Source: a virus (lineage: Duplodnaviria > Heunggongvirae > Uroviricota > Caudoviricetes). Taken from it: a stretch of DNA of 9,150 nt. Shown here one piece after another: positions 1 to 9,150 of this stretch. The translations under genes were made by a program, and so were the position numbers. How positions within the stretch are numbered: the first letter of the stretch is position 1; the number at the start of each line of letters is the position of its first letter. Under the pieces are notes generated by a model. The model was not told the DNA's origin and ran no database searches. It saw only the letters and a list, made by a program, of their open reading frames with translations. The stretch lies in the IMG/VR virus record IMGVR_UViG_2698536574_000022; one strand, given 5' to 3'.

Positions 1-912
1 AATATCGTGAGATTTTGTCCCCATTCCGCCCTGACCATGACCAATCAGGTGATGGGGATCGTCGGCTGGCTTACCACAACACGCACACGGCTGTGTCTTC
101 ACCCAGCGTGTGTATTTCTCGTTAACCCAGCGGCGACGTTTAGGTCGTTTCATGAAAGATTCCGGAGGCTCAGGATCAACGGCAATGCTGACCACCGTCT
201 TTTCCTGTGGTGGGTTCTGTTGCTGGTGGGCGTGAGGCAGCGGCGCAAGATTTTTTGTGCGCTGTTTCAGTATGCTGATGGCGGTCTGCTCTCCCGGTAC
301 GATGTCGCTTTCGCGGTACAAGGGGCGGATTTTTTCCGCACGTAACCCCAGAGAACGACGTAATACTGCCTCCGGAAGCGCGTCCGCCACCTGATTGCAG
401 ACCGCCCACCAGGATAATTCAGCCAGAGATAATTCACGCTCCTGCGTACCGCTTATTGCGTGACCGATGACGTCAATCATCCATGCTGACAGGTTTTGAT
501 GAGCAAGTTGCTCGAGTGATTCGGATGTCTGGTCACGCAGCTGGTTGTCGCAGTGCCAGCACAACACCATTGCGCCGGTACCATAACGGTGAATGACGGT
601 TTCGCTGTGATGATAATCGCCGTGTGGCCACTGGCAGGATTTAATATGGCGCAACAGCCAGTCAGACAATGCACCAGCACCACCAGCAGCACGAATCACC
701 CGTGCGTTACTGAAAAACGGCAGCAATGTTTTGTCTTCCACTAGCGGCTGGTGAACGGCAGGAACAACCCCGGACGGCAGATTACGCATGCTTTTCGGTT
801 CCGGCTCCACCAGTACCCGGGTATTGTGGAATACCGGCATGGATTCACGGCCCGGCTTAACGATCACCAGCCCGAGTTCCGGTACCAGAACAGGTCGAAG
901 TAATACCCGCAC
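1..912 (-). CDS. Prophage protein with two Cys/His-rich HNH-like motifs (YdfU/DUF968-like); C-terminus runs off the window edge
   Basis: Absent from the supplied ORF track. Manual minus-strand translation in the frame with codons ending at 912 shows no stop from 987 down to 1. First in-frame start is GTG at 912-910, one nt after the TAA (914-916) of the upstream gene and preceded by GGAGGT (rc of 916-921). Translation begins VRVLLRPVLVPELGLVIVKPGRESMPVFHNTRVLVEPEPK and contains CQWPHGDYHHSETVIHRYGTGAMVLCWHCDNQ and QPCACCGKPADDPHHLIGHGQGGMGTKSHD. Family assignment is from memory, not a search. Confidence 0.7.
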   Translation of the reverse strand, partial: MRVLLRPVLVPELGLVIVKPGRESMPVFHNTRVLVEPEPKSMRNLPSGVVPAVHQPLVEDKTLLPFFSNARVIRAAGGAGALSDWLLRHIKSCQWPHGDYHHSETVIHRYGTGAMVLCWHCDNQLRDQTSESLEQLAHQNLSAWMIDVIGHAISGTQERELSLAELSWWAVCNQVADALPEAVLRRSLGLRAEKIRPLYRESDIVPGEQTAISILKQRTKNLAPLPHAHQQQNPPQEKTVVSIAVDPEPPESFMKRPKRRRWVNEKYTRWVKTQPCACCGKPADDPHHLIGHGQGGMGTKSHDI

Positions 913-913
913 G

Positions 914-1192
914 TTACCTCCAGATGCGTTGCTGGAATGTGCGGGACGGACGCGGTGGGCGCTCGGAGTAAGGAAGCCTGACGGAGATTATCCAGTGACG
1001 ATAATCGAGGCTGAGGGCTTTCTTAATCTCGTATCCGTGTCTGCGGTCGCACTGAATTAGCCACTCGGCCTGTTCTTCAGTGCATGGGGGATGCTGGAAC
1101 CAGTCAGATTTGAAAGTGCGGTAACGCCGCCCGTGCCTGCTGGCAAAGACGGCAGAATCATCAGAATTGTGTAATTTGGTATCGTGCGCCAT
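914..1192 (-). CDS. Hypothetical small prophage protein (92 aa), between hok and the Cys/His-rich gene
   Basis: Part of track ORF 914..1321; I place the start at internal ATG 1192-1190 (MAHDTKLHNSDDSAVFASRHGRRYRTFKSDW...) because the first 43 codons of the track ORF overlap the terminator hairpin at 1261-1290. Stop TAA at 914-916 abuts the next gene's GTG. No recognisable domain. Confidence 0.45.
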   Translation of the reverse strand: MAHDTKLHNSDDSAVFASRHGRRYRTFKSDWFQHPPCTEEQAEWLIQCDRRHGYEIKKALSLDYRHWIISVRLPYSERPPRPSRTFQQRIWR

Positions 1193-1260
1193 CGGTTGTC
1201 TCTGCTGGCGCAGCAGGTGCCAGTTGTTCAGGCTGGCGTGCGAATTGTAAACCAGAATGC

Positions 1261-1290
1261 TAGGAAAAAACAAAACCCGCCGAAGCGGGT
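1261..1290 (-). terminator. Rho-independent terminator downstream of hok
   Basis: Hairpin ACCCGC-CGAA-GCGGGT at 1275-1290; on the minus strand it is followed by TTTGTTTTTTCC (rc of 1261-1274). Lies about 70 nt past the hok stop. Confidence 0.6.
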
Positions 1291-1358
1291 TAAGTGCGGG
1301 TGCGTTGAGGATGCCTGACACATCAGAGGTGGCGAGGGATTCTCCCCCGCCTGGTCTC

Positions 1359-1514
1359 TTACTCCTCAGGTTCGTAAGCTGTGAAGACAGCGACCTCCGT
1401 CTGGCCGGTTCGGATTCGTACCTCGCAGAGGTCTTTCCTCGTTACCAGTGCCGTCACTATGACGGTTAAACAGATGACGATCAGGGCGATTAACATCGCC
1501 TTTTGCTGCTTCAT
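1359..1514 (-). CDS. hokD: Hok/Gef family type I toxin (small membrane-depolarising peptide)
   Basis: Translation from ATG 1514-1512: MKQQKAMLIALIVICLTVIVTALVTRKDLCEVRIRTGQTEVAVFTAYEPEE (51 aa), with single TM helix and the conserved RKxLCE...E/A..AYE signature of Hok/Gef. It matches my recollection of E. coli HokD/RelF, which is not verified by search. SD AAGGAG 9 nt upstream. The track ORF (1359..1571) adds 19 in-frame N-terminal codons that I consider unlikely to be translated. Confidence 0.85.
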   Translation of the reverse strand: MKQQKAMLIALIVICLTVIVTALVTRKDLCEVRIRTGQTEVAVFTAYEPEE

Positions 1515-1725
1515 AGCCTGCTTCTCCTTGCCTTTCGGCACGTAAGAGGCTAACCTAGATTTGCCGTTCATAGATTGAGCCTCAGATTAATGTTAAGCGT
1601 CTTGCAGGACGCGTAATGTTAACTGGGGCTTTTCTCTATCTGCCTTTGGTGTTCATGCCTGAGACAGATAGCCTCAAGCACCCGCAGCCATTCTACTTAA
1701 CTCCCGTTACCTCGCCAATATGAAA

Positions 1726-1815
1726 TCAGTCAGAAAGGCGATCCATAAGAACAACAGCAAGGCAATAAATTGCCATTACAGCAGCAATAGCCAGCGCACA
1801 TTTGAGAACCAGCAC
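1726..1815 (-). CDS. Candidate small hydrophobic peptide (29 aa), possible type I toxin-like or small membrane protein
   Basis: Not in the ORF track (below size cutoff). Consensus SD AGGAGG (rc of 1821-1826), 5-nt spacer, GTG at 1815-1813, TGA at 1726-1728. Translation (M)LVLKCALAIAAVMAIYCLAVVLMDRLSD: one hydrophobic helix with a charged C-terminal tail. No homolog recalled. Confidence 0.3.
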   Translation of the reverse strand: MLVLKCALAIAAVMAIYCLAVVLMDRLSD

Positions 1816-2138
1816 CACAACCTCCTGTATTGGACGTACACCAGTCCTGATAAATATGAGGCTGTCTCGTCAGTGATTCAATACAACTATTGGGTATAGT
1901 TTCTGTGATTTTGTTCTGTAGAAATGGAACATAATAACCTGTCACCACCAGCACTTCTTTAAATACGCCAAGTCCGACGCAAGCTAACCTTCTAGCCCGC
2001 TTTGAGCGAAGAACGGACTGAGTAATTCAGGCCGTTAGCGACACTATGACATCATTAGCAACCAACTAGGAGTTGGTAATAGATGAGTTAATTAATTGAT
2101 TAAAAACCGACGATTTTACTAGATTACGGGAAGAAGAA

Positions 2139-2156
2139 AGGCCGCTGGTACGGCCT
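2139..2156 (-). terminator. Weak intrinsic terminator after the small coiled-coil gene
   Basis: Hairpin AGGCCG-CTGGTA-CGGCCT at 2139-2156; minus-strand downstream sequence is TTCTTCTTCCC (pyrimidine-rich, imperfect U-tract). Sits 26 nt past the stop of the 2182..2379 ORF. Confidence 0.4.
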
Positions 2157-2181
2157 CCCAGAGACTAGTCTATTGTTATGC

Positions 2182-2379
2182 TTAGAAACGCTTTTCTATC
2201 TCTTTTTCTCTTTCGTTTATTGCATCGTCAATGATTTTTTTTGCTGAATTAATTTGTGGTGTTTTTTCTGGTAATACATCTTCAAGATCTTTGGCAATTT
2301 TCTTTAATTTATCGATTTCTTTAGTTAAATCAGTTACAGATTTATCCGCTATTGACTTTGTCATTTTTCCATATTCCAT
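2182..2379 (-). CDS. Hypothetical small K/E-rich coiled-coil protein (65 aa)
   Basis: Track ORF MEYGKMTKSIADKSVTDLTKEIDKLKKIAKDLEDVLPEKTPQINSAKKIIDDAINEREKEIEKRF. AT-rich codon usage like the rest of the insert, followed by its own hairpin. No strong SD; alternative start at ATG 2364. Confidence 0.45.
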   Translation of the reverse strand: MEYGKMTKSIADKSVTDLTKEIDKLKKIAKDLEDVLPEKTPQINSAKKIIDDAINEREKEIEKRF

Positions 2380-2552
2380 TCAATTTATTTATCAATCAGT
2401 TACCCGTAAACCTTATCATGGATTCCAATTATCGACAGCTGGGATTTTTACTTTCTTGATCTGCCCCAGGCGAATGACATATCCCCATTAACCAATGTCC
2501 GCTCCTAGCACTTAGTAGACATTAATAGATTGTAAGCGTTCCCGTCATGTAG

Positions 2553-2933
2553 CGGTCACCGATTGGTGATGAATTGAAGCGGATCATTGATGAAAGTCGC
2601 AATAACGTGGCCAGCCCATTTATCGTTCACCAGATCCCGGAACGGCAGGTTAAACGCAGCAAAGAAGTTTCTCATCCCACTCAAGTTGCACCAGACTATT
2701 TGAGTCGGTCGTTTTCAGCTACGCGTGACAAGCTGGGTTTATATGACAAACGGCCGATGGATGAAAGGCCAACCTTTCACGAAATTCGCGCCTTAGCAGC
2801 ACATCTTTTTGATCAGCAGGGCATCGATCCACAAGGACGAATGGCACACAGCGATGCGAAATCAACTAAAATCTACACGCAAAACCATATCGACTGGGTT
2901 GTAGTTCCACATGGAGAAATTAAAGCCAGCTAG
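2553..2933 (+). pseudogene. Lambda-type tyrosine integrase, 3' fragment only (C-terminal ~125 codons)
   Basis: Track ORF 2574..2933 starts at TTG; the frame is open back to a TAG at 2550-2552. C-terminus PTFHEIRALAAHLFDQQGIDPQGRMAHSDAKSTKIYTQNHIDWVVVPHGEIKAS aligns with the lambda Int C-terminus as I recall it (PTFHELRSLSARLYEKQ...LLGHKSDTMASQY...DKIEIK), including the catalytic His and Tyr positions. All three frames upstream of 2550 hit stops within about 20 codons, so the N-terminal ~230 codons of a full integrase are absent. Confidence 0.65.
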
Positions 2934-3031
2934 CACCAAGTAAGGCATAGAATTTTATTAACCAAGGAGCATATGACCAGTAATTAATTCTTACCGGAAA
3001 GTTAGCCCTGCTAAAATTAATATTAACAAAT

Positions 3032-3063
3032 AAAAAAATAGGGGCAAATATTTATATTTGCCC
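3032..3063 (-). terminator. Rho-independent terminator of the nucleotidyltransferase-effector operon
   Basis: 9-bp stem GGGCAAATA (3042-3050) / TATTTGCCC (3055-3063), loop TTTA; on the minus strand it is followed by CTATTTTTTTATTTG (rc of 3027-3041). Located 12 nt past the effector stop codon. Confidence 0.65.
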
Positions 3064-3074
3064 TCGCAACATAT

Positions 3075-3656
3075 TTATCTTCTTTTCAGTTCCTTGGGAA
3101 GAAAAGCATCTATTTCTTCTTCAGAAAATGTTAAATCTTCTTTGTTTTTTAATGCGTCCTGTGCTTTTTTATAAGCTTCAAATGTTGTACTAGGAGAGCC
3201 TGAATACACTGAATGTAAACTCTCGAGTAACGAATCCCGCTCTGACTGCAATTGCTCGATTGGTTTTTCACCCATTGCTAAGTCTGTAAGCAATGATAAA
3301 TACTTTTCTCGGATTAACCAGATCTCATTTGCAGCCTGCTTATGTTTTTGCGCCAACTCACCAAGGTCATAATCTTTGGTATAAGCGTTAAGAATGAGAA
3401 GCAGTGTTGAAACAACAATCCCAACCCCCGTGCCTACTTCACCCGCGCCGAAAAAAGTTGCTAGAAAGCCTCCAGTAGTTAAGGCGGAGAGAATTATTTG
3501 CCAAAACTTTATAGAAGATAGTCGAGATAGGAGAATGTCTGAGCATTTTTCATGCGTCTTATGTGAGTAAACGACCCGACCATAACACTCTCTGATCTGC
3601 CCTTCTAAAACCCTTCTAGATTCAGGTGTATCCTTAGTCTGGAAATGTTGATCCAT
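3075..3656 (-). CDS. Two-transmembrane effector, SLATT-like (predicted pore-forming or membrane-disrupting partner of the nucleotidyltransferase)
   Basis: Track ORF 3075..3713; preferred start ATG 3656-3654 with GGGAGA about 4 nt upstream, giving MDQHFQTKDTPESRRVLEGQIRECYGRVVYSHKTHEKCSDILLSRLSSIKFWQIILSALTTGGFLATFFGAGEVGTGVGIVVSTLLLILNAYTKDYD... (193 aa). Layout is an N-terminal helix, two hydrophobic segments (WQIILSALTTGGFLATFF and GVGIVVSTLLLILNAY) and a roughly 95-aa helical charged C-terminal region. Overlaps the upstream gene by 23 nt (80 nt if ATG 3713 is used). Confidence 0.7.
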   Translation of the reverse strand: MDQHFQTKDTPESRRVLEGQIRECYGRVVYSHKTHEKCSDILLSRLSSIKFWQIILSALTTGGFLATFFGAGEVGTGVGIVVSTLLLILNAYTKDYDLGELAQKHKQAANEIWLIREKYLSLLTDLAMGEKPIEQLQSERDSLLESLHSVYSGSPSTTFEAYKKAQDALKNKEDLTFSEEEIDAFLPKELKRR

Positions 3657-4515
3657 AAATCTCCCGCCATTTTTGCTTAGCCGACCATTCGCGTTTTGGG
3701 GTCGCCATTTCATGCTCTATAGCTTCGAGTGAAATGTTATAGCACCGTTTTGCTTTATATTGGAAAAGCCCTTTACCATAGACATACTGACCACTTCCTG
3801 GCGCTTTCCAATACTCCTTACTCGTATCTTGATCAGCCATCCATTTGAAGAAATCACGACTCATGAAATCGTAGTAAAGATACGACTTATCTCTATGCGC
3901 CCAATTTTCAATGAATTGATACGCAAGCGTATCAATGAGTAAACCACTTATAGGTACATCCCATTTACGCTTCCAAGCTCTTGCCATTCTACAAAGTTGC
4001 ACCAAATTGTTATTGGTAATGTTATTTCTTAACCTCATTGCAGAAATTTCTGGCTTTGGATTTGTAATCCTCCAACGGCCACCACCGTTCGCATCAGGAA
4101 ATGTGTAACTATCACTAACATTGAGGAAAGCTGGAACGACTTCAAATGTAATTCCATCATTGAACGGTACAAGGATCACTTGACCGTCACCTCTAATACT
4201 AGTGGTAGCATAGGTTTTTTCAATAGATCTCTTAACCGCTTGAAGCAATGCTGACTGCCCATTTCCTAAGTAGCTATTGTATTTTTGATACTCGGAATAT
4301 GGTAGCTGAAAAATCATATCCAGATCGCTCAAGCCTTGCGTAGCTGTGTTCCGACCATATGATCCAACGTAGAGACTATGAGAAGTATCAGAACTGCTAT
4401 CCCAAAAATCCGTATTTAAACGCTTCGTTATATTCCTATATCTAGTTGAAATTGTTCCACCATCTTTTACAGTAAGATTGGAGCAAAATCCGCAAAACCA
4501 CTCAGCTAAACCCAT
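3634..4515 (-). CDS. CD-NTase / SMODS-family nucleotidyltransferase (cGAS/DncV-like; predicted cyclic nucleotide second-messenger synthase)
   Basis: Track ORF 3634..4521 starts at TTG; preferred start ATG 4515-4513 with AAGGA about 8 nt upstream. Translation MGLAEWFCGFCSNLTVKDGGTISTRYRNITKRL...YVGSYGRNTATQGLSDLDMIF...GQVILVPFNDGITFEVVPAF...RWRITNP... shows the Pol-beta-type GS-x11-DxD motif plus a downstream acidic residue in an h-h-F-D-G-hh-EVVP context. About 293 aa, typical of minimal CD-NTases. Assignment is by motif recognition, not a search. Confidence 0.8.
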   Translation of the reverse strand: MGLAEWFCGFCSNLTVKDGGTISTRYRNITKRLNTDFWDSSSDTSHSLYVGSYGRNTATQGLSDLDMIFQLPYSEYQKYNSYLGNGQSALLQAVKRSIEKTYATTSIRGDGQVILVPFNDGITFEVVPAFLNVSDSYTFPDANGGGRWRITNPKPEISAMRLRNNITNNNLVQLCRMARAWKRKWDVPISGLLIDTLAYQFIENWAHRDKSYLYYDFMSRDFFKWMADQDTSKEYWKAPGSGQYVYGKGLFQYKAKRCYNISLEAIEHEMATPKREWSAKQKWREIYGSTFPD

Positions 4516-4661
4516 GCTCAATTCCTTTTCTAAAATCTAATGAAAAATTCAAGGGCGCATGTTCCATGCATCATTGATAACTTTTTTCAGTCAGCTAGAG
4601 CAACATAATTGATACTAACTAGCTGTTTCTTCAAGTGAGTAACCTACTTTAGCATCAAGGT

Positions 4662-4690
4662 ATTATACCTACCAAGCATGGGGAGAAACC
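4662..4690 (-). promoter_or_regulatory. Candidate promoter for the NTase-effector operon
   Basis: Perfect -10 TATAAT on the minus strand (rc of 4662-4667), about 150 nt upstream of the NTase ATG; the -35 is poor (GGTTTC/TGGTTT at 17-18 nt spacing). Position and hexamer only. Confidence 0.3.
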
Positions 4691-4829
4691 ACCACTTAAG
4701 CCATTGAAGTATATAGAGCAGATTTTGTTGAAAAAGCACTGTTTGTCTATACATATGAATATGTGCTTTTAACCAGCAATAGCGCGGCTCTCAGCGTTTT
4801 ACAAGCAGTGTCATGGGGTGTCGGGGATC

Positions 4830-4857
4830 GGAAGTTCAAATCCTCTCGTGCGACCCA
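4830..4857 (+). other. tRNA 3'-end-like fragment (T-arm, acceptor 3' strand, CCA); possible integration-site (att) remnant
   Basis: GGAAG-TTCAAAT-CCTCT (4830-4846; T-loop consensus, stem with one A-C mismatch), then 7-nt CGTGCGA, discriminator C and CCA (4855-4857). No complementary 5' acceptor strand within 80 nt upstream, so this is not a complete tRNA. Confidence 0.35.
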
Positions 4858-4870
4858 AAAGATTATATAA

Positions 4871-4896
4871 ACCAGCCTGTTATTGCTGGTTTTTTA
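4871..4896 (+). terminator. Intrinsic terminator-like hairpin following the tRNA-like fragment
   Basis: ACCAGC-CTGTTATT-GCTGGT (4871-4890) followed by TTTTTTA on the + strand. An inverted copy of the stem sequence (AACCAGCAATA, 4771-4781) lies about 100 bp upstream. Confidence 0.45.
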
Positions 4897-5049
4897 TGCC
4901 TACCTTCCTGGTAGGGAAGCTATGGGGAATTACTGGGGAATCCCCCCCCTTTACCTGCTCCCATTAAACTAACATAGCACGATGTAAGCAACTTCCGCTT
5001 CTGGCACAAAGCGGACAACCACGCTAGCTCTACCCTGTGCCACAAAATG

Positions 5050-5508
5050 TCAATTTACATCTGAACTAATGCACTTTAATCTCGTCACTTCAAAAAAATA
5101 CCGAACATCCCCCTGATAAAACGACAATATCCGCTGCATAACTTCGCTTTTACGACACTCAGTACAAATTATATTATGACGCCTGTCGTAACGACGTATT
5201 TCTCCATCAGGTAATGACCAGATAAGGTCCGGATCAACCGCAGATGGTTTCTTCAGCTTTGCCCTTGAGAGCTTTTTACGGGCATTTTGCCAGTCCTTAC
5301 GCGCCTGTTCAGACGGGAATAACCCGTAACCAGAGTTGTATACATCGCCACTGGCAACCAGCTCTCTGGCCAGAACGCTCATCAGATATCTTGTTGCCCC
5401 AGTTTTAGCTTCCTGTTGTCGTAACGTCTCGCGCCCACTCTGGCGTACGAGTTCAAGAACCTGCCCTTTAATTTTTTCCCGCTCTTCTTGTGTAAAAACT
5501 TTTGCCAC
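5050..5508 (-). CDS. Hypothetical prophage protein (152 aa), distal gene of the replication-side operon
   Basis: Track ORF with GTG start at 5508-5506 preceded by consensus AGGAGG (rc of 5513-5518). Translation (M)AKVFTQEEREKIKGQVLELVRQSGRETLRQQ... No Walker motif (not a DnaC/P-type helicase loader) and no domain I can assign. Confidence 0.6.
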   Translation of the reverse strand: MAKVFTQEEREKIKGQVLELVRQSGRETLRQQEAKTGATRYLMSVLARELVASGDVYNSGYGLFPSEQARKDWQNARKKLSRAKLKKPSAVDPDLIWSLPDGEIRRYDRRHNIICTECRKSEVMQRILSFYQGDVRYFFEVTRLKCISSDVN

Positions 5509-5548
5509 AAGCCCTCCTGAAAATTACCTCATGACCAGAAATACACAC

Positions 5549-6136
5549 TTACCCCCTGAAGCCCGGTGGAATTTCGGTATCCGGTTCAGAAATATGATTC
5601 ACACAACGCTGGTTGTTCGTACCGCTTACCGGGAGCAACCAGGGGTTTTCAAAATTCCGGTCCGGTCCAAAAAACGTCGTCGCTCGCTGAACAAATTCCG
5701 TTCCCGTTTTCCCGGTAGCCGCCAGGTATCTTGCGTAACGCCTCACACCATCCAGCATGGCCTCTGGTGGCACCCCCTCGCGTAATCTGGCCTTCCAGGC
5801 ACTGAAAGCGGATTTCTTCGGGTTTGCCCCAGCACGCAACGGGTATTCCCGCCAGACCTGTTCGAACACATCCGGATAATCTACTCGCCCCACAGGCTGC
5901 CCGGTGTTTTCCGGGACTACCCGATCGGCTTCCCGCTGAATGGCGGAATCGGCTTCAGGCTGCTGCAGTTGGTGTGATTGCTCCGGCCTTGCGGTCATCA
6001 CCTGCTGCACAGCGCCCGAATCGGCTTTCAGCGCATACGCTGAATCGGCTTCCGGTGTCGTGCCTGCTGGCTGACCAGGATTGACGGTCTGAACATCCCC
6101 TGCCTGGTTCGTGGCGTTTTTTACGCCATGGACCAT
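5549..6136 (-). CDS. Replication-associated protein: low-complexity linker plus conserved C-terminal domain
   Basis: Track ORF 5549..6223 begins at TTG; first ATG is 6136-6134 (MVHGVKNATNQ...). Pro/Gln/Ala/Thr-rich linker, then DYPDVFEQVWREYPLRAGANPKKSAFSAWKARLREGVPPEAMLDGVRRYARYLAATGKTGTEFVQRATTFFGPDRNFENPWLLP, which I recognise as a phage replication-protein type of domain (memory, unverified). Its 5' end overlaps the upstream ORF in another frame, so it may be the C-terminal part of a frameshifted single initiator gene. Confidence 0.55.
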   Translation of the reverse strand: MVHGVKNATNQAGDVQTVNPGQPAGTTPEADSAYALKADSGAVQQVMTARPEQSHQLQQPEADSAIQREADRVVPENTGQPVGRVDYPDVFEQVWREYPLRAGANPKKSAFSAWKARLREGVPPEAMLDGVRRYARYLAATGKTGTEFVQRATTFFGPDRNFENPWLLPVSGTNNQRCVNHISEPDTEIPPGFRG

Positions 6137-6609
6137 AGTGTTTTGATCTTCTTGATCTGTATCTTTATCTGTATCTTTATCTGTCGTGACATGTGCGTGA
6201 CATTTCGTGACGCGCCGTGACAATCGCCATTTTGTTCCCGCTTTCTTTCCCTCTCTCGCTGCGCCCTCTTGCGCTCTGCAGGAGATTTTGCGGTTTGCGA
6301 AATATTGCCGTTGTCCTCTTTAAGCACCTGGCGTTTTTCCCATCCAGTGATTAAATCACCATCAAGTACCCGCCCCTGCATCGTCTGCAAAATTGAATCA
6401 ATTACCTCTTCTGTCACGTCGAGCGCACTTGCCAAATCTTCTGTCGTGACATCAATGTGACCTCGCGTGACATTTCGTGACGCGCTCACCAGGAGGTGGA
6501 TATACACTGCCATCACTGTTGCAATTGGCTGCCCTGACACCCTGGCAATTGTTCGCCACTTAGGGTCATTTGGCATGTCATGCCATAATCTGAGCCAAGC
6601 GTTAGCCAT
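6121..6609 (-). CDS. Replication initiator / replisome-organizer N-terminal domain protein (lambda O-like role); contains the iteron arrays
   Basis: Track ORF 6121..6615 starts at GTG; preferred ATG 6609-6607 with GAGGTG 3-4 nt upstream. N-terminus MANAWLRLWHDMPNDPKWRTIARVSGQPIATVMAVYIHLLVSAS resembles phage replisome-organizer N-terminal domains. The gene body contains two arrays of four phased GTGAC repeats, as the lambda O gene contains ori. Confidence 0.65.
   Translation of the reverse strand: MANAWLRLWHDMPNDPKWRTIARVSGQPIATVMAVYIHLLVSASRNVTRGHIDVTTEDLASALDVTEEVIDSILQTMQGRVLDGDLITGWEKRQVLKEDNGNISQTAKSPAERKRAQRERERKREQNGDCHGASRNVTHMSRQIKIQIKIQIKKIKTLWSMA
6155..6184. repeat. Tandem 12-bp repeat (ATCTGTATCTTT x 2.5) in an AT-rich stretch with two GATC sites
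   Basis: Direct reading: ATCTGTATCTTT at 6155-6166 and 6167-6178, then partial ATCTGT; GATC at 6145-6148 and 6154-6157. Encodes IKIQIKIQIK in one minus frame and TDKDTDKDTD in the overlapping frame. Confidence 0.8.
6186..6221. repeat. Iteron-like array A: four GTGAC motifs at 10-11 bp phasing
   Basis: GTGAC at 6186, 6197, 6207 and 6217, immediately adjacent to the AT-rich tandem repeat. The block CTGTCGTGACAT...GCGTGACATTTCGTGACGCGC (6181-6215) is duplicated at 6441-6485. Confidence 0.6.
6446..6481. repeat. Iteron-like array B: four GTGAC motifs at 10-11 bp phasing
   Basis: GTGAC at 6446, 6457, 6467 and 6477, plus an inverted copy (GTCAC) at 6414-6418. A near-duplicate of array A lying about 260 bp away inside the same gene. 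Confidence 0.6.
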
Positions 6610-6680
6610 ACTCACCTCTTCTGATACCGAATCTTTTTACTCACGAGTTGCCGGAAGCGATTCGATATGGCTATTGTCAG

Positions 6681-7106
6681 TCAATGTACTGCCACAGCAT
6701 TTCCTGCCGGGCCACCACGGTTCATCTGATTGAAACCGGCGATTGCCACTGCGACAAAATCATCAGCGTCTCTCACCAGTCGCTCCCGCGTCTCCACCAG
6801 CTCCCGAAAATAAGCTGAACTGTGGCTGCGCATTCTGGCCACCAGCAAAGGTGGCCTTGCCTTTTCGATCGCTGGTAACAACGCCTGAATTTTTTCAACT
6901 GCATCAGGGGTATCTTTCTCTATCCAGCGGAAAATTTTCTGGGTATTGCGAGCCAGGGCTTCCGGATGGCTGTCGTCGTACAGTTCAGGAAACGTCATAC
7001 CCAACTCAAAATAAGCCTGGGTTATTCCAGCTGCCGGAACTTTTTCGCCATCAGGACGCGCCCAGGCATTCATCGCCATGCGGATGTGTTCATGCTTGAT
7101 TTTCAT
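6681..7106 (-). CDS. YdaT/CII-like prophage regulator (141 aa)
   Basis: Track ORF 6681..7178; preferred start ATG 7106-7104 (MKIKHEHIRMAMNAWARPDGEK...) preceded by GGGGGG 5 nt upstream. It sits immediately after the Cro-like gene, in the cII position. Family name is from memory. Confidence 0.55.
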   Translation of the reverse strand: MKIKHEHIRMAMNAWARPDGEKVPAAGITQAYFELGMTFPELYDDSHPEALARNTQKIFRWIEKDTPDAVEKIQALLPAIEKARPPLLVARMRSHSSAYFRELVETRERLVRDADDFVAVAIAGFNQMNRGGPAGNAVAVH

Positions 7107-7332
7107 GAATCCCCCCTTGGTTAGAAGGCGGATTATGATCAGAACCGGGAATGACAACCGTCGGTATGTGTAACTCATATTTGAGCGCCCCGGCAGTGAC
7201 TGCCTGAATTAGCAACGCCCATTTCCACGGAACCTCTTCCCCCCACATGCTGACTGTGGTTTTTGACGTTCCTAGAGCTGCGGCTGTTTTAACAACTCCG
7301 CCAAAATAGCCTAATACTTCTGATTTTTTCAT
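7090..7332 (-). CDS. Cro-like HTH regulator (YdaS-like)
   Basis: Track ORF 7090..7380 starts at TTG; preferred ATG 7332-7330 with GGAG 7 nt upstream. MKKSEVLGYFGGVVKTAAALGTSKTTVSMWGEEVPWKWALLIQAVTAGALKY... has an HTH and is divergent from the CI-like gene across an operator-containing intergenic region. Confidence 0.7.
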   Translation of the reverse strand: MKKSEVLGYFGGVVKTAAALGTSKTTVSMWGEEVPWKWALLIQAVTAGALKYELHIPTVVIPGSDHNPPSNQGGIHENQA

Positions 7333-7360
7333 GAGTCGCTCCATAAAACTGAACGCCAAA

Positions 7361-7424
7361 AGTTTAATAATCAAAACCAAAGAAAGTCAAGAAACAAAAC
7401 CATCTGTGTTTTAAAATCAAAACA
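7361..7424. promoter_or_regulatory. oR-like divergent control region: operator palindromes and back-to-back promoters
   Basis: Palindrome TGTTTT-AAAATC-AAAACA at 7407-7424 overlapping the CI-like ATG; degenerate copy AGTTTA-ATAATC-AAAACC at 7361-7378. Minus strand: -35 TTGACT (rc of 7385-7390), 18-nt spacer, -10 TAAACT (rc of 7361-7366) aimed at the Cro-like gene. Plus strand: -10 TAAAAT at 7412-7417 ends 6 nt before the CI-like ATG with no SD, consistent with a leaderless transcript. Confidence 0.55.
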
Positions 7425-8062
7425 TGAGCAAGCAAACAATATCTGAACGCATAACCCAACGTATGCATGCGCTAAACCTGAAAGGCAAAGACCTTGTCAA
7501 TGCCACTGGCGCATCAAAAGGCTCCGTAAGTCAATGGATGAACGGTGGAGGAGCGCCGTCCTCGCGTTACATAAGTTCACTGGCAAAAATATTGAAAGTA
7601 AACGAAAATTGGCTTCTTAATGGAGGAGAGTTAAATACAGGTGATTCGCTTGATCTATCTTTACCGCCGATAAAAACGGTTCCGCTACTATCACTTCAGC
7701 AGGCAGCAAGCTGGAGTGATTATATGAAAAATTCCTCAATAACCTCTTGTGTGCAGCTTGTCGGAGAAATCCCGGCCAATACCTTTGCAGTTGTTCTAGA
7801 GAGTGACAGTATGTCAACATCTGGTGGGGGAGTTTCCATCCCAAATGGTTCAACAGTTTTTGTTGATCCCAATCGAACCGTACAACCAGGAAATATTGTC
7901 CTTGCCTTACCCAAAGGGACCACAACACCTGTCATTCGTAAACTGGAGATAGAAGGGCCGGATATTCTTTTAGTCCCCACGAATCCTCGCTACCCTTCAA
8001 TTATGCTGGATGATCTATCTTGCATATTGGGCGTATGCTTTAAAATTCAACAAGATATTTAA
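7424..8062 (+). CDS. CI-like phage repressor: N-terminal XRE-type HTH plus C-terminal S24 (LexA-like) autopeptidase domain
   Basis: Track ORF, 212 aa. HTH region LKGKDLVNATGASKGSVSQWMNGGGAPSS...NENWLLNGG; C-terminal domain with Ser in AVVLESDSMSTSGGG and Lys in VIRKLEIEG, with the conserved spacing of LexA/cI Ser-Lys dyad proteins. Confidence 0.9.
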   Translation: MSKQTISERITQRMHALNLKGKDLVNATGASKGSVSQWMNGGGAPSSRYISSLAKILKVNENWLLNGGELNTGDSLDLSLPPIKTVPLLSLQQAASWSDYMKNSSITSCVQLVGEIPANTFAVVLESDSMSTSGGGVSIPNGSTVFVDPNRTVQPGNIVLALPKGTTTPVIRKLEIEGPDILLVPTNPRYPSIMLDDLSCILGVCFKIQQDI

Positions 8063-8128
8063 CCGACCTCATCTATTTGATTAACTGTATGCCATCGTGG
8101 TGATGGCTTAACAGCTGCCTGCTTAAAA

Positions 8129-8175
8129 TGTTTTGATAAAAAAACATTGACCTGAAAAGTTCATTTTTCTAAACT
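8129..8175 (+). promoter_or_regulatory. oL/pL-like operator plus promoter for the rightward small-gene operon
   Basis: Palindrome TGTTTT-GATAAA-AAAACA at 8129-8146 (same consensus as the 7407-7424 site), abutting -35 TTGACC (8147-8152), 17-nt spacer, -10 TAAACT (8170-8175). The same -10 hexamer is used by the pR-like promoter. Confidence 0.5.
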
Positions 8176-8354
8176 TCATTCATTCCCTCTCCCCACCCCA
8201 CAGAATGCAGGGCAATACTTCGAGTTACCAGGCAGTGGTCAGGGGTTAAGTAGCCAGCCCGAGGCGTAAGAACATGACGGCAGGGTTCAACTTTAATAAC
8301 TATGCAGCAGGTTTTTGTTCCGCTACCCCGGCGTTAAGGGGAAATGAGGTCAGC

Positions 8355-8507
8355 ATGGATACTATCGATCTTGGCAACAGCGAATCTCTGGTATGTGGCG
8401 TGTTCCCCAACCAGGACGGTACGTTCACCGCGATGACGTATACCAAAAGCAAAACGTTTAAAACTGAAGCTGGCGCGCGTCGCTGGTTAACCAGAAACAC
8501 TGACTGA
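8355..8507 (+). CDS. Small prophage protein, YdfA-like (50 aa)
   Basis: Track ORF 8274..8507; preferred start ATG 8355 with GAGGT 4 nt upstream. MDTIDLGNSESLVCGVFPNQDGTFTAMTYTKSKTFKTEAGARRWLTRNTD; resemblance to the small Qin-prophage YdfA family is from memory. Confidence 0.55.
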   Translation: MDTIDLGNSESLVCGVFPNQDGTFTAMTYTKSKTFKTEAGARRWLTRNTD

Positions 8508-8518
8508 TGAGGTTGACG

Positions 8519-8893
8519 ATGGAATTTAAAGATTTACCAGTACCATTCCAGGAAATGGCATCGAATGTGGTTCGCTCTCAACTGGCGACTCTTGACCTGA
8601 GTACCGTAGAAAAAGAAACCATCGATACTATATCCGGTAACGTGCGTCGTGCCTTTATCGGTCTGTACGAAGAGAAGCAGCTCTCTGATAACCAGGATTT
8701 ACATGAAAAATACTTCATGGAATTAATGGACATCATTAATAAAGGATTTGGCTTGTTAATGAAAAAGAAAGGGATTCGAATAGCTCCCCTTGAAAATCAT
8801 TTTACAGCGAGCAGTATTAATTCCTGTGATTTAAAGCATCACACATCCGATGGGAAAGTTGAATCAAACAACAAAATATCAATTAATCATTAA
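8519..8893 (+). CDS. Hypothetical prophage early protein (124 aa)
   Basis: Track ORF 8507..8893; ATG 8519 has a better SD (GAGGT, 4-nt spacer) than ATG 8507, which overlaps the upstream stop. MEFKDLPVPFQEMASNVVRSQLATLDLSTVEKETIDTISGNVRRAFIGLYEEKQLSD...; no domain recognised. Confidence 0.5.
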   Translation: MEFKDLPVPFQEMASNVVRSQLATLDLSTVEKETIDTISGNVRRAFIGLYEEKQLSDNQDLHEKYFMELMDIINKGFGLLMKKKGIRIAPLENHFTASSINSCDLKHHTSDGKVESNNKISINH

Positions 8894-9150
8894 TTTATTC
8901 ACAGGTGAGGTAGAGTGCGTGCGCCGGACACGGATAAGAATCCGGCACTGACAGTTTACTGAAAAGGATATATCCCTGAAAAGTCAGGGCATAACACGAA
9001 AGCGCCCGGCGAAGTTAGTCTCTCTGTATAGGTCGTCGTTAAATTTAATTCGATCGTGCGCTTCCGGTTGTGGCAATCCGCGAAATGGCGCGGCGGTAAG
9101 TATGGCGGGGTTATTCCTTCCCCGTTGAGGACACCGGGTTGTCAGGTTGA

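Follow-up and report, generated by a model that had tools for sequence, protein, structure and literature searches.

A probable single-pass membrane microprotein gene located upstream of hokD in lambda-like prophages of Escherichia and Shigella

Analysis of 9,150 nucleotides of viral DNA (hereafter, the window; IMG/VR record IMGVR_UViG_2698536574_000022) identified a 29-codon open reading frame (ORF) beside a hok/sok cassette. The ORF is probably a genuine, translated gene for a single-pass inner-membrane microprotein, which is inherited as a module and acts as a modulator rather than as a pore-forming type I toxin kept silent. The parts of this reading differ in strength. Coding conservation, membrane-helix character, and modular inheritance are established in this analysis. 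That the ORF encodes a real, translated membrane microprotein is very probable, the translation data coming from relatives, namely an ortholog in E. coli BL21 and a paralog in O157:H7 Sakai. Whether the product is a modulator rather than a toxin is, on our analysis, close to an even call, and a functional partnership with Hok is improbable.

The open reading frame and its surroundings

E. coli AUSMDU00014361 (NZ_CP045827.1) carries a lambda-like prophage to which the window is 100% identical and whose early-right operon runs in the order Cro/CI, YdaT, DUF977, accessory genes, the 29-codon ORF, hokD, DUF968, RusA, and Q. The RefSeq record of this genome contains no annotation in the interval from a 60-aa hypothetical gene to hokD. 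The features of the locus, in the direction of transcription, are as follows.

1884 to 2018, minus strand: conserved upstream segment, ~135 nt long, inherited together with the ORF module; homology begins at 2018 in many genomes
1881-1876 (TTGAAT), 17-nt spacer, 1858-1853 (CATATT), minus strand: putative sigma-70 promoter of the ORF, from a relaxed scan (8 of 12 matches)
1826-1821, minus strand: Shine-Dalgarno sequence (SD) AGGAGG, with a 5-nt spacer TTGTG (1820-1816) before the GTG
1815-1813 (GTG) to 1728-1726 (TGA), minus strand: microprotein ORF of 29 codons, the GTG plus 28 more
1718-1690, minus strand: hok promoter TTGGCG-17-TAGAAT, its -35 box beginning 8 nt past the ORF stop
1683-1509, minus strand: hok mRNA leader with the Sok target region (Rfam RF01794 'sok', 110 bits, E = 8e-26)
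1359 to 1571, minus strand: mok (ATG at 1571) overlapping hokD (CDS 1514-1359), a type I toxin gene whose product HokD is WP_000813254.1
1291-1274, minus strand: intrinsic terminator 3' of hok, AACCCGCTTCGGCGGGTT with a T-run behind it; going downstream from the small ORF, no convincing terminator comes before this one

A sequence-only reading of the window had described an AGGAGG, a 5-nt spacer, a GTG, 29 codons, and a stop; this arrangement was confirmed on the minus strand, and the start codon was correctly chosen. The product is MLVLKCALAIAAVMAIYCLAVVLMDRLSD, that is, the initiator (M) followed by LVLKCALAIAAVMAIYCLAVVLMDRLSD. A program-made ORF list begins one codon upstream, at an in-frame GTG at 1818 that would give 30 aa. 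Because GTG 1815 is invariant across main-type copies, whereas the codon at 1818 varies across relatives (GTC, TAT, ATC, GTT, ATT, or ATG), we assigned the start to 1815. The motif AGGAGG-N4-9-RTG occurs twice in the window versus 0.64 times expected, and 28 of 200 shuffled sequences contained it at least twice. The combination of SD and start is within chance on its own, and the argument for coding therefore rests on conservation data. A purine-rich SD is retained at constant spacing in every upstream context, as AGGAGG, GGGAGG, AGGAGA, and GGGGG variants in main-type copies and as AAGGAGG or GGAG in two divergent lineages.

The ORF had also been called unannotated. This holds for the identical sequence in NZ_CP045827.1 and for 60 sampled RefSeq complete genomes, but not for GenBank, in which the identical 29-aa peptide is present as GCZ25347.1 with the label 'hypothetical protein'. 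Variants of the peptide are named 'membrane protein' in databases, and RefSeq lists one variant of 29 aa as a MULTISPECIES entry. In BL21, the end of a DUF977 gene is the sole annotation overlapping a 201-nt query around the ORF.

The ORF stop lies 211 nt from the hokD ATG (1514), in agreement with the ~210 nt and the shared strand reported earlier. The accompanying suggestion that the locus carries two small membrane-active peptides stands insofar as two small membrane peptides are encoded there, but not in the type I toxin nature that it implied for the ORF. No convincing terminator was detected between the ORF stop and the hok promoter, so the ORF transcript probably continues into the hok/sok cassette. 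Two terminator-like hairpins inside the ORF were rejected as too weak and not conserved as such. The ~135-nt upstream segment had no Rfam match, and neither of its strands showed a significant fold in comparison with shuffles.

Of 114 copies, 113 have the hexamer CATATT 42-43 nt upstream of the GTG, and a -35-like hexamer (TTGAAK, TTGATT, or TTGCTG) is present at 17-nt spacing in 99 of the 114, with at least five unrelated spacer sequences between the two. Hexamers kept over unrelated spacers are expected of a real promoter, and TTGAAT-17-CATATT is thus a putative one; transcription is predicted to start near 1846, which would give a 5' UTR of ~31 nt. In the BL21 type, the DUF977 gene takes the place of the promoter, directly before the ORF. 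In a divergent lineage (L239), an ORF6N gene ends ~50 nt upstream of the ORF, and no CATATT hexamer was seen; in a branch encoding a 34-aa version of the peptide, a 27-aa ORF lies 33 nt upstream. Since the promoter is absent or replaced in these three, expression could alternatively come about by read-through from the early operon.

Conservation, divergence and modular inheritance

The 201-nt query matched 3,058 of 5,426 complete E. coli genomes, and at least 80% of it was present in 1,769 of the 5,426, mostly at 90-99% identity. The ORF is also found in the isolated temperate phages Evi, Tritos, mEp460_ev081, and HannyBb. All 124 complete copies captured from IMG/VR with a sequence pattern had an open frame starting at the GTG, preceded by a purine-rich SD at unchanged spacing, but with most copies 92-100% identical, frame integrity alone has little power. 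Moreover, the pattern used in this first capture lay inside the ORF and fixed codon positions 1 and 2, which biased codon statistics. An unbiased recapture used a pattern in the hok leader alone, and the selection tests were rerun on that set.

The hok-leader capture yielded 136 distinct upstream sequences, 72 of which match the ORF. Sixty-six of the 72 are full-length, ungapped, and open, comprising 26 nucleotide haplotypes; five are the divergent 34-codon version, and in one a recombination junction falls within the ORF. Another class retains just the last six ORF codons. In the 65 main-type sequences with enough upstream DNA, the flanks contain many gaps and the ORF a single one, an 11-nt deletion that removes the stop codon.

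Across codons 2-29 of the 26 haplotypes, 40 substitution events were counted, half of them synonymous. Random placement with the same transition/transversion mix predicted 12.2 ± 2.9 synonymous events versus the 20 observed (P = 0.006), the other 20 being non-synonymous. By codon position, 11, 10, and 19 events fell on positions 1, 2, and 3, respectively. None of the 40 created a stop in the ORF frame, where ~1.8 would be expected by chance on a rough estimate. Each of the other five frames showed fewer synonymous changes, and four of the five contained stop-creating ones. Frameshifts or stops in homologous regions had been named as what would speak against the ORF; the check favors coding, with 66 of 66 full-length copies from the hok-leader capture intact. 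These substitution patterns indicate that purifying selection acts on the encoded amino acids.

We further compared five lineages, whose peptides are as follows.

Window: MLVLKCALAIAAVMAIYCLAVVLMDRLSD
L007: MLVLKCTLAIVAVMAIYCLVIVLMDHLSD; BL21 and L008 share the same peptide
L006: MLALTCVLAIVAVLVIYCLVVAFMERFSD..
L239: MLAALKGFVAILAVVAIYCLVVVLMDRLSD
L139: MSDDISLAMEGALAVVAVVGVYCLVVFLMDRLGN; the branch of Sakai ECs_5710

Nei-Gojobori (NG86) dN/dS ratios were 0.17-0.50 for all ten lineage pairs, with dS from 0.2 to 1.6, and the predominance of synonymous over non-synonymous changes was significant in two non-overlapping lineage pairs (Fisher P = 0.004 and P = 0.006). L239 differs in length from the window sequence by exactly one inserted codon, an in-frame 3-nt insertion. 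Replacements across the lineages are conservative (A/V/I/L/M/F, D/E/N, R/H, and S/T/G). L2 and L23 are invariant, and A7, L8, A9, A12, V13, Y17, C18, L19, D25, and R26 are nearly so. The family core can be written AL-A-x-x-AV-x-x-[IV]-YCL-x-[VI]-x-[LF]-M-[DE]-[RH]-L. The 34-aa branch (MSDDISLAMEGALAV..YCLVVFLMDRLGN) is ~50% identical, ends at the same stop position, and starts with an ATG preceded by AAGGAGG.

A profile search of 1.84 billion representatives returned 26 matches at E ≤ 0.001; the sequences examined all contain the family core, and several are longer calls or fusions that include the ORF. Protein homologs were additionally sought with 40-41-aa in-frame extensions of the ORF and by exact peptide look-ups, and the named matches were all from Escherichia. 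When a single genome of each GTDB species was scanned with a degenerate pattern, the family was detected in E. albertii, E. ruysiae, and Shigella flexneri, and no relatives appeared in other genera. Three metagenome-assembled contigs labeled as other genera were rejected as near-identical to E. coli prophage sequence, and two further matches as chance. Pfam, PHROG, NCBIfam, and PADLOC models gave no significant match to the peptide, and a tblastn search of sequenced phages with the 34-aa branch found nothing. As far as these searches reach, no member of the family lies outside the lambda-like (pro)phages of Escherichia and Shigella.

The ORF is inherited as a module. Most copies with an unrelated flank (upstream 100 nt or downstream 64 nt at an identity of 0.3-0.6) retain an ORF identity to consensus of 0.92-1.00; the value for the divergent L006 lineage is 0.79. 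Among 108 pattern-captured copies, 97 are followed by hok. The remaining 11 have a breakpoint right after the TGA and, instead of hok, an opposite-strand accessory gene. Conversely, about half of the sampled hokD-type loci are without the ORF. Because each occurs without the other, the ORF and hok can be regarded as separable units, although in most cases they are linked.

Membrane character and relation to known small proteins

With 29 residues, a GRAVY of 1.81, and one predicted helix, the product qualifies as a small hydrophobic membrane peptide. Its most hydrophobic 19-aa segment (residues 6-24) scores 2.70, comparable to the 3.07 of the Hok transmembrane (TM) segment, and AlphaFold predicted a single continuous helix with a pLDDT of 92.5. 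Both results bear out the earlier description of a single-helix hydrophobic peptide. The positive-inside rule gave inconsistent topologies for the 29-aa and 34-aa branches.

The gene has already been catalogued, both as an ortholog of a listed microprotein cluster and as a paralog of a Sakai gene detected by RIBOseq; nothing in this analysis marks it as a toxin. Table S4 of 'The Cryptic Bacterial Microproteome' lists the BL21 ortholog VLVLKCTLAIVAVMAIYCLVIVLMDHLSD at NC_012971.2 1591437-1591524 on the minus strand, in class Entero67K and cluster Escherichia_98807 (Fesenko et al., 2024; PMC11188072). In the retapamulin (Ribo-RET) dataset, it has TIS counts of 13 (fraction 1), a weak start-site signal, and RPF counts of 38 (fraction 0.90) (PMC11188072). 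The same table reports dN 0.074, dS 0.161, and dN/dS 0.46 and flags purifying selection, while most translated intergenic ORFs in the survey are without signs of selection; the cluster appears as a table row only, and no function is given (PMC11188072). The BL21 peptide shares with the window peptide the GTG start, the length, the position before hokD, and 25 of 29 residues (86%). It differs in the other four residues and in that its ORF directly follows the DUF977 gene, without the CATATT promoter.

XECs145 of O157:H7 Sakai was found to be translated by RIBOseq and was predicted to be an inner-membrane protein with one TM helix (Hucker et al., 2017; PMC5597208). The paralog, encoded by the final 34 codons of XECs145, is ECs_5710 (34 aa, prophage Sp6) in the current Sakai record and lies 188 nt upstream of the mok/hok gene ECs_1520 in Sp6. 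In terms of transcriptome RPKM, translatome RPKM, the ribosome coverage value (RCV, translatome RPKM divided by transcriptome RPKM), and coverage, XECs145 had values of 79.1, 346.1, 4.35, and 0.99 in LB at 37°C; 121.3, 150.1, 1.14, and 0.84 in the BHI control; and 73.3, 1.1, 0.01, and 0.37 under BHI stress (Hucker et al., 2017; PMC5597208). These Sakai figures carry the qualification that reads may multi-map where prophages resemble one another. The paralog resembles the window peptide in ~50% core identity, a YCL..V.LMDRL motif, the stop position, and residence in a lambda-like prophage. By contrast, it is 34 aa long, has an ATG start and an acidic N-terminal extension (MSDDISLAMEG), and follows a 27-aa MxWPEAF ORF in an operon-like arrangement without the TTGAAT/CATATT promoter. 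A full-text literature search found no dedicated paper on the peptide, ECs_5710, or XECs145.

Like proteins of the Hok/Gef family (PF01848), the peptide is small, single-TM, and prophage-borne, and its ORF lies on the same strand and has a strong ribosome-binding site. The Cys-containing C-terminal domain that follows the TM helix in Hok is presumably missing from it. A relation to Hok was rejected: hhalign gave a probability of 0.5% against HokD, and there was no Pfam match at E ≤ 10. Unlike hok, the 29-codon ORF is neither overlapped by a mok-like frame nor opposed by a Sok-like antisense, and it has no mRNA that is long and structured. Two further groups of small proteins invite comparison. 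TisB, ZorO, DinQ, ShoB, Ibs, and Ldr are short E. coli type I toxins of 19-35 residues with one hydrophobic helix and a polar end, whereas AcrZ, MgtS, KdpF, and CydX are single-TM proteins of under 50 aa that exert their effect by binding to larger membrane proteins. The toxins show no homology to the peptide (NCBIfam, Pfam, and PADLOC), and the ORF, unlike theirs, has no cognate sRNA signal, a short UTR, and a well-translated paralog. The regulators have no sequence similarity to it either, and the 29-aa peptide differs from them in being prophage-encoded and present in Escherichia and Shigella only. Its resemblance to both type I toxins and small membrane regulators is one of architecture only.

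Alternative explanations, proposed role and implications

An ORF that adjoins a bona fide type I system might itself encode the toxin of a second one, its translation held down by an unrecognized RNA. Its size, hydrophobicity, strong SD, and polar C-terminal tail resemble those of TisB, ZorO, and DinQ-like toxins. We nevertheless regard this as unlikely, for the type I toxin pattern invoked by the sequence-only reading was left unsupported by antisense promoter, complementary sRNA, mRNA structure, or toxin family. A scan at relaxed threshold, of a kind that can miss weak promoters, revealed nothing promoter-like on the strand opposite the ORF and its UTR, and no direct repeat that would yield a trans-complementary sRNA was found at the locus. 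Besides the hok leader, the locus contains no Rfam family. The predicted 5' UTR is short (~31 nt), and the mRNA from 1850 to 1700 has no excess structure (z = +0.38 versus shuffles). The Sakai paralog is highly translated, and its RCV of 4.35 in growing LB lysogens argues against a silenced lethal toxin. Moreover, the ORF is found in contexts where all but the SD and the coding sequence have been replaced, leaving little room for a linked antitoxin gene.

It is very unlikely that the ORF serves as a leader, or upstream ORF, whose translation rather than whose peptide tunes hok mRNA read-through or folding. Such a role would suit a stop codon 8 nt before the hok -35 box with no terminator in between, and the presence of hok after 97 of the 108 pattern-captured copies. 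However, selection is purifying on the amino-acid sequence itself, ~10% of copies have no downstream hok, and about half of hokD-type loci have no ORF. An 11-nt stretch in which codons 9-12 are complementary, apart from one mismatch, to the start region of hok was rejected; by our estimate ~1.5 such stretches are expected by chance, and it is lost in variants. The possibility that the frame is a non-coding coincidence, open because the copies are young and the region is spacer or regulatory DNA, draws on the >92% identity of most copies, on an SD-plus-start motif that is within chance, and on PGAP, which usually makes no call. It is largely refuted, and we rate it marginally lower still than a leader function. 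It does not account for the synonymous excess, the low dN/dS with saturated dS, the in-frame indel, the conserved SD and start, the breakpoints at the ORF ends, or the ribosome-profiling signals for ortholog and paralog. Finally, the real gene could be a 59-aa ORF on the opposite strand (1720-1899, plus strand), which has an open frame with an ATG and corresponds to a CDS annotated in phage HannyBb (PP925841.1). This ORF has no SD and no family match, and in its frame the substitutions are 8 synonymous versus 32 non-synonymous, one of them stop-creating, making it an exceedingly improbable candidate.

The preferred reading is that of a membrane microprotein. Its gene sits in the accessory-gene slot that separates the replication genes of the early-right operon from DUF968/RusA/Q, and behaves as a mosaic module made up of a putative weak sigma-70 promoter, an SD, and the ORF. 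It does not depend on hok, nor hok on it. Lysogens probably make the peptide, either by use of its own weak promoter or through read-through, and it would insert into the inner membrane. By analogy with known small regulators, its helix and conserved YC...LMDRL end may then bind and modulate another host or phage membrane protein, with superinfection exclusion and membrane-protein regulation as possible roles.

A bolder view holds that the slot upstream of hokD in lambda-like prophages is reserved for small TM peptides and that the peptide works together with Hok. In at least 73% of the distinct sampled contexts, the slot upstream of hokD-type cassettes is occupied by one of three apparently unrelated families: the 29-aa ORF family, the 27-aa MxWPEAF peptide, or a 59-aa two-TM protein. 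We consider this view improbable. If it were true, the peptide would be a co-transcribed modulator, an immunity factor, or a second membrane-active component, and phage hok/sok would be a three-part system, not a two-part one.

Our findings identify a conserved microprotein that was overlooked by the standard RefSeq annotation of the AUSMDU00014361 genome, and the ORF merits annotation as a CDS. About one in three complete E. coli genomes contain the sequence around it. They add one well-supported family to the prophage-encoded small membrane proteins and overturn nothing known. The most interesting point is that small TM ORFs recur immediately 5' of hok cassettes in phages, and the tight yet separable linkage to hok/sok raises the question of whether a phage-borne type I cassette may have a membrane-peptide partner.

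Recombination junction within the small ORF

In many prophages, forming a 'truncated' class among the IMG/VR loci, the small ORF is reduced to its last six codons, MDHLSD*. An unrelated gene located upstream has this remnant fused in frame to its end (..KKRRSDFMDHLSD*), and a recombination junction therefore lies within the small ORF, approximately 30 nt upstream of the -35 box of hok. The E. coli matches beginning at query position 445/453, for example those in O157:H7 strains, correspond to this class.

DNA upstream of the ORF module

Besides the ORF module (the small ORF with its SD and putative promoter), the window contains the following features:

1873-1900, plus strand: weak divergent promoter-like site, GTGATT-16-TATAGT, adjoining the conserved segment
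1884-2018, minus strand: conserved segment of ~135 nt, co-inherited with the ORF module
2364-2182, minus strand: 60-aa hypothetical gene, within window 2130-2364
2534-2933, plus strand: frameshifted recombinase fragment, adjoining the CBASS-like pair
3656-3075, minus strand: SLATT/2TM effector gene (PADLOC 'Effector 2TM', E=1.4e-84)
3971-5184, plus strand: IS1203, an IS3-family insertion separating the SMODS from the SLATT gene
5828-5187, minus strand: SMODS nucleotidyltransferase gene, partner of the SLATT/2TM effector

In relatives, the ~135-nt segment starts with an 8-bp hairpin, GTCCGCTT-N8-AAGCGGAC, the window copy of which is degenerate. Analysis of the segment detected neither a conserved ORF nor an Rfam match, and no significant fold was found on either strand. 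Farther upstream, a terminator-like hairpin (GGCCGTACCAGCGGCC plus TTTCTTCTT) lies 3' of the 60-aa gene. When the query included window 2019-2200, a single match covering at least 80% of it was obtained in only 65 genomes. The region at 2130-2364 has the appearance of a small insertion in its own right, with the recombinase fragment on one side and the ORF module on the other. The prophage accessory region at 3075-5828 carries the SMODS and SLATT/2TM genes as a CBASS-like pair with IS1203 inserted between them.

Antisense annotations and copies on MAG contigs labelled as other genera

At 2454-2743 of IMG/VR-independent locus L003, the phage HannyBb record (PP925841.1), two hypothetical CDSs are annotated antisense to the conserved small ORF. 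Because the substitution pattern supports neither antisense frame, these CDSs are probably mis-annotations. Near-identical E. coli prophage DNA, comprising the small ORF and hok leader, was also present on short contigs of MAGs from unrelated genera, namely Collinsella (L231), Ca. Scatousia (L233) and Haemophilus (L235); these three copies most likely reflect binning contamination.

Other small membrane ORFs upstream of hok

A second family of small hydrophobic ORFs, 27 aa in length (MTWPEAFTTVGIAMAVALVVYSICRWG and variants; IMG/VR loci L023, L089, L139, and L161), is apparently not related to the small-ORF family. Its members have a good SD and are located 30-170 nt upstream of the small-ORF family, frequently in tandem with it, or immediately before hok. 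The family has no significant match in Pfam or PHROG; sporadic annotations call it 'bacteriophage protein'. In two further IMG/VR loci (L131 and L133), the slot immediately before hok is occupied by a third small membrane ORF of 59 aa (MKNALQFLFVAFWLF...) with two hydrophobic segments. Overall, a small TM ORF ends within 200 nt of hok in 99 of the 136 distinct hokD-type upstream contexts.

Follow-up and report, generated by a model that had tools for sequence, protein, structure and literature searches.

The moron concept goes back to Hendrix and Juhala, and lambda has its nin region between P/ren and Q. In P2-like phages and P4-like satellites, differing defence and toxin cargos occupy fixed positions between near-identical flanks, as set out in the part of Rousset et al. 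2022 used here (PMC9122126). Protection of at least 10^4-fold is reported for type I CBASS operons of E. coli whose effectors belong to the SLATT family, and the type is exemplified by E. coli CdnF04/F05-SLATT6 (bioRxiv 10.1101/2023.05.21.541620). Here we compare these systems with a locus in a 9,150-nucleotide viral stretch (the window, taken at its full length). Judged from sequence comparison, window positions 2019-4940 are a cargo cassette in a variable slot of a Qin/Rac-like lambdoid prophage of E. coli.

The variable slot and its AT-rich filling

The slot has the replication module (replisome organizer, DUF977) on one side and hokD on the other and is found upstream of DUF968-RusA-Q, which is the nin-type location proposed in a preliminary description of the window. 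Its landmarks and edges are the following.

1359-1514, minus strand: hokD toxin gene, left-flank landmark in the backbone, outside the insert (Pfam HOK_GEF, E 3e-23; RefSeq annotation of DEC9B)
1509-1683, minus strand: sok antisense/leader RNA region of the left flank, backbone (Rfam sok RF01794, 110 bits against a gathering score of 59)
1996-2018, unstranded: left-boundary palindrome belonging to the Qin-type backbone; the window has a degenerate form, CCCGCTTT-GAGCGA-AGAACGGAC (alignments)
2019-4940, unstranded: insert proper, the AT-rich cargo block at about 39.9% GC (delimited where homology to UTI89, M3 and A20 ends)
4941-5015, unstranded: right-boundary element from the Qin-type backbone, with homologues in M3 and UTI89
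4994-5015, unstranded: right palindrome TCCGCTT-CTGGCAC-AAGCGGA, 35 nt downstream of the DUF977 stop codon
5050-5508, minus strand: DUF977 gene, right-flank landmark in the backbone, ydfW/ydaW-type, end of the replication module (Pfam DUF977, E 2e-28, and annotation)

In the alignments, homology with UTI89 stops at 2009/2010 and restarts at 4952/4953, and with strain M3 it stops at 2018 and restarts at 4953; visual alignment puts the right edge at about 4941. By these breaks, the limits first proposed (1950-4900) were correct to within about 50 bp. The perfect version of the left palindrome in M3 folds at -9.6 kcal/mol (z -4.8), and the window version gives no hairpin fold. The loop of this palindrome, TGAGCGA (2003-2009), forms a 7-bp microhomology at the junctions both with UTI89 and with the tail-end context described below. 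In A20 and K-12 Qin the right element is reduced to its palindrome part (about 4989 onwards); the right palindrome gave one exact match against none expected from shuffles.

GC content is 39.9% at 2010-4942 (40.0% at 1950-4900), against 52.6% in the left flank (1-2009) and 47.8% in the right flank (4943-9150), so that GC is not uniform across the window and the AT-richness first reported for this stretch is borne out. The 2010-4942 segment is also the GC minimum of the 33-kb prophage locus (L001), where just 0.8% of 2,933-bp windows are equally AT-rich. GC3 is 0.35 in the SMODS gene, 0.34 in the SLATT gene and 0.20 in the small gene described below, and 0.41-0.67 in the flank genes. The contrast in composition is uneven: the integrase relic has 47.7% GC, and AT-rich patches occur in the right flank too (cI-like gene, 43.7%).

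Across relatives the flanks are 93-98% identical and the contents of the slot differ. UTI89 carries two genes of unknown function and K-12 Qin carries relE-relB-ydfV-flxA; QueH fills the slot in other relatives, M3 has a 912-bp filling without genes, A20 about 270 bp, and E. coli B a deletion. No proL-like target was seen in slots with other cargo. Among 5,426 complete E. coli genomes, thousands have sequences similar to the DUF977/hokD flanks, and the block as a unit, at 99.5% identity or more, is present in 46, about 11 times in Qin-type prophages and about 35 times at a tail-fibre end. The backbones that carry it differ in their immunity and Q modules. These comparisons support the reading of the block as horizontally exchanged defence cargo and agree with the earlier view of an inserted cargo, the relatives holding different cargo between near-identical flanks.

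The CBASS operon and a small neighbouring gene

The part of the insert that works is, by homology, a self-contained type I CBASS operon: two overlapping genes that come with a terminator and a candidate promoter.

3634-4515, minus strand: CBASS cyclase, SMODS-family CD-NTase of 293 aa, WP_000521772.1 (Pfam SMODS, E 2e-50)
3075-3656, minus strand: CBASS effector, SLATT_4 two-transmembrane protein of 193 aa, WP_000371964.1 (Pfam SLATT_4, E 6e-74)
3042-3063, minus strand: intrinsic terminator-like hairpin and T-run directly after the SLATT gene, at the operon end (terminator scan: 9-bp stem, then CTATTTTTTT)
4662-4667, minus strand: candidate -10, a perfect TATAAT without a good -35, 147 nt upstream of the SMODS start codon (sequence inspection)

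The SMODS protein is matched over its full length by the PADLOC model Cyclase PDLC00786 (E 4.7e-144), and its catalytic residues G51-S52, D64, D66 and D120 are at least 97% conserved among 78 homologues. Its GS..DxD motif aligns to the solved CD-NTase 6P8U, the nearest solved CD-NTase being distant (E 7e-9), and it scores 117 bits with NCBIfam CBASS_cyclase_b, under the 200-bit cutoff. The SLATT protein is matched by PADLOC Effector/2TM PDLC00696 (E 1.4e-84) and by NCBIfam SLATT_4 (150.7 bits against a cutoff of 55), and its hydrophobic segment spans residues 70-92. The two genes share a 23-nt overlap, and a SLATT partner was found in 74 of 80 related SMODS loci. Values of dN/dS are 0.07-0.10 for SMODS and, in comparison with Pectobacterium, about 0.05 for SLATT. 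A consensus promoter scan, which requires both hexamers, made no call for the TATAAT at 4662-4667.

What is said here of activity against phages, of the nucleotide product and of the action on the membrane is read from family membership. Upon phage infection, the SMODS CD-NTase would make a cyclic nucleotide signal, which would activate the SLATT_4 2TM effector; damage to the inner membrane would then abort the infection and the lysogen population would be protected. The operon's accession had no mention in the literature searched.

The left part of the block carries a further gene.

2182-2364, minus strand: small 60-aa coiled-coil gene, WP_000167380.1 (annotation; predicted, function not assigned by profiles)
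2137-2159, minus strand: probable terminator just downstream of the small gene, hairpin GGCCG-n6-CGGCC and T-rich run (sequence inspection)

The 60-aa protein had no significant match in Pfam, PADLOC or NCBIfam, and tblastn against 80 SMODS loci from other taxa gave no match; the exact protein had SMODS-SLATT alongside in all 10 of the 10 places sampled. A consensus terminator scan made no call for the hairpin at 2137-2159. The DNA at 2019-2557 occurs in E. coli solely together with the block and its source is not traceable. The left 0.5 kb with the small gene could be an earlier resident of the slot, or could have arrived with the donor.

Integrase and attP relics and the route of arrival

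All the contents first listed for the insert are present: the NTase-effector operon, the small coiled-coil gene, an integrase 3' fragment and a tRNA 3'-end-like sequence. The last two belong to these features.

2534-2933, plus strand: lambdoid integrase relic, last 125 codons, residues 269-393 of 393 (Pfam Phage_integrase, E 3.3e-4, C-terminal part only; DNA homology from 2558)
4673-4809, plus strand: attP P arm, about 90% identical to the phage side of att in E. coli proL prophages, with one GGGGAG motif at 4680
4810-4857, plus strand: attP core of 48 nt, copied from the 3' half of tRNA-Pro proL, anticodon stem to CCA end (alignment with K-12 proL: two substitutions and one 1-nt shift)
4858-4940, plus strand: attP P' arm, matching the attP of Eeyore and of the Klebsiella 44-kb circle
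4869-4895, plus strand: phage-type terminator in the P' arm, AAACCAGC-n8-GCTGG-T6

The integrase relic lacks the 5' 68% of the gene, and RefSeq annotates it as 'recombinase, frameshifted, missing N-terminus'. It belongs to a family of lambdoid phage integrases with an Arm-binding domain, whose intact relatives lie at prophage ends adjoining proL, and it shares 86% of nucleotides and 93.6% of amino acids with the intact integrases that proL-site prophages of E. coli carry. An intact order is found in a prophage of Enterobacter sp. RIT637, where chromosome and proL 3' half are followed by SMODS, SLATT, a full 392-aa integrase, an exonuclease and a cI-like repressor. Nucleotide identity to this prophage is uniform (int 80.3%, SLATT 79.6%, SMODS 81.6%). 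The interval between int and att varies, being empty in phage Eeyore and in the Klebsiella phage and holding, in the proL prophages of E. coli, an unknown gene of 283 or 289 aa. A near-identical intact donor, with a full integrase beside the same CBASS, was not found in viral or metagenome collections; the best intact analogue is just about 80% identical, so that the donor phage is one that we infer.

The other aligned att copies have an exact proL core. ARAGORN and Rfam called no tRNA at 4810-4857, as is expected because this is half a gene. Along P arm, core and P' arm, the relic aligns with the attP of two free phages, Escherichia phage Eeyore and the 44-kb circular Klebsiella phage, and its P' arm had no match to a bacterial attR flank in E. 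coli or Enterobacter. GGGAAG/GGGGAA repeats at about 4917, 4924 and 4935 may be arm-type Int sites. On these alignments, 4673-4940 is a complete, unrecombined attP, preserved as a fossil. The preliminary description had decayed recombination features bounding the insert. The integrase fragment and the tRNA-like sequence are indeed real relics, but they do not bound the insert: attP abuts the right edge, and about 520 bp separate the int stub from the left edge.

The most probable account, which we hold with good though incomplete confidence, is that the cassette was copied from the int-cargo-attP region of a proL-integrating lambdoid phage, joined illegitimately into the Qin-type slot, and later spread and was copied to the tail-fibre end. 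In this account, comparison shows positions 2534-4940 to be the copy itself, comprising the last third of int, the CBASS operon in the int-attP slot and the whole attP; by their alignments, int stub and attP are passengers copied along with the cargo. Illegitimate recombination joined this segment to the Qin-type backbone, through the 7-bp microhomology within the backbone palindrome at the left and at the P' arm end on the right. Recombination in the conserved flanks would then have spread it among mosaic Qin-like prophages. Lambda-like prophages later received a copy of the block at their tail-fibre end, and this copy kept Qin backbone at its two ends, 16 bp and 72 bp. The tail-end copies span the equivalent of window 2003-5012, have the same internal structure and lie in a site unrelated to the Qin slot. 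They carry 4941-5012 (72 bp) and 2003-2018 (16 bp), which are homologous to Qin-type backbones without the block. This backbone sequence also adjoins DUF977 in M3 and UTI89, and A20 keeps its palindrome part. The tail-end junctions cut the backbone palindromes in their loops, and no fold is found there.

In principle the second move could have run the other way: a lambda-like phage would have kept its former attP-cargo-int module as a fossil at its tail-fibre end, where the block arose, and the Qin-type slot would have received a copy later. Loci L012, L013, L016 and L017 have the order tfa - attP - SMODS - SLATT - int relic, which is that of free phages (tail fibre, attP, int), and the tail-end context accounts for about 35 of the 46 carriers. 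We nevertheless regard this direction as unlikely, given the 72 bp and 16 bp of Qin-type backbone inside the tail-end copies and the palindromes cut in their loops. In addition, the pP_pnuc-side flank is found exclusively with the block and strain names suggest that many carriers are clonal, whereas the Qin-slot carriers are diverse in strain names, sources and prophage backbones.

The remaining alternatives concern the nature of the insert. In the preliminary description, a small integrative element entered the slot site-specifically with its own integrase, brought the defence genes, and its integrase and att then decayed. An integrase fragment and a tRNA-derived att sequence within an AT-rich block would fit this model, and it is a common arrival route for defence islands. 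Integration would, however, have divided attP, leaving attL at one end of the insert and attR at the other, and the attP is whole, which contradicts the model. No direct repeat above chance flanks the insert, a second att copy is absent as well, and the left junction is the TGAGCGA microhomology; the insert is therefore not self-integrated. In slots with other cargo a proL-like target was not seen, the integrase is of a lambdoid phage type located at prophage ends, and an identical block structure occurs at a second, unrelated site. Taken together, this part of the earlier proposal is not supported, and we consider it very improbable. Just as improbable is capture of an attR junction with some bacterial DNA by aberrant excision, as in a specialised transducing phage. 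The terminator after the proL half does resemble chromosomal proL terminators, Enterobacter's more than E. coli's, but the terminator and the next 45 nt, with the GGGGAA repeats, match a free-phage P' arm and no bacterial flank. We give almost no weight to the idea of an original, stable module of the prophage lineage whose AT-richness merely reflects gene content. Other prophage parts are fairly AT-rich, the cI-like gene among them, yet only about 11 Qin-type carriers stand against thousands of genomes with similar flanks, foreign int and attP relics lie inside the block, and at least five other fillings between the same flanks contradict it.

Comparison with known systems

The operon resembles type I CBASS such as CdnF04/F05-SLATT6 (bioRxiv 10.1101/2023.05.21.541620) in its SMODS CD-NTase with intact GS/DxD/D and its SLATT-family 2TM effector. 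It has no accessories (Cap2/Cap3, HORMA/TRIP13), as in type I systems, and PADLOC models match over full length. It differs in that the effector is SLATT_4 and not SLATT6, and the operon here is known from sequence. The fixed position, near-identical flanks and differing cargos recall the P2 and P4 hotspots, and the donor slot, which in proL-integrating lambdoid phages separates int from attP, borders the integrase as does the P4 psu-int hotspot in the part of PMC9122126 used here. In contrast to those hotspots, the phages here are lambdoid, two slots are involved (int-attP and replication-hokD), and the cargo dragged pieces of an integration module between slots, a feature not found in that part of the study.

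The relBE-hokD locus of K-12 Qin occupies the same slot, with relE-relB-ydfV-flxA between hokD and the DUF977 remnant ydfW, and it keeps the right palindrome. It holds a type II toxin-antitoxin and small genes where the window holds CBASS, and its flanks are far more decayed. Like the lambda morons and the nin region, the cassette is an autonomous unit, with promoter, genes and terminator, between the replication and RusA/Q genes and has a composition unlike that of its neighbours, although the promoter here is a candidate. To our knowledge, non-functional recombination relics fall outside the classical moron definition, and this cassette has them. The locus is a clear example, though an ordinary one, of the shuffling of defence genes between phages, and the kind of system is one already known.

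Composition and setting of the insert

A prophage of E. coli DEC9B matches the window along its whole length at 99.8% identity, several further strains carry matches at 99.7-99.8%, and the DEC9B annotation of the neighbourhood describes a Qin/Rac-like lambdoid prophage. Leftward from the immunity region, the minus strand encodes cro, ydaT, a replisome organizer, DUF977, the AT-rich block and hokD, the latter accompanied by its sok RNA (110 bits in Rfam) and followed by a small gene, DUF968, RusA and the Q antiterminator. The position between the replication module and the RusA/Q genes is that of the nin region of lambda, and the block therefore occupies a nin-region position.

The preliminary description had noted by eye an AT-rich insert at 1950-4900, and the calculation bears this out. 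Window 2010-4942 has a GC content of 39.9%, compared with 52.6% in the left flank and 47.8% in the right, and across the 33-kb prophage locus only 0.8% of windows of the same length are equally AT-rich, with the sliding-window minimum located at the block. Codon usage follows the same trend, with GC3 values of 0.20-0.35 in the three intact genes of the block versus 0.41-0.67 in flank genes. The proposed limits were correct to about 50 bp when compared with the homology breaks in strains UTI89 and M3, and the four expected components (an NTase-effector operon, a small coiled-coil gene, an integrase 3′ fragment and a tRNA-like sequence) were all found.

Features of the block
2019-2533: DNA with a 60-aa coiled-coil gene
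2534-2933: integrase relic (homology from 2558)
3075-3656, minus strand: SLATT_4 effector (Pfam E 6e-74; PADLOC '2TM effector' E 1.4e-84)
3634-4515, minus strand: SMODS CD-NTase (Pfam E 2e-50; PADLOC Cyclase E 4.7e-144, full length)
4673-4809: P arm, about 90% identical to the phage arm at the att site of E. coli proL prophages
4810-4857: att core, 3′ half of proL with 2 substitutions and a 1-nt shift
4858-4940: P′ arm

The DNA at 2019-2533 occurs only together with the block. Its 60-aa gene has no informative family match in Pfam, PADLOC or NCBIfam and no independent occurrence, and it is not linked to SMODS-SLATT in other taxa.

Relative to DEC9B, the window lacks 10 nt at 6183, within a run of reiterated CGTGAC motifs. 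The replisome-organizer gene (5549-6615), which encodes 356 aa in DEC9B, is thereby split into ORFs of 164 and 224 aa. With this gene disrupted, the copy of the prophage represented by the window is probably replication-defective. The window also contains an intact 212-aa ORF (7424-8062) with HTH and S24 peptidase domains, a cI/LexA-like repressor; the DEC9B RefSeq entry has at this position only a 112-aa 'LexA family protein'. Insertion sequences (IS421, IS1203, IS3, ISKpn26 and IS1) are found in several copies of the prophage region (H2 and H3; L108 and L109; L121). Two of the IS events truncate the block, one in the SLATT gene and one in the integrase relic and all beyond it. The partial copies H77 and H78, considered as clues to the origin of the block, were IS-mediated truncations and uninformative.

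A compact cyclase-effector operon

The cyclase and SLATT_4 genes are encoded on one strand and share 23 nt. A perfect TATAAT is found 147 nt ahead of the SMODS start, and a strong terminator-like hairpin closes the gene pair. The pairing of cyclase and SLATT_4 is retained in 74 of 80 related loci, across phyla. The CD-NTase carries the catalytic GS...[DE]x[DE]...[DE] motif; across 78 homologues, conservation of its residues (G51-S52, D64, D66 and D120) reaches 97% or more, and the motif aligns to PDB 6P8U. The nearest solved CD-NTases, 6P8U/6P82, are distant (E 7e-9), and the protein scores 117 bits against the NCBIfam CBASS_cyclase_b equivalog, under its 200-bit cutoff; for the SLATT_4 effector, no solved relative was found. 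Apart from these two genes, 2019-4940 contains no ORFs but the 60-aa gene and the integrase relic. Since Cap2/Cap3 (type II) and HORMA/TRIP13 (type III) genes are absent from the block, where PADLOC also returned no accessory match, the system is a type I CBASS by gene content.

By analogy with other members of these families, infection would induce the CD-NTase to synthesize a cyclic nucleotide, which would activate the effector, leading to membrane damage and abortive infection. Type I operons of E. coli whose effectors are of the SLATT6 type confer at least 10^4-fold protection (bioRxiv 10.1101/2023.05.21.541620). Our literature search returned no mention of the CD-NTase/SLATT_4 operon of the window itself. 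Comparison with the Pectobacterium and Enterobacter copies yields dN/dS values of 0.05-0.10.

Conservation of the CD-NTase is unusually high for a defence gene. Relatives (80 loci, L018-L097) share 59-86% aa identity over the full length and come from Pectobacterium, Enterobacter, Chloroflexota, Planctomycetota, Poribacteria, Nitrospirota, Cyanobacteria and others, with SLATT_4 nearly always alongside. Such conservation suggests either an unusually strong constraint or a horizontal spread that was both very wide and recent. At 1.5 kb the pair is compact, and with its striking conservation from phylum to phylum it would be an easy candidate for phage challenge.

The integrase relic and the fossil attP

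What is left of the integrase gene covers residues 269-393, at 93.6% aa identity, of a lambdoid integrase that is 393 aa long and has an Arm-binding domain. Intact relatives, at 86% DNA identity, are located at the ends of E. coli prophages inserted beside yejO, which in K-12 is the position of the tRNA-Pro gene proL; the K-12 match to the proL sequence is this chromosomal gene. ARAGORN and Rfam (E up to 1) detected no tRNA in the window, and the proL identity comes from the K-12 alignment. Prophage att junctions in E. coli and Enterobacter align with the att relic as well. Together, the integrase homology and the attP with its P and P′ arms trace the relics to the integration module of a lambdoid phage that integrates at proL. 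With 68% of int missing, this module is non-functional here.

Two readings of the att relic were compared. The attR junctions of E. coli and Enterobacter run on into bacterial sequence past proL, and under an attR or aberrant-excision reading the terminator beyond the core would be captured bacterial DNA. This is ruled out by phage Eeyore and a 44-kb circular Klebsiella phage, both with attP sites, whose match to the window runs on past the terminator and across the three reiterated GGGGAA-type motifs of the P′ arm, as far as about 4940. Because these free-phage sites match through both the terminator and the repeats, the relic is, on the alignments, a whole, unrecombined attP.

An intact analogue of this arrangement was found in Enterobacter sp. 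RIT637, where the prophage end reads from the chromosome (mqo, MFS transporter) into an exact proL 3′ half, the phage arm, SMODS and SLATT, and then a full 392-aa integrase and an exonuclease, onward to a cI-like repressor. Nucleotide identity to the window is 80.3% for int, 79.6% for SLATT and 81.6% for SMODS, a uniform divergence as expected from descent as one unit. The interval between int and att is empty in Eeyore and the Klebsiella phage. Two E. coli proL prophages hold there unrelated genes with no Pfam match, one of 289 aa (L005 6585-7454) and one of 283 aa (L006 5092-5943). As these genes are placed like the CBASS in the Enterobacter prophage, the interval constitutes a second variable cargo slot, belonging to the proL-phage family. 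Searches for a near-identical intact donor, by a viral-contig scan with the attP terminator and a metagenome scan with the int-SLATT spacer, recovered only the two known contexts of the block (the hokD slot and the tail-fibre end of lambda-like prophages); the best intact analogue in the genome-contig scan was that of Enterobacter, at about 80% identity.

Prophages integrating at proL with att arms about 90% identical to those of the relic are common in E. coli. It is conceivable, if very improbable, that the fossil attP is not inert and that a co-resident phage of this family could supply Int in trans, which would recombine the orphan attP with chromosomal proL or with the phage's own att sites. 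If true, the CBASS cassette or whole prophage segments would move between replicons by site-specific recombination, and an int-attP cargo slot with its att site would serve as a portable docking site by which defence genes pass from one lambdoid phage to another.

A variable slot beside hokD and the proposed routes into and out of it

Homology to UTI89, whose flanks are 93-97% identical to those of the window, ends at 2009/2010 and restarts at 4952/4953; homology to M3 ends at 2018 and restarts at about 4941-4953. According to the preliminary description, an insertion would be doubtful if all related prophages carried the same genes in this place with an intact integrase; instead, the same flanks hold at least six different states with several unrelated fillings, as in a prophage cargo hotspot.

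Fillings of the slot between the replication module and hokD
Block of the window: CBASS
UTI89, APEC O1 and many other strains: two-gene pair
K-12 Qin (L100 4120-6324): relE-relB-ydfV-flxA
Further filling: QueH gene
Further filling: one or two small hypothetical genes
M3: 912 bp, no annotated gene
A20: about 270 bp, gene-less, the smallest found

A clean empty slot was not found among the relatives; in E. coli B, a deletion reaching into DUF977 brings 1838 next to 5212. The commonest alternative cargo among the relatives listed is the UTI89 pair (L004 7299-9278), which encodes 320 and 333 aa and may be an uncharacterised toxin or defence pair. It has no match in PADLOC or NCBIfam and only sub-threshold Pfam matches, to a HEPN/RES N-terminal domain (E 2e-4) and to GNAT (E 9e-4).

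Among 5,426 complete genomes, 46 contain the block, with an identity of at least 99.5%. About 11 of these carriers hold it in the hokD slot; their strain names and sources are diverse, and their backbones differ in the immunity and Q modules, the pattern expected from recombination in conserved flanks. In around 35, the same block (window 2003-5012, 99.45% identity) stands behind the tail-fibre genes of a lambda-like prophage; to judge from their names, many of these strains may be clonally related. The tail-end prophages lie at two chromosomal sites, beside ibs/yegI-like genes and beside ybhB-bioA, the latter being the lambda attB region as judged from Pfam content.

While cargo and position in the preliminary description stand, its delivery vehicle, an integrative element that inserted here and later lost its integrase, does not. 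The integrase and att remains invite such a reading. However, the attP is whole and at one end only, with no att halves at the two ends, and the integrase stub is set in from the left edge of the block by about 520 bp. A search for flanking direct repeats, proposed as a check of the boundaries, gave none above chance, and no proL-like target exists in the slots of M3, UTI89, A20, K-12 Qin or E. coli B. Integration through the fossil attP would have split it, and it is unsplit. With both comparators, the left junction falls on 7 bp of microhomology (TGAGCGA) within the loop of a backbone palindrome, and on the right the block joins the backbone where the P′ arm ends. Our best reading of these junctions is entry by illegitimate recombination between the genome of a proL-integrating phage and a Qin-type phage, in which the cargo would have departed the int-attP slot of the former carrying a dead piece of int and the whole attP.

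A probable later step is seen at the tail end. The copies there carry 16 bp (2003-2018) and 72 bp (4941-5012) homologous to block-free Qin-type backbones, and their ends cut both backbone palindromes in the loops, so that these no longer fold. Because the tail-end copies retain Qin backbone ends with cut palindromes, we conclude from the sequences that the Qin slot was the source of the block and the tail end its destination. The opposite course, from the tail end into the Qin slot, appears unlikely given these same backbone ends. A search for an empty tail-end site gave none, nor any record joining the two flanks.

An apparent second integrase 3′ fragment abuts the block in the tail-end flank (L012 12513-13676, and likewise L013, L016 and L017), with a frame ending ...STVRYLGIEFDYALE; some genomes annotate it as 'integrase'. 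It is followed by a 280-aa gene with a pPIWI-associating-nuclease domain (pP_pnuc; PF18165/PF18166), and in E. coli this flank is never found without the block.

Similar palindromes, GTCCGCTT-loop-AAGCGGAC, mark the slot boundaries in some backbones (window 1996-2018 and 4994-5015; L098 2917-2938; UTI89, L004 ~7195-7220), with one perfect form per prophage locus; the UTI89 and tail-end junctions lie in their loops. Terminators and recombination sites were both rejected as explanations, the fold being good only in some backbones and lacking a T-run. A 50-bp imperfect direct repeat of the boundary elements (MAFFT) was likewise discarded, being not significant in the window, A20 or UTI89; the M3 palindrome pair alone stood out (p ~0.004). 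The palindromes may represent RNA structure, a breakage hot spot or coincidence.

These remains offer an unusually readable record of a defence operon moving between phage hotspots. They also indicate that integrase and att debris beside defence genes need not mark the delivery vehicle, a caution for automated 'integrative element' calls. The position between the replication module and hokD is newly documented as a defence-cargo slot of lambdoid Qin/Rac-type prophages. The system itself, a type I CBASS that a prophage carries in a cargo hotspot, belongs to known kinds on both counts, and current concepts are unchanged by our findings. In K-12 Qin, the same hokD-to-DUF977 slot holds relBE, a classical toxin-antitoxin locus, with ydfV and flxA, and its right-hand palindrome is still recognisable (L100 5969-5997); this textbook locus is thereby tied to the hotspot picture of P2/P4 elements.

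Follow-up and report, generated by a model that had tools for sequence, protein, structure and literature searches.

A truncated integrase gene and an unused attachment site beside a CBASS operon as scars of its probable earlier place in phages integrating at proL

The integrase-like open reading frame described here is very probably the dead 3' third of the integrase gene (int) of a phage that integrated into the tRNA gene proL, carried as part of a ~3-kb block which moved by ordinary recombination into a variable slot of a Qin-type prophage. It lies in what we call the window, that is, the entire stretch of 9,150 nucleotides of virus record IMGVR_UViG_2698536574_000022 that was analysed. The setting of the window is a Qin-type lambdoid prophage of E. 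coli, and several complete E. coli chromosomes are 100% identical to the region. Beside the integrase remnant (hereafter the stub) the block contains two CBASS genes and an ORF of 65 aa, its GC content being 30-44% vs ~50% in the flanks (Table 1). By itself the stub is minor; its value is that of a provenance marker for the CBASS operon.

Table 1. Features of the window (strand '.' where neither strand is assigned)
Feature	Position	Strand	Remarks
DUF968-type late-regulatory genes	left of hokD/sok		
hokD/sok	1359-1683	-	
Whole block	~2003-4950 (~3 kb)		65-aa ORF, stub, terminator, SLATT-SMODS, attP
Left junction	2003-2010	.	7-nt microhomology TGAGCGA, common to block-free prophage allele and context-B copy
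65-aa ORF	2182-2379	-	RefSeq version of 60 aa, WP_000167380
Residual integrase codons H-V-A-V (four; ~residues 265-268)	2546-2557	+	other frame, 5' of 1-nt insertion at 2557/2558
Integrase stub ORF	2553-2933	+	126 codons after TAG at 2550
Integrase stub	2559-2933	+	residues 269-392 and native stop; HEIR (H-x-x-R), AHS (His), IYT (Tyr)
Intrinsic terminator of SLATT/SMODS operon	3032-3063 (hairpin 3063-3042 and T-run)	-	GGGCAAATAT..ATATTTGCCC; in int-SLATT spacer
SLATT_4 two-transmembrane effector	3075-3713 (RefSeq start 3656)	-	Pfam SLATT_4 6e-74; PADLOC 2TM effector 1.4e-84; RefSeq
SMODS oligonucleotide cyclase (CBASS cyclase)	3634-4521	-	Pfam SMODS 2e-50; PADLOC cyclase 4.7e-144
attP relic, P arm (int-proximal)	4678-4811	+	79% identical to LD91-1 int-side junction, 74% Enterobacter, 70% Eeyore/Flotzy, ~54% host
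attP core	4812-4857	+	3' 46 nt of tRNA-Pro(GGG) gene proL; alignment to K-12 proL
attP relic, P' arm	4858-4945	+	phage copy of tRNA terminator, then GGGGAA repeats 11 nt apart
Right junction	4950-5016	.	~65-nt intergenic element 3' of DUF977 gene
DUF977 gene	5050-5508	-	
cro-like and YdaT-family genes, then replication-region gene	right part of window, between repressor and DUF977 gene		
cI-like S24/HTH repressor	7424-8062	+	

A sequence-only reading of the window had taken the ORF for the last ~125 codons of a lambda-family tyrosine recombinase, with the His and Tyr active-site region and the native stop retained. This is borne out: 124 codons of a 392-aa integrase are present, together with ~4 more upstream, and HEIR, AHS, IYT and the terminal GEIKAS with its stop codon are all in place. 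When aligned with the 392-aa integrase of E. coli LD91-1, the stub matches residues 269-392 without a gap (111 of 124 residues identical, 90% at the amino acid level, E=9e-83; 86% nucleotide identity). The closest full-length gene found, belonging to the provirus UViG_2773857942_000002 of IMG/VR (hereafter L119), agrees with the stub at 115 of 125 positions (92%), with both products ending in GEIKAS, and the integrases of phages Eeyore and Flotzy are 70% identical over the stub at the amino acid level. Homology to the catalytic domain thus documents descent from a lambda-type tyrosine recombinase. The Pfam profile Phage_integrase (PF00589) matches the stub at profile positions 109-168 of 172 with 21 bits, below the gathering score; since the profile gives only 19.7 bits for a full-length relative, low scores are characteristic of the family. 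The first start codon in the ORF is a TTG at 2574, from which 119 aa would be encoded.

Mapping where integrase homology ends, which the earlier reading had proposed as a check, places its start in nucleotide alignments at ~2546, that is, ~12 nt 5' of the stub frame and behind the 1-nt insertion at 2557/2558, with the truncation breakpoint just 5' of 2546. Upstream of 2546 no integrase homology was detected, and the stops reported there for all frames are confirmed for three frames. Residues 1-268 are absent from the whole window in tblastn searches with three full-length integrases (E<1), and the gene can therefore not be rebuilt by correcting one frameshift, an outcome that would have spoken against a truncation. 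PGAP/RefSeq labels 2534-2933 'recombinase; frameshifted; incomplete; missing N-terminus', and positions 2534-2545 within this annotated pseudogene exhibit no convincing nucleotide homology to integrase. Truncated relative to its full-length homologues in a manner that no single indel can repair, the stub is an ordinary integrase pseudogene, already annotated as such in public records.

Full-length relatives carry the Pfam domain Arm-DNA-bind_1 and SAM-like N-terminal domains, and one of them aligns over residues 3-326 with the lambda Int structures 5J0N, 1Z1G and 1P7D (E=6e-11; 45 bits). According to this alignment the first catalytic Arg (~R216) is clearly located 5' of the breakpoint, and the catalytic Lys (~K256), being weakly aligned to lambda Int, is tentatively placed there as well. 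The stub hence possesses neither the complete catalytic set R-K-H-R-H/W-Y nor the N-terminal arm-binding and core-binding domains, and because the first Arg, probably the Lys, and both DNA-binding domains are missing, it cannot act as an integrase. A promoter-like site was not found on the + strand upstream of it, and the stub probably does nothing today. Copies of the stub in E. coli are mutually at least 99% identical, and its 124 codons are free of stops. The changes along its branch are few (21 synonymous and 8 non-synonymous, compared with 14 and 3 on the sister branch leading to L119); mostly synonymous changes and an open frame agree with a gene that was under constraint until a recent truncation, and are compatible with a selected fragment as well.

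The full-length version and its att site, which the earlier reading had suggested to look for in related genomes, were located together with SLATT-SMODS in two places. L119 is 92.2% identical to window 2558-4855 at the nucleotide level and runs from a full-length 392-aa int through the same spacer and terminator, SLATT/SMODS (95% aa) and the P arm to a perfect core, where the contig terminates exactly (provirus end). A prophage of Enterobacter sp. RIT637, 78.7% identical to window 2559-4552, has att with a perfect core next to host genes, followed by SMODS, SLATT and a full-length 392-aa int, and beyond int an xis-like ORF, an exonuclease, DUF2303 and a cI-like gene; among the 80 SMODS loci inspected it is the only one with an adjacent integrase of the stub's family. 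In both relatives the homology of the int-SLATT spacer is unbroken and the terminator is conserved. The convergence of the stub and the NTase-effector operon across a terminator, noted earlier from the letters of the window, is thus confirmed, the terminator being that of the minus-strand SLATT/SMODS operon itself. Elsewhere the interval between int and attP is occupied differently: it is empty in phages Eeyore and Flotzy, where int abuts attP, and holds a 289-aa gene in E. coli LD91-1 and a 366-aa gene in Klebsiella. The presence of the CBASS operon in this interval in L119 and RIT637, and of other cargo or none elsewhere, identifies the operon as a moron of the int/attP slot, and it is to this cargo slot of proL-integrating phages that it is native.

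The proL-integrating relatives (L119, RIT637, LD91-1, Eeyore and Flotzy) thus share with the window the integrase family (70-92% amino acid identity over the stub), the att core and the slot, and the L119 and RIT637 prophages in addition have SLATT-SMODS and the terminator in that slot. They differ in that their int is full length and their att site is either recombined with the host (prophages) or an active attP (free phages), whereas the window copy is truncated, frameshifted, mutated in the core, and located inside another prophage. In lambda the 3' end of int likewise points toward attP, with accessory genes adjoining, and the full-length relatives possess a lambda-type arm-binding N-terminal domain. 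However, they resemble lambda Int only weakly in sequence (45 bits) and target the 3' half of tRNA-Pro(GGG) in place of the lambda attB, and the dead window copy keeps only residues ~265-392.

A nucleotide search of a phage collection with the whole block returned only weak partial matches, which led to Eeyore and Flotzy and hence to attP. In these two phages, ~220 nt directly 3' of the int stop match window 4678-4895; within this segment the tRNA-Pro half was found solely through alignment to K-12 proL, and the core, a 46-nt tRNA 3' block of the kind that lies at attP beside int, spans the gene from the anticodon loop to CCA. At its far end the prophage of LD91-1 is bordered by an intact tRNA-Pro adjoining yejM, and at its int end by the P arm, the core and yejO. 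Taken together, the match to Eeyore and Flotzy, the proL alignment and the ends of the LD91-1 prophage identify the segment as the att site of a proL-integrating phage family. It lies 1.7 kb from the stub on the far side of the CBASS operon and bears no RefSeq annotation. A search of the block for complete tRNA genes with ARAGORN gave none, and Rfam reported only sok as an RNA family, as expected for half a gene.

The sequences on both sides of this core are of phage type. GGGGAA repeats occur in the P' arm at +112 and +123 in the window, at +103, +114 and +125 in Eeyore and Flotzy, and at +114 in the far junction of LD91-1, and are absent from host flanks, while the distal P' arm is 58-61% identical to phages vs 41% to host DNA. 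With phage-type arms on both sides of the core, the window therefore holds a whole attP in its unrecombined state, and since this attP with both arms intact lies inside the block, it never recombined at the window site. Eeyore, Flotzy, LD91-1, L119 and RIT637 match the 46 nt of proL perfectly. In the window the core has two G>A changes that are common to all E. coli copies, and furthermore an A>C change and a 1-nt deletion that arose in the window's lineage (GTGCCGACCA > GTGCGACCCA); among the copies, the 3' end of the core decays stepwise from GTGCCGACCAAAAAG via GTGCCGACCCAAAAG to GTGCGACCCAAAAG. Judged from sequence, these mutations suggest that the attP may have lost its competence for recombination.

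The limits of the insert were derived from comparison with related prophages. Homology to the hok flank across E. coli stops at ~2009-2021, and homology to ordinary Qin/Rac-type prophages is lost at ~2009-2021 on the left and regained at ~4948-4994 on the right. A block-free prophage with the same backbone (E. coli FDAARGOS_1296; 2742-4721) matches the window up to 2009 and carries two unrelated hypothetical genes (333 and 320 aa) in the slot, which confirms the position between hokD and the DUF977 gene as a variable cargo hotspot. From the limits of homology and these alternative genes it follows that the stub lies within a ~3-kb insert. On the right, the ~65-nt intergenic element is found in two of the contexts described below (A and B) and in block-free prophages, and partly in the flank of the Z-region moron of P2-EC31 (AJ512677); 2244 of 5426 E. 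coli genomes match at least part of the 110-nt region 4940-5049 around it, their matches differing in the left end. Different cargo blocks join at the element (4950-5016), which is hence a candidate recombination joint for the exchange of morons. Direct or inverted repeats above chance were not found at the block ends.

The block is carried by 47 of the 5426 complete E. coli genomes, with the flanks of the window (context A; hokD/sok and the DUF977 gene) in 12 of the 47. In context B (E. coli WCHEC005237), window 2003-5012 recurs at 99.5% identity, with the identical truncation, beside tail-fibre genes in a different lambdoid prophage, the match starting at 2003, and in context C, a viral contig, a third right junction is located at ~4931. 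Since the same truncated block is found in at least three contexts, the integrase was already dead when it reached the position of the window. Always associated with the block is the 65-aa ORF, which encodes a coiled-coil-like product rich in lysine and glutamate and lies in a stretch of 27-36% GC that takes the place of the 5' two-thirds of int; it matched no phage record, is lacking from the 80 SMODS loci, and gave only chance-level matches to Pfam, PADLOC and NCBIfam models. The neighbour of the block in context B (1797-7202 of that locus) is a separate integrase-bearing island encoding an HsdM-like methyltransferase, an AAA ATPase of the ORC/CDC6 family and a hypothetical protein; it may be a further defence island in tandem.

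The contexts, the junctions and the absence of flanking repeats indicate transfer by general or illegitimate recombination and not insertion mediated by an integrase. We propose that the ancestor would have been a temperate phage integrating into proL which carried the CBASS operon as a moron between the int stop and attP. In one lineage, unrelated AT-rich DNA containing the 65-aa ORF would have taken the place of the first ~264 int codons, with the 1-nt insertion presumably arising after this replacement. The resulting block, consisting of the 65-aa ORF, the int stub, CBASS and the whole attP, may then have been carried passively from prophage to prophage by general or illegitimate recombination, and in the window it would have entered the variable slot flanked by hokD/sok and the DUF977 gene, joined on the left at the 7-nt microhomology and on the right at the ~65-nt element. 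The earlier proposal that a recombinase remnant next to a defence operon is a footprint of how the cargo arrived accordingly holds in one respect, that is, shared ancestry, because L119 and RIT637 keep int together with SLATT-SMODS and att. It does not hold for delivery to the present location, considering that the attP is unused, flanking repeats are lacking, the block is not at the proL attB, and it occurs in at least three contexts.

Relatives of the stub that are likewise incomplete were also encountered. A stub in Klebsiella quasipneumoniae (NFWG01000024; 7970-8360 of our extract, aligned with window 2541-2933) exhibits 79% nucleotide and 87% amino acid identity and has different cargo and unrelated upstream DNA, yet it begins at the same nucleotide as the window stub; ~7 nt of the adjoining non-integrase DNA (YCCCGT|YATGT) are common to both junctions, and the Klebsiella copy has a lesion of its own, a 1-nt deletion that creates an in-frame TAG. 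A third stub (L098) has its breakpoint ~18 nt further 3', and this part of the gene is a possible hotspot of breakpoints. Database proteins of 119 aa had appeared as candidate conserved stubs, but in two of them (P0008 and P0009) a full-length gene turned out to have been broken up by 1-nt indels, one of these in an A8 tract, and of the '119-aa' cases examined none but the Klebsiella stub and L098 is genuinely truncated. The A8 tract is located ~30 nt 5' of the PIGEEL codons in full-length genes (~7965-7972 of locus L002; L119), and an A7 variant (1865-2015 of locus L096) splits the gene into ORFs of 218 and 119 aa, so that the '119-aa integrases' in databases include homopolymer frameshifts or assembly errors. 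Apart from one chance match, all that emerged when metagenome and viral collections were scanned for the junction pattern were copies of this E. coli block, with no diverged examples among them.

Alternative accounts of how the block came to its place have to be weighed against this proposal. A small element consisting of int and CBASS might have integrated site-specifically at the present location, with the integrase decaying afterwards; an integrase remnant beside foreign cargo of lower GC content is what one would then see, and defence islands accompanied by an integrase only are known in E. coli (PMC10121019). Such an event, however, would have consumed the cognate attP, which instead lies inside the block with both phage arms, and should have left direct repeats or a split core at the block flanks, where neither is seen; moreover, the empty site in FDAARGOS_1296 is devoid of proL-like sequence, and the same block with the same truncation resides in other contexts. 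We consider this account largely refuted and its residual probability slight. It is, on the other hand, possible, if clearly short of probable, that the proposal needs to be modified such that the block is the relic of a tandem lysogen or of a swap of integration modules, having arisen at the tail-fibre end seen in context B and having been copied to the hokD/DUF977 slot later. The order in context B (tail fibres, ~65-nt element, attP, CBASS, stub) is mirrored by the vegetative order of Eeyore (tail fibres, accessory genes, attP, int), and the 3' end of the core is undamaged in context-B copies. Yet the core is also undamaged in two context-A copies (L106 and L110) and in context C, an intact parent phage was not found for context B, and the ~65-nt joint element, occurring as it does in both contexts, leaves the direction of transfer ambiguous.

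Two further readings would assign the stub or its truncation a purpose. According to one, the 119-aa ORF starting with TTG at 2574 is expressed and maintained, for example in order to block incoming related integrases or to bind att. The frame is indeed open over 119-124 codons, substitutions are chiefly synonymous, and the diverged Klebsiella stub, which seems to share the breakpoint, likewise has these 119 codons open. Divergence at a time when the genes were intact accounts for the synonymous bias, however, and each of the two stubs has its own disabling lesion directly 5' of the TTG codon; translation would have to start at this TTG, with no promoter-like site found upstream, the first catalytic Arg and both DNA-binding domains are gone, and genomes carrying the stub hold the family in one place only, that is, without a second, cognate integrase copy. 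SMODS loci keep SLATT in 74 of 80 cases, while an integrase of the stub's family is nearby in a single one and there at full length. A functional fragment is thus highly unlikely. Very unlikely, in our view, is also that the truncation was non-accidental, with int stub, cargo and attP constituting a recurrent integrase-less cassette formed by a site-specific event or by selection. If true, a helper phage integrase might act in trans to maintain or mobilise the cassette, or the cassette might exchange cargo with incoming phages via its two homology arms, and it would then be more than random debris. The Klebsiella stub, at 79% nucleotide identity and with the same apparent breakpoint, does count against our proposal, in that simple independent decay does not predict it, although the shared breakpoint may reflect coincidence combined with ascertainment bias.

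Movement of the block by ordinary recombination into a prophage slot can be compared with exchange at known phage hotspots. The P22/SfV gtr genes are located between int and attP, and both there and at the Z/fun and tin/old hotspots of P2, variable low-GC cargo with its own terminator lies between conserved flanks, as it does in the window. The cargo of the window is unlike the morons of those hotspots in that it brought pieces of its old hotspot, namely the 3' end of int and the whole attP, into the hotspot of an unrelated prophage. Defence systems located in hotspots of P2 and P4 have been described (PMC9122126).

The prophage type and the chromosomal neighbourhood of the window (hokD/sok, DUF968, Q) correspond to those of the cryptic prophage Qin of K-12 in its hokD-to-dicC segment, and the rspB/ynfA side seen in strain PSS-08-2 matches the K-12 Qin neighbourhood as well. 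K-12 Qin instead has relBE-ydfV-flxA-ydfW-ydfX in this segment. The gene ydfW (formerly intK) was considered as a counterpart of the stub and rejected, because BLAST gave no match between window 1529-8316 and the K-12 segment in which ydfW lies.

The neighbour of the stub, rather than the feature under study itself, is a predicted type I CBASS, recognised from its genes: a SMODS cyclase and a SLATT two-transmembrane effector match the respective PADLOC models (5e-144 and 1e-84), and Cap2/Cap3-like genes are lacking, while the NCBIfam equivalog models for CBASS cyclases remain below their cut-off (117 bits vs 200). The unit has the hallmarks of a moron, namely a terminator of its own, deviating GC content and a variable position between conserved phage genes; this assignment rests on the terminator, the GC content and the alternative cargo that other prophages hold at both slots (int/attP and hokD/DUF977). 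It is the CBASS operon that would constitute the selectable part of the block. Proteins 59-86% identical to the SMODS cyclase at the amino acid level are encoded in Chloroflexota, Planctomycetota, Poribacteria, Nitrospirota, Cyanobacteria, Bacteroidales and others (loci L010-L089). A protein scan of representative genomes provided the 80 SMODS loci mentioned above, and the unusual conservation of SMODS across very distant phyla together with SLATT being adjacent in 74 of the 80 implies a very wide and recent horizontal spread of the CBASS pair. For the block itself, stub and attP provide a worked example of defence cargo hopping between prophage hotspots while retaining the scars of its previous address, and call for caution: an integrase fragment next to a defence operon is no proof of delivery by integration.

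Further variation was observed in and around the prophage. When compared with strains 2013C-4991 and FDAARGOS_1296, the replication-region gene (356 aa; 5549-6615, minus strand) has a 10-bp deletion of GTCGTGACTC at ~6183, which frameshifts the gene into two ORFs (5549-6223 and 6121-6615), and the copy of the prophage in the window is thus probably defective in replication. In PSS-08-2 (6055-7781 of its locus), the stub borders on an IS3 element at window ~2714 and has lost its 3' part, the missing DNA extending from ~2714 to the prophage's own int end on the rspB side and including the CBASS operon. Strain 2013C-4991 (10270-11381 of its locus) has an IS421 between the genes on the DUF968 side and hokD, an element that the window does not have.

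Follow-up and report, generated by a model that had tools for sequence, protein, structure and literature searches.

A SMODS cyclase and SLATT_4 effector pair carried by an Escherichia coli prophage: a probable minimal type I CBASS operon

Cyclases accompanied by a SLATT4 or SLATT6 membrane effector are among the commonest CBASS effector classes (PMC12480259), and some of these pairs have been characterised by experiment. In Lactococcus, the SLATT protein pUCCL631_167 (PF18186, 190 aa) and the NTase/AGS-C protein pUCCL631_168 (408 aa) confer an Abi-like phage resistance (Grafakou et al., NAR 2024, PMC11381338). The EcCdnF04/05-SLATT6 operons protect broadly and at least 10,000-fold (Richmond-Buccola et al., 10.1101/2023.05.21.541620). 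Regarding effectors of similar architecture, Cap15 (S-2TM-beta) is a small inner-membrane protein with two transmembrane segments, and the cyclase product triggers membrane disruption by it (PMC12657218).

Here we describe a locus found in a viral record (IMGVR_UViG_2698536574_000022), of which a stretch of 9,150 nucleotides was analysed as a whole and is called the window in what follows. Two overlapping ORFs on the minus strand, located where the original prediction had placed them, encode a SMODS nucleotidyltransferase and a SLATT_4 protein (Table 1). Judging from their sequences, this pair is very probably a minimal type I CBASS anti-phage operon that travels as prophage cargo in E. coli. 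The kind of cassette is already catalogued, since RefSeq names both proteins, PADLOC models cover the pair and relatives built from the same parts do defend. Nevertheless, the subtype formed by a 293-aa cyclase lacking AGS-C together with SLATT_4 was not found among the experimentally tested operons in the literature searched, where neither WP_000521772.1 nor WP_000371964.1 is mentioned and no paper settles the nucleotide product, the trigger or the way in which SLATT_4 reads the signal.

Table 1. Features of the cassette and of its prophage surroundings, in window coordinates.
Feature	Position	Strand	Remarks
SLATT_4 two-transmembrane effector gene	3075..3656	-	193 aa; RefSeq WP_000371964.1
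CD-NTase / SMODS cyclase gene	3634..4515	-	293 aa; RefSeq WP_000521772.1
Overlap of cyclase 3' end and effector 5' end	3634..3656	-	23 nt
Intrinsic-terminator-like hairpin	3032..3063	-	GGGCAAATATAAATATTTGCCC plus T run; 12 nt past the effector stop codon
Candidate sigma-70 promoter	4722..4749	-	TAGACA-16-CAAAAT; 9/12 matches, weak consensus
Variable cargo slot of a Qin/Rac-like prophage	2010..4952	.	bordered by the hokD/sok region and by the DUF977 gene of the replication module
Tyrosine integrase C-terminal remnant	2534..2933	+	convergent with the cassette; C-terminal part of Pfam Phage_integrase, below cut-off
Degenerate tRNA 3' fragment (presumably tRNA-Pro), att-site remnant	4807..4857	+	upstream of the cassette; L003/L004 alignment

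The lactococcal plasmid system is similar to this locus in its SLATT_4 effector (PF18186, about 190 aa), its two-gene type I layout and its mobile element (PMC11381338). However, its cyclase is 408 aa long and ends in an AGS-C Ig-like sensor domain, whereas ours, compared by description, is 293 aa long and does not have this domain; moreover, the lactococcal pair resides on a plasmid of a Gram-positive host and the present one in an E. coli prophage. The CdnF04/CdnF05-SLATT6 operons are likewise two-gene pairs of a cyclase and a SLATT-type 2TM effector in E. coli, but their effector is SLATT_6 and their cyclases carry AGS-C. An operon of E. coli PM22, made of a SMODS+AGS_C protein of 432 aa and a SLATT_6 protein, encodes a cyclase that shares 41% identity with ours along all 293 residues and shows the same pattern of PDB neighbours; by its architecture only, we infer that it is the tested BIDMC103-type operon. 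Homology between SLATT_4 and SLATT_6 was not detectable either by BLASTP (E=0.09) or by hhalign of profile versus sequence (probability 0.1%), and therefore the SLATT6 experiments serve as an analogy for this locus and not as a test at the family level.

Sister cassettes that join SLATT_4 to a SMODS+AGS_C cyclase occur in Trabulsiella odontotermitis (L085) and Enterobacter sp. (L083). Their effectors are 63% identical and their cyclase cores 43% identical to those of the E. coli prophage, and they keep both the gene order and Glu as the third catalytic residue. They differ in that AGS-C extends the cyclase by about 140 aa, and also in the junction of the genes, where, in place of the 23-nt overlap, the two either overlap by 35 nt or lie about 60 nt apart.

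The closest solved structure by sequence is the CdnD of Pseudomonas aeruginosa (6p8u/6p82/6p8j), which has the CD-NTase fold and shares the GS, DxD and VPAF elements with our cyclase, although the two are only weakly related in sequence (38.8 bits) and its third catalytic residue is Asp instead of Glu. PaCdnD reportedly belongs to a type III CBASS that is regulated by HORMA/Trip13 and uses a different effector. Among the CBASS membrane effectors, Cap14 is a 2TM-SAVED protein. Both Cap15 and Cap14 have a soluble nucleotide-binding domain, a beta-barrel and SAVED respectively, whereas SLATT_4 consists of helices only and has no sensor domain in Pfam.

Regarding the cyclase, the ORF would span 3634-4521 if a TTG start were taken, and the ATG at 4515 agrees with the start of the RefSeq CDS and is preceded by AAGGA at 4523-4527. 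The protein matches Pfam SMODS (PF18144) along the entire profile (1-164/164) with 171.6 bits and E=2.1e-50, the cut-off being 26.5 bits, and the PADLOC CBASS cyclase model PDLC00786 over residues 1-292 of 293 with 477 bits and E=4.7e-144. E-values across the profile searches, from 1e-50 to 1e-144, exclude a chance match. The score against NCBIfam CBASS_cyclase_b was 116.9 with a cut-off of 200, so the cyclase is not an equivalog of that model.

The GS-x11-DxD motif that had been reported from the sequence is indeed present in VGSYGRNTATQGLSDLDM, as G51 and S52, 11 residues and then D64-x-D66. A third acidic residue had also been placed in FNDGITFEVVPAF (residues 118-130), and this holds, with the correction that it is Glu125 and not an Asp; in the alignment to PaCdnD it stands opposite the catalytic Asp, FEVVPAF facing VDAVPAF. 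All five residues (G51, S52, D64, D66 and E125) are unvarying across 31 homologues. The active site GS...DxD...E is thus intact, and the enzyme is predicted to be catalytically intact.

The alignment to PaCdnD 6p8u covers residues 27-292 (E=7e-9) and reaches the C-terminal helical domain. An AF2 model was built from an alignment of 31 close homologues, the best 120 matches listed being all at least 76% identical; it has a pLDDT of 61, with residues 163-211 below 50, and a TM of about 0.3 to CD-NTases. In a Foldseek search of the PDB with this low-confidence model, the top 20 matches were all bacterial CD-NTases, the best being PaCdnD (E=6e-9, 23% identity), and MiD51 and cGAS came next.

The cyclase probably belongs to CD-NTase clade F, as its sequence relatives suggest. 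Along its entire length it shares 41-43% identity with AGS-C cyclases paired with SLATT_4 or SLATT_6, although it does not carry the AGS-C extension itself. Among type I CD-NTases, AGS-C is found in clades B, F, G and H and is absent from A, C, D and E (10.1101/2023.05.21.541620), and phmmer matched the cyclase to no solved structure of CdnB or CdnG.

The effector start required a correction. Its ATG lies at 3656, with GGGAG upstream at 3661-3665, and the resulting length of 193 aa matches nearly all homologues. A longer ORF, 3075-3713, was rejected because it has no Shine-Dalgarno sequence and both homologues and profiles begin at the residue encoded at 3656. Consequently, the overlap that had been noticed between the two genes stands, but it measures 23 nt. 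The Shine-Dalgarno sequence of the effector is located within the cyclase gene, and this arrangement, together with the overlap, suggests translational coupling.

Searched against Pfam SLATT_4 (PF18186), the effector matches the whole profile (1-165/165) with 247.7 bits (cut-off 27) and E=6e-74; it also scores 150.3 bits against NCBIfam SLATT_4 NF033632 (cut-off 55) and E=1.4e-84 against the PADLOC CBASS Effector 2TM model. Hydrophobic segments at about 49-71 and 77-92 are linked by GAGEVGTG and flanked by an N-terminal region of about 47 aa and a helical C-terminal region of about 100 aa. Kyte-Doolittle windows of 19 residues exceed 1.0 in two stretches, centred at 50-65 and 71-87, with peaks of 1.56 and 1.87. 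The AF2 model (pLDDT 70.7) is helical throughout, the TM region included, so that hydropathy and model agree on the layout first proposed, namely an N-terminal helix, two TM segments and a helical tail. The termini are rich in K/R (8 and 15) and the short loop is acidic, a distribution that fits a putative two-helix hairpin with both ends inside the cell. The polar and aromatic residues conserved in the family (R22, Y30, H32, K33, H35, K37, H105, W113, R116, E117, R140 and Y162) are almost all found in the N-terminal helix and the C-terminal helices, and not in the TM segments. No nucleotide-sensor domain (SAVED, STING, CARF or beta-barrel) was recognisable with Pfam, and the PDB neighbours of the model were generic helical bundles only. 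Therefore, given also the moderate confidence of the model, any ligand site proposed for SLATT_4 is conjectural.

A terminator belonging to the cassette itself had been predicted, and a consensus scan confirmed it, with a minus-strand stem at 3042-3063 followed by a run of T that extends to about 3032; within 2900-5100 no other terminator-like site was found. Candidate promoter sites were no more numerous than expected from shuffled sequences. The one listed in Table 1 falls in a block conserved between the window and the cassettes of other prophages (L003/L004). An Rfam scan of the window returned sok RNA only, with no known element in the vicinity of the cassette.

The pairing of the two genes extends far beyond E. 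coli. In 80 loci with SLATT_4, taken from species-representative genomes that belong to many phyla by their record titles, a SMODS cyclase was immediately upstream on the same strand in all 80, and an identical 23-nt overlap was present in 54 of the 64 loci having a cyclase of about 293 aa. Any one family of flanking ORFs was present in at most 7 of these 80. The constant pairing and the lack of a conserved third gene point to a minimal type I CBASS. In the window, Pfam and PADLOC found neither Cap2/Cap3 (E1/E2/JAB) nor HORMA/TRIP13 nor other defence genes, as had been stated; the remaining ORFs are phage genes, for which PADLOC gives one HTH match and otherwise no defence match. Since accessory genes are absent from the window and none is conserved beside the pair in the 80 genomes, the designation as a two-gene, type I system is right. 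Elsewhere the cassette adjoins R-M and PIN genes or sits in mobile elements. Against sequenced phages, megablast gave no match to the cassette, and a search at the protein level returned only two Listeria phages with a cyclase 44% identical.

The cassette occupies a variable slot whose G+C content is 0.36-0.42, compared with 0.50-0.56 in the flanks. Homology to the backbone of the EC261 prophage is restricted to window positions 1-2009 and 4953-8486, and in other E. coli (L008, L009) the same slot carries unrelated genes. This suggests a defence hotspot, and no more than suggests it, because the alternative cargo has only marginal matches to HEPN_RES_NTD1 and GNAT and none in PADLOC. The integrase remnant is labelled "recombinase, frameshifted, incomplete" in RefSeq, and in related prophages a full integrase of 392 aa stands at its position; the cassette and the integrase end have 78% nucleotide identity to L003. 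On the other side lies the tRNA fragment, which we take to be tRNA-Pro from the E. coli proL sequence. Its intact version is found at the chromosome/prophage junction of the related prophages L003/L004, and ARAGORN found no complete tRNA at the remnant. The locus also illustrates the traffic of defence cargo between prophages: a cassette that neighbours the att site of phages inserting at tRNA-Pro was captured with att and integrase remnants, and its present place is the slot bordered by hokD and the replication genes in a lambdoid, Qin/Rac-like prophage.

Phage infection would turn the cyclase on through a cue that, as in other type I systems, is probably tied to virion assembly, and the enzyme would then make a cyclic oligonucleotide from NTPs. 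Clade F enzymes have never shown a product in vitro (Richmond-Buccola et al., 10.1101/2023.05.21.541620), and since these are the probable relatives of our cyclase, we can only infer that the product is a cyclic oligonucleotide. This nucleotide would bind the cytoplasmic part of SLATT_4, that is, the N-terminal helix and the C-terminal helices bearing the conserved residues. SLATT_4 may then oligomerise and permeabilise or depolarise the inner membrane, a working model that we borrow by analogy from the membrane disruption by Cap15 and Cap14. The infected cell would arrest or die ahead of the release of phage progeny, and such an abortive infection would shield both the lysogen population and the prophage.

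The same two genes could also be read with the opposite logic, as a Panoptes-like guard in which the small cyclase, devoid of a sensor domain, constitutively makes a nucleotide that keeps the SLATT_4 pore shut until phage sponges or nucleases deplete it and killing follows. Inverse signalling of this kind is known in two-gene systems of a synthase and a 2TM effector, namely Panoptes (PMC12657218) and the minimal diadenylate cyclases, and it would fit an effector with no classical sensor domain as well as the apparently related clade F enzymes, which showed no stimulated activity in vitro (10.1101/2023.05.21.541620). However, the inverse systems described so far combine mCpol or a minimal DAC with S-2TM-beta or CARF-TM (PMC12657218), whereas the cassette here is SMODS with SLATT_4, and in the type I CBASS EcCdnD12-4TM toxicity needs both an active cyclase and a phage protein. 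Furthermore, there is a viable E. coli strain in which IS1203 interrupts the cyclase gene and the effector gene is intact, although this strain carries little weight, since the insertion probably has a polar effect on the effector gene. We regard the inverse reading as quite unlikely. More likely is a milder version, in which the conserved, all-helical cytoplasmic bundle of SLATT_4 could act as a novel type of receptor for cyclic nucleotides and bind a product unseen in this cyclase lineage.

It is very unlikely, in our opinion, that the cassette is a decayed or silent passenger of illegitimate recombination which is now neither expressed nor functional. The integrase and att/tRNA-Pro remnants on its flanks, the weak promoter match, a 10-bp frameshifting deletion in the adjacent replication gene of the window and the IS-interrupted cyclase gene mentioned above would all agree with such decay. 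But both ORFs are intact, their ribosome-binding sites, overlap and terminator are kept, and strong purifying selection acts on the two genes (dN/dS 0.02-0.10, being 0.06-0.10 for the cyclase and 0.02-0.05 for the effector). Moreover, among 5426 complete E. coli genomes, 48 carry the cassette, 47 of them with at least 99% identity; in three complete genomes of this species the identity is 100% over window positions 3000-4750, and a full-length identical protein for each query is present on at least 1000 contigs. Extremely improbable is a pairing of a membrane toxin with a non-signalling nucleotidyltransferase, as in toxin-antitoxin or Abi pairs (AbiEii/MNT-type or antibiotic NTase). The Pol-beta GS...DxD motif is common to both families, and the cyclase does give an NTP_transf_2 match of 17.1 bits, yet the cut-off is 21 and no individual stretch reaches it, so that, as the original prediction required, the best match is SMODS over its full length and not a non-signalling family. 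Actually, 23 PADLOC CBASS cyclase models matched the protein and no TA or Abi NTase model of Pfam or PADLOC did. The alignment to PaCdnD extends across the C-terminal helical domain as far as residue 292, and the nearest structures are CD-NTases and not MNT or LnuA, the latter appearing at Foldseek rank 30 (E=0.06). The profile searches thus support the reading that was proposed at the outset, a CD-NTase and a 2TM SLATT-like effector in a two-gene CBASS.

The identification alone changes nothing, as PADLOC models and the RefSeq PGAP annotation already recognise both proteins. Its value is that the cassette offers a convenient native E. coli model for the product of small, AGS-C-less and probably clade-F-like cyclases. 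It is suited to asking what activates cyclases without a sensor domain, and how an all-helical 2TM protein of 193 aa recognises a nucleotide and breaches the membrane. Targets for mutagenesis are already mapped in H105, W113, R116, E117, R140, Y162 and the YSHKTHEK helix, and the sister cassettes, in which SLATT_4 is joined to a 43%-identical AGS-C cyclase, allow direct swaps.

The cassette consists of two overlapping minus-strand genes followed by a terminator of their own, as the original prediction had described them; one encodes a SMODS/CD-NTase cyclase and the other a SLATT_4 effector, and the overlap is 23 nt (see the table). Both reading frames match RefSeq CDSs of E. coli 2013C-4991, namely WP_000521772.1 ('SMODS domain-containing nucleotidyltransferase') and WP_000371964.1 ('SLATT domain-containing protein'), and window positions 3000-4750 are 100% identical to that genome. 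A longer effector ORF starting at 3713 was discarded; it has no ribosome-binding site and the homologues are nearly all 193 aa long.

Features of the cassette and its surroundings, in window coordinates
Feature	Position	Strand	Remarks
hokD/sok type I toxin-antitoxin locus	1359-1683	-	intact
Hok-family ORF	1359-1571	-	RefSeq hokD 1359-1514
sok antisense RNA	1509-1683	-	Rfam, 110 bits
Small ORF			first element of the slot
Tyrosine integrase remnant	2534-2933		C-terminal part; slot, before the cassette
Terminator-like hairpin	3042-3063	-	followed by a T run; sole terminator-like site found in the region
Effector gene	3656 (ATG) to stop 3075-3077	-	GGGAG at 3661-3665 before ATG; 193 aa
Cyclase gene	4515 (ATG) to stop 3634-3636	-	AAGGA at 4523-4527 before ATG; 293 aa
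tRNA-Pro gene fragment	~4807-4857		degenerate 3' part; slot, after the cassette
Terminator-like hairpin	~4868-4896		slot, after the tRNA-Pro fragment
cI-like repressor	7424-8062	+	HTH and S24 peptidase; 212 aa; single intact ORF

The nucleotidyltransferase motif predicted for the upstream product was found as G51-S52, 11 residues and D64-x-D66, and the third acidic residue, placed in FNDGITFEVVPAF (residues 118-130), is Glu125, at the position that the third catalytic Asp occupies in the aligned Pseudomonas aeruginosa CdnD (PaCdnD). All five residues (G51, S52, D64, D66 and E125) are invariant in 31 cyclase homologues. Regarding the family, the protein covers the entire Pfam SMODS profile (171.6 bits, E=2e-50) and matches 23 PADLOC 'CBASS oligonucleotide-cyclase' models, the best of them end to end (E=5e-144). 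The generic NTP_transf_2 model scored below threshold, therefore the non-signalling families AbiEii, MNT and antibiotic NTase are not supported. The closest solved structures by sequence are PaCdnD (E=7e-9, residues 27-292) and a Cap10-associated CdnD, and a profile search agrees. The AlphaFold2 model is poor (mean pLDDT 61, with input homologues all at least 78% identical). Searched against the PDB with Foldseek, it finds bacterial CD-NTases in each of the first 20 places (CdnD, CdnE, CdnC, CdnG, CdnB and DncV), followed by MiD51 and cGAS, but since the TM-scores are only about 0.3 this is corroboration and not a structural demonstration.

The SLATT-like effector with two membrane segments was equally well identified by profile, with a match along the whole of Pfam SLATT_4 (247.7 bits), a score above cut-off for NCBIfam SLATT_4 and a hit to a PADLOC 'CBASS effector 2TM' model (E=1e-84). 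The architecture proposed for it, an N-terminal helix, two membrane segments and a helical tail, also held: hydropathy gives two hydrophobic segments (~49-71 and ~77-92) linked by the loop GAGEVGTG, and the AlphaFold2 model is all helical (pLDDT 70.7, residues 101-150 being the best part). There are 8 Lys/Arg residues before the segments and 15 after them, which fits a putative N-in/C-in hairpin. None of the solved structures searched for effector relatives was informative. In a comparison of 64 diverse SLATT_4 members (34-67% identical), all that is conserved in the membrane segments is a preference for small residues, whereas strong conservation is found in the N-terminal helix (R22, E23, Y30, H32, K33, H35, E36, K37) and in the C-terminal helices (H105, W113, R116, E117, Y119, D125, R140, D141, Y151, P155, Y162, E173, F177, E181, D183, L186, P187). 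From this conservation outside the membrane segments we infer that the cytoplasmic helices are the regulatory part of SLATT_4, probably nucleotide-binding.

The SLATT_4 family comprises 1107 cluster representatives at E<=0.001, and pairing was surveyed in 80 species-representative genomes with an effector relative 59-92% identical. According to the genome records these belong to Proteobacteria, Nitrospirota, Planctomycetota, Chloroflexota, Bacteroidota, Acidobacteriota, Cyanobacteria and several candidate phyla. A SMODS cyclase lies directly upstream on the same strand in all 80 loci. It is a protein of about 293 aa in 64 of them (median 71% identity to the cassette cyclase), with the identical 23-nt overlap in 54 of these 64, a SMODS+AGS_C protein of about 433 aa in 15, and part of a fused ORF in one. 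No third gene is conserved, as each flanking ORF family occurs in at most 7 of the 80 loci once shadow ORFs are removed; type I restriction-modification subunits head the list. Neither Cap2/Cap3 nor HORMA/TRIP13, nor any further defence protein that PADLOC recognises, is encoded in the window, in agreement with the two-gene system first proposed. Against three relatives (86-92% protein identity), the cyclase has a dN/dS of 0.06-0.10 and the effector one of 0.02-0.05, values that are approximate because dS is near saturation. Taken together, the invariant pairing, the lack of accessory genes and the dN/dS establish that the cassette is an obligate, selected two-gene unit, that is, a type I CBASS. 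Only small details set it apart from the usual anatomy: the third catalytic residue, which is Glu in this cyclase and its relatives, and the absence of the C-terminal AGS-C domain. Owing to this absence, the activating cue is not readable from the sequence.

Effectors about 68% identical to the cassette SLATT_4 have as partners cyclases that bear the additional AGS-C and share only about 43% identity with the cassette cyclase, which suggests a retained effector-signal interface and an exchange at the cyclase's sensing end. In Pectobacterium jejuense (L012, 4997-6407), whose cassette is 86%/89% identical to ours, a second, AGS_C-bearing cyclase of 453 aa lies about 0.4 kb downstream, thus two CBASS cyclases stand in tandem. 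In phmmer searches of the PDB, PaCdnD was matched by the cassette cyclase and by two AGS-C relatives, from Trabulsiella odontotermitis (L085) and E. coli PM22, and the Cap10-associated CdnD (9ntn) by the cassette and L085 cyclases; none of the three matched CdnB or CdnG. AGS-C is present in type I clades B, F, G and H and absent from A, C, D and E (10.1101/2023.05.21.541620). Given these common matches and this distribution, we think that the cassette cyclase probably belongs to, or adjoins, clade F, of which no enzyme is reported to have been active in vitro (Richmond-Buccola et al., 10.1101/2023.05.21.541620).

The most abundant class of CBASS effectors is described as that of membrane proteins, among which 'SLATT4' and 'SLATT6' are named (PMC12480259). 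A lactococcal plasmid carries a type I CBASS that pairs an NTase/AGS-C protein of 408 aa with a SLATT effector of 190 aa (PF18186, the Pfam entry for SLATT_4); when cloned, it conferred resistance to phages, and the phenotype resembled abortive infection (PMC11381338). E. coli CdnF04-SLATT6 protects at least 10,000-fold against phages of five families (Richmond-Buccola et al.), and escape from type I CBASS was traced to the genes for prohead protease and scaffold (10.1101/2023.05.21.541620). In the PM22 operon the SMODS+AGS_C cyclase is 41% identical to the cassette cyclase over all 293 residues, whereas its SLATT_6 effector has no detectable similarity to SLATT_4. This type I CBASS pair and a DUF2188 gene lie within a type I R-M operon, between hsdS and hsdR (L090, 274-8934), and HsdM/HsdR-like neighbours occur at several AGS_C/SLATT_4 loci (L061, L063, L064, L072, L076). 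In the literature searched we found no paper on the activation of any SLATT protein, which the DRT10 work explicitly calls an open question.

The cassette might instead follow a Panoptes-like inverse logic (PMC12657218). This is quite unlikely, because the inverse systems described have mCpol or DAC synthases and not SMODS, and in EcCdnD12-4TM, the sole type I operon tested on this logic, toxicity requires both an active cyclase and a phage scaffold domain (10.1101/2023.05.21.541620). A natural cyclase knock-out also exists in E. coli AUSMDU00014361, a viable clinical isolate, where a cassette otherwise identical to ours has IS1203 inserted in the cyclase gene and the SLATT gene intact (L091, 2158-3687), although this is weak evidence, since polarity on the effector is probable. 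A silent remnant is very unlikely, as ORFs, signals and selection are all intact. The profile results lead us to reject a non-signalling toxin-antitoxin pair built on an NTase, which is extremely unlikely.

The window comes from a lambdoid prophage of the Qin/Rac-like type, with the order cI-like repressor, cro, YdaT-family gene, replication genes, DUF977 gene, cassette and hokD/sok, and with nin/RusA/Q-like genes just beyond it. Backbone homology to the nearly identical prophage of E. coli EC261 covers 1-2009 and 4953-8486. The 2.9-kb stretch in between has a G+C of 0.36-0.42 against 0.50-0.56 in the flanks, and EC261 has two unrelated genes in its place. This slot holds the small ORF, the integrase remnant, the cassette, the fragment that we take to be tRNA-Pro from the E. 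coli proL sequence, and a hairpin. Other enterobacterial prophages (L003-L006) have the same att/cassette/integrase order at their ends, an arrangement suggesting capture of the cassette through inter-prophage recombination. Elsewhere among enterobacterial prophages the cassette has a 78%-identical copy, flanked on one side by an intact version of the tRNA-Pro fragment, at the chromosome junction, and on the other by a complete integrase of 392 aa; from this position, the cassette looks like att-proximal cargo of a tRNA-Pro-integrating phage that was later recombined into the window prophage. At 99% identity or more it is present in 47 of 5426 complete E. coli genomes, chromosomal every time, and effector relatives are present on 97 plasmids. 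Between the DUF977 gene and hokD, EC261 (L008, 3960-5939) and another locus (L009, 5024-5968) have genes of 333 aa (marginal GNAT), 320 aa (marginal HEPN_RES_NTD1) and 314 aa (no match), none recognised by PADLOC, which could be uncharacterised defence cargo.

At 6183 the window has a 10-bp deletion (GTCGTGACTC) relative to 2013C-4991 that splits a 356-aa replication-module gene ('replisome organizer' elsewhere; 5549-6615, minus strand) into overlapping ORFs (5549-6223 and 6121-6615); because of this, the prophage is probably replication-defective. At about 1336-1347 the window is also without the frameshifted IS421 copy of 2013C-4991 (L001, 9000-10336), and so derives from a related strain rather than from 2013C-4991 itself. 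At the cI-like locus RefSeq gives 2013C-4991 only a 112-aa 'LexA family protein' with no sequence difference inside the ORF, which looks like an annotation start-site discrepancy.

Thus, the finding is real and its interpretation as CBASS is correct. The cassette is of an already known and already annotated kind, its subtype is abundant, and it is no discovery in itself; as a native E. coli system it lends itself well to studying how SLATT effectors work.

Follow-up and report, generated by a model that had tools for sequence, protein, structure and literature searches.

The window analyzed here is a 9,150-nucleotide stretch of DNA from the IMG/VR virus record IMGVR_UViG_2698536574_000022. It is 100% identical to E. 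coli chromosomes, for example those of DEC9B and AUSMDU00014361, and lies within the early part of a lambdoid prophage adjoining tRNA-Ser and mtfA. From left to right, the window contains hokD/sok, a 547-bp stretch of DNA, a fragment of an integrase gene on the plus strand, the SLATT_4 and SMODS genes on the minus strand, a tRNA-like site, and DUF977 with the replication genes, again on the minus strand. The tRNA-like site is found in a 530-bp gap upstream of SMODS, and its placement between a cargo operon and the resident prophage genes, made in the original prediction, was confirmed.

The only RNA family identified by Rfam in the window was the full-length sok antitoxin RNA/hokD toxin locus at positions 1509-1683 of the minus strand (RF01794, 110 bits), which lies at the left edge of a cargo hotspot; none was found near the tRNA-like site either at the gathering score or at E values of up to 10. 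Clusters of direct repeats with the motif CGTGAC occur at 6180-6221 and 6440-6481, inside the replisome-organizer gene region, and are probably the origin iterons of the lambdoid prophage.

The cargo is an operon of two genes, both on the minus strand. Its first gene (3634-4521) encodes a SMODS nucleotidyltransferase, the oligonucleotide cyclase of CBASS (Pfam SMODS, E = 2e-50; PADLOC PDLC00786, E = 5e-144), and its second gene (3075-3713) encodes a SLATT_4 effector with two transmembrane segments (Pfam SLATT_4, E = 6e-74; PADLOC PDLC00696, E = 1e-84). PADLOC reads the pair as a CBASS cyclase with a 2TM effector. The operon is transcribed away from the tRNA-like site, which is described below as an attP. 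Homologues of the SMODS cyclase with 59 to 86% protein identity were found across very distant phyla (loci L009-L088), including Chloroflexota, Planctomycetota, Poribacteria, Nitrospirota, Cyanobacteria, and Bacteroidales. For a two-gene system, the CBASS composed of SMODS and a SLATT_4 2TM protein is unusually highly conserved and widely spread by horizontal transfer. In AUSMDU00014361 (NZ_CP045827.1; positions 18059-19272 of locus L001), a copy of IS1203 inside the SMODS gene splits the operon.

On the other side of the operon, the plus strand carries the 3' stub of a tyrosine integrase gene (2558-2933; last ~119 codons), recognized by BLASTP and DNA homology. Translation of 2574-2933 yields the last 119 residues of an integrase family. 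By BLASTP, the stub is 87% identical to amino acids 274 to 392 of the full-length, 392-amino-acid integrase of Enterobacter RIT637, which has an arm-binding domain of the lambda Int type (Pfam PF09003), and 69% identical to amino acids 274 to 390 of the 395-amino-acid integrase of coliphage Eeyore. DNA homology to three relatives starts abruptly at 2558/2559, and the N-terminal 70% of the int gene is therefore gone. The stub keeps the HxxR and catalytic tyrosine region, whereas ~270 N-terminal codons, and with them the domains for arm and core binding, are missing. In RefSeq, the stub is annotated as a recombinase that is incomplete and frameshifted. It reads toward the attP, and the two have the same order and orientation as int and attP in Eeyore.

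The tRNA that the original prediction had left unassigned was found by blastn with positions 4765-4900 as the query. The segment 4810-4860 matched a tRNA-Pro gene in 5,426 of 5,426 complete E. coli genomes, with ~92% identity and an E value of about 2e-10, and because of this the resemblance to a tRNA is not due to chance. The matched gene lies between yejM and yejO (REL606, APEC O78) and is proL, encoding tRNA-Pro(GGG). Positions 4810-4857 of the plus strand align with the last 48 nt of the 77-nt proL gene and comprise, in order, the anticodon loop CATGGGGT with the anticodon GGG, the variable loop, the T arm, the 3' strand of the acceptor, and CCA. The sequence at 4830-4857, described originally as resembling the 3' third of a tRNA, is thus real and exactly placed as part of the proL 3' end, but the tRNA-derived segment is longer, since its 48 nt start at the anticodon loop.

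Compared without gaps, 43 of the 48 positions are identical to proL; with gaps allowed, the alignment has 45 matches and two substitutions, plus two gaps of one base each. Four changes distinguish the core from proL. Two are G>A substitutions, at 4827 and at 4833, the second of which converts a G-C pair of the T stem to an A-C mismatch; in addition, one C is missing at 4851/4852, and C has replaced A at 4856. The site reads GGAAG (4830-4834), TTCAAAT (4835-4841), CCTCT (4842-4846), CGTGCGA (4847-4853), C (4854), and CCA (4855-4857). The 7-nt acceptor strand, discriminator C, and CCA had been spelled correctly from the sequence, but this arrangement is a by-product of the lost C and of the C that replaced A at 4856; sister copies of the surrounding DNA block keep the proL reading, CGTGCCG-A-CCA.

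ARAGORN detected no tRNA and no tmRNA genes in the window, in agreement with the earlier remark that a 5' partner strand is missing; together with the negative Rfam result, this rules out a complete tRNA or tmRNA across the site. A degenerate full-length tRNA, in which TAGCGCG at 4780 would be the partner of the acceptor strand across a 78-nt span, was also considered. Its anticodon and D stem are absent, and it was rejected because the P arm, the DNA on the left of the core, bears no significant similarity to the 5' half of proL: in local alignments with six P arms, 13 to 42% of shuffled sequences scored as well. The core fragment alone folds no better than shuffled sequences (z = -0.6).

The core is followed on the plus strand by a hairpin with a T-run (4870-4895), whose arms are AACCAGC (4870-4876) and GCTGGTT (4885-4891) and whose run of six T residues occupies 4890-4895. 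This stem-loop, pointed out in the original prediction, is homologous to the terminator behind proL according to the alignment. It has a stem of 7 to 8 bp and an 8-nt loop, with a computed folding energy of -10.8 kcal/mol (z = -4.1; 0 of 200 shuffles were as good). On the minus strand, the energy is -11.3 kcal/mol, and a weaker T-rich tail follows. A simple consensus terminator scan did not flag 4870-4895. Judged by the sequence criteria for such elements, the hairpin and T-run constitute a predicted intrinsic (rho-independent) terminator, which may incidentally insulate transcription on either strand, providing at most some insulation. The minimum free energy fold of 4771-4900 is somewhat better than that of shuffles (z = -2.2). 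A riboswitch- or attenuator-like alternative seen in this fold, with 4771-4784 paired to the terminator's 3' arm, was considered and rejected: by eye, only 5 to 7 nt of complementarity are left in relatives, and the pairing simply repeats the 5' arm of the hairpin itself.

The DNA on both sides of the core is also related to phage attachment sites. The coliphages Eeyore (PP925821), Flotzy (PP925827), and Phi06_2987 (KM389287) matched positions 4792/4805-4895 in a database search and 4678-4895 when compared directly. In Eeyore and Flotzy, the integrase gene reads toward the matching segment and ends just upstream of it. We aligned eight sites: the window, the attPs of the three phages, three attRs of prophages integrated at proL (EC20-4B-2 and LD91-1, flanked by yejO, and Enterobacter RIT637, flanked by an MFS gene), and the attL of APEC O78, where proL has a prophage remnant downstream.

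The left, or P, arm (4673-4809, plus strand) is present in the window, in the phage attPs, and in the attRs, with identities of 76% to the Eeyore attP and of 90%, 80.5%, and 77% to the attRs of EC20-4B-2, LD91-1, and RIT637, respectively. It is missing from the APEC O78 attL, which has the 5' half of the tRNA there. The motif ATGGGGAG at 4678-4685 is conserved and is found at the same place in Eeyore, where the P arm begins 3 nt after the int stop codon. Bases 4772-4796, which showed 25-nt matches to the lambdoid O gene/origin repeats (E = 0.1 to 1), belong to the conserved P arm in the eight-site alignment; a relic of such repeats was rejected, and the matches were taken as chance.

The right, or P', arm (4897-4952, plus strand) is present in the window, in the phage attPs, and in the attL and is absent from the attRs. 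It carries three tandem GGGGAA-type repeats, TAGGGAAG (4912-4919), ATGGGGAA (4922-4929), and CTGGGGAA (4933-4940), followed by a poly-C tract (4942-4949). The repeats are spaced 10 to 11 nt apart, or one helical turn. A triple repeat occurs at the matching place in Eeyore (5122, 5133, and 5143) and also in Flotzy, Phi06_2987, and the APEC O78 attL, and is lacking in the three attRs, which have bacterial flanks there. Judging from their position and spacing and by analogy with lambda, ATGGGGAG and the GGGGAA repeats are putative arm-type integrase sites. Across the whole window, GGGGAA-type 8-mers are modestly enriched, with 16 found and 9 expected (16 were reached in 4 of 200 shuffles). The poly-C tract varies from 7 to 9 C residues among copies of a block that is otherwise 99.5% identical.

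Because the window has both arms, its site has the P-core-P' format of an unrecombined attP. The terminator further supports this format: the form CCAGCC..GGCTGG is common to the window, Eeyore, Flotzy, Phi06_2987, and the APEC O78 attL, whereas the native terminator of proL is CCAACC..GGTTGG. With only the last 119 codons of int remaining, the site is detached from a working integrase; the adjacent gene is clearly a member of the family but nonfunctional, and we therefore refer to the site as an orphan, or relic, attP. Taken together, the sequence comparisons make it very probable that positions 4673-4952 are a complete, orphaned attP of a lambda-type tyrosine integrase targeting proL, imported with the cargo and the int stub. 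A literature search for a described proL attP returned nothing specific.

The cargo occupies a defined place relative to this attP. The 1,740 bp that carry SLATT and SMODS lie precisely between the int stop codon (2933) and the start of the P arm (4673). In Eeyore, this slot is empty. The proL prophages of EC20-4B-2 and LD91-1 have there an unrelated gene of 283 to 289 codons in the same orientation (4092-4943 of locus L006 and 4585-5454 of locus L005, both on the minus strand). The 283-amino-acid product from EC20-4B-2 had no Pfam match, and no relationship to SMODS was found; the slot gene is a candidate for a further accessory or defense gene. In Enterobacter sp. RIT637, the order is full-length int, SLATT, SMODS, P arm, an exact 3' fragment of proL, and the chromosomal MFS and Mqo genes. 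This locus is colinear with the window over 2559-4552 (78.5% identity) and 4674-4897 (77%), and its sequence suggests a donor-type arrangement.

The right and left limits of the imported DNA were drawn from comparisons with other prophages. Backbone homology with a prophage carrying AbiH ends at 2010 and resumes at 4994; it resumes at 4953 in some prophages and at about 4994 in most. Since other prophages carry varied cargo at the same position (DUF5677, DUF4209, QueH, methyltransferases, and others), the hokD-DUF977 interval is a cargo hotspot. A hairpin, TCCGCTT-CTGGCAC-AAGCGGA (4994-5015), is situated exactly at the right boundary between cargo and backbone; it is kept in the AbiH-carrying variant (L008) and could serve the hotspot as a terminator or boundary element.

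The block at about 2003-5012 occurs at an identity of at least 99.4% in about 48 to 51 E. coli genomes. It contains the 547-bp stretch at 2011-2557, the int stub, SLATT/SMODS, and the attP. The 547-bp stretch, which adjoins the int breakpoint at 2558 and has an open reading frame of 60 to 65 amino acids (2182-2379, minus strand; no Pfam match), was found only together with the block (48 genomes, all at 99% identity or higher). In PSS-08-2 (L007), an IS3 element truncates the block inside the int stub. In strains of the AR435 and CE0007a types, the 3.0-kb block is 99.5% identical and its flanks are entirely different: it follows the lambdoid tail-fiber genes J, lom, stf, and tfa'. Its copies span 2003-5012 of the window, 402-3410 of locus L092, and 17966-21111 of locus L094 (AR435). 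At the junctions, the two contexts share only TGAGCGAA (2003-2010) and TCCGCTTCTGGCACA (about 4994-5012), which suggests, from the sequences compared, that the block was exchanged at short boundary sequences.

These observations are consistent with a model in which an ~3-kb block composed of the attP, the int stub, and the CBASS operon would have been copied as a unit by phage-phage recombination. Its source would be the int-attP region of a proL phage and its destination the hokD-DUF977 hotspot of a lambdoid prophage. The defense operon would be the selected cargo, with the attP and its tRNA-like core carried along.

At an active site of this kind, the lambda-type Int occupies the core at the anticodon stem-loop as well as the arm-type repeats on either side of it, and then exchanges strands with proL. 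Integration gives proL a new 3' part, made up of the phage-borne 48 nt and the phage terminator, so that the gene stays functional, and the displaced native fragment of proL ends up at attR. In an active phage, the phage-type hairpin would thus be the element that terminates the proL gene rebuilt by integration. The exact proL core is kept in 7 of the 7 relatives compared, and only the block found in the window deviates. Among copies of the block, the core of AR435 and CE0007a has two G>A changes, that of UID2309220033 adds A>C at 4856, and the window copy adds the C deletion, giving a series of two, three, and four changes; the poly-C tract and the hairpin also vary. This variation is what relaxed selection would look like in the sequence. 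In a proL gene rebuilt through the core of the window, the T stem would be expected to be damaged and the acceptor strand shifted. The accumulation of mutations among copies argues that the attP is most likely an inert hitchhiker.

Three other readings of the site were weighed against that of an inert, imported attP. The original prediction was a probable att-site scar. The site did turn out to be the attachment site of a tRNA-targeting tyrosine integrase, but it is a whole attP with phage arms on both flanks, not a scar of cargo insertion or a partial duplicate. A scar would mean that a tRNA-Pro gene borne by the phage was the target at which the cargo entered by site-specific integration and that 4830-4857 is the displaced partial duplicate at an attL or attR. 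The tRNA fragment does lie near the boundary of cargo and backbone, and beyond the cargo, at its other end, there is a fragment of an integrase gene. The attP of tRNA-targeting tyrosine integrases carries the 3' part of the tRNA and regenerates the gene on integration. The displaced tRNA 3' fragment is left at the island end, where it marks the far end of the integrated element (Islander, PMC4383910); tRNA gene fragments are also discussed in PMC9897764. For one class of these integrases, the usual identity block likewise starts at the anticodon loop and runs to the 3' end, but the displaced fragments mark junctions of the attR type, with a regenerated tRNA gene at the other end of the element, whereas the site in the window is an unrecombined attP without a partner. 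A hybrid site needs one target flank, and here the core has a phage arm on each side, an arrangement shared with the unrecombined Eeyore attP; the terminator is the phage allele, not that of native proL. The direct repeat that had been expected on the far side of the insert did not materialize: the window contains neither a complete tRNA nor another tRNA-Pro piece, and the fragment is a single copy in the 40 kb of prophage around it. The cargo block runs about 100 to 140 bp past the site, to 4952-4993, and variants of the hotspot that lack the block contain no tRNA-Pro. Since the block extends past the site and no second piece exists in these 40 kb, the site arrived inside the cargo and is not an arrival junction. 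A scar is, on this evidence, very unlikely. Extremely improbable is a functional tRNA-like small RNA, transcribed up to the terminator and working with, or regulating, the divergent SMODS/SLATT operon. The site does lie in the gap upstream of SMODS, it ends in a good hairpin with a T-run, and the fold of 4771-4900 surpasses that of shuffles by the small degree given above. Against this, ARAGORN and Rfam found neither a cloverleaf nor a family, the isolated fragment folds no better than shuffles, its T stem is broken by mutation, and the long-range pairing of the minimum free energy fold shrinks in relatives. Eeyore, Flotzy, EC20-4B-2, and LD91-1 carry the same sequence but no SMODS/SLATT, and of the 80 homologous SMODS loci, from many phyla, 78 have no tRNA-Pro piece; the piece was rejected as a part of the SMODS/SLATT system on the latter count.

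The third reading accepts the attP and differs in what it can still do. A still-active attP would be acted on in trans by the Eeyore-family integrase of a proL phage, whether co-resident or infecting, and it would recombine with proL, with attL or attR, or with the attP of the incoming phage. The overlap in the anticodon loop is intact, as are the P arm and the three P' repeats, and all of these are collinear with their counterparts in functional phage attPs; with the overlap region and all arm repeats preserved, an integrase in trans might therefore still use the site. The occurrence of the 3-kb block with identical ends in two unrelated prophage contexts also speaks for this reading. The shared block, however, ends outside the att site, and recombination at attP therefore does not explain how the block moved. 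The core drifts among copies as expected without selection, and integration through the core of the window would rebuild a damaged proL. DNA homologues of the integrase at 80 to 90% identity are present in only about 5 other genomes. In 2013C-4991, which carries the module, the query matched only two places, read as the module and proL itself, and there is therefore probably no proL prophage in that genome. We consider continued activity of the attP quite unlikely. There is likewise only a small chance that the orphan attP is recombination proficient with an Eeyore-family integrase in trans and acts as a secondary landing or exchange site in lambdoid prophages. If it were, proL phages and lambdoid prophages could swap the adjacent CBASS cargo, and chromosome rearrangements between the site and proL would be possible.

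The preferred reading, an imported and decaying attP, places the site among known systems. In the attP of phage lambda, the heterobivalent Int binds the arm-type sites P1, P2, and P'1-3 as well as the core. The site in the window similarly has its core between arms with repeated motifs, with three tandem P' repeats at about one helical turn; the full-length relative, the RIT637 integrase, has the lambda Int arm-binding domain; and the gene order in AR435, with tail fibers, attP, and int, mirrors that of lambda. The two differ in that the core of the window lies in a tRNA gene and that of lambda between gal and bio, and in the sequence of the arm motif. Williams reportedly described in 2002 an identity block from the anticodon loop to the 3' end as one of the classic sublocations for tRNA-targeting tyrosine integrases.

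The closest known counterparts are the attPs of Eeyore, Flotzy, and Phi06_2987 and the prophage att sites at proL in EC20-4B-2, LD91-1, APEC O78, and RIT637. They share the 48-nt proL core and, collectively, the P arm, the phage-type terminator, and the triple GGGGAA P' repeat, and these phages and prophages have an integrase gene that is homologous to the stub and reads toward the site. In the window, by comparison, int is cut to 119 codons, the core has four mutations, the CBASS operon fills the space that separates int from the P arm, and the site is inside an unrelated lambdoid prophage. The site is an Eeyore-type proL attP, orphaned and decaying, and belongs to a known kind; it is an ordinary relic of phage mosaicism and not a new RNA.

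The value of this assignment lies mostly in annotation, as it accounts for the unannotated 530-bp gap beside a defense operon and warns that a tRNA-like 3' end is not to be taken for a new RNA or an insertion junction. An orphan proL attP leaves current understanding unchallenged. For the proL-targeting phages, the gap between the int stop codon and the P arm is a cargo slot, and the cargo of this slot can move to other prophages along with the att site and the int stub.

Follow-up and report, generated by a model that had tools for sequence, protein, structure and literature searches.

The overlapping reading frames ORF-N and ORF-C are very probably the two parts of a single gene, a real and young frameshift pseudogene of a prophage replication initiator that was produced by the loss of one iteron unit. 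In comparison with the intact alleles, the window (the whole stretch of viral DNA analysed here, 9,150 nucleotides long) is short of exactly 10 bp, GTCACGACGA, which corresponds to one iteron unit in the alignment with phage relatives, and of nothing else nearby. Because 10 is not a multiple of three, the gene is broken after codon 142. The original prediction, made from the letters of the window, described two ORFs that overlap in different frames across a 12-bp tandem repeat; its coordinates (6121, 6223 and the ATG at 6136) are correct, both ORFs are on the minus strand, and they are indeed the halves of one initiator, which 7 phage records and the majority of E. coli carriers have as a single 356-aa protein. 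A genuine frameshift leading to a pseudogene, one of the explanations that it had offered, is the best reading: near-identical prophages carry the gene intact, and the indel that sets the window apart from them is not a multiple of three in length.

Organization of the disrupted gene

The disrupted initiator gene and all of its features lie on the minus strand of the window. Its two reading frames and the neighbouring genes are the following.

6121..6609, minus strand: ORF-N, truncated initiator; start ATG 6609 (as annotated in homologues), alternative GTG 6615, stop TAA 6123-6121
5549..6223, minus strand: ORF-C, in the -1 frame relative to ORF-N; first start codon TTG 6223, first ATG 6136, stop 5549
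6681..7106, minus strand: YdaT-family protein, upstream in the same operon, in the position of lambda cII
7090-7332: P22-Cro-like gene
5050..5508, minus strand: DUF977 (LygF) protein, downstream

The ORF-N product has 162 aa, consisting of wild-type residues 1-142 and an out-of-frame 20-aa tail, QIKIQIKIQIKKIKTLWSMA. Its wild-type part covers the N domain (a putative winged-helix), the helix 110-126 and the beginning of the linker. The frame of ORF-C is open already from about 6319, upstream of TTG 6223, and encodes wild-type residues 144-356, that is, the remaining linker, the C-terminal domain and the DnaT-like last 24 aa. ATG 6136 is wild-type Met162, and is used by PGAP as the start of a 195-aa 'hypothetical protein'. 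No P-like or DnaC-like loader gene is found downstream of the initiator, the next gene being DUF977/LygF.

Loss of one iteron unit

The whole 9.15-kb window is 99.8% identical to prophages of E. coli DEC9B and B1_2; apart from the 10-bp gap, it is separated from the DEC9B prophage by 5 SNPs and one 1-bp indel. Within the initiator gene there are 0 SNPs between the window and B1_2 and 1 between the window and DEC9B, and the 356-aa gene is intact in both. Seven phage records that are 96-98% identical likewise carry one 1071-nt ORF of 356 aa. One further record of the gene, phage 204576 (1189 bp), was considered as an iteron variant and rejected, since it has five iterons together with two 1-nt homopolymer deletions that are typical of read errors. 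The split form occurs in 0/7 isolated or induced phage genomes, all of which are intact or have homopolymer errors only.

6183..6190, minus strand: deletion junction, with one surviving GTCACGAC where intact alleles have GTCACGAC-GA-GTCACGAC

The deleted segment is thus bounded by direct repeats, GTCACGAC-GA-GTCACGAC having become GTCACGAC, and the exact position of the lost 10 bp is ambiguous within the 8-bp repeat, any placement across it fitting the alignment. We infer from this layout that replication slippage between the tandem 8-bp repeats caused the loss of the iteron unit. The frame is lost in the array of GTCACG repeats described below and not in the 12-bp repeat, at which B1_2 and three aligned phage alleles have the sequence of the window and DEC9B departs from it by a single SNP at 6154; none of these comparisons reveals an indel. 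The earlier placement of a frameshift at the repeat-containing linker therefore holds as regards the linker, in which the gene is broken, but not as regards the 12-bp repeat, which is intact, the lesion being in the adjoining iteron array. Alignment with intact homologues, which had been proposed as a way of finding one base that restores a single frame, was carried out and leaves no room for a one-base repair, as the difference is 10 bp.

The prediction had also raised the possibility of a sequencing error. It is true that the lesion falls within a tandem repeat, that the exact haplotype of the window is shared with only one other assembly, L013 (GCA_900448875.1), which is possibly the same strain, and that sequencing errors are present in another record of the gene, that of phage 204576. 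A collapse of one unit of this short tandem array during sequencing or assembly is nevertheless the alternative to which we give the least credence. In phage 204576 the errors are indels of 1 nt in homopolymers and not losses of a repeat unit; the whole array is about 50 bp and hence shorter than any read, so that a collapse is not expected; and 4 complete genomes and many independent assemblies, short-read ones included, share the identical junction in differing prophage contexts and integration sites, which makes an artefact unlikely.

Initiator protein: family and structure

The profile of PHROG 3729 'replication initiation protein' is covered in full by the intact homologue, at 356/356 positions (E 1.4e-257), and the ORFs of the window match the same family at positions 1-146 (ORF-N) and 134-356 (ORF-C). 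In relatives, the intact ORF is named replication protein O, primosomal protein I or replisome organiser, and the NCBI name for intact homologues is 'phage replisome organizer'. In a Pfam search with hmmscan, the intact 356-aa homologue had no match to PF04492 Phage_rep_O at E<=10, nor did either half have one at E<=0.01; the intact protein is without any significant Pfam match. The absence of a Phage_rep_O match rules out membership of the lambda O family. The N domain scores 15.4-18.5 bits against TIGR01714 (cut-off 49.8) and 12.8 bits against PF09681 (cut-off 23.3), in both cases below the threshold; these weak alignments span the whole models, over residues 5-125. Neighbouring PHROGs bear the annotation DnaD-like helicase loader or replisome organizer. 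Likeness to DnaT is restricted to the last 24 residues, with 18-19 bits compared with an equivalog cut-off of 201, and PDB chains of DnaT match this C-terminal tail with E values of 0.019-0.068. Beyond this 24-aa tail, no known Pfam family is related to the C-terminal domain.

An AlphaFold model of an intact homologue, based on an alignment of 32 sequences, has a folded part at residues 4-94, a helix at 110-126 and a helical C domain at 246-331, while residues 128-245 are disordered with a pLDDT of about 30. According to this model, the break at residue 142/143 is in a disordered linker between the two domains. Both folded domains are still fully encoded in the window. The original prediction spoke of a lambda-type initiator, which is appropriate for a single two-domain protein with a lambda-O-like mode, but not for its affiliation, as the protein is outside the lambda O family and matches PHROG 3729. 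By analogy, the protein would work like lambda O without being a member of its family.

A candidate origin within the linker coding region

Two arrays of short repeats and one AT-rich stretch occur within the gene.

6445..6481, minus strand: iteron array I, in the N-domain coding region; GTCACG, GTCACG, GTCACA, GTCACG, spacing 10/10/11
6185..6221, minus strand: iteron array II; four GTCACG cores, spacing 10, 10, 11 bp (five cores in intact alleles)
6134..6187, minus strand: AT-rich stretch, containing the 12-bp repeat; 31-35% GC compared with 54% for the gene

The motif GTCACG occurs 11 times in the window where 2.98 occurrences are expected, a count that was reached by 0/200 shuffles. Seven of these cores are on the coding strand of the initiator gene, distributed over the two arrays, and the eighth core is the GTCACA of array I. 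The cores of array II are at 6221, 6211, 6201 and 6190, and the two arrays have identical 19-bp and 13-bp blocks in common. Tandem Repeats Finder detects a 10/11-bp periodic array at 6184-6211, which was absent from the original prediction, and, adjoining it, the 12-bp tandem repeat at 6150-6184 (2.9 copies, 95% matches), which encodes (DKDT)n in the wild-type frame. The AT-rich stretch is the sole one of the gene. It comes after array II, and both are within the segment that encodes the disordered residues 128-245. It is a probable DNA-unwinding region, and we infer that the GTCACG arrays and the AT-rich stretch constitute a lambda-like origin embedded in the coding region of the initiator linker.

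In lambda, the origin lies inside gene O between the parts that code for the two domains, an array of iterons coming first and an AT-rich region after it (PMC6022878). Lambdoid phages differ naturally in how many iterons they have; Stx phages have six, which adds 13 aa to O (PMC7466680). The gene in the window is similar in that iterons and an adjoining AT-rich stretch are placed between the domain-coding parts, where they would have origin activity. It differs from lambda O in its short GTCACG cores with a 10/11-bp period, as opposed to the 18-bp inverted repeats of the lambda iterons, in the presence of two arrays, one of them within the N-domain coding region, and in lacking both a P-like loader gene after the initiator and a Phage_rep_O match. 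Replication-defective r (ori-) mutants of lambda are small deletions in the iteron or AT-rich part of gene O, r98 removing iteron 4 (PMC6022878), and as small deletions in the iteron region they are the nearest precedent for the allele of the window. The sequenced r mutants are, however, in-frame (12, 15 and 24 bp), so that the O protein is still made, whereas the deletion in the window is frameshifting; with a unit of 10/11 bp a frameshift is forced, and origin and initiator are hit together.

The replisome organizer or DnaD-like initiators (PF09681, TIGR01714; SPP1 G38P type) are similar in the NCBI name and in the weak full-length alignments of the N domain, yet differ in that the HMM scores are far below the cut-offs and that the C-terminal domain is unrelated. 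SPP1 G38P binds repeats within its own gene.

Separate expression of two polypeptides

Translational coupling of two separate polypeptides had been put forward as another explanation. A functional initiator in two pieces would require that ORF-C is translated by termination-reinitiation at ATG 6136, and that the pieces cooperate in trans. This ATG sits 13 nt upstream of the ORF-N stop, and start and stop overlap in ATGGTCCATGGCGTAA. Each folded domain is complete, the 195-aa protein starting at ATG 6136 is called by gene callers as well as by PGAP, and PHROGs includes an N-only family (21423) and a C-only family (18526) of 157 aa each. We nonetheless regard a two-polypeptide initiator as very improbable. 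No recognizable ribosome-binding site precedes either ATG 6136 or TTG 6223, and with the protein in two pieces, origin binding would no longer be covalently joined to whatever is recruited by the C domain. Split alleles are rare, are confined to haplotype tips and are missing from the isolated or induced phage genomes, and conservation lends this explanation no support; several of the carriers are prophages in evident decay, with IS1 insertions and with truncations.

Frameshifting during translation

Genes with a programmed -1 frameshift (dnaX, the IS1/IS3 transposases, phage tail G-T) resemble the window in that a second ORF, in the -1 frame, overlaps the first and that A_AAG tetramers occur in the overlap. 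Unlike in those genes, the overlap in the window is without a slippery heptamer or a stimulator, and hardly any homologue has the two-frame layout. A scan of 6319-6121 found no X_XXY_YYZ heptamer in the ORF-N frame, only Z_ZZN tetramers, three of which are A_AAG. The nearest hairpin predicted by RNA folding, at 6135-6105 (inner stem-loop 6128-6112, z = -2.3), is about 28 nt beyond the slip sites, overlaps the ORF-N stop and is found in intact alleles too; it was rejected as a stimulator because of this distance, a structure 5-9 nt downstream being required. The homologous genes have a single frame in the 7 phage records, in B1_2, in DEC9B and in approximately 900 or more complete genomes, and the two-frame layout arose by a deletion without accompanying SNPs. 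Programmed -1 frameshifting, which the original prediction had listed as a third option, is therefore not supported: the overlap contains neither a heptamer nor a stimulator, and the split layout is not conserved.

6163..6178, minus strand: two A_AAG tetramers (6178-6175 and 6166-6163), in the ORF-N frame solely through the deletion

A weaker version of recoding is that the gene is leaky, a -1 slip at one of these two tetramers, or at a third A_AAG at 6244-6241 that predates the deletion, yielding a little 353-aa initiator that is altered only in the tolerant linker. A shift of -1 is exactly the one required, and a slip at either of the new sites would give ...HMSRQIK followed by DTDKDTDQ... 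and then wild-type sequence to the stop. In-frame length changes are naturally tolerated in the linker, including the loss of one DKDT unit. In E. coli, A_AAG is a recognized shift-prone tetramer, through which nearby frameshift mutations have been compensated (PMC5009743). The absence of a heptamer applies here as well, and no Shine-Dalgarno-like sequence was found before the A_AAG sites at 6178 and 6166. The two new sites are followed by AT-rich, unstructured sequence, the hairpin mentioned above being too far off for stimulation. These sites arose by accident from a deletion 0 SNPs old and so cannot have been selected. Slippage at A_AAG is expected to occur at a basal, percent-level yield only. 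We consider leaky expression of this kind very improbable as an account of the locus, and conservation does not speak for it either.

Frequency and recurrence of iteron loss

The 161-bp junction with four iterons is found in identical form in 4/5426 complete E. coli genomes, compared with about 1,650-1,900 complete genomes that carry the gene, these four among them. When a 171-bp query with five iterons, covering the iteron array from its first core, was used, 898 complete genomes were at least 99% identical, these counts being approximate. Homologous prophages that consistently encode the two domains as separate genes, which would have spoken against a disrupted gene, are thus not what is observed, the split form being a rare minority. 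In all four genomes with the junction, PGAP annotates the N part as a 'frameshifted' pseudogene and the remainder as a hypothetical protein that starts at the counterpart of ATG 6136. The exact 162-aa product of ORF-N is present on 65 contigs; in the assembly collection, 105 index blocks contain it. The four-iteron allele occurs in varied prophages and integration sites (potC, ompW, Rac-like elements), short-read Logan assemblies included.

The haplotype of the window in combination with the four-iteron allele is known from two assemblies only, the window itself and L013, which differs from it at only 2 positions. The carriers and their nearest intact alleles are the following.

Window and L013: nearest intact allele B1_2, 0 SNPs apart
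L012 and L020: nearest intact allele of the UTI89 / S88 / ATCC 11775 type, 0 SNPs apart (gap only)
FACU2024 type: nearest intact allele of the CP53 type, 1 SNP apart
L011: nearest intact allele among the complete-genome matches, 3 SNPs apart
L017: nearest intact allele WP5-S17-ESBL-10, 5 SNPs apart

The carrier alleles are up to 17 SNPs apart from each other. A single ancient origin of all four-iteron alleles is disfavoured by these distances, intact alleles being interspersed at 0-5 SNPs, and within-gene recombination could mimic a part of the apparent recurrence. A separate loss of 11 bp, ATGTCACGCAC, is present in CFSAN004176; it corresponds to iteron 3 and is bounded by ATGTCACG repeats. 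Intact proteins also vary in length, in all cases in-frame: in the iteron arrays by +21 bp (array I) and +33 bp (array II), and in the linker repeats by -12 bp (one DKDT unit) and by -24 and -96 bp (AAGCCGAT repeats). The persistence of in-frame variants fits with selection that purges solely the out-of-frame changes. Single-unit iteron losses are recurrent, yet rare and young, as expected of a disabling mutation. Among the carrier prophages, several are plainly in decay, having acquired IS1 insertions and truncations, while some others (L011, L012 and L017) look complete over the 20 kb seen.

Consequences for the prophage

Our preferred explanation is the following. The region encodes the initiator of a lambdoid prophage whose replication origin would lie in the coding sequence of the initiator itself. 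One 10-bp iteron unit has been deleted, probably by slippage between the two GTCACGAC copies that flank GA; this breaks the gene after codon 142 and leaves a 162-aa N product and a C frame without a good start of its own, and the same deletion cuts the putative origin from five iterons to four. Judging from the sequence, the prophage is most likely unable to start its own replication. On the other side, both domains are encoded, both ORFs are open in 15/15 carriers examined, and some carrier prophages look complete; the A_AAG sites or ATG 6136 could permit some full-length or two-piece expression.

In genes of this construction, with origin repeats inside a coding sequence and a period that is not a multiple of three, the gain or loss of one unit destroys the protein; the unit changes that survive in intact genes are of two or three units only (21 or 33 bp). 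Since the 10/11-bp repeats are inside the reading frame, one slippage step would disable the origin in cis and the initiator in trans, which leads us to ask whether single-iteron loss might be a recurrent and selected 'grounding' of these prophages, an idea that we hold to be unlikely. If it were true, a host with a non-excisable prophage would be spared killing by replication initiated within the chromosome, and the A_AAG sites could leave a trickle of full-length initiator, so that the allele would be attenuated and not null. As it stands, the iteron loss is an ordinary recurrent gene-killing deletion and not a recoding device.

The region should be annotated as one disrupted initiator gene, and neither as two genes nor as a recoding site, and the prophage should be scored as probably replication-incompetent. 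The finding opens no long-standing question, and the four-iteron allele is already known to automated annotation, as the PGAP label 'frameshifted' indicates. The number of GTCACG cores is a simple marker to distinguish intact from grounded copies of this replication module, which roughly one complete E. coli genome in three carries.

Repeats and a hairpin within the initiator gene

The replication initiator gene carries further repeats besides the iteron array II (6185-6221), and a small hairpin is found where ORF-N, the N-terminal half of the split gene, terminates:

6445-6481, minus strand: second iteron array (array I), within the part of the gene that encodes the folded N domain
5924-6051, minus strand: second repeat class of the linker coding region, four copies of AAGCCGAT
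6112-6128, minus strand: small hairpin, GGCGU-AAAAA-ACGCC

Because the second iteron array is located inside the N-domain coding sequence, the peptide SRNVT occurs twice in the initiator protein (residues 44-48 and 134-138). The length of array I varies, being 21 bp (two units) longer in P0046, a record with an intact initiator gene. The copies of AAGCCGAT follow one another at spacings of 24, 72 and 24 bp and are translated into EADS(A) motifs; four copies were observed vs 0.32 expected, a number reached in none of 200 shuffles. At these repeats, natural variants with an intact gene are shorter by 24 or 96 bp; the repeats may be protein repeats only or may represent additional DNA sites of the origin.

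The hairpin overlaps the stop codon of ORF-N, and the 111-nt fold around it has a z of -2.3. It is shared with the intact alleles, in which this region is plain coding sequence.

Initiator gene in database records

A very large share of the database entries (protein clusters) for the initiator gene consists of 'partial' proteins cut off by the edge of a contig, which suggests that draft assemblies often break within the multi-copy prophage module carrying this gene. With assembly breaks so frequent, the short 'split' entries would therefore mostly not be due to iteron deletion. The copy in Escherichia phage 204576 (L021, CP025907.1) is unannotated and has two 1-nt homopolymer deletions; read errors in the deposit, rather than biology, are the probable cause.

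Other genes of the prophage

The following genes lie elsewhere in the window:

7424-8062, plus strand: repressor-position ORF, 212 aa
3075-4521, minus strand: SMODS + SLATT gene pair
about 3634-4515, minus strand: SMODS-domain nucleotidyltransferase gene
3075-3656, minus strand: SLATT-domain protein gene
2534-2933, plus strand: frameshifted recombinase remnant
1359-1514, minus strand: hokD type I toxin gene

In the repressor-position ORF, the Peptidase_S24 domain is confined to the C-terminal half, and no Pfam hit is on record for the N-terminal ~100 aa. In E. coli strains DEC9B and B1_2, both carrying near-identical prophages, the NCBI pipeline PGAP calls no more than a 112-aa 'LexA family protein' here; other gene callers predict the full 212 aa.

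The SMODS/SLATT pair is cargo, with the replication module on one side and hok/DUF968/RusA genes on the other, and would appear to be a small defence pair that works through nucleotide signalling. Its SMODS gene has a 14-bp deletion in B1_2. The recombinase remnant and hokD, whose annotations are carried over from DEC9B (99.8% identical), represent further decayed or addiction-type elements in this prophage.

Follow-up and report, generated by a model that had tools for sequence, protein, structure and literature searches.

The window, by which we mean the whole 9,150-bp stretch of DNA analysed here, is on the evidence of sequence identity a Qin/DicB-type lambdoid Escherichia coli prophage: it shares 99.5% identity with E. 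coli prophages of this type and 96-97% with the phages Tritos, Evi, and vB_EcoS-640R1. The following genes and reading frames lie around its replication initiator gene.

7424-8062, divergent from the minus-strand genes: CI-like repressor gene
7090-7380, minus strand: Cro-like gene
6681-7178, minus strand: YdaT/CII-like gene
5549-6609, minus strand: frameshifted replication initiator gene, putatively of the phage 'replisome organizer' type (identified by single-ORF relatives and phrog_3729), between the YdaT/CII-like and DUF977/Ren-like genes
6121-6609, minus strand: N-terminal ORF of the initiator gene, 162 aa from an ATG
5549-6185/6223, minus strand: C-terminal reading frame of the initiator gene, overlapping the N-terminal ORF
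5050-5508, minus strand: DUF977/Ren-like gene

In intact relatives of the window (96-99.5% identity), the initiator is a single 356-aa ORF corresponding to window positions 5549-6609, and ~1,600 related genomes have such an undivided ORF, as does Tritos, a phage that forms plaques. The sequence-only reading had taken the 6121-6609 product for the initiator; that product is only the N-terminal fragment of the frameshifted gene. When aligned with its intact relatives, the window lacks one exact 10-bp unit, GTCGTGACTC, of a repeat array (array A, described below), leaving four copies where the relatives have five; the earlier count of four units is thus correct for the window but not for the intact module. 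The deletion point lies inside a repeated GTCGTGAC at 6183-6190, and a deletion between two adjacent GTCGTGAC units is a signature of slippage, which would have removed a 10-bp iteron from this copy. Loss of the unit shifts the frame and so produces two overlapping ORFs, 6121-6609 and 5549-6223. The frame breaks after residue 143, parting the predicted DNA-binding domain from the C-terminal (putative helicase-recruiting) domain.

The allele is rare. Five copies of the array A unit are found in 74 of 81 close relatives, in four of the 81 a point change has disrupted one unit but left the ORF whole, and the 10-bp deletion occurs in none of them. Among ~2035 complete E. coli genomes that have the region, four share the window's exact deletion junction; one of these, NZ_CP147032, carries the allele, labelled 'frameshifted' by PGAP, in a prophage riddled with IS1. 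Judged from these alignments, the initiator gene in the window is broken and the origin that we propose below is degraded. With its initiator broken, that origin would be unable to fire unless an intact initiator were supplied in trans.

Inside the initiator gene lie two repeat arrays, an AT-rich tract, and two inverted elements.

6440-6485, minus strand: array B, four phased iterons whose core is that of array A
6413-6417, plus strand: lone inverted iteron core, ~31 nt past array B in the coding sense
6183-6224, minus strand: array A, four phased iterons with the coding-sense core GTCACG
6136-6185, minus strand: AT-rich, purine/pyrimidine-skewed tract, 28-33% GC, the proposed DNA-unwinding element
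6105-6135, no strand: inverted repeat TGGTTCGTGGCG-TTTTTTA-CGCCATGGACCA on the far side of the tract, 13 pairs with G-T allowed

On the plus strand, GTGAC starts at 6186, 6197, 6207, and 6217 in array A and at 6446, 6457, 6467, and 6477 in array B, with the same steps of 11, 10, and 10 bp in both; in the coding sense, the unit is a 6-bp non-palindromic core, GTCACG, that recurs with a period of 10-11 bp. Array B begins ~130 nt into the gene and ~260 bp upstream of array A, and together the arrays hold eight of the ten plus-strand copies of GTGAC in the whole window. Chance does not readily produce such a pattern: among 500 first-order Markov simulations of the window, none contained any 5-mer repeated four times in phase at steps of 9-12 bp, and the window itself contains three such chains, all inside arrays A and B. 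The arrays have in common a 42-nt block in register (6180-6221 and 6440-6481, 74% identity) and, when shifted against each other by one unit, 21 identical nucleotides, GCGTGACATTTCGTGACGCGC, at 6195-6215 and 6465-6485. Two observations first made from the sequence alone, of paired four-copy GTGAC arrays at 10-11 bp spacing and of a duplicated block then put at ~35 bp, are borne out by these coordinates. An inverted core at a fixed distance of 31-33 nt past array B recurs in 14 of 22 homologous loci with the GTCACG core and in two of four with the core GCAACG (background, 0.07 per 50 nt); we rejected it as a general feature since it is restricted to certain iteron classes.

The tract adjoining array A reads (GATAAAGATACA)n and then GATCAAGAAGATCAAAAC in the coding sense, and its 12-bp tandem repeat, TCTTTATCTGTA x 2.9, occupies 6150-6184. 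The GC fraction drops to 0.33 at 6120-6179, and the AT-rich segment is the least stable 40 bp in the initiator gene. Its two GATC sites (6145-6148 and 6154-6157), although present here just as the sequence-only reading had placed them, within an AT-rich segment with a 12-bp repeat next to array A, are not family-wide. The low-GC tract itself is: at 57 of 59 homologous loci array A is succeeded by such a tract, the 40 nt after the array averaging 21 GC points below the gene. Its composition, (GATAAA)n, (GATACA)n, or (GAGAAG)n, is independent of iteron class, and its AT-richness is achieved through A/T-ending codons even in genes of 60-67% GC. Aspartate is encoded by GAT in 95% of cases in the tract versus 44% elsewhere in the same genes, and by GAT in 91% versus 35% in genes of at least 57% GC (Fisher p=1e-13); AAA codons are likewise enriched in the tract. 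This enrichment of GAT and AAA indicates that selection acts on the A/T content or the sequence of the tract, which is more than a charged linker. Among close relatives (n=81), its length varies from 18 to 60 nt, in multiples of 6 only. The inverted repeat beyond it is retained in PhiR5_2, which has only the C-terminal module in common with the window, and GC-rich short inverted repeats are modestly enriched family-wide 30-60 nt past the last iteron (mean stem 6.1 versus 5.3, p=0.003).

Signals of other kinds are not conspicuous here. Scans for sigma-70 promoters and terminators across 5400-7500 gave results at chance level, and a 'promoter' at 6197-6224 was rejected because its sequence is that of the iterons themselves. 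DnaA boxes (TTWTNCACA, at most one mismatch) are not enriched in the window (15 versus 20 expected) and none falls within 6100-6230; a DnaA-dependent origin, which would have a cluster of such boxes, was rejected.

The encoded protein matches the 'replication initiation protein' family phrog_3729 (E 5.5e-258) and, more distantly, PHROG replisome-organizer families (E 5.5e-6 and 2e-4), and its relatives are named 'phage replisome organizer' by PGAP. A Pfam search with the 356-aa protein and both window fragments returned no family at E<=0.01 and no match to Phage_rep_O, so by that measure the initiator is, unlike that of lambda, not an O homologue. Its N-terminal domain and SPP1 G38P are linked through weak matches below the curated cut-offs, one to PF09681 (Phage_rep_org_N; E 0.008, 16.6 bits against a cut-off of 23.3) that is collinear over positions 1-119 of 121, and one to TIGR01714 (E 0.016, 15.4 bits against 49.8). 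On these sequence matches, the domain appears remotely related to G38P and may plausibly belong to the G38P family. Single-sequence and profile searches of PDB gave no match for the N-terminal domain, and what they did match was confined to the DnaT-like C-terminal tail: the final 24 residues of the protein resemble the DnaT C-terminus, and relatives are annotated with a DnaT-like ssDNA-binding domain. An AlphaFold2 model of residues 1-136 (mean pLDDT 76.6) has helices at 3-14, 16-25, 29-45, 56-63, and 67-77 and a hairpin at 78-87, followed by a disordered basic stretch and a long helix at 110-130. A Foldseek search of PDB with the N-terminal model gave nothing significant, the best matches being generic winged-helix regulators at E>0.2; in the model, the topology resembles a winged helix.

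To place the arrays in the wider family, one genome per species was scanned, which returned 80 loci; the analysis covered 77 loci in total. Most of the 77 have two phased arrays at the same gene positions (~nt 130-165 and ~nt 345-450), across Proteobacteria and some other phyla. The core varies by clade, as GTCACG, CGAACG, GCAACG, GTGACG, or GTAACG, and it varies jointly: of the 36 loci with at least three exact phased copies in each array, 35 have the same motif class in arrays A and B, compared with 11.6 matching loci on average, and never more than 23, in 10,000 trials of random pairing. These figures count loci and not independent events, of which ~4-5 motif switches are evident. The single exception, L070, also holds two copies of its array A motif in array B. 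Array A is kept and array B absent at four loci (L045, which has seven array A units, L063, L068, and L078), which suggests that array B is accessory and not essential, and three loci (L035, L037, and L051) have only degenerate arrays.

The arrays follow one part of the protein. In Pseudomonas phages, an N-terminal domain (residues 1-138) ~70% identical to that of the window is joined to an unrelated C-terminal domain, with a primase-helicase after it, and the genes have both arrays at the same positions, plus GATAAAGATACAGA. In Ralstonia phage Firinga, the N-terminal domain is 38% identical, a DnaB-like helicase follows, and both arrays are in the same positions with the core GCAACG in place of GTCACG. 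Conversely, PhiR5_2, with the same C-terminal domain and another N-terminal domain, has no such arrays. In these comparisons, the arrays go with the N-terminal domain whatever the host and whatever C-terminal domain is attached, and they can be called iterons in that they are phased direct repeats whose sequence covaries with the cognate (putative) initiator. The family is large (2,241 clusters at 50% identity, and ~2,000 of 5,426 complete E. coli genomes), although only 26 phage records, and no model phage, are among its members. Tritos, which forms plaques on MG1655 (PMC9928086), has in its 46-kb genome no further cluster of at least three GTCAC within 45 bp beyond arrays A and B, and no encoded helicase, loader, primase, or other replication gene. 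A plaque-forming phage in which the arrays are the sole clusters and these genes are missing suggests that the module is functional in intact relatives.

Repeats within a coding sequence could simply mirror protein-level selection for a recurring peptide motif, the outcome that the sequence-only reading had named as fatal to its proposal. The motif ASRNVT...VTT(E/D) is indeed present at both places in the protein, and ASRNVTRGH is nearly invariant inside the GTCACG class; the array B peptide is highly conserved within its class, and part of this conservation could act at the protein level. Frame usage speaks against the peptide as the whole cause. In a gene with a five-unit array A, the copies start at coding-sense nt 389, 399, 409, 420, and 430, and those of array B at 129, 139, 149, and 160, using all three frames; with a period of 10-11 bp spread over three frames, no repeated peptide is encoded, and the peptide is non-periodic. 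Third codon positions of array B match the consensus at 0.78 versus 0.55 elsewhere (p=0.003, 22 GTCACG-class species), a peak of synonymous conservation coincides with array B, and from clade to clade the DNA motif switches jointly in both arrays, although the two arrays encode different peptides. These sequence comparisons show selection at the DNA level, and we give a purely peptide-level origin of the repeats hardly any credence. Coding constraint is visible in how repeat number changes: in E. albertii, array B is longer by two units (+21 bp) with the frame kept, which, together with the 6-nt steps in tract length, points to a limit on the changes that are tolerated.

DNA-level selection could also serve ends other than replication initiation. 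The arrays might be initiator-binding operators for autoregulation or copy control only, through a transcriptional roadblock or handcuffing, with the true origin elsewhere. The position of array B would allow bound protein to stop elongation near the start of the gene, and plasmid iteron clusters with purely negative roles exist, such as incA of P1. We nevertheless think this improbable, given that array A is coupled at nearly all loci to an AT-rich tract selected as DNA, which an operator does not need, that the Tritos genome has no other iteron cluster, and that lambda and SPP1 have origins in the same position (PMC7466680, PMC6316719). Binding by some other protein, whether a host factor or the neighbouring Cro, YdaT/CII-like, or DUF977 protein, is less probable still: the neighbours and C-terminal domains are wholly different among the E. 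coli, Pseudomonas, and Ralstonia members and the arrays track the N-terminal domain only, motif classes vary among hosts of one genus, which argues against a conserved host factor, and DnaA boxes are not in excess. One might finally take the 10-bp repeats for a contingency switch by which slippage would turn the initiator gene on or off, as the window allele is an exact one-unit loss with a frameshift and databases contain truncated proteins of ~164 aa. We rejected this idea, to which we attach next to no weight, because the allele is too rare in both genome sets described above, one of its carriers is a decaying prophage riddled with IS1, and the tolerated variation in array B and in the tract is in frame.

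We therefore return to initiation of replication and regard the locus as, probably, the theta-type origin by which an E. coli prophage of the lambdoid (Qin/DicB-like, Tritos-like) kind replicates, situated inside the prophage's own initiator gene. A lambda-like origin with a different iteron had been suggested from the window alone, and comparative sequence evidence (conservation, covariation, and the AT-rich tract) now supports that suggestion. Because the arrays covary with the N-terminal domain, we infer that this domain binds them, and by analogy with known origins the subsequent steps may be pictured as follows. The domain would bind GTCACG cores, one per helical turn (10-11 bp), on one helix face of array A, which has five units in intact phages, occupies the interdomain part of the gene, and adjoins the likely unwinding element (GATAAA/GATACA)n. 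The adjacent (GATAAA)n tract would melt after array A is bound, and the C-terminal domain with its DnaT-like tail could then recruit host DnaB/DnaC; phages of this type encode no helicase or loader of their own. Array B, with four units and one inverted copy, may be a second binding cluster for the same initiator, most likely the accessory half of a bipartite origin acting through looping or nucleoprotein assembly and possibly also an autoregulatory roadblock that limits transcription of the gene.

That an origin can lie in its initiator gene is already known. The origin of lambda lies in the middle of O, where four 18-bp iterons are accompanied by an AT-rich tract of 38 bp (PMC7466680, PMC3349717). 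As in the origin of phage lambda and Stx phages (PMC7466680, PMC3349717), the array lies in the initiator gene between the regions for the N-terminal and C-terminal domains, a direct array (array A, 6183-6224) has an AT-rich tract (6136-6185) on its transcriptionally downstream side, iteron specificity goes with the N-terminal module, and the iterons constrain the encoded linker. The differences are substantial: origins of the lambda type have four to six palindromic iterons of ~18-19 bp with spacers between them (four of 18 bp in lambda itself) in place of non-palindromic 6-bp cores with a 10-11 bp period, and the present module has a second array in the region encoding the predicted DNA-binding domain, a tract made of a hexamer repeat, (GATAAA)n, and a DnaT-like C-terminus with no P-type loader gene. 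[quoted passage not shown] The present initiator, putatively also of the replisome-organizer type, likewise has direct repeats in its own gene beside an AT-rich element, binding here being predicted from sequence, and the two separate binding regions of one protein in SPP1 (oriL and oriR) would have a counterpart in the two predicted here (PMC6316719). Unlike in SPP1, the two regions lie in one gene ~260 bp apart and not ~13 kb apart, with no distant second cluster in Tritos; the present phages have Gram-negative hosts and another helicase-recruiting module, and they lack a G39P-like loader.

In the satellite phage P4 (ori/crr) and in iteron plasmids with auxiliary iteron clusters such as P1 (incC/incA) and F, one short initiator-binding repeat forms two clusters, set apart from each other, that cooperate or have a regulatory role. 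The P4 clusters are kilobases apart, those of P1 and F flank the rep gene, and they are largely intergenic; here, in contrast, the initiator is unrelated and the clusters are embedded in its coding sequence. We searched the literature on phage replication modules and found no paper on this initiator family or description of its origin, and the Eru paper mentions no repeats or origins (PMC8044961). By the literature searched, what is new is the origin of this family, the second array in the coding sequence for the DNA-binding domain, the hexamer AT-rich tract seen throughout the family, and the covarying iteron classes.

The position of array B also invites a more speculative proposal. Array B codes for residues 43-57, which in the AlphaFold2 model are a helix end and a surface loop (46-55), and the inverted core at 6413-6417 codes for residues 64-66. 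The loop (43-57) is rich in Arg, Asn, His, and Thr, is the indel-rich portion of the domain, and has a sequence that tracks iteron class. The columns that set proteins of the GTCACG class apart from those of the CGAACG class fall only in residues 42-56, 65-67, and 101-114, the last being an arm, and their identity outside the loop is 0.62 between classes, equal to that within the CGAACG class. It is conceivable, although we think it rather unlikely, that the loop reads the iteron, so that site and reader share nucleotides. If so, a single change in array B would alter a site and the recognition loop together, providing a built-in route to new origin specificities, or incompatibility groups, and gene conversion would bring array A into line. 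In a related speculation, frameshifted copies would express a bare DNA-binding domain, which could prevent incoming phages with iterons of that class from replicating.

Apart from this proposal, the locus provides a concrete origin candidate for a large, apparently unstudied family of phage and prophage initiators. Its naturally covarying iteron specificities, at least five in number, form a natural series for how a small domain reads a 6-bp site, and iteron classes could help in predicting whether prophages resident in one cell are incompatible in replication or cross-activate each other. The 10-bp indel offers an easy means of telling replication-competent copies of the prophage module from defective ones. 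Array B, lying within the coding sequence of the predicted DNA-binding domain, is an unusual overlap of protein and DNA codes, and the frame constraint on iteron number shows how such overlap shapes evolution and can kill the replication of a prophage.

Within the replication initiator gene, array B, one of the two phased iteron arrays, varies in length among the homologous loci: it has 6 units in Escherichia albertii (L011, gene nt 129-181), an in-frame gain of 21 bp, and in two Pseudomonas loci (L088/L089) it has 6-8; in each case the encoded loop is longer. The core sequence of the iterons also varies within a single gene. In array B of a Pseudomonadota MAG (L070), two GTGACGC units come after three CGAACG units; array A of the same gene has three GTGACGC units.

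gene nt 110-170 and 350-385 of L070: hybrid locus

This locus may be an intermediate of a switch in iteron specificity. The N-terminal domain is also found joined to other domains, for example, GIY-YIG-like or HNH-like sequences (L054, L071, L082, L055, and L009); both arrays are absent from these five fused homologues, and in L054 and L071 palindromic CTACGTAG repeats stand in their place.

The point at which N- and C-terminal modules are exchanged lies at about residue 158 of the initiator, immediately past the AT-rich tract of hexamer repeats beside array A. Next to this tract, at window 6105-6135, is an inverted repeat that forms 13 pairs when G-T is allowed. Its retention in phage PhiR5_2 (L007), whose O-gene initiator shares the C-terminal module with the window's initiator and has an unrelated N-terminal domain, places the inverted repeat in that module. 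The PhiR5_2 O gene has a purine hexamer repeat, (GAACAG)4, at the same interdomain junction (nt 465-500). Its presence despite the unrelated N-terminal domain raises the possibility that several initiator types have hexamer-repeat linkers or unwinding elements in common. At the distal end of the hexamer tract, AGATCTAAA recurs in many loci, including some from lineages far apart (L014, L019, L028, L032, L053, and L068, among others); given this recurrence, the GATC sites may belong to a conserved tract end rather than serve as Dam/SeqA targets.

Very many of the database entries for the initiator protein (P0001-P0038) are labelled "partial", and the source contigs of these entries stop within or close to the gene. 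One entry, P0034, is a cluster of 52 sequences equal in length to the window's 164-aa ORF. Elsewhere in the window, three features correspond to annotations in NZ_CP027355:

170-1281: IS421 transposase remnant, frameshifted
1359-1571, minus strand: hokD toxin gene
2535-2934: recombinase fragment

Taken together, these features show that the prophage is in decay. The prophage also carries a two-gene CBASS-type defence cassette (3075-4521, minus strand), flanked by the replication module and hokD:

3075-3713, minus strand: 2TM/SLATT effector (E 1e-84)
3634-4521, minus strand: oligonucleotide cyclase (SMODS; PADLOC Cyclase, E 5e-144)

The initiator ends in 24 residues that are similar to the C-terminus of the primosomal protein DnaT (NF002770, E 0.0015; PDB 6aep, 2ru8, and 9zbt).

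window 5549-5620 (initiator C-terminus) and L001:6550-7620: resemblance to DnaT

Downstream of the initiator, a helicase or loader gene is absent in this phage type; in PhiR5_2, with the same initiator C-terminal domain, a dnaC-like gene is present. The DnaT-like tail, together with this distribution of helicase and loader genes, suggests that the initiator C-terminus recruits the host helicase by mimicking DnaT.
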